23,095 bases of DNA from an uncultured archaeon (GCA_964645535.1 CAZYCQ010000052.1:1-23095); one strand, 5' to 3'; shown: positions 1 to 23,095, counted from the first letter of the stretch. Numbers and translations: made by a program. The notes: generated from the letters alone by a model not told the origin.

Positions 1-551
1 GGATCCCATGGTTTGAAACGTGGATGTTTCAATCCGAATTGTCCGAGGATTTTGGCAACAATGAAGTCTACAAGGTCGTCAACTGTTTTTGGATGATAAT
101 AAAATCCGGGAGCAGCAGGCATAATGACTGCACCAGCTTCTTTCAGTTGTGTGAGGTTTCGAAGATGAATAAGATTCAAGGGGGTTTCACGGAAGAGAAG
201 AACCAATTTTCTTCCTTCTTTGAGCATGCAATCGGCAGCCCTATGGATTAGATTCTGCGTATACCCTGTGGAAATGGCAGCAATTGTCTTCATTGAACAG
301 GGAGCGATAACCATTCCTTCATTTTGGTGAGAACCGGAAGCAATAGGAGCAGCGATATCATTCACATCATATTGGATCTGGACTTGGTTGAGTACATTTT
401 CATAGGAAGGACCAACCTCCAACTCAAGAACTCGTTTTGCGGCAGGTGAAACGACGATTTCCGGTTCATGTCCCAATTGAAGGAGAGTTTCGATCAATCG
501 AAGTCCATATTGGGCACCAGAACCTCCGGTCATGCCTACAATGATTTTCAT
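1..551 (-). CDS. ubiX: UbiX-family flavin prenyltransferase (3' end runs off the window)
   Basis: Not in the supplied ORF track. Manual translation from ATG at 551 gives MKIIVGMTGGSGAQYGLRLIE...IAAPIASGS...MVIAPCSMKTIAAISTGYTQNLIHRAADCMLKEGRKLVLLFRETPLNLIHLRN...IMPAAPGFY, containing the diagnostic UbiX/Pad1 motifs. Confidence 0.96.
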   Translation of the reverse strand, partial: MKIIVGMTGGSGAQYGLRLIETLLQLGHEPEIVVSPAAKRVLELEVGPSYENVLNQVQIQYDVNDIAAPIASGSHQNEGMVIAPCSMKTIAAISTGYTQNLIHRAADCMLKEGRKLVLLFRETPLNLIHLRNLTQLKEAGAVIMPAAPGFYYHPKTVDDLVDFIVAKILGQFGLKHPRFKPWD

Positions 552-654
552 TAGAGGAATAGGGGATTCATTGATATTGAAGATATCCCTTGAGGAAGGA
601 TATAAGATATAGATTTTTGAGAGGTTTGAGCAATTTTATTAAGAATGGGGAAGA

Positions 655-1242
655 ATGGTTTTTGTGACAGAAGGAATAGATGAATATCTGAACCAAGAAG
701 AAAACGTGGAATTTCTTCCAATGCAGTGTCCAGCATGTGGCAATGAAGATGCCAAGCTGATCCAACGGTTGTTGCAGATTCCATATTATGACGATTTCCA
801 TATGATTTCTTTTTTCTGCAAGAAATGCGGGCTCCGCAAAACAGATTTTGCCAATATCAACTCGAAAGGGCATACTCGTTATGAATACTTTGTGGAAAAT
901 CTTGAGGATTTCACTACGAAAGTGGTCCGGGCGGAAAATGGAGTGGTTACAATTCCAGAATTGGGTGTCAAGATTGAGCCAGCCAGAAATCCGCAGACAT
1001 GGATCAGAAATGTTGAGGGAATTCTGTTGGACATTAAGGAAAAGGTGGGATATGCAAGGGATATGGCAGAAACAGAGGATCAGAGGAAGGCTGCAATTGA
1101 ACGGTTGAAATTGATTGATGAGGCATTGGAAGGGAAGGTACCGTTTACGATCATTGTTGAAGATGTCACAGGAAACAGCATCATCATTCCTGCAAAAAAA
1201 GAGAAACTGAAAATAGAAATTCTAGAGGGATCATCCGAGTAG
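655..1242 (+). CDS. zpr1: ZPR1 zinc-finger protein (single-domain archaeal type)
   Basis: Two CxxC pairs (CPACG, CKKCG), IPYY, TIPELGVKIEP, NVEGIL and FTIIVEDVTGNSII match the ZPR1 zinc finger plus A/B domain. Confidence 0.93.
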   Translation: MVFVTEGIDEYLNQEENVEFLPMQCPACGNEDAKLIQRLLQIPYYDDFHMISFFCKKCGLRKTDFANINSKGHTRYEYFVENLEDFTTKVVRAENGVVTIPELGVKIEPARNPQTWIRNVEGILLDIKEKVGYARDMAETEDQRKAAIERLKLIDEALEGKVPFTIIVEDVTGNSIIIPAKKEKLKIEILEGSSE

Positions 1243-1614
1243 TTGTTCAAGTCGTTCAATGCGGGAAACAAGGGTATCAATGGTCTCTTGAAGAGATTTA
1301 ATGGTATTTTCCAGCTGTTCGATCTTTTTCAGTTGTTCTGGGGAAGAGTCATCATCTTTGGTTTCTTTCTCCAACAGATGGGGAAATTGGTTCATCAGAT
1401 TGTCCATCAGCATTTTGAATTGGAGGTCATTGAGAACGATACGTGTTTCTCCAAGAATATTTTTCAGTTTTTTTTCGAGAAAGTTGGCAGTCATCTGCGG
1501 TAAAGGTTCTTCAGCCTCAACATTTCCATTCAGCTTGATACGGACATACCACATGCCTCCATCCTGTTCTACAACAGTCTCGTACTTTGTGCCCATTATC
1601 TTGGTGGAATACAT
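1231..1614 (-). CDS. Hypothetical protein, 127 aa, with C-terminal coiled coil
   Basis: Clean ORF with ATG start, co-oriented with and 49 bp downstream of vps25. Heptad-repeat tail LKKIEQLENTIKSLQETIDTLVSRIERLEQLLG. Confidence 0.8.
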   Translation of the reverse strand: MYSTKIMGTKYETVVEQDGGMWYVRIKLNGNVEAEEPLPQMTANFLEKKLKNILGETRIVLNDLQFKMLMDNLMNQFPHLLEKETKDDDSSPEQLKKIEQLENTIKSLQETIDTLVSRIERLEQLLG

Positions 1615-1663
1615 TATGGGAATCTAGCGGTTGGGATTTTTTATCTTTTTTGGAGAAGTTGAG

Positions 1664-2353
1664 TTAAAAGATAAATTCGATGGCATCTTCTTCCTTGGAG
1701 ACGAATTGAGCCTTTCCTTCTGCCACAAATTTTCTTAGGATCTCTTTCAGATCCTCATCGGGGAGCGAACTCCAATCGGTATCCATATTCTTGAATTCAA
1801 GGAAGGTCAGTACTTCGGCAGCCTTTCCAGTGTCCAAGAGGTATTGATATATTTCATCAGCCCATTGATCAATGGGCTTATAATAAATTCTTGCCAGAAT
1901 CTTGTTTTCATCCAACCATTTTGCAATGCCTTCATCAACCATTGAATCAATGATTGCTGTGAGTTGGGGAAGAGTCAAGGCTTTGCCGTTTTTGCGGTTA
2001 CGGAATGGATGTTCTCTTTGCAACTCGATCAGGTTGACAATATGCTTGACAAATATCCTGCAATAATCGAGAAGGAGAGTTTTCCATCCCTCAATCCAAG
2101 AATTCAGTTGGGCAGGGTTGGAAGGTTTGATGTACATCCATGGTTTGTTGACCCAAGATGGAATCTGTTGCTCAAAGAGTATCTCTGGAGTAATTTTTGT
2201 AACTTGGGACGGCTCTTTCAAAGTCTCTTGGGGTGGCTCCTTCAGAGTTTCTTGAGGAGTTTCCAAAGGCTGTTCCACAACTTTGTCTTCTTTCTGTTTT
2301 TCCAGAGGTTCATCCTTCTTCTGGTATTTTTTTGCCCGTTCCTTGATTGACAT
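1664..2353 (-). CDS. vps25: ESCRT-II subunit Vps25 (tandem winged helix) with N-terminal low-complexity extension
   Basis: PSWVNKPWMY...WKTLLLDYCR...PFRN...EGIAKWLDENK...YKPIDQWADEIYQY...VLTFLEF...EGKAQFV aligns by eye with eukaryotic VPS25 (WCSLVLSFCR, LFNN, EWLDKSK, RRPEEWGKLIYQW, VFTLYEL). Start taken as ATG 2353, 1 nt after the vps4 stop, with GGAG upstream. Confidence 0.9.
   Translation of the reverse strand: MSIKERAKKYQKKDEPLEKQKEDKVVEQPLETPQETLKEPPQETLKEPSQVTKITPEILFEQQIPSWVNKPWMYIKPSNPAQLNSWIEGWKTLLLDYCRIFVKHIVNLIELQREHPFRNRKNGKALTLPQLTAIIDSMVDEGIAKWLDENKILARIYYKPIDQWADEIYQYLLDTGKAAEVLTFLEFKNMDTDWSSLPDEDLKEILRKFVAEGKAQFVSKEEDAIEFIF
2207..2254 (-). repeat. Two tandem 24-bp coding repeats (QETLKEPP / QETLKEPS) within the vps25 N-terminal extension
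   Basis: Minus-strand units caagaaactctgaaggagccaccc and caagagactttgaaagagccgtcc, 19/24 identical. Confidence 0.85.
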
Positions 2354-2354
2354 A

Positions 2355-3506
2355 TCAGCCAGCTCCATATTCTCGATCCCATTCCTCAAACCGTTGCAGT
2401 TCATCCAAGCTGACGGATGATTTCACATTTGCCAATGCAGTCAGGAAATCGTCTTGGGTGACTTTTCTGGCCTTGATGCTAGGATCTGAGATAGCTCCCT
2501 TTGCATCAAGTTCACGTATGGGTATGAATATCGCTTCACGACAGATGGTGGCAATGTCTGAGCCAGAGTAATTTTCGGTCAGTCGGGCCAATTCGGCAAA
2601 ATCTACAGATGAATCAAGCTCAACACCCTTGGTGTTTACTTCAAAGATTTTCTTTCTTGCCTCAAAATCCGGAACGGGAACATATATCCTCCGTTCAAAT
2701 CGACGTCGAAAGGCGGAATCTATTTCCCAAGGGATGTTGGTTGCACCTATGGTCACAACCCGTTGGGAAGGGTCACTGGTCAGTCCTTCCATGCTTGTCA
2801 GGAGTTGTGTCTTGATACGTCGCATGGCATCGTTTTCAGTTCCCCCACGGGCTTGGGTCAGGGAATCCACCTCATCTATGAAGATGATGCTTGGTTGCTT
2901 TTCTTTTGCCATCTCATAAAGTCGTTTGACCAATTTTTCGGATTCACCCAACCATTTGCTGACCAGATGAGCAGCAGAGATATTGAAGAAGGTTGCATCG
3001 ATATTTCCGGCAGTTGCCTTTGCAATCATTGTCTTTCCACATCCAGGTGGTCCAAAGAGGAGAATGCCTTTCCAAGGTCTACGTGCACCGGTAAACAGAT
3101 CAGGTCGCATCAGTGGCAGAACAATGGCTTCTCTGAGAGCGATCTTCACGTCGTCAAGTCCTGCAACATCGTCCAACGTGACATCTGGTTTCTCTGTCAC
3201 GATTGCATCTGCCAATGCATCATCAAGCTCTGATTCCTCATCATCACCACCCCCCTTTCCTGTTCGGGCAGGCCTGCTAGATTTTTTCATCTGCTTTTTC
3301 AGATCCTTGGCTCTTGCCACATAGGATTTTGCCCTGCTCTGATAGGTTTCAACAAGTCGAGGATTGCTTGTGAATTTTGTCATCTCAACCAAGATCTCTG
3401 CTGCCTGGAGGTAATGGTTGATTGCTTCTCCGTACTGACCCTTGTTGTCAGCTTCGACAGCCATTTTGGCAAAATGCTGGGCTCTGGCGTAAAGATTTGA
3501 ACTCAC
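2355..3506 (-). CDS. vps4: Vps4 AAA+ ATPase with N-terminal MIT domain
   Basis: MIT-like AVEADNKGQYGEAINHYLQAAEIL; Walker A GPPGCGKT; pore loop SKWLGESEKLVK; Walker B IIFIDEVD; SRH ATNIPWEIDSAFRRRFERRIY; C-terminal EEWDREYG. The ORF is open to 3527; GTG at 3506 with GGTGAT upstream is the preferred start, which is uncertain. Confidence 0.96.
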   Translation of the reverse strand: MSSNLYARAQHFAKMAVEADNKGQYGEAINHYLQAAEILVEMTKFTSNPRLVETYQSRAKSYVARAKDLKKQMKKSSRPARTGKGGGDDEESELDDALADAIVTEKPDVTLDDVAGLDDVKIALREAIVLPLMRPDLFTGARRPWKGILLFGPPGCGKTMIAKATAGNIDATFFNISAAHLVSKWLGESEKLVKRLYEMAKEKQPSIIFIDEVDSLTQARGGTENDAMRRIKTQLLTSMEGLTSDPSQRVVTIGATNIPWEIDSAFRRRFERRIYVPVPDFEARKKIFEVNTKGVELDSSVDFAELARLTENYSGSDIATICREAIFIPIRELDAKGAISDPSIKARKVTQDDFLTALANVKSSVSLDELQRFEEWDREYGAG

Positions 3507-3569
3507 TGATATCACCATTCGTTTCACAAATTTATATTGTTACCATTCCCGTATGTCGGAAAGCACAAG

Positions 3570-4292
3570 TTAACCCAAGGCAGGGAACCAATATTTCTTC
3601 CCTTCCGAGTAGTCATCATCGAGAAGGGCAATTCCATCTTCGACCATTGAGTCCAAGGCACGGGTAGCCCGTTCCATAGGCCATTTTGTTTTCATCAGAA
3701 CCTCTTCGAGAGTCACGGCTCCTCCGCGTCTTGCAGCAAGGGACAAAATCTTTTCCTGATCTTTTGAAAGATCGACGGCAACAAACTCGACGATCAATGT
3801 ACCAGAATCCAGTTTCTTGAGGTCTTGGATCAATCCGGATTTCTTTAGGGATTCCAAGGCTTTGATTACGTCCTTGGGTGAAACGATCTTTCCGGGTCGG
3901 GTTTTGTTAAGGCGAAGAGTTACCTCTGCGGCAGACATCAATCCCCCAGTTTCCCGTAACGCATCTTTGCCAATTTGCAACACCTCATTTGCAAGTTCAT
4001 CATAGTATCCCTTGCCGGTAAGTTTATCCACAAAACTGGGTTTCTCTTTCCAATCATAGACACCTACCTCTTCAGGAAGACCAAGTTCCCTTCTGAATTC
4101 CGCCAATTTTTCATAATATTCACGGTTTTCCTTGATCTTCTTCCCATGCTTCTTTTCGAATTCCTTGAGTTGCTTTTCCAACTTACGGTAGTTCTGGATG
4201 AGCAAATCCAGTTCAGTAAGCATCATTTCGGCTTCTTTTTCCTGGTATGCACTTTTCATGCGGATTTTGCGCTCGATGTCTCGAAGACCCAT
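3570..4292 (-). CDS. vps22: ESCRT-II Vps22/36-like (EAP30 domain) protein
   Basis: GYYDELANEVLQI, GGLMS, VSPKDVIKALESL, DLSKDQEKILSLA, KWPMERATRALDSMVEDGIALLD and YWFPAL align by eye with SNF8/Vps22 (FYYELGVQII, GGLIT, VSQDDLIRAIKKL, KWETERA, YWLPAL). Start taken as ATG 4292, 1 nt after the vps28 stop. Confidence 0.93.
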   Translation of the reverse strand: MGLRDIERKIRMKSAYQEKEAEMMLTELDLLIQNYRKLEKQLKEFEKKHGKKIKENREYYEKLAEFRRELGLPEEVGVYDWKEKPSFVDKLTGKGYYDELANEVLQIGKDALRETGGLMSAAEVTLRLNKTRPGKIVSPKDVIKALESLKKSGLIQDLKKLDSGTLIVEFVAVDLSKDQEKILSLAARRGGAVTLEEVLMKTKWPMERATRALDSMVEDGIALLDDDYSEGKKYWFPALG

Positions 4293-4293
4293 T

Positions 4294-4926
4294 TCAACCA
4301 CCGATTTTGCGGATCTGGTTCCTGAATTCATTCAGCCACCGAGATGCATCAAATTCAAGCTGTTCAGCATCCTCTTCTGAGAGAAGCTTGCTGGGGCTTT
4401 CTTCAAGGAGAGCTTTTCTCCATCCATCGATTTCTACAGCTACCCAATGATCTTGACCGAAGTTGGGGAAGTCCTTGACAATATTGAACATTTCATCAAG
4501 GAGAGGAACAATCATTTCAACCCTTGCAATCGACCTCAGTCTGAGAACATCGATAAGTTCAATTGCGTTTGCGACATAGTCCGCAGATTTTGCAGGAAGA
4601 TCCTTAAGCTTTTGGAGGGACAGGGAGATGTCTTCCTCCTTTTCAAGACCTTGGACAAGGTTAAGGCGTTTTACACCTTCAGGGAATTTTTCGTCCAGTT
4701 TCCGTTCGTTTATGAATTCCTCCATGCTAAAGCCGTTCTCTTCCAAAGCCATCTGGGCCTTGAATACATCAGAGATCGCGGCCTTCATTTGCCTGCGGTA
4801 CAGGGTTTCCTCTACCATACCCCTGTCGAAATGCTTAGCCAACCGGTCAATGGTAGCTATGGCTGCATACAGGTCAGCCTTATGATCTAATGGGCTCTTT
4901 TGCCTTCGTCTTGTTTGATATGACAT
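4294..4926 (-). CDS. vps28: ESCRT-I subunit Vps28
   Basis: ADLYAAIATIDRLAKHF, ADYVANAIELIDVLRL, IVPLLDEM and LSEEDAEQLEFDASRWLNEF match eukaryotic VPS28 (AELFAVVKTMQALEKAY, ADVVSLFITVMDKLRL, LDDSQVRQMLFDLESAYNAF). GGAGG lies upstream of ATG 4926. Confidence 0.92.
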   Translation of the reverse strand: MSYQTRRRQKSPLDHKADLYAAIATIDRLAKHFDRGMVEETLYRRQMKAAISDVFKAQMALEENGFSMEEFINERKLDEKFPEGVKRLNLVQGLEKEEDISLSLQKLKDLPAKSADYVANAIELIDVLRLRSIARVEMIVPLLDEMFNIVKDFPNFGQDHWVAVEIDGWRKALLEESPSKLLSEEDAEQLEFDASRWLNEFRNQIRKIGG

Positions 4927-5638
4927 GTGTTTCAATTCCTCCTTTCAGCTCTGCAAGTTTTTCCGCGGTTTTGAACCATTCTGCGGAATAATGCTTGAAT
5001 AGTCTGAAGAAATCAGTTTGGTCAATTTCGGCCTCTTCGAACTTGAAGTCAAGCAATTCCAAGAGATCTTCCAATGCCATCAATTCCGCCTTCAGTTCCT
5101 TTTCAGGGGATACATTAGGCAATTTCTGGAGATCAAAGCCTTGTTTCTTGAAAGAGGCTTCCAATTGTTGCCTTCCCTGTGCTTCCAGCAGGGCAAGTTC
5201 CTTTTGCAAGCTTTCGACCTGTGCAGCAAGTCTTTCCAATTCCGTATCCGTGATGGTCGGGGATGCTTGCACCTGAACAGGTGTCTGAGTTGGTGTTTTT
5301 CTCTGGGCAAGATTCCTGCTGTGAATGAACAGTCGGCGTGCAGCAGAGATGATGTCCTTGACACGGTAGCTGGGTTCCCATTCGGCAAGCAATTGAAGAT
5401 CCAAGTTTCCATCATTATCGACGTTGGGATGGCTCATCGAGGGAGATACCTTAACTACAGGCTTGACTATTGGATAGAATTCGGGGAATTCGATTCGAAT
5501 GCGAATGTCTTCACCCGTCGCAAGCCGTCCCACCTTCCCTACGAAAATGCGTCCATTGGGATCATCTTGGTAAAACGTGGGCTCATTTTTAGCAAGGTAC
5601 TTGCGCTCTTCTTTAAGCACTTTGTCAAAGTCTACCAT
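4880..5638 (-). CDS. vps23: ESCRT-I Vps23/TSG101-like protein: UEV domain, Pro/Thr linker, coiled-coil stalk and steadiness box
   Basis: UBC-fold motifs FPEFYPIVKP, HPNVDNDGNLDL (no catalytic Cys) and WEPSYRVKDII; linker TPTQTPVQVQASPT; coiled coil; C-terminal ALEDLLELLDFKFEEAEIDQTDFFRLFKHYSAEWF resembling the TSG101 steadiness box. Confidence 0.9.
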   Translation of the reverse strand: MVDFDKVLKEERKYLAKNEPTFYQDDPNGRIFVGKVGRLATGEDIRIRIEFPEFYPIVKPVVKVSPSMSHPNVDNDGNLDLQLLAEWEPSYRVKDIISAARRLFIHSRNLAQRKTPTQTPVQVQASPTITDTELERLAAQVESLQKELALLEAQGRQQLEASFKKQGFDLQKLPNVSPEKELKAELMALEDLLELLDFKFEEAEIDQTDFFRLFKHYSAEWFKTAEKLAELKGGIETHVISNKTKAKEPIRS

Positions 5639-5667
5639 AGAATCCAAACAATATTTTGAATTGCGAG

Positions 5668-5675
5668 TTAATAAA
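5668..5675 (-). promoter_or_regulatory. Putative archaeal TATA box of the ESCRT operon
   Basis: TTTATTAA on the minus strand ends 29 nt upstream of the vps23 ATG. Confidence 0.55.
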
Positions 5676-5888
5676 TGTGCACAATTGTAAAAACGTTAAC
5701 TGATTGAATTTTTCGCGACATACATGCAATTTACCTACACTGATTGTTTTGCGTGTAAGTTCTCCTATACGCAATCATGATGGACACTAAAAGCCATGAA
5801 ATATTTCAGGGCAAGAATACAGGAGTTGATGGATAAATCGAGTCACCTCGAAACAAATCCCTTTTAACAAAAACACTAAGGAAATTTA

Positions 5889-8105
5889 GTGCGTTCCATA
5901 TTTCTTATTCTCTTATTGACTAGTGGGTTCATGTTTGTTGAGAATGGCAATCCACAGGTATTGACGAAACAATATTCACCACATTCAGTAAATGCAGTAC
6001 CAATCCTTGAATCAAGGGATCAGATCATTCCAATAGGGGAAAAGGTGTTGTTCCAGCCATTTTATTGGAATATGCCGGACAGAGGAACCCATTGGAGAAT
6101 GCTTGGAGACAATATTGATGAGATCACGAGCCAAGGATTTGATTCCCTTTGGCTACCCCCACCACAGAAAACAAGAGAAGGCTATCCTGCGACAGGAGGG
6201 TACGAACCATATGATTACTATGATTTGGGAAGCTATGATCAGAAGGGAAGAATAAGAACGTTATTTGGGACTCAAGAGGAGCTGACCAACTTGATTTCCC
6301 TAGCCAATGCCAATGGCATCGGAGTGATTGCAGATGTTGTCATCAATCACCGAGTGGGAGGGGATCTTGAGTATAATCCATTCACTCAATCAGAAACACC
6401 CACCAACTTCATGAATGTTGCCAGCGGTAGACTTAGAATGAATTACACCCATTTTTGGCCAAACCAGTACGGAAATGGAGACGCCGGTCAATACGGGGAT
6501 TTTCCCGATATTTCACATGCCAATCCTGAAGTTAGACAGATGTTTCTGGAATGGGCGCAATGGTTGACAACGGAGATTGGATATGACGGGTTCAGATTTG
6601 ATTCAGCTCAGTTTATTGATCCAACCATGATACGCGATTGGATGCAGGCAATAGGAGGAGGGGCATTCGGAGTAAGTGAATATTGGATGTATACTCCAGA
6701 TCCAGACGAAGTGCTTGGATACCTCCGTGAGGCAAATGACACAACAAGAGCCATGGATTTTGCTCTTCTTGAGGCGATGAGACTAATCCTCAATGCAAAT
6801 GGAACAGGAGACCTACGAAACCTAGTAACACAGGGAATCTCCAACATTGAACCCTCAAAGGCCGTTACATTCGTAGTAAACCATGACACTTACAGGGATA
6901 AATTCGACGTGATTGAGGAAAGACGCCATCTCGGCTATGGATACATCATGACTCATCCAGGATACCCTTCCGTTTTCTATATGGATTACATCGACCCAAA
7001 CCTCAGAAACACCATTCTTCAGCTTGTGAAGATCCATAACCGGCATGCAAAGGGTAATCTCACCCATCTGTATGTTGATCAAGACCTGTATATTTCCCAA
7101 AGGGACGGAAATGGCACTGTTGAAGGACTATTGTTTGGCATGAATGACAGAATGGAAGGTGAGAGATCAGCCATGGTTACCACTCGATGGAAGGAAACAA
7201 AGCTCTATAATCTTCTTAATGGAACAGATGTAGTTTGGACAGATGCTCAGGGAAATACTACAGTGACTGTTCCAGCAAATGAATTTGTGATCTATTCTCC
7301 AGACCCCAGCTTTATCAGGAAAATTGATCTTAGGATTCCGAAAAAGGAATTTGATTATGGAGAAGCCCTGATGTATAAGGATATTGCCATTGATGGAGAG
7401 TTAGATTGGGAATGGGGGTTGCCCAATGCAATAGACCATATAGAAACAAACCAGATCACAGACCTGACCAATTTGTATTTTGGTCATGATGGAAAAAACC
7501 TGCTGACGGCATTTGCCTATATTAATCTCTATAACTGGACAGAAGGTCCTGTTGATTTCGAGATCATTCTGGATACTAGGGAAGGAGGAAGCAATCTCCA
7601 CCCAATCAGGGAAAATGTCAGGTTTGGAGGGAGATCGAGATTGCCTGATGAGATTTTTGTTTTCAAGACAGATTTTGCATCCAATGGATATCACAGGATA
7701 ATTAAAGAAATTACCAGATATTCATTTCAAAATGGATGGAAAAAAAGTGTGGTTCCCACCATTCAATTCGAGACACATCCAATGATGGGACTTGTGGAAG
7801 TGGCAATTCCGTTTGCGGATTTAGGTAGCGATGAACGGAACAAGATTTCTGTCAAGGTAGTAAGTGCATTGAGTGGATCCCAAAACGTGCAGGATAGCGT
7901 ACCAACTGATACAACAATAGACGAGAATTCCCTGAGTTGGCTGTTTATGGAGGATTTGGTTGAATTACCCCCTCAAGAGACAACCAGCGACTTGTCTTCA
8001 ACCCCTTCCCCATTTTCGACCACCATGAGACAGACACTGACAATCACCTATTGGATACCCATTTTTGGATTGATAGTGAGATATACATTGAAAAGAAAGC
8101 GTTGA
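5889..8105 (+). CDS. Secreted, membrane-anchored GH13 alpha-amylase (Thermococcales-like catalytic domain) with C-terminal DOMON/CBM-like domain
   Basis: Signal peptide; GYEPYDYYDLG; conserved regions DVVINH, GFRFD, EYW and FVVNHDT; IAIDGELD/IILDTREGG domain; Ser/Thr-rich linker; hydrophobic segment followed by KRKR. Confidence 0.92.
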   Translation: MRSIFLILLLTSGFMFVENGNPQVLTKQYSPHSVNAVPILESRDQIIPIGEKVLFQPFYWNMPDRGTHWRMLGDNIDEITSQGFDSLWLPPPQKTREGYPATGGYEPYDYYDLGSYDQKGRIRTLFGTQEELTNLISLANANGIGVIADVVINHRVGGDLEYNPFTQSETPTNFMNVASGRLRMNYTHFWPNQYGNGDAGQYGDFPDISHANPEVRQMFLEWAQWLTTEIGYDGFRFDSAQFIDPTMIRDWMQAIGGGAFGVSEYWMYTPDPDEVLGYLREANDTTRAMDFALLEAMRLILNANGTGDLRNLVTQGISNIEPSKAVTFVVNHDTYRDKFDVIEERRHLGYGYIMTHPGYPSVFYMDYIDPNLRNTILQLVKIHNRHAKGNLTHLYVDQDLYISQRDGNGTVEGLLFGMNDRMEGERSAMVTTRWKETKLYNLLNGTDVVWTDAQGNTTVTVPANEFVIYSPDPSFIRKIDLRIPKKEFDYGEALMYKDIAIDGELDWEWGLPNAIDHIETNQITDLTNLYFGHDGKNLLTAFAYINLYNWTEGPVDFEIILDTREGGSNLHPIRENVRFGGRSRLPDEIFVFKTDFASNGYHRIIKEITRYSFQNGWKKSVVPTIQFETHPMMGLVEVAIPFADLGSDERNKISVKVVSALSGSQNVQDSVPTDTTIDENSLSWLFMEDLVELPPQETTSDLSSTPSPFSTTMRQTLTITYWIPIFGLIVRYTLKRKR

Positions 8106-9317
8106 TTATCGGGTCAAATCCAAGTAATCATCTTCATCATCAAAAAAGATTTCTTCATCAAGAACCTCTTCCAAGGTCAACTGATCATCTGCAATCTCGG
8201 GTTCAGTCAGGACTTGGAACTTGCTGGATTTCAAGAGCTTTGTTTTGACAATGTGATTGATCGAATCCATAACCTGAGAAATATCCTGCTCATTAAAGCT
8301 TGAAATGAAATGGACATTGTGATCGAGATCCACCACCATTGAATGGGACGAAACAAAATCGATAACCTGCCGTTCGATTTGCCTACGTTCCTCATCATTG
8401 ATGAGATCCACCTTGTTAACAACCAGAAGAAGTTCCGCCTGCGGATAGAAGTCCGCAAATTCCTCCACTAGCCGCAGCTGTTGCTCTACAGGATACGTTG
8501 CGGATATTGAGGGATCGATGATCACCAAGAGGATATCACTGATATGCTTAAGAGCTGCAATTGCCATCAGTTCGATTTCGTTCCTTTCCTTCAGGGATCT
8601 GTCAAGTATTCCAGGCGTATCGCAGAACTGAACCGTAACAAAACCGAATTTCCGATGTCCAAATACAAGCCGTTTGGTTGTGAAGGGATATGAGCCGATA
8701 TTCGGCTTCCCGGAAGTGGCATTGCGTACAAAAGATGATTTGCCAACATTAGGGACACCAGCAACAACCACACTGGGTTGCATGGGATTGAACCCGGGGA
8801 GGGATGAAAGAGTCTCATGAGCACGTCTCAGAACCTCCAAATGAGGTTCAATCTGATAGATAATGCTGGAGAAACGACCGAATGCCGCAGTCCGCAATTC
8901 GATATTCTGTGTTTTCGTGAAAGTATTGTTCAGGGCTTCATTGATTTCATTTTCGATATCGCGAATCAGGTGAACCGTCCCTTGGAGACCACCTAAAGCC
9001 TTTCTCAAGTTGTCCACACCGTTTGAGCTTTTTGGATCTGCCAAGAGAATGCTTGCCAATTCCAGATAGAGGGGATGGACAGAGTTTAAGGAGGGAAATT
9101 GCGAGATAATGCGCTGAAGACGATCTGCAAGAACATTTGCTGCCGTGTTGACACGGTTTCGCTCGTATTCCCGGTTCTTGACCAGAGGTTCAGCACCCCT
9201 GAGTTGAGGAGGTGCGATCTTCATGGCCCTACCAAAAGCCAGATCCAAGAGTTCTTGGGCACTTTCAATCCGGCTGACCTTGGCAAACGGATTCGCACCT
9301 GCCAGTTCCATTGTCAT
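8106..9317 (-). CDS. nog1: NOG1-family (OBG-like) GTP-binding protein
   Basis: G1 GVPNVGKSS, G2 YPFTT, G3 DTPGILDR, ERNEIE, G4 NKVD, helical N-terminal domain (FPSL..HPLYLEL, AFGRFSS) and acidic tail. Start is ATG 9317 or 9311. Confidence 0.93.
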   Translation of the reverse strand: MTMELAGANPFAKVSRIESAQELLDLAFGRAMKIAPPQLRGAEPLVKNREYERNRVNTAANVLADRLQRIISQFPSLNSVHPLYLELASILLADPKSSNGVDNLRKALGGLQGTVHLIRDIENEINEALNNTFTKTQNIELRTAAFGRFSSIIYQIEPHLEVLRRAHETLSSLPGFNPMQPSVVVAGVPNVGKSSFVRNATSGKPNIGSYPFTTKRLVFGHRKFGFVTVQFCDTPGILDRSLKERNEIELMAIAALKHISDILLVIIDPSISATYPVEQQLRLVEEFADFYPQAELLLVVNKVDLINDEERRQIERQVIDFVSSHSMVVDLDHNVHFISSFNEQDISQVMDSINHIVKTKLLKSSKFQVLTEPEIADDQLTLEEVLDEEIFFDDEDDYLDLTR

Positions 9318-9410
9318 CAAAATTTGGTTAATTTCGTGGATATTAAGATGAATGGTAATGACACTCCGCAAGAGGATAGGTTTAATAGATCGAGATTCAA
9401 TGAAGGAGTG

Positions 9411-9944
9411 ATGTATGGAAGAAGTTCGGCCGACAGGTCCATTGTGGATAAAATGATGCGGCTTTTCATAGTGCAGGCCATTTCGGGCTTTGTCTCAAGG
9501 GATTTCGATACCGGCATCCATTTCCTGAATGAAGTCAAGACACATTTTGCACAGAACCAGAGCCAGTTGAACCCAGTCTTGAAGGGATTGGCAAAGGATA
9601 TCATCCAATCCTTGGATATGCTTCAACCTGGTGCCTCAGCGGATGTTTTTGCAAATCACAATGCCAGCACGCCGACAACACCCCAGTCCGAGCTTGCAAG
9701 CATCCTCGGAAACAAAGCCAAAAAGCAAGAGGTTGTTCTCCCGGATTTGGAGGGAGAGATAGCCAATCCAGAGGTTGCCGAAGTGTTGAGAAGACGGAAG
9801 CTGCGAAACTCAGGACTGAAGGAAGAATTGGATGAAAAAAGCCTTGAGGATGAGCTGAATATTGGAGAGTTTCCTCTAGACAGTGAGGAGTTGCAAGAAC
9901 GAAGAAAACGCCGTAAACGATCCGAACTCTGGGATGAGCTCTAG
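9411..9944 (+). CDS. Hypothetical protein, about 177 aa, with helical N-terminus and charged, probably disordered C-terminus
   Basis: Non-overlapping part of ORF 9099..9944. ATG 9411 has GGAG just upstream and TTTAATAG at 9381-9388. The gene fills the gap between nog1 and the next gene. Confidence 0.75.
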   Translation: MYGRSSADRSIVDKMMRLFIVQAISGFVSRDFDTGIHFLNEVKTHFAQNQSQLNPVLKGLAKDIIQSLDMLQPGASADVFANHNASTPTTPQSELASILGNKAKKQEVVLPDLEGEIANPEVAEVLRRRKLRNSGLKEELDEKSLEDELNIGEFPLDSEELQERRKRRKRSELWDEL

Positions 9945-11069
9945 CTAAGGGGATTGGGATTTGGGCGGATTGAGAAGATGTGTTGTCAGATCGACACGTA
10001 GATCCGTAATCAATCCAAATACTTCCCTTTTCAGTTGATCCAGTTGGGAATCAGAAAGGGAAGGGATCATGGAGGGATACTTTTCAAGGATTTGCAGGTA
10101 TTTCTTTCCAAAATGATACAGATGCGCCTTGAAGGCAGGTGCAAAGCTGGTCAGATGGGACTGGTAAGCTTCATTGACAAAGATATTCAGAGAATGAAGC
10201 TCAAATCCCCCTCGGGCAGAAGGCATGGGACGAGAAAAGAACAACGACATCAAGGTGCCTGTCAGTGTAGTTCCATCGATTTTCAACGATTGATGGCTGG
10301 TGTTCAAGATGAAATCGGAAATGTTCACCAATTCGAAATCGACAACGGCAAAAGAGGCTACAATTGATCGGGAAATCAGAACCAAATCAAACTCAAAAGG
10401 ACTTGAAACAAACCCCACAGGACCGACCGCCTCGTCAAGAAAAGCACTGAAGGCGATGGGAATAATCTGGTTCATGTCCGAGTAGTAATCAGGAGCAATG
10501 TGACTTTCAATCTCAAAGGGCATGTTCCGGTATGCCTGAGTAATCTCTTCCGCAAATGCACCGACAAGATTGCGGAGCGTTCCAATCTGCCGTCTCATGG
10601 CAAATACCTTCATCAAGGCAGCAAGGGACAATCCAGCTTCGATACGATCCTTCTTTCTGGGCTTTTTCCCCTTCCGGGTATGCAGGACAAGCATGATGAG
10701 ATGCTCCTCCCCCATATTTATTCCATATGACCGGATCAGAGGCAGAAAAATCCGTCCTGCAAGAACCAACGTCTTGGTTCCTTCAAACTGTTCGTAATGG
10801 GAATGCTGAATTCTTTTCCATCTTCCAAGATCCTTTAATGTTTGAAGAATTTTGGCATTGTTCATTCCGAATTCCTGGACATGTCTCCATTGAGGATACC
10901 GAGAGCTGAGGGTGAAAACCCCCTGAACGCTCTTGCGAAGGAGAATGATATCCTTGACCTTGAGAAGGTTTACATGATAATTGATGGCCTCCACCAATAT
11001 TTTTTCTTCGTCTGCATTATCAAGCAAGCTTTCCATTATCAAATCGGAGATAAATGCAGACGATTGCAC
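9945..11069 (-). CDS. Hypothetical protein with GAF-like N-terminal domain and longin/uDENN-like C-terminal domain
   Basis: 374-aa ORF; TTAATATA lies 21 nt upstream of the GTG. The C-terminal half has FLDEAVGPVGFVSSP and FFSRPMPSARGGFELHSLNIFV. The CDS is solid; the domain calls are tentative. Confidence 0.65.
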   Translation of the reverse strand: MQSSAFISDLIMESLLDNADEEKILVEAINYHVNLLKVKDIILLRKSVQGVFTLSSRYPQWRHVQEFGMNNAKILQTLKDLGRWKRIQHSHYEQFEGTKTLVLAGRIFLPLIRSYGINMGEEHLIMLVLHTRKGKKPRKKDRIEAGLSLAALMKVFAMRRQIGTLRNLVGAFAEEITQAYRNMPFEIESHIAPDYYSDMNQIIPIAFSAFLDEAVGPVGFVSSPFEFDLVLISRSIVASFAVVDFELVNISDFILNTSHQSLKIDGTTLTGTLMSLFFSRPMPSARGGFELHSLNIFVNEAYQSHLTSFAPAFKAHLYHFGKKYLQILEKYPSMIPSLSDSQLDQLKREVFGLITDLRVDLTTHLLNPPKSQSP

Positions 11070-11155
11070 GATATAGTTTCGATATCTTCGTATATTAATC
11101 TTCTCAGAAATGCGCCAAGCAATGAAATCAGCAAAAAATCCACAATGAGACAGTT

Positions 11156-12073
11156 TTATGCAATAATACGAGTGCCGCCACTGCCTTCCAACGCGTCAAG
11201 TGCATGCTCACGCGAGGTGATGATGGCAAAACGACCAGACCTCCCCTTGATAAAACGGATGCAGGATTCCACCTTCGGTTTCATTGTCCCTTCCCCAAAT
11301 AAACCTTCAGCCACCATGCGTTCAGCTTCGGCCACGTGCAAAACATCAAGGTGTTCCTCATCTTCCTGACCATAATTGCGATAGGCACCGTCAACATTGG
11401 TGATGATGATCAAGCAGTCAGCGTCAATGTTGTCCCCCAAAACCGCAGATGCACGATCCTTGTCAATTACCGCATCTACAGGTTCCAACCTTCCCTCATC
11501 TGAAATGACGGGAGTGCCACCCCCACCAACTGCAATGACCAGCACTCCATCATCAATCAACCGCTTGATCACACCAGCCTCAACTATCTCCAACGGTTCA
11601 GGAGACGCAACCACACGTCGATAGCCCAGAGGAAAGGATTTGTAGATCTCATCATCCCCAATTTTGATCCTTGAAAACTCTTCATCAGAGAAAAACGGAC
11701 CGATCGGTTTTACAGGGTTCTCGAAGCCGGGATCTGAACCGTCAACAATCACGGATGTAGGCACAACCACAACCTCCCGATCTGTCACCAACCCCCGTAA
11801 GGCCAATTCCAGAAGAACTCCGATCTGAGCCTGTGTCATCGCCCCCAATATCCGAAGAGGCAGAGCCGGAACTCGATCCGAGGCAGCCTGCTGGATCAGA
11901 AGATTTCCCACCTGTGGGCCATTGCCATGGGTCACAACCACATCATGCCCAAGATCAAGATACCCCTTAATGACATTCGCCGTCTCCCGTATTTTCTGAA
12001 CCTGTCTTTCATAAGTACCCGTTTCCTTGCCATCTGTAATCATGTTGCCGCCGATCGCCACTACGATTTTCAT
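11156..12073 (-). CDS. arcC: Carbamate kinase
   Basis: VVAIGGN, THGNGPQVG, KPIGPF, RRVVASPEP, GGGGTPV, AVIDKD and GTMKPKVE. Confidence 0.96.
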   Translation of the reverse strand: MKIVVAIGGNMITDGKETGTYERQVQKIRETANVIKGYLDLGHDVVVTHGNGPQVGNLLIQQAASDRVPALPLRILGAMTQAQIGVLLELALRGLVTDREVVVVPTSVIVDGSDPGFENPVKPIGPFFSDEEFSRIKIGDDEIYKSFPLGYRRVVASPEPLEIVEAGVIKRLIDDGVLVIAVGGGGTPVISDEGRLEPVDAVIDKDRASAVLGDNIDADCLIIITNVDGAYRNYGQEDEEHLDVLHVAEAERMVAEGLFGEGTMKPKVESCIRFIKGRSGRFAIITSREHALDALEGSGGTRIIA

Positions 12074-12148
12074 TGCATAGCAAGATCAATTGGCCAAGTT
12101 TTAAAATCAAGCTTCGTGACGCGGATTTTGAATGAAATAGATGTCAAA
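12010..12148. repeat. Direct repeat copy 1 (arcC 5' end plus promoter), core 12093-12121
   Basis: Core gccaagttttaaaatcaagcttcgtgacg is 27/29 identical to 13027-13055, with weaker gapped similarity on both sides. Confidence 0.8.
12099..12106 (-). promoter_or_regulatory. Putative TATA box of arcC
   Basis: TTTTAAAA ends 25 nt upstream of the arcC ATG at 12073. Confidence 0.6.
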
Positions 12149-12223
12149 GGGCAAATACAAGACCAAACAAAATCCAAACCACCTAAGAAACAAATAAAAA
12201 TAAAAAAGTGAAGTGAAAAACAT

Positions 12224-12931
12224 ATGCAAGACCTTGCCAAGTGGACAAAACGAATGGCAATCGCAAATTTCCTCCTCGCCATGGTGTTCATCTTCTTCCT
12301 ACCTTTCGGAATTTTCGTCTCATTCTTTGGGGTCACACCCATAACCCTCCTGTTATTGCTTTACATTTTTCTCCTTGCAGAACTTTACATCAACGCCGCA
12401 ACCATAATGACTGCAAGGAAATACAGCAGTAAACCACAGAGAATCTTCCTGTTCGGTACCGGCTTTCTCATCAACTCATTCCTCCTCAGAACTTCGATCC
12501 CCCTCTATTTCCTGAGAATCTTCCTCAACCCCGAAATCATTGGAGCCGTACCATTCTTCAAAATCCTATCATTCATCTTTGCACCCCAGATATATCTCCC
12601 CCTTAGCGGATTGCTCTTTGGAATGACAATCCTCACCATCTCTAAGGATGTCCATGTACCATCGGTGCAGTCAAACCTGAAATTGGTGGCGGCAATTCAC
12701 TTTCTGCTCACGGCAATCTGGGTATGGCTTGCAATTGAATCTCAAGGAGTCGAAGGACTTGCCAGCCTCGGGATCGCATTCTTTGCATTCATACCCGGAA
12801 CAGTCAAAGGGATACTCCTACCCCTCTACACCGCATACGTGTTCAACAAGTGGTCAAAATCCATGGCAAATATGTCTTTATCAGAGTTATACCCTACACA
12901 AAATTTACACCAAGGAATTGAAGGATTCTAA
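12224..12931 (+). CDS. Polytopic membrane protein of unknown function (paralog A)
   Basis: 235 aa with about six hydrophobic segments; shares ordered motifs with 18830..19384. Confidence 0.85.
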   Translation: MQDLAKWTKRMAIANFLLAMVFIFFLPFGIFVSFFGVTPITLLLLLYIFLLAELYINAATIMTARKYSSKPQRIFLFGTGFLINSFLLRTSIPLYFLRIFLNPEIIGAVPFFKILSFIFAPQIYLPLSGLLFGMTILTISKDVHVPSVQSNLKLVAAIHFLLTAIWVWLAIESQGVEGLASLGIAFFAFIPGTVKGILLPLYTAYVFNKWSKSMANMSLSELYPTQNLHQGIEGF

Positions 12932-12950
12932 ACAGAAATCTTTGGTTACC

Positions 12951-13062
12951 CATAAGGTACTGGATTCCTTGTCATCACCAATTCATGTTTTCACTGATTT
13001 TCTCAATCCATCAGCAAAAACAAATCGCCAAGTCTTGAAATCAAGCTTCGTGACGTGTCAAA
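12951..13062. repeat. Direct repeat copy 2: decayed duplicate of the arcC 5' end and promoter, core 13027-13055
   Basis: cataaggtactggattccttgtcatcaccaattcatgtt resembles arcC cataagtacccgtttccttgccatctgtaatcatgtt, and is followed by the 29-bp core. Confidence 0.78.
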
Positions 13063-13063
13063 C

Positions 13064-13804
13064 TTAACGATTGCTGAATACGGGAGGAGGACCACCACCA
13101 CCACCCAGTCCAGTATTCTGAGATACGGAATAGCTGAAATAGATGTAGTTGAGGTAGGGAAGATAAGTCAAAACCGATGCACAACTTGGAGCACCATAGT
13201 TCGGAGTTGAAGGATCAACAGAAATGACCGATGTACCACCATTGGATCCGCCGTCGTCAGTTTGGCAATTGATGAAATCGGCTTCCGTCCATTCTCCAAG
13301 ATTCACATCGGTAGACAAAACCACATCGCCTCCATTCAACGACGTTTTGTAGCCGTCAGGAATATGATGCACTTTGAAGCTGCCAGTTCCCGTCACCTTG
13401 ACCTTCGCATCGAAAATGACATCATAGGCGAGAAAGTCTTTCTCTTTCAATTCAATATGGAAGCTATCACCCAAAACCATGACAAAAGAGACAGTAATCG
13501 AATAGGAGAACGACAGGATTTCACATGATCGTCTCTTAATGTATTCCGTGCTTGTTTGGGAAAACACATAAGGTTCACCACATTCTATCCCTTTGGAACG
13601 AGACCCCAACAAATAGGTACCTCCATTCGGAAGGGAAAGATAGAGTGTGTTCGTATCTCCGCTTTCAAGATCTGTACCAAATCCAATCCTGCTGATTGTC
13701 AGAGTCACATTGTAGATACTGCCTCCGTTTGCAGGTTGAATGGCAAAACTCAAGGGGAGCAGAGCAAATAAAATTCCAAGACTGAGAAACTTTCGTTTTC
13801 TCAT
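13064..13804 (-). CDS. Secreted beta-rich protein, possibly C2-like fold, with Gly/Pro tail
   Basis: Signal peptide MRKRKFLSLGILFALLPLSFAIQPANG; four Cys; GGGGGPPP near the C-terminus; TTTAAAAG about 23 nt upstream of ATG 13804. Confidence 0.8.
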   Translation of the reverse strand: MRKRKFLSLGILFALLPLSFAIQPANGGSIYNVTLTISRIGFGTDLESGDTNTLYLSLPNGGTYLLGSRSKGIECGEPYVFSQTSTEYIKRRSCEILSFSYSITVSFVMVLGDSFHIELKEKDFLAYDVIFDAKVKVTGTGSFKVHHIPDGYKTSLNGGDVVLSTDVNLGEWTEADFINCQTDDGGSNGGTSVISVDPSTPNYGAPSCASVLTYLPYLNYIYFSYSVSQNTGLGGGGGPPPVFSNR

Positions 13805-13963
13805 GATGAAGTGCAAAATAGAAATTCCTTTTAAATATTCCGCAGAACAGATGAATCAATCAAAAAAAAATTTACGCAACAGCAAGATGACCTAGACTTT
13901 GCACGCATGAACCAAGAGGACAAGAATGAGATGGTCCGTGAAATGAAACCTAGATTCATCCTT

Positions 13964-14632
13964 TCAGCAAACGGATCGAGGGGCGAAATCCAAGTCAATC
14001 AAATAGTCACACATACGCGCTAGGTGGGGGTCATGTGTGACCAAGAATATATACTCAAGCTGAGAGCAAAATAACTGTTGCTTCAAAAACTGAAATACTT
14101 TTTTCGAGTTTTTGACATCAAGGGATGAGGTGACTTCATCGGCAAACAGCAATTTCGGTTCCCGCAATAACATAAAGATTACAGAATATCTCTGCCTTTC
14201 TCCCACACTGAGCTTTTTGAATTTTGTTCGCAGATTATAGAAAAGGTCAATTTGGCTAGCCAGATCCCTCAGATACTTTTTTTTATCATTACTAAGCCTC
14301 GTAGTTCCAACAGCAACAGCAGCATTTTGCTCAATAGTCAAATTTTCCAAGCCCCATACATGCTGAGGAATGAAACTGGCATAATTTCCATCTAATAGGG
14401 TTCCTTTGTCATTAGACAGAATGATATCATGATCATCAATCCTGTAATGGACAGTTCCATATTTTGCAGGCAGTAAATTGGAAAGGGACAGGAGAAATGA
14501 CGTCTTGCCCGAGCCACTTGGCCCCACAATTCCAACAATCTTTTTCTTTTGATCTATTTTGAAAGACAGATTTTTTTTGAAAAGAAAGTTATGCCGATCG
14601 AAGCTTATATTGAACTCTTTGATTTCAATCAA
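13964..14632 (-). CDS. ABC transporter ATP-binding protein (LolD/MacB-like)
   Basis: Walker A GPSGSGKT, signature LSVGERQR, Walker B LLFADE, H-loop VTHD. Start taken as TTG 14632, with GGAGGT 7 nt upstream. Confidence 0.92.
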   Translation of the reverse strand: MIEIKEFNISFDRHNFLFKKNLSFKIDQKKKIVGIVGPSGSGKTSFLLSLSNLLPAKYGTVHYRIDDHDIILSNDKGTLLDGNYASFIPQHVWGLENLTIEQNAAVAVGTTRLSNDKKKYLRDLASQIDLFYNLRTKFKKLSVGERQRYSVIFMLLREPKLLFADEVTSSLDVKNSKKVFQFLKQQLFCSQLEYIFLVTHDPHLARMCDYLIDLDFAPRSVC

Positions 14633-14633
14633 A

Positions 14634-15431
14634 TCATTGACCTCCAAATCGTATCCGTAATTCATTTTGGGAAAGAGAGAGCATGGTAGGAGCCATATCC
14701 GGCAAATCTTCAATTATTTGGACAGGAAGGGGAATTTTTGGTGTAATACCCATGAAAATGCCATTGTATGTTTGACTTTTCATGTCAGACATCATCATCT
14801 CATTGGAAAATTTCCCATAGTGGACAATTTGACCGCCTTCCACCACCGCAGTGACATCAAGCATTTTGGCGATAGTTGGATTATGGGTTGTAACTATACC
14901 AATCGCATTTTTTTCAACACAATACTCCTTTATGATTTTAATTACGTCCAGAGCCAGATCATAATTCAACTTGCTTGTAGGTTCATCAAGAATGAGAACC
15001 TTCGGTTCTTGGCATAGAGTTATTGCAAGAACAAATCTTTGCAATTCCCCTCCTGATAAGGTTTTGATGCTTCCATTTCTTCTCTCGGACAAGTTAAGTT
15101 TCAAAAGATACTCTTCAAACCGTTTCCGATAGGCAGAAGGAAGAAGTTGTTGGTATTGATTGATGGTAAGATCCAAAACCAGATTTTTTTCAGGCTCTTG
15201 AGATATCATCAGGAGATCCGTCTGACTGACATTTTCAAATTCGATTTTCCCTGAAAGCAATTTGATTTGATTGGTAATTGCCTTAAGAATAGTCGACTTT
15301 CCAGTCCCACTTACACCTACGATGCCATAGACTTTTCCAGCCTCAAAGAGAAGGCTTAAACCCTTTATGACTAGATTGAATTGGTAGAGATTTTGGTAGC
15401 CAATATATAGATCTTCTAATTTGATTTTCAT
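14634..15431 (-). CDS. ABC transporter ATP-binding protein with short C-terminal extension
   Basis: GVSGTGKS, LSGGELQR, VLILDEPT and TTHN. Confidence 0.93.
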   Translation of the reverse strand: MKIKLEDLYIGYQNLYQFNLVIKGLSLLFEAGKVYGIVGVSGTGKSTILKAITNQIKLLSGKIEFENVSQTDLLMISQEPEKNLVLDLTINQYQQLLPSAYRKRFEEYLLKLNLSERRNGSIKTLSGGELQRFVLAITLCQEPKVLILDEPTSKLNYDLALDVIKIIKEYCVEKNAIGIVTTHNPTIAKMLDVTAVVEGGQIVHYGKFSNEMMMSDMKSQTYNGIFMGITPKIPLPVQIIEDLPDMAPTMLSLSQNELRIRFGGQ

Positions 15432-15437
15432 GACATT

Positions 15438-17924
15438 TCACCCAATTTGACGTTTTTTCAGTCCCAAAAACGCAAAACCACCTCCCTTGAGAAGAAGCAA
15501 TGCATAGATGACCAATGCCAAAGGGTTTCGGAATACAAGATTAAATGCCATTGCATCAGGAAAGAAAAGCCGAAAACCCATCATACTGAGATTAATGATG
15601 ATGACTTCAACCGAATAGTAGATCAATAATCCGAAGGAAAGGTCTCTAGACTTATAACCTATATAATAAAAAATATCTTTCAATTGATTAAAGATATGAG
15701 AGAACAGAACATTGCCATAAATTACCAAGAAAATCAACAGCATGATTACAAATGAAACATATTGAAACCTTGATACCTCAGACAGATATATCAATAATTT
15801 GTTTGCAGAAATGACATCATCTTTTGAATGGATCAAATAAGTGGATATCCCATATTGCGTCAAGGATGAGTTGATGGAAAGAAGGGTGGCTTTTGCGTTA
15901 AATTGGGAATTTAGGTAAAGAAAAGCACTGAAGGTTTCATTTCCTTCAATTGCCCCAATCAATCCTCTGTCTCCAGTATGAACAACAAAATCACCTTCTT
16001 TCAAACCCCTATAAGCATTGATTATTCCAGTTTTGGATTTGGTAAGTTGGTCAATGGTAAATACGATTGGTTGCCCATTTATGAAACCCGATATGCTATC
16101 GCCTGAAATGAAGCCATAGTAGTCTGATGTAAATTTGTCAAGTATTAGATCCTGCTTACTTGACATTGAATTCCCAGGAGCCAGAAGCTGAAATGAATGG
16201 TAATAAAAAAATCGTAATCTCGAAAGGGAAGATTTATAGAGGAATTCAAAATCATGGGCTTCAATCACCTCTATCTCATAGTCCTTAGCAAATTCCCGCT
16301 CAATCTCTTCCAACACAGTGGCATTTCGGACAACGGGGATCTCAACAAGGAAATCAGTTGGATAGGTGGATTCTATCTCCTGGTTTACCTTGGAAGAGGT
16401 GGTCTCAACAACAGTCAATGGATAAATGGCAGAAACAACAATGATGGACAGAAAGATGAGATTAACCACAGACAATCTCCTCAAATGGCGAAAAATGAAA
16501 ATTGCAAAATTCAGTGATTTTGCAGGTGGTTTAGGAATTATAAAACTCAATTTTGAAACACACAAATGCATCGTGATAAGAAAGACAATGAGAACAAGTA
16601 AAAAGAGAAAATAATCTGAATCGACAACGATCATGAAAAATCCATTCATGACAAAAATGCCTGACAAGACAATGGCGAAGAGACCAATGAGATAGAAAAA
16701 CAAGGGAGCACGAACATGAGACCAAGAGCTTACAGTAAAGATAAATTCCAAGGCCAACGTCAACAAGTTGAATTCCAGGATCAAGACCATTTCATTATAT
16801 TCGAAGATCGAACCTGAAGTCAAGGCAAATGCAAAAATAAAACCTGCGATATGCCCGATCGTTATCACCAATAATTCAAAATAATTGGATCTGCGTATCA
16901 ATGCCGGTTCCAGACCAAGCAATTTCGCGGTTTCAGCAACCCTTCTGCGGTAGTCCCGAACCTGTTGCACAAACATTGCGTTGATCACGCCGACCAGTAA
17001 AAACAGGTTGACCAAATAAATAATCAAATTCAGCTCGGCAATGAACAGTATGCCATCGATTTCATTATCTTTATCTTCCGCCAAGAAAAGCCGGAACAAA
17101 ATATTCCTGTCTGAGCCCAAGTACCGATCCAACAACACCCCCAAACGTCCAGACCTTCGTTGCAGAAGATCCCTAACCTCCCGATATTTCAGGACACCGA
17201 CACCGGAAAAATCAAAATCAACCATGATCAAAAACTTGAGCAAAGAATCGGAGATTGTCCTGTTAGAAAGAAAATACTCCGCAGTTTCGACCAGAGCATC
17301 CATTTTGGCGAGAACAATTACAGGAGCGCGATCAAAGAAAGTCAGCTCATCAAGCAATATCAAACCATCTTCAGGACTAATTGTCCCATAGTTCGAAATC
17401 TCTTGAAACAAACTACCACTTTTACCAAAGACAGGTGAATCAATGACTAAAGTGTCATTATGTTGCAAATAATCTGAAAAAGCCTCATTAGCCAGAAATA
17501 GAAAATCAATCCCAGAATCTTCTTCTGCAATCTGATTGAAAATGTCATTCGGAACACCAATGATCATGCCTTCATGAAAAACAGTGTTGGAGGCATTTTC
17601 AAGCGACGAATTGTCCAATAAATCAGAAATCGTCGTTCTCATTGAAATGAGCGTTGTTGTTCCAAACTTAATACCAATATCACCTATTACCTCCATTAAT
17701 GCCCTTGTTGCATTTTGTTCGATATTCACAATTTCTTCAGGATACTTGAAATCACCATAGATACTGATATCACTGTTGATCTGCCCTTCCTCTTCAATGG
17801 GAGTCGCGTCCAATGCCTGCATCGTATTAATCCCAGGGATGTTTATCAAGAGAGAAATAGAAATGGAAAGGACAAACAGCGGAAGAATTATTCTTTTCTT
17901 TAAGACCAGCGAAAAGTCAATCAT
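15438..17924 (-). CDS. Large FtsX/MacB-type ABC permease with duplicated architecture
   Basis: Pattern of TM, large extracytoplasmic domain and TM cluster occurs twice, with LLGLEPALI / YIGYKSRDL loops, directly upstream of two ABC ATPases. Start is uncertain (ORF open to 17978). Confidence 0.75.
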   Translation of the reverse strand: MIDFSLVLKKRIILPLFVLSISISLLINIPGINTMQALDATPIEEEGQINSDISIYGDFKYPEEIVNIEQNATRALMEVIGDIGIKFGTTTLISMRTTISDLLDNSSLENASNTVFHEGMIIGVPNDIFNQIAEEDSGIDFLFLANEAFSDYLQHNDTLVIDSPVFGKSGSLFQEISNYGTISPEDGLILLDELTFFDRAPVIVLAKMDALVETAEYFLSNRTISDSLLKFLIMVDFDFSGVGVLKYREVRDLLQRRSGRLGVLLDRYLGSDRNILFRLFLAEDKDNEIDGILFIAELNLIIYLVNLFLLVGVINAMFVQQVRDYRRRVAETAKLLGLEPALIRRSNYFELLVITIGHIAGFIFAFALTSGSIFEYNEMVLILEFNLLTLALEFIFTVSSWSHVRAPLFFYLIGLFAIVLSGIFVMNGFFMIVVDSDYFLFLLVLIVFLITMHLCVSKLSFIIPKPPAKSLNFAIFIFRHLRRLSVVNLIFLSIIVVSAIYPLTVVETTSSKVNQEIESTYPTDFLVEIPVVRNATVLEEIEREFAKDYEIEVIEAHDFEFLYKSSLSRLRFFYYHSFQLLAPGNSMSSKQDLILDKFTSDYYGFISGDSISGFINGQPIVFTIDQLTKSKTGIINAYRGLKEGDFVVHTGDRGLIGAIEGNETFSAFLYLNSQFNAKATLLSINSSLTQYGISTYLIHSKDDVISANKLLIYLSEVSRFQYVSFVIMLLIFLVIYGNVLFSHIFNQLKDIFYYIGYKSRDLSFGLLIYYSVEVIIINLSMMGFRLFFPDAMAFNLVFRNPLALVIYALLLLKGGGFAFLGLKKRQIG

Positions 17925-17961
17925 TGCCTTCCCTTCAGATTGAACCGAGATGTAAACCACC

Positions 17962-18642
17962 TCAGGGATTTCCCTCAAACGATCGTTTCCTCATTCGCTT
18001 GTAAATTACGGGCAAAACAATAATGAGGAACAGAACCGCAATGACCAAATTTCTGATGAAAATATATCGATCGACGTAATCAACCGCCTCTTTTGGTGGT
18101 GTCAGATCACTTGTCTCCGTAAATGGAAGAATAACAGGGCCGGTGGTTTTTGCAAAGGTGGCTGAATATGAATCTCTCCAAAAACTCCCCTGCTTGAAAT
18201 TGTAACCGACAAGGGTTACGGAAACAACGACTTCCACAACAGACTGTGATTCCACCACCACCTTATTGTCAAGAGCAAGTGTTTTCAATACAGTGATTTC
18301 AAACATATTCCCGCTCGCATTGCGGATCTCAAAACCATCCCAGATCGCACTTGAACCGACCGCCACCTCTTCCGAACCAATGTCCACAAAATGATGAATG
18401 TAGATGCCATCCACTTGAAAACTCGAAATGTTTTCCCAAGATCTGCTTAAATCAAATTCAACAGTCATCTCGACCGAAAAATCACTGCCGACAGCTATTT
18501 CTTTGCTTGAATAAAGAAGAACATAACTTGCAAAATAATCATCTGTACTCAGGTCATTGCTGATTTCAAATTGACCTAATTGGGCATTGGAAAACGTACC
18601 CATCATGAGAAGAAACAACACCAGCAGGAATTTTATTTTCAC
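17962..18642 (-). CDS. Type I membrane-anchored extracellular protein, first gene of the ABC operon
   Basis: Signal peptide, beta-rich body, C-terminal TM (LVIAVLFLIIVLPVIY) followed by KRMRKR. Confidence 0.82.
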   Translation of the reverse strand: MKIKFLLVLFLLMMGTFSNAQLGQFEISNDLSTDDYFASYVLLYSSKEIAVGSDFSVEMTVEFDLSRSWENISSFQVDGIYIHHFVDIGSEEVAVGSSAIWDGFEIRNASGNMFEITVLKTLALDNKVVVESQSVVEVVVSVTLVGYNFKQGSFWRDSYSATFAKTTGPVILPFTETSDLTPPKEAVDYVDRYIFIRNLVIAVLFLIIVLPVIYKRMRKRSFEGNP

Positions 18643-18829
18643 ACAATCATGGAAATTCCATTTCTATTTTTGTTTTTCGAAAAAAGCGAAAAAATTTTTT
18701 AAAAACAAAATGATCGACCATGGCGACATTCCACAATCGTGCACCCTAGATGAAAAATAAAAGCACACCCTGCACCACACACAGAATTCCAGCAGTAAGG
18801 AATATAAACCACAATAGCGAAAAAAATAC

Positions 18830-19384
18830 ATGGAAGGCATTCAAAAATGGCTGAAGATATCGGCCTATGCAAATTTCCTTCAACCACTTGTCATCATGTC
18901 CACATATCCATTATTCGGCTTCTTACTCGGTCAATTCCCCACCATCACAGTATTTCTTCTCCTCTTGGCAGACCTTGCCATCAACATCATCACCTTCTAT
19001 CATGTCGCAAATGCCAGCCACCATAAAAATCGGATACCCATATTCATCACCCTGTTTGCAATCAATTCCCTAGCGACAAGGATATCCTTCGTCCAATCCG
19101 ACATTTCCTTTCTCCAAGAAACCTATTTCCTCACATTGGGGATGGGAAGCCTGTTCTTTGGAATGGCTCTCCTCACTGCCGCAAGCGGACAGACCACGGG
19201 AAGGAACCTGAAAATCGTAGCCACCATCCACCTCATTACAGCACCGATATGGATCTGGTTGGTCTTGGAAACCCCGATGTCGGAAACTCAGGCCACCATC
19301 CGCATTATCGCAGTCATAGTCCCACTTCTCATCGCCAAAATACTATTCATCCCCCTATTTTCAGGATACGTCTTCCTCAAATGA
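18830..19384 (+). CDS. Polytopic membrane protein (paralog B), probably C-terminally truncated by TGG>TGA
   Basis: Shares KWxKxxAxANFL, LLA(E/D)LxIN, FxINS, FGMxxLT, NLKxVAxIH, IWxWL and YVFxK with 12224..12931. In-frame ELYP follows the stop. Confidence 0.8.
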   Translation: MEGIQKWLKISAYANFLQPLVIMSTYPLFGFLLGQFPTITVFLLLLADLAINIITFYHVANASHHKNRIPIFITLFAINSLATRISFVQSDISFLQETYFLTLGMGSLFFGMALLTAASGQTTGRNLKIVATIHLITAPIWIWLVLETPMSETQATIRIIAVIVPLLIAKILFIPLFSGYVFLK

Positions 19385-19430
19385 GCTGAAAACATCACCC
19401 TGCAAAACCATCGGGAACTCTATCCAATAC

Positions 19431-20750
19431 CTAATCCGAAATTACCGCTGCAAAAGGGGAAGAAACCGACCGATACCTCAGAAACAACGCAACCGAAACA
19501 AGAATCCCGACTGCAATCACACCAATAGTATAGAACGTCATCGGGTCATGAGACCAGATATAGACCAAGAAGACGGGAACCGATATGAGAATGGCAACCA
19601 AGGCAATCACAGGAAAAAGCCGATTCGCATTCACCTCAGGAGATCTGTAGGCCACATAATTGCCCACACCAAAGATCGTCAGAAAGGCAATCGAGGCAAA
19701 GGAGGAGATCTGCAAAAGACTGCCGAAAAATGTGAACACAACAGTAATCAATGTCAACACAACCAGACTCATATACGGAATGTTCTCTGACGTCCGTCTC
19801 GCAAATACACCAGGAAGATCACCAGATTCAGCTATCGTCGTGGCAAGCCTCGAAGTCCCGAACAACGTCGCATTGATGGCCGAGGCCGTGGAAAAAAGAG
19901 CTGTGATCACCACAACAACATATGCCACACGACCCACAAACGCACCCGGAAGAACTCGAGTCGCTGCATACGCAAGAATGGTGTCATCGTACTTCAAAAG
20001 CTCATCAGGGGTGACAACACTCGAAACAACCACAACAATCAACATATAGATAAACGTCGCACTCAAAATGGTAATGTAAACACCCCTCCGAAAATTCTCC
20101 TCACGATTGTCAATCTCCGAATATTCATAACTCAAAAGCTCAAAACCCTCAAAACTTACAAAAATTACCGGAATCGCCAACAAAGCACCAACTAGACCAC
20201 CATCATTCGAGATCGTCCCGAAAAACGAAAGATCCCCAGAAACTGCAATAAAATACAAACCTGCAAAACCAAAAACAACAAGAACAAAAATCTTGAACGC
20301 AACCAATATGTCCTCTGTCACTCCGGACTCCTTCACACCCTTCAGATTCAACAAAAGAAAAAACAACATCACACCAACCGAAAAAAAGGAACGGGGAAGC
20401 ACAATCAAAGGATCAAACAAAAGCTTCGCAAACGCTCCAAAGGCATACGAATAAAGAGACATCGTCCCAACATAACCAACCAAAAGAATCCAACCATTAT
20501 ATACAGCCCAAAACTCATTCGAAATCAAATCATTCATGAACGTAAACGTACCACCGTCCTTCTTCAAATACGACTCAATGCAAACAAAGGAATACCCGCT
20601 GATGAAAGCAATCACACCTGCCAACAAAAACGATAACACCGCATAATTCCCCGCTATGCCAACTGCAAGACCCAAAGCGGCGAAAATGCCACCACCTATC
20701 GTCCCACCAAGACCCATCGCAACAAGCTCCTTCAACTTCAATCGATCCAT
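19431..20750 (-). CDS. APC-superfamily amino acid permease
   Basis: TM1 GLGGTIGGGIFA, GGTFTF, LNLKGVKESG, FVSFEGFE, SAINATLFGTSRL and GDLPGVF; about 12 TM segments. Confidence 0.93.
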   Translation of the reverse strand: MDRLKLKELVAMGLGGTIGGGIFAALGLAVGIAGNYAVLSFLLAGVIAFISGYSFVCIESYLKKDGGTFTFMNDLISNEFWAVYNGWILLVGYVGTMSLYSYAFGAFAKLLFDPLIVLPRSFFSVGVMLFFLLLNLKGVKESGVTEDILVAFKIFVLVVFGFAGLYFIAVSGDLSFFGTISNDGGLVGALLAIPVIFVSFEGFELLSYEYSEIDNREENFRRGVYITILSATFIYMLIVVVVSSVVTPDELLKYDDTILAYAATRVLPGAFVGRVAYVVVVITALFSTASAINATLFGTSRLATTIAESGDLPGVFARRTSENIPYMSLVVLTLITVVFTFFGSLLQISSFASIAFLTIFGVGNYVAYRSPEVNANRLFPVIALVAILISVPVFLVYIWSHDPMTFYTIGVIAVGILVSVALFLRYRSVSSPFAAVISD

Positions 20751-21339
20751 GCAAATATCTCAACAAAAAACTGATTAATAACTCCTCCCAAAAATCACCC
20801 ACAAAACAACGCTCAAAACCATTTCAGCCCTTCAATGATCCCCGCGACAGAGAACATCGACAAAACTGCACGGCGAACCGTACCCATGACCGAACTGACA
20901 AGAAAACCCCAATTTATGCATATGTGGAGGTATTTGCAAGCCCTAAACCCCTAAACACGGGAACGGACTGCATTGGCAGACTGAACCTGAGCCACGGTAA
21001 AATCCTGAGATTCTTGAAAAGGTAAATATTCCGAACCGAATGAGAACGAAATTGGGTTCGTTAAGGAATTCATGAAATGGAAAGGTTCCCTTCACATAAA
21101 TGGATTTTTTACATCAAACGACAGATCAATTATGTCCCTCCTTCCTCTTCACTGATACGCAACTCCTCCACAAATGCCACTCCAACACGTGACCCACCTT
21201 GGAGATGTGACCTTGATGCCATTGACGAAAAGGAAACGGTGAATTTTCGCGCTGATACCCAGAATTGAATAAACGCCCAATGAAGGTAAACAGACAAATT
21301 TTTACATCTCTCCGTCAGGACTGATCGGGGATTTTCATA

Positions 21340-21846
21340 ATTGTTATCTATGTAGTAGATACCTCCTCACTTATCGCATTCAATGAGTTTTACCAAAAAC
21401 AAATGACACCGAAAATCTGGCAATGTTTTGAGAACCTCATCGCAAACGGCAAGGTGATAATTCCCAAAGATGTCGAGCTCGAGCTTGTGAAGGATTCGGA
21501 GGTGAAAGAACTGGTGAAAAAACATCCCAAAATCGTCCAAGATACTGTAGAAATGGCGGATGAACTTACGAAGGTCATGCGGGATTTTCCTTATATCCCA
21601 CCACGCAACCGAACCAAAGAAACCTACGCGGATCCCGTGGTCATAGCCTTGGCACTATCAATCATAAAACAAGGATCCCTTGTGGAACGCAAGGTTTTTG
21701 TCGTCAGTCAGGAGACAAGCAGGAAAAGCTACAGCATCCCAAGTATGTGCAAGCATTATGACATACCCCTTATCAGCATTCAGGATTTAATTAGACAAAA
21801 TTGTGAGGAATCTACGAAATCTAAATCAAGTACAGAAGTGCAATAG
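21340..21846 (+). CDS. DUF4411-like PIN-domain protein (putative nuclease toxin); start codon non-canonical or lost
   Basis: In-frame YVVDTSSLI upstream of ATG 21403, then IWQCFENLIANGKVIIPKDVELEL, ADPVVIALA, VVSQE and IPSMCKHYDI. Confidence 0.82.
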   Translation: MVIYVVDTSSLIAFNEFYQKQMTPKIWQCFENLIANGKVIIPKDVELELVKDSEVKELVKKHPKIVQDTVEMADELTKVMRDFPYIPPRNRTKETYADPVVIALALSIIKQGSLVERKVFVVSQETSRKSYSIPSMCKHYDIPLISIQDLIRQNCEESTKSKSSTEVQ

Positions 21847-21850
21847 GAAT

Positions 21851-22948
21851 ATGGGCGCTAAGATGGTCGATGTCGATGTCAATGTGGTGATCAAGATCAT
21901 CGACCAATCAAACAAAAGAGATGAGCTGCCGAAGCAATTGAAACAGTTGCTCCCGGAATGGGAATCCGGAAAGAAAAAACCCACCATCTCACAATTGAGA
22001 ATCCTGGCAAGATCCCTCAAGCGTCCTTTCGCCGAATTTTTCATGCAAGAACCGTTACCCGATCCCTCTGCCGACACAAGGCGTTACAGGTTCAACGATA
22101 CAATCCCCCTTAGTTTCAAAAGCAGCCTTGCCATACGAGACGCAAATGCACATCTGGAAGAGCTTGTGGAATTGTTGGAAGAACCCATTGCAATCCTTCC
22201 AAAGGCAAGCATCAAGGACGACCCAAAAACAATTGCCGAAACCTTGAAGCAGAAATTCAAATTGCACATTGCCAGAAAAAACGCAAAGGACAAAAGAGAA
22301 TATTTCAAAATCGTTCGGAATATTCTAGAAAACAACGGGATATTCGTCTTCCAATATTCACTCCCCCTTGATGAATTGAGAGGATTCAGCATCTGGAACG
22401 ACAAAGCCGCAGTTATAGCATGCAGCACCAAAGACGAACCTGAATCAAGAACATTCACCCTCATGCATGAACTGGGACATCTCATCCTCCGTAACCATGG
22501 AATATGTGACATCCAGCTGAAAGTCGAATGGAATGACGTCGAAACATGGTGCAACAGATTTGCAGGATACATCCTCATCGATATCAATGAAACATTGAAG
22601 CAGGAAATAACCAGAAAACTGAAAGAATTGAACATAGGAAAAGTCGTCGAGAAATATGCCAGCCATTTCAAAGTAAGCAAGGCCGCAATCGCAAAGCAAC
22701 TTGAAATCATTAAACTCATCAGCCACCAAGAATTCATTGAATACATGAAAAGACCTTATCCAGAAAAAAGAAAAAAAGGAGGAACTGGACAGCATGCATA
22801 TGAAAAAACTCTCAACAGGTTCGGAGCAAACTACATCAACATGATCCTTGAAGGATATGACCAGAAAAAACTGTCACTCATCCATACCATGCAAATCCTC
22901 GACCTAAAAAAAAGAAAGGATTTCAACATGCTTCTTGAAACACTCTAG
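21851..22948 (+). CDS. XRE-type HTH plus ImmA/IrrE (peptidase M78, COG2856) metallopeptidase
   Basis: WESGKKKPTISQLRILA...PFAEFF HTH remnant; LRGFS; RTFTLMHELGH (HExxH); ETWCNRFAGYILI; FKVSKAA. Confidence 0.92.
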   Translation: MGAKMVDVDVNVVIKIIDQSNKRDELPKQLKQLLPEWESGKKKPTISQLRILARSLKRPFAEFFMQEPLPDPSADTRRYRFNDTIPLSFKSSLAIRDANAHLEELVELLEEPIAILPKASIKDDPKTIAETLKQKFKLHIARKNAKDKREYFKIVRNILENNGIFVFQYSLPLDELRGFSIWNDKAAVIACSTKDEPESRTFTLMHELGHLILRNHGICDIQLKVEWNDVETWCNRFAGYILIDINETLKQEITRKLKELNIGKVVEKYASHFKVSKAAIAKQLEIIKLISHQEFIEYMKRPYPEKRKKGGTGQHAYEKTLNRFGANYINMILEGYDQKKLSLIHTMQILDLKKRKDFNMLLETL

Positions 22949-23095
22949 AATGACACCAGCAAAACAGTTGCAAATTCTCCAAATCAAACACAAAATCAAA
23001 GTTATCAGGACGATTCAGGAAAATGAGTATCAAAGTGAACTCCGGAAAATGTAAAAGATTATAATTTTAATGCTAAATTTCAACAAAATACAACC

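Follow-up and report, generated by a model that had tools for sequence, protein, structure and literature searches.

What does a run of five eukaryote-like genes in an archaeal contig represent: a minimal, self-contained ESCRT operon or one part of a larger and already known system? The locus lies in a window of 23,095 nucleotides, which is the entire contig of a Heimdallarchaeia MAG whose relatives carry the label Ca. Heimdallarchaeota, in agreement with the Asgard origin first proposed for it. The ORF listing and Pfam searches confirm five adjoining minus-strand genes running from 5638 to 1664, and these limits coincide exactly with the vps23 ATG and the vps25 stop:

4880..5638, minus strand: vps23, 252 aa, ESCRT-I (Pfam, orthologues, AF2)
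4294..4926, minus strand: vps28, 210 aa, full length, ESCRT-I (PF03997)
3570..4292, minus strand: vps22-like EAP30 gene, 240 aa, ESCRT-II (PF04157)
2355..3506, minus strand: vps4, 383 aa from GTG 3506, MIT, AAA+ and Vps4_C
1664..2353, minus strand: vps25, 229 aa, ESCRT-II (PF05871)

Four of the five genes score above the Pfam cut-offs, and the remaining one, vps23, draws support from its orthologues and from an AF2 model. All five family assignments of the preliminary description stand on Pfam, PDB matches and orthologues; the profile search that had been set beforehand as their test returned the ESCRT families. The reading frames of all five genes are unbroken, so the array has no introns, as had been claimed. 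The locus is a genuine eukaryote-like ESCRT gene cluster of a Heimdall-group Asgard archaeon.

Vps23 is predicted to consist of a UEV domain (residues 1–106), a disordered linker, a stalk helix (131–165), a steadiness-box-like helical hairpin (178–231) and a tail (232–252) that is encoded by the overlap with vps28 and predicted to be disordered in the AF2 model (mean pLDDT 83; hairpin above 90). The protein scores 49 bits with UQ_con, 21.6 bits with UEV and 17.9 bits with Vps23_core, the last value falling below the Pfam cut-off of 26.8 bits. Its orthologues match UQ_con in 21 of 21 cases, UEV in 16 and Vps23_core in 8 (best Vps23_core value of 8e-5). A fold search with the model returned E2/UEV folds and, with the UEV domain dominating the results, gave no structural match to a solved ESCRT-I core. 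The HPN motif is kept, and alignment with E2 structures places HPNVDNDGNLDL opposite HPNVDQSGNICL, showing that the catalytic Cys is replaced by Asp. The active-site column lacks Cys in all 21 Vps23 orthologues of the class, and the E2s of the source genome itself retain it. The UEV domain of Vps23 is an E2 fold that lacks the catalytic cysteine, and in every orthologue this conserved Cys-less UEV is joined to a putative ESCRT-I core. Its partner Vps28 aligns with PF03997 over profile positions 2–186 of 188 (53.9 bits) and combines an N-terminal core and a C-terminal four-helix domain in one chain. Searches with the class Vps28 profile match the CTD of Vps28 (2j9w, 1e-8) and the core of yeast Vps28 (about 5e-3), and the MSYQ start is common to the other aligned orthologues of families f1, f4 and f7.

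The Vps22-like protein matches PF04157 at 95.3 bits over profile positions 2–219 of 219, that is, over almost its whole length, with a helical N-terminal region followed by two winged helices. Pfam finds no PH/GLUE domain, no zinc finger and no domain besides EAP30, and 24 class members share the conserved MGLRxIE start. Its PDB matches (70.5 bits with SNF8 versus 37.3 bits with Vps36) indicate a protein clearly nearer Vps22/SNF8 than Vps36, and not intermediate between them. Identity with Vps36 was considered and rejected, the 240 residues being EAP30 nearly end to end and GLUE/split-PH being absent. Vps25 begins with a variable low-complexity stretch of about 55 aa that includes a PQETLKEP tandem repeat; the LPxWVNKPWMY motif, which is conserved, and a pair of winged helices come after it. 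This tandem winged-helix core matches PF05871 (76.7 bits) and solved Vps25 structures (9uyv, 3e-18; Odinarchaeal Vps25 7pb9, 1.6e-16; human Vps25 3cuq_C, 1.6e-11).

By family, the predicted Vps4 is the ESCRT AAA+ ATPase, with MIT (PF04212; residues 14–78 of the long ORF), a single AAA+ cassette and Vps4_C. Pfam scores are 49.9 bits for MIT, 145 for AAA, 48.8 for AAA_lid_3 and 35.8 for Vps4_C; the translation contains a Walker A (GPPGCGKT), a Walker B (IIFIDEVD) and a pore loop (KWLGESE), and a single end-to-end match aligns it with yeast Vps4 5uie at 310 bits. All four members of the genus compared have the same GTG start, and one of them (G046) has an in-frame TAG just upstream. It is the sole Vps4-type ATPase of the genome, the remaining matches being Cdc48-like.

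The genes are tightly packed, in line with the junctions of the preliminary description: vps23 and vps28 are two separate ORFs overlapping by 47 nt, single-nucleotide spacers (TGA-N-ATG) separate vps28 from vps22 and vps4 from vps25, and a gap of 63 nt (51 nt to ATG 3518) precedes the conserved GTG 3506 of vps4. The SD-like motifs and the TATA box that had been announced are also found, together with further signals and a neighbouring gene:

5668..5675, minus strand: TATA-like TTTATTAA, 29 nt ahead of the vps23 ATG, putative promoter element
4938..4942, minus strand: SD-like GGAGG, 11 nt ahead of the vps28 ATG, within the vps23 coding region
4298-4302, minus strand: SD-like GGTGG, ahead of vps22
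3530..3537, minus strand: TATA-like ATATAAAT, in the vps22–vps4 spacer, 23 nt ahead of the vps4 GTG, putative promoter element
3512-3516, minus strand: SD-like GGTGA, ahead of vps4
2363-2366, minus strand: SD-like GGAG, ahead of vps25
1231..1614, minus strand: cc127, 127 aa, C-terminal coiled coil, without family assignment
1194..1200, minus strand: T7 oligo-T run, about 30 nt beyond the cc127 stop, terminator-like

The vps23 start has no SD motif upstream, so that its transcript is probably leaderless or very short-leadered. In the vps22–vps4 spacer, three of four genus members have an A/T-rich box at the same position. ATATAAAT, though no more than such a conserved box, is a candidate for an internal promoter of vps4–vps25. 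The tight coupling of the genes is compatible with co-transcription of the array, and the modules described below are probably expressed from a promoter ahead of vps23, with read-through, and from the candidate internal vps4 promoter. The T7 run is the first sense-strand oligo-T run downstream of the vps23 promoter; between the vps23 ATG and the cc127 stop, a span of 4,408 nt, the sense strand contains no T5+ run, which is not significant, 8.6% of shuffles behaving likewise. The co-directional cc127 gene has its own TATA-like box (1645–1636), without SD, is present in one copy in 41 of the 47 genomes of the order and, in the loci read outside this genus, lies away from ESCRT genes, adjoining topoisomerase/Sua5 or EF-2/S10. 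The gene probably does not belong to the ESCRT system.

A gene-order survey of 40 loci in the class Heimdallarchaeia recovers two modules, vps23–vps28–vps22 and vps4–vps25, arranged in tandem, convergently or unlinked depending on the lineage. The first is co-directional in five of seven families (the contigs of f6 are too short to tell), with vps22 about 5 kb off on the opposite strand in f2 and vps23–vps28 fused in one family; the second is adjacent nearly everywhere. Among the loci surveyed, the exact order of the five genes is confined to this genus, where three genomes have it. Other genera and families have vps4–vps25 inverted or detached from the first module, which favours reading the array as a pair of modules over reading it as one fixed operon. 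The suggestion that the arrangement might be unknown does not hold: it occurs in public MAGs and amounts to a local rearrangement of the modules in Makarova 2024. The window order is a genus-level reshuffle of the usual layout of a published system.

The rest of the genome shows that the system extends well beyond the five genes. A second EAP30 paralogue (contig C25; 222 aa, EAP30 only), which matches Vps22 structures and not Vps36, adjoins a Vps23_core-like, steadiness-box-like gene, and a second UEV–coiled-coil–hairpin paralogue (contig C9) has a weak Mod_r match (E 0.0028). Across the class, genomes have two UEV matches except in two families, and all 83 have at least one EAP30 match, most of them two to four. 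A ubiquitin cluster on contig C22 comprises two Ub-like genes, a ThiF E1, an E2, JAB and RING, and contig C42 contains two Snf7-family (ESCRT-III) genes with acidic, Leu-rich, MIM-like C-termini, so the source genome holds the genome-level Ub-ESCRT set of an ESCRT-III pair, ubiquitin and E1/E2/E3. A single contig of the sister genome G045 reads vps25–cc127–ZPR1–flavoprotein–...–topoisomerase–MeaB–ESCRT-IIIB–ESCRT-IIIA; it follows that the window and C42 abut and that the ESCRT-III genes lie about 7–8 kb past vps25 in convergent orientation. In G046, of the same genus, the ESCRT-III pair directly follows vps25. The ESCRT system of the source genome is not minimal. Two claims of the preliminary description are therefore set aside: one undifferentiated Vps22/36 is contradicted by the SNF8 and Vps36 scores and by the second EAP30 gene, and a minimal state by that gene, the second UEV and the complete Ub/E1/E2/RING/JAB cluster.

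The system of the window is already known from the literature as the Asgard ubiquitin-ESCRT (Hatano 2022; Makarova 2024; Lu 2023). UEV–ubiquitin binding, a Vps22 dimer, a yeast two-hybrid interaction of Vps25 with ESCRT-IIIB and the co-location of vps25 with vps4 and ESCRT-III were reported by Hatano 2022 (PMC9192718). Lu 2023 (bioRxiv 10.1101/2023.07.25.550441) described the UEV-Vps23 family and a UEV_X paralogue and found that in Kari-, Gerd- and Heimdallarchaeia the ubiquitin genes do not cluster with UEV-Vps23; for UEV-Vps23 proteins of other Asgard archaea, ubiquitin binding and Vps28 assembly have been published (Hatano 2022; Lu 2023). The two co-directed Asgard groups of Makarova 2024 (PMC10936438), vps25–vps4–ESCRT-III and vps22–vps23–vps28, are both recovered in the window and across the class, but this genus joins them head to tail in one co-directional array, and a local inversion has moved the ESCRT-III pair out of the vps4 group, G046 being different in this respect. 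Like the window, Ca. Odinarchaeum yellowstonii LCB_4 (PMC9192718) has separate UEV-Vps23 and Vps28, one clustered Vps22-like protein, Vps25 (7pb9, the match given above) and Vps4. However, its cluster includes ubiquitin, ubiquitylation enzymes and ESCRT-III, whereas in the source genome the Ub genes are on another contig and ESCRT-III is distant and on the opposite strand; the N-terminal low-complexity stretch of the window Vps25 is extra relative to the Odin protein. Heimdallarchaeota genomes of the AB_125 type (Hatano 2022; Lu 2023), of the same order as the window (genome search, family f3), have the same components with Vps22 directly downstream of the ESCRT-I gene(s). In contrast to the two overlapping genes of the window, their Vps23–Vps28 is one ORF of 466–490 aa, and vps4–vps25 plus the ESCRT-III pair converge on vps22 instead of following it in tandem with ESCRT-III not beside them.

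Comparison with eukaryotic ESCRT (ESCRT-I of Vps23, Vps28, Vps37 and Mvb12; ESCRT-II of Vps22, Vps36 and two Vps25) shows matching architectures for Vps23 (a predicted UEV–stalk–hairpin), Vps28 (core plus CTD), Vps22, Vps25 and Vps4, with significant sequence matches to human and yeast structures. However, the window genes form a prokaryotic array, and the source genome is without a Vps36 with GLUE/PH and without a clear Vps37 or Mvb12. The CdvABC system of Thermoproteota also has a Vps4-type ATPase (CdvC) and ESCRT-III homologues (CdvB), but its loci are without ESCRT-I or ESCRT-II homologues and without UEV, and the window Vps4 differs in having Vps4_C and aligning end to end with yeast Vps4.

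How else might the locus be read? A single obligate five-gene operon for a minimal, pre-eukaryotic ESCRT-I/II, with one undifferentiated Vps22/36 and in a novel arrangement, accounts for the tight junctions, the SD motifs ahead of internal genes, the stretch free of T5+ runs until beyond cc127 and the identical order in three genomes of the genus, yet it is unlikely in view of the paralogues elsewhere in the genome, the Vps22-like character of the EAP30 protein, the mobility of vps4–vps25 between lineages, the conserved TATA-like box ahead of vps4 and the presence of locus and system in public MAGs and the literature. That the contig is an artefact, either eukaryotic contamination or a chimeric assembly, is almost certainly wrong: no evidence for it was found, although the eukaryote-like ZPR1, NOG1 and ESCRT genes might hint at it on a first look. 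The genes have no introns and stand close together, with SD motifs, EAP30 genes occur throughout the class, and the contig is not chimeric because the NOG1-to-flavoprotein order recurs in independent sister MAGs. It also seems highly improbable that ribosomes shift by +1 within the 47-nt overlap and so make a Vps23–Vps28 fusion in addition to the separate proteins. The overlap is always 2 mod 3 and vps28 in the +1 frame at all f1 and f4 loci, and in the sister family a linker of about 12 aa joins the two proteins in one ORF of about 470–490 aa, which such a shift would mimic; but in-frame indels trivially give a constant frame relation, neither a slippery nor a stimulatory element was identified, vps28 comes with a strong SD and an ATG of its own, and disorder is predicted for the part of Vps23 that the overlap encodes.

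The literature has not settled what Asgard ESCRT does in the cell, be it sorting, vesicle or protrusion scission, division or repair. Machinery that serves mainly to divide the cell, or to cut and repair membranes in general, as the Cdv system does in TACK archaea, and in which ubiquitin recognition plays a secondary part or none, would fit the use of Vps4 and ESCRT-III for division in Thermoproteota (PMC5840170, PMC10936438) and the lack of linkage between the ubiquitin genes and the cluster. We regard this as improbable, given the Cys-less UEV on the putative ESCRT-I core of every orthologue, the complete Ub/E1/E2/E3/DUB set of the genome and the measured binding of ubiquitin by Asgard UEV domains (Hatano 2022; Lu 2023). 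Division or scission and ubiquitin-directed roles are not mutually exclusive. Somewhat less remote, though still doubtful, is an ESCRT-I/II supercomplex: because vps22 travels across Heimdallarchaeia with vps23–vps28 and not with its ESCRT-II partner vps25, Vps22 may be built into the ESCRT-I headpiece in place of Vps37, with the paralogues as a parallel adaptor and perhaps, in this genus, a Vps23–Vps28 fusion made possible by the overlap. The N-terminal helical hairpin of Vps22 would then stand in for Vps37, and the adaptor would consist of the second UEV paralogue and the second EAP30/steadiness-box pair.

The locus is, very probably, the ESCRT-I/ESCRT-II/Vps4 part of the Heimdallarchaeia Ub-ESCRT, with the modules as described and a system that is not minimal. 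For its products we infer co-transcription, ubiquitin binding and complex assembly, the mechanistic steps being taken over from homologues on the strength of the protein families and of published Asgard biochemistry. The Cys-less UEV of Vps23 would bind ubiquitylated cargo, and the helical hairpins of Vps23 and Vps28 would make the ESCRT-I headpiece. ESCRT-I would then pass to an ESCRT-II composed of a Vps22 dimer and Vps25, which may nucleate the two ESCRT-III proteins encoded about 7–8 kb away. Finally, the MIT domains of a Vps4 hexamer would bind the C-terminal tails of ESCRT-III, and Vps4 would take the polymer apart.

The array consists of five contiguous minus-strand open reading frames (5647–1664 in the ORF listing) and lies on contig C52 (23,095 bp, the whole window) of G000, a 3.6 Mb genome assembled in 176 contigs and about 89% complete. 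The preliminary description had recognized an Asgard ESCRT-I/II/Vps4 array here, and this identity reading is right, as judged from Pfam, structure matches and orthologues: Pfam upholds all five gene identities, with Vps23_core matching below threshold, and the span originally given, 1664–5638, coincides with the stop codon of vps25 at 1664 and the ATG of vps23 at 5638. Longer starts at TTG 5647, TTG 4935, ATG 4331, GTG 3527 and ATG 2404 were dropped because the downstream starts are the conserved ones. For the four internal genes these are:

4926, minus strand: vps28 start (ATG), from alignment with class relatives
4292, minus strand: vps22 start (ATG), with the motif MGLRxIE kept in 24 sequences of the class alignment
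3506, minus strand: vps4 start (GTG), invariant in four genus members, with an in-frame TAG just upstream in one of them (G046)
2353, minus strand: vps25 start (ATG), from alignment with class relatives

Counted from the conserved starts, vps23 and vps28 overlap by 47 nt, vps22 and vps4 are 63 nt apart, and 1-nt spacers form the other two junctions. Shine–Dalgarno (SD)-like motifs read from the sequence (GGAGG, GGTGG, GGTGA and GGAG) precede the internal genes; vps23 has none and carries a TATA-like TTTATTAA 29 nt upstream. A further TATA-like element, ATATAAAT, is located in the vps22–vps4 spacer, 23 nt ahead of the vps4 GTG, and is kept in three of the four genus members. Sense-strand runs of five or more T are absent from the vps23 ATG to a T7 run 30 nt past cc127, the coiled-coil gene next after vps25; because 8.6% of shuffled sequences also lack them, this is weak evidence for one transcript. 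A scan for bacterial-type promoters and terminators gave counts at the shuffle level and is uninformative for an archaeon.

The vps23 product has UQ_con/UEV matches in addition to the sub-threshold Vps23_core. Its UEV domain retains the HPN motif and bears an Asp at the catalytic Cys position, a column in which Cys occurs in none of 21 orthologues and is kept in the genome's two true E2s. UQ_con matches all 21 orthologues, UEV 16 of the 21 and Vps23_core 8 of the 21. The AF2 model (mean pLDDT 83) predicts the UEV, a disordered linker, a stalk helix (residues 131–165), and a hairpin (178–231, pLDDT >90) followed by a disordered tail; a fold search with it returned E2/UEV folds only, which leaves the steadiness box unconfirmed by this route. 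Vps28 is full length, the Pfam VPS28 match covering nearly the full profile, and its class profile reaches 1e-8 against the solved C-terminal domain and about 5e-3 against the core of the yeast protein. Vps4, the sole Vps4-type ATPase of the genome, shows MIT, AAA, AAA_lid_3 and Vps4_C domains (Pfam) and aligns with yeast Vps4 over its whole length. The vps25 product matches Pfam ESCRT-II (Vps25) as well as Asgard and human Vps25 structures. A variable stretch of ~55 residues precedes its conserved LPxWVNKPWMY motif; the Odinarchaeal and eukaryotic structures of Vps25 lack this N-terminal extension. Within it, a K/E/P-rich region of variable sequence, residues 30–50 (gene at 1664–2353) form a tandem PQETLKEP repeat.

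The overlap between vps23 and vps28 (4880–4926, minus strand), in which vps28 is read in the +1 frame, recurs in all loci of the window genome's own family (f1) and of family f4 (including L030–L035 and L045–L049), with lengths of 26–50 nt that are invariably 2 mod 3. The Vps23 tail that it encodes is predicted to be disordered (AF2). In the sister family f3 the two genes form a single fused ORF of 466–490 aa, and a UEV-Vps23-Vps28 fusion is known from AB_125-type Heimdallarchaeia (bioRxiv 10.1101/2023.07.25.550441). The nearest public loci belong to MAGs labelled Candidatus Heimdallarchaeota (Vps28 identity 57–88%); these labels, together with the AB_125-type fusion in a sister family of the same order, place the genome in the Heimdall supergroup, and possibly, as a more tentative reading, in Kariarchaeaceae.

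To compare gene order, 40 loci around the best EAP30 match were surveyed in genomes spanning every one of the class's seven families, with ORFs classified by iterated profiles. Two modules emerge. The vps23–vps28–vps22 module is co-directional in five families, f3 with its fusion; 1.6–4 kb separate vps28 from vps22 in f5, in f2 vps22 is on the other strand at a distance of ~5 kb, and the f6 contigs are too short for this module to be read. The vps4–vps25 module is adjacent almost everywhere, both genes being absent from the fetched flanks in f7. The modules stand in tandem in the window's genus, f4 and f5, and are convergent in the other f1 genera and f3. The ESCRT-III pair is found ahead of vps4 (f3, f5) or flanked by vps22 and a Cdc48-like gene (f4); within the genus it directly follows vps25 in G046 and lies ~7 kb away in G000, G044 and G045. 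Across the survey, the exact gene order of the window is confined to its genus, where three of the four genomes share it. This picture agrees with published work, in which vps25 is grouped with vps4 plus ESCRT-III, and vps22 accompanies vps23 and vps28 (Makarova 2024, PMC10936438), and in which genes co-locate in the same kind of way (Hatano 2022, PMC9192718). The suggestion that the arrangement might be new was wrong.

The two ESCRT-III genes of the genome, both Snf7-family with acidic, Leu-rich C-termini, are on contig C42. They had appeared to be unlinked to the array, a reading dropped in view of synteny with G045, a single contig of which (C336) carries vps25–cc127–ZPR1–flavoprotein–orf–Band7–topoisomerase–MeaB–ESCRT-IIIB–ESCRT-IIIA. 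As this order equals reversed C52 followed by C42, the contigs abut, with the break just past the flavoprotein gene (window 1–551; C42 left end, locus L003) and ESCRT-III, encoded on the other strand, ~7–8 kb past vps25; if the two genomes are syntenic here, the space between C52 and C42 should measure a few hundred bases. In G046 the intervening block is rearranged, which puts ESCRT-III directly 3′ of vps25.

A co-directional ubiquitin cluster on C22 (L026:2843–8274) comprises two Ub-like genes with N-terminal extensions, a ThiF-type E1, an E2, a JAB deubiquitinase, a RING-finger protein and two proteins without a family; one more Ub-like protein is encoded on C20. The EAP30 protein of the array fits the full Pfam profile with no extra domain and scores 70.5 bits for SNF8 vs 37 bits for Vps36; by its sequence it is Vps22-like. 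The right end of C25 (L027:7857–9190) holds another EAP30 paralogue (222 aa; 52 bits) and, directly after it, a gene that has a Vps23_core-like region and is cut by the contig end; the two may constitute an alternative ESCRT-I/II-like adaptor pair. A second Cys-less UEV protein with coiled coil and hairpin (209 aa; C9, L025:1189–1818) weakly matches Mod_r, the Vps37 family (E 0.0028), and probably corresponds to the 'UEV_X' group defined by Lu et al. 2023 (bioRxiv 10.1101/2023.07.25.550441). EAP30 is found in 83 of 83 class genomes, with two to four matches in most, and UEV matches number two per genome across the class except in f5 and f6. Given these paralogues, the ubiquitin cluster and ESCRT-III elsewhere in the genome, the system is not minimal, and the proposal of a minimal state with an undifferentiated Vps22/36 does not stand.

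The product of cc127 (1231–1614, minus strand) is 127 aa long, has a coiled coil in its C-terminal part and belongs to no family. Across the order, 41 of 47 genomes carry the gene as a single copy; it comes with a TATA-like box of its own but lacks an SD, and an Atlas search with it returned nothing above chance. It adjoins ESCRT genes only in the window's genus, and the loci read elsewhere place it beside topoisomerase/Sua5 or with EF-2 on one side and ribosomal protein S10 on the other; with such unrelated neighbours, its candidacy as a new ESCRT component was dropped. Genes for two eukaryote-signature proteins flank the cluster, a ZPR1-like zinc-finger protein (655–1242, plus strand) and a NOG1-like GTPase (8106–9371, minus strand). 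Between NOG1 and vps23 is a gene (5889–8105, plus strand) whose 738-aa product, of the alpha-amylase family, has a hydrophobic signal-like N-terminal stretch and a hydrophobic C-terminal tail; the gene looks like a recent insertion, since NOG1 is directly upstream of vps23 in G044. Farther away, overlapping genes for DUF4411 (147 aa) and an IrrE/ImmA-type M78 peptidase (381 aa; 21403–22948, plus strand) have an architecture reminiscent of toxin–antitoxin or defence modules.

The observations made here are of sequence features, and a mechanism can be proposed from the protein families and published Asgard biochemistry (PMC9192718; bioRxiv 10.1101/2023.07.25.550441). The UEV of Vps23 would capture ubiquitin, the ESCRT-I headpiece would assemble, ESCRT-II, a putative Vps22 dimer with Vps25, would join, ESCRT-III would be nucleated, and Vps4 would recycle it via its MIT domain. 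Complex prediction of Vps22 with the Vps23 C-terminal half and Vps28 from class alignments (score 0.00, mark 0.32) speaks neither for nor against binding.

The locus belongs to a well-described kind of system and leaves the published view of ESCRT origin unchanged. The cluster alone understates that system, because paralogous EAP30, UEV and steadiness-box genes, a ubiquitin cluster and ESCRT-III are encoded elsewhere in the genome. What is added is modest: a class-wide view of two mobile modules, and one genus that joins both into a single array. Asgard ESCRT-I/II genes are central to the evidence that membrane remodelling directed by ubiquitin is older than eukaryotes, and a correctly annotated Heimdall-group locus is therefore useful for comparison.
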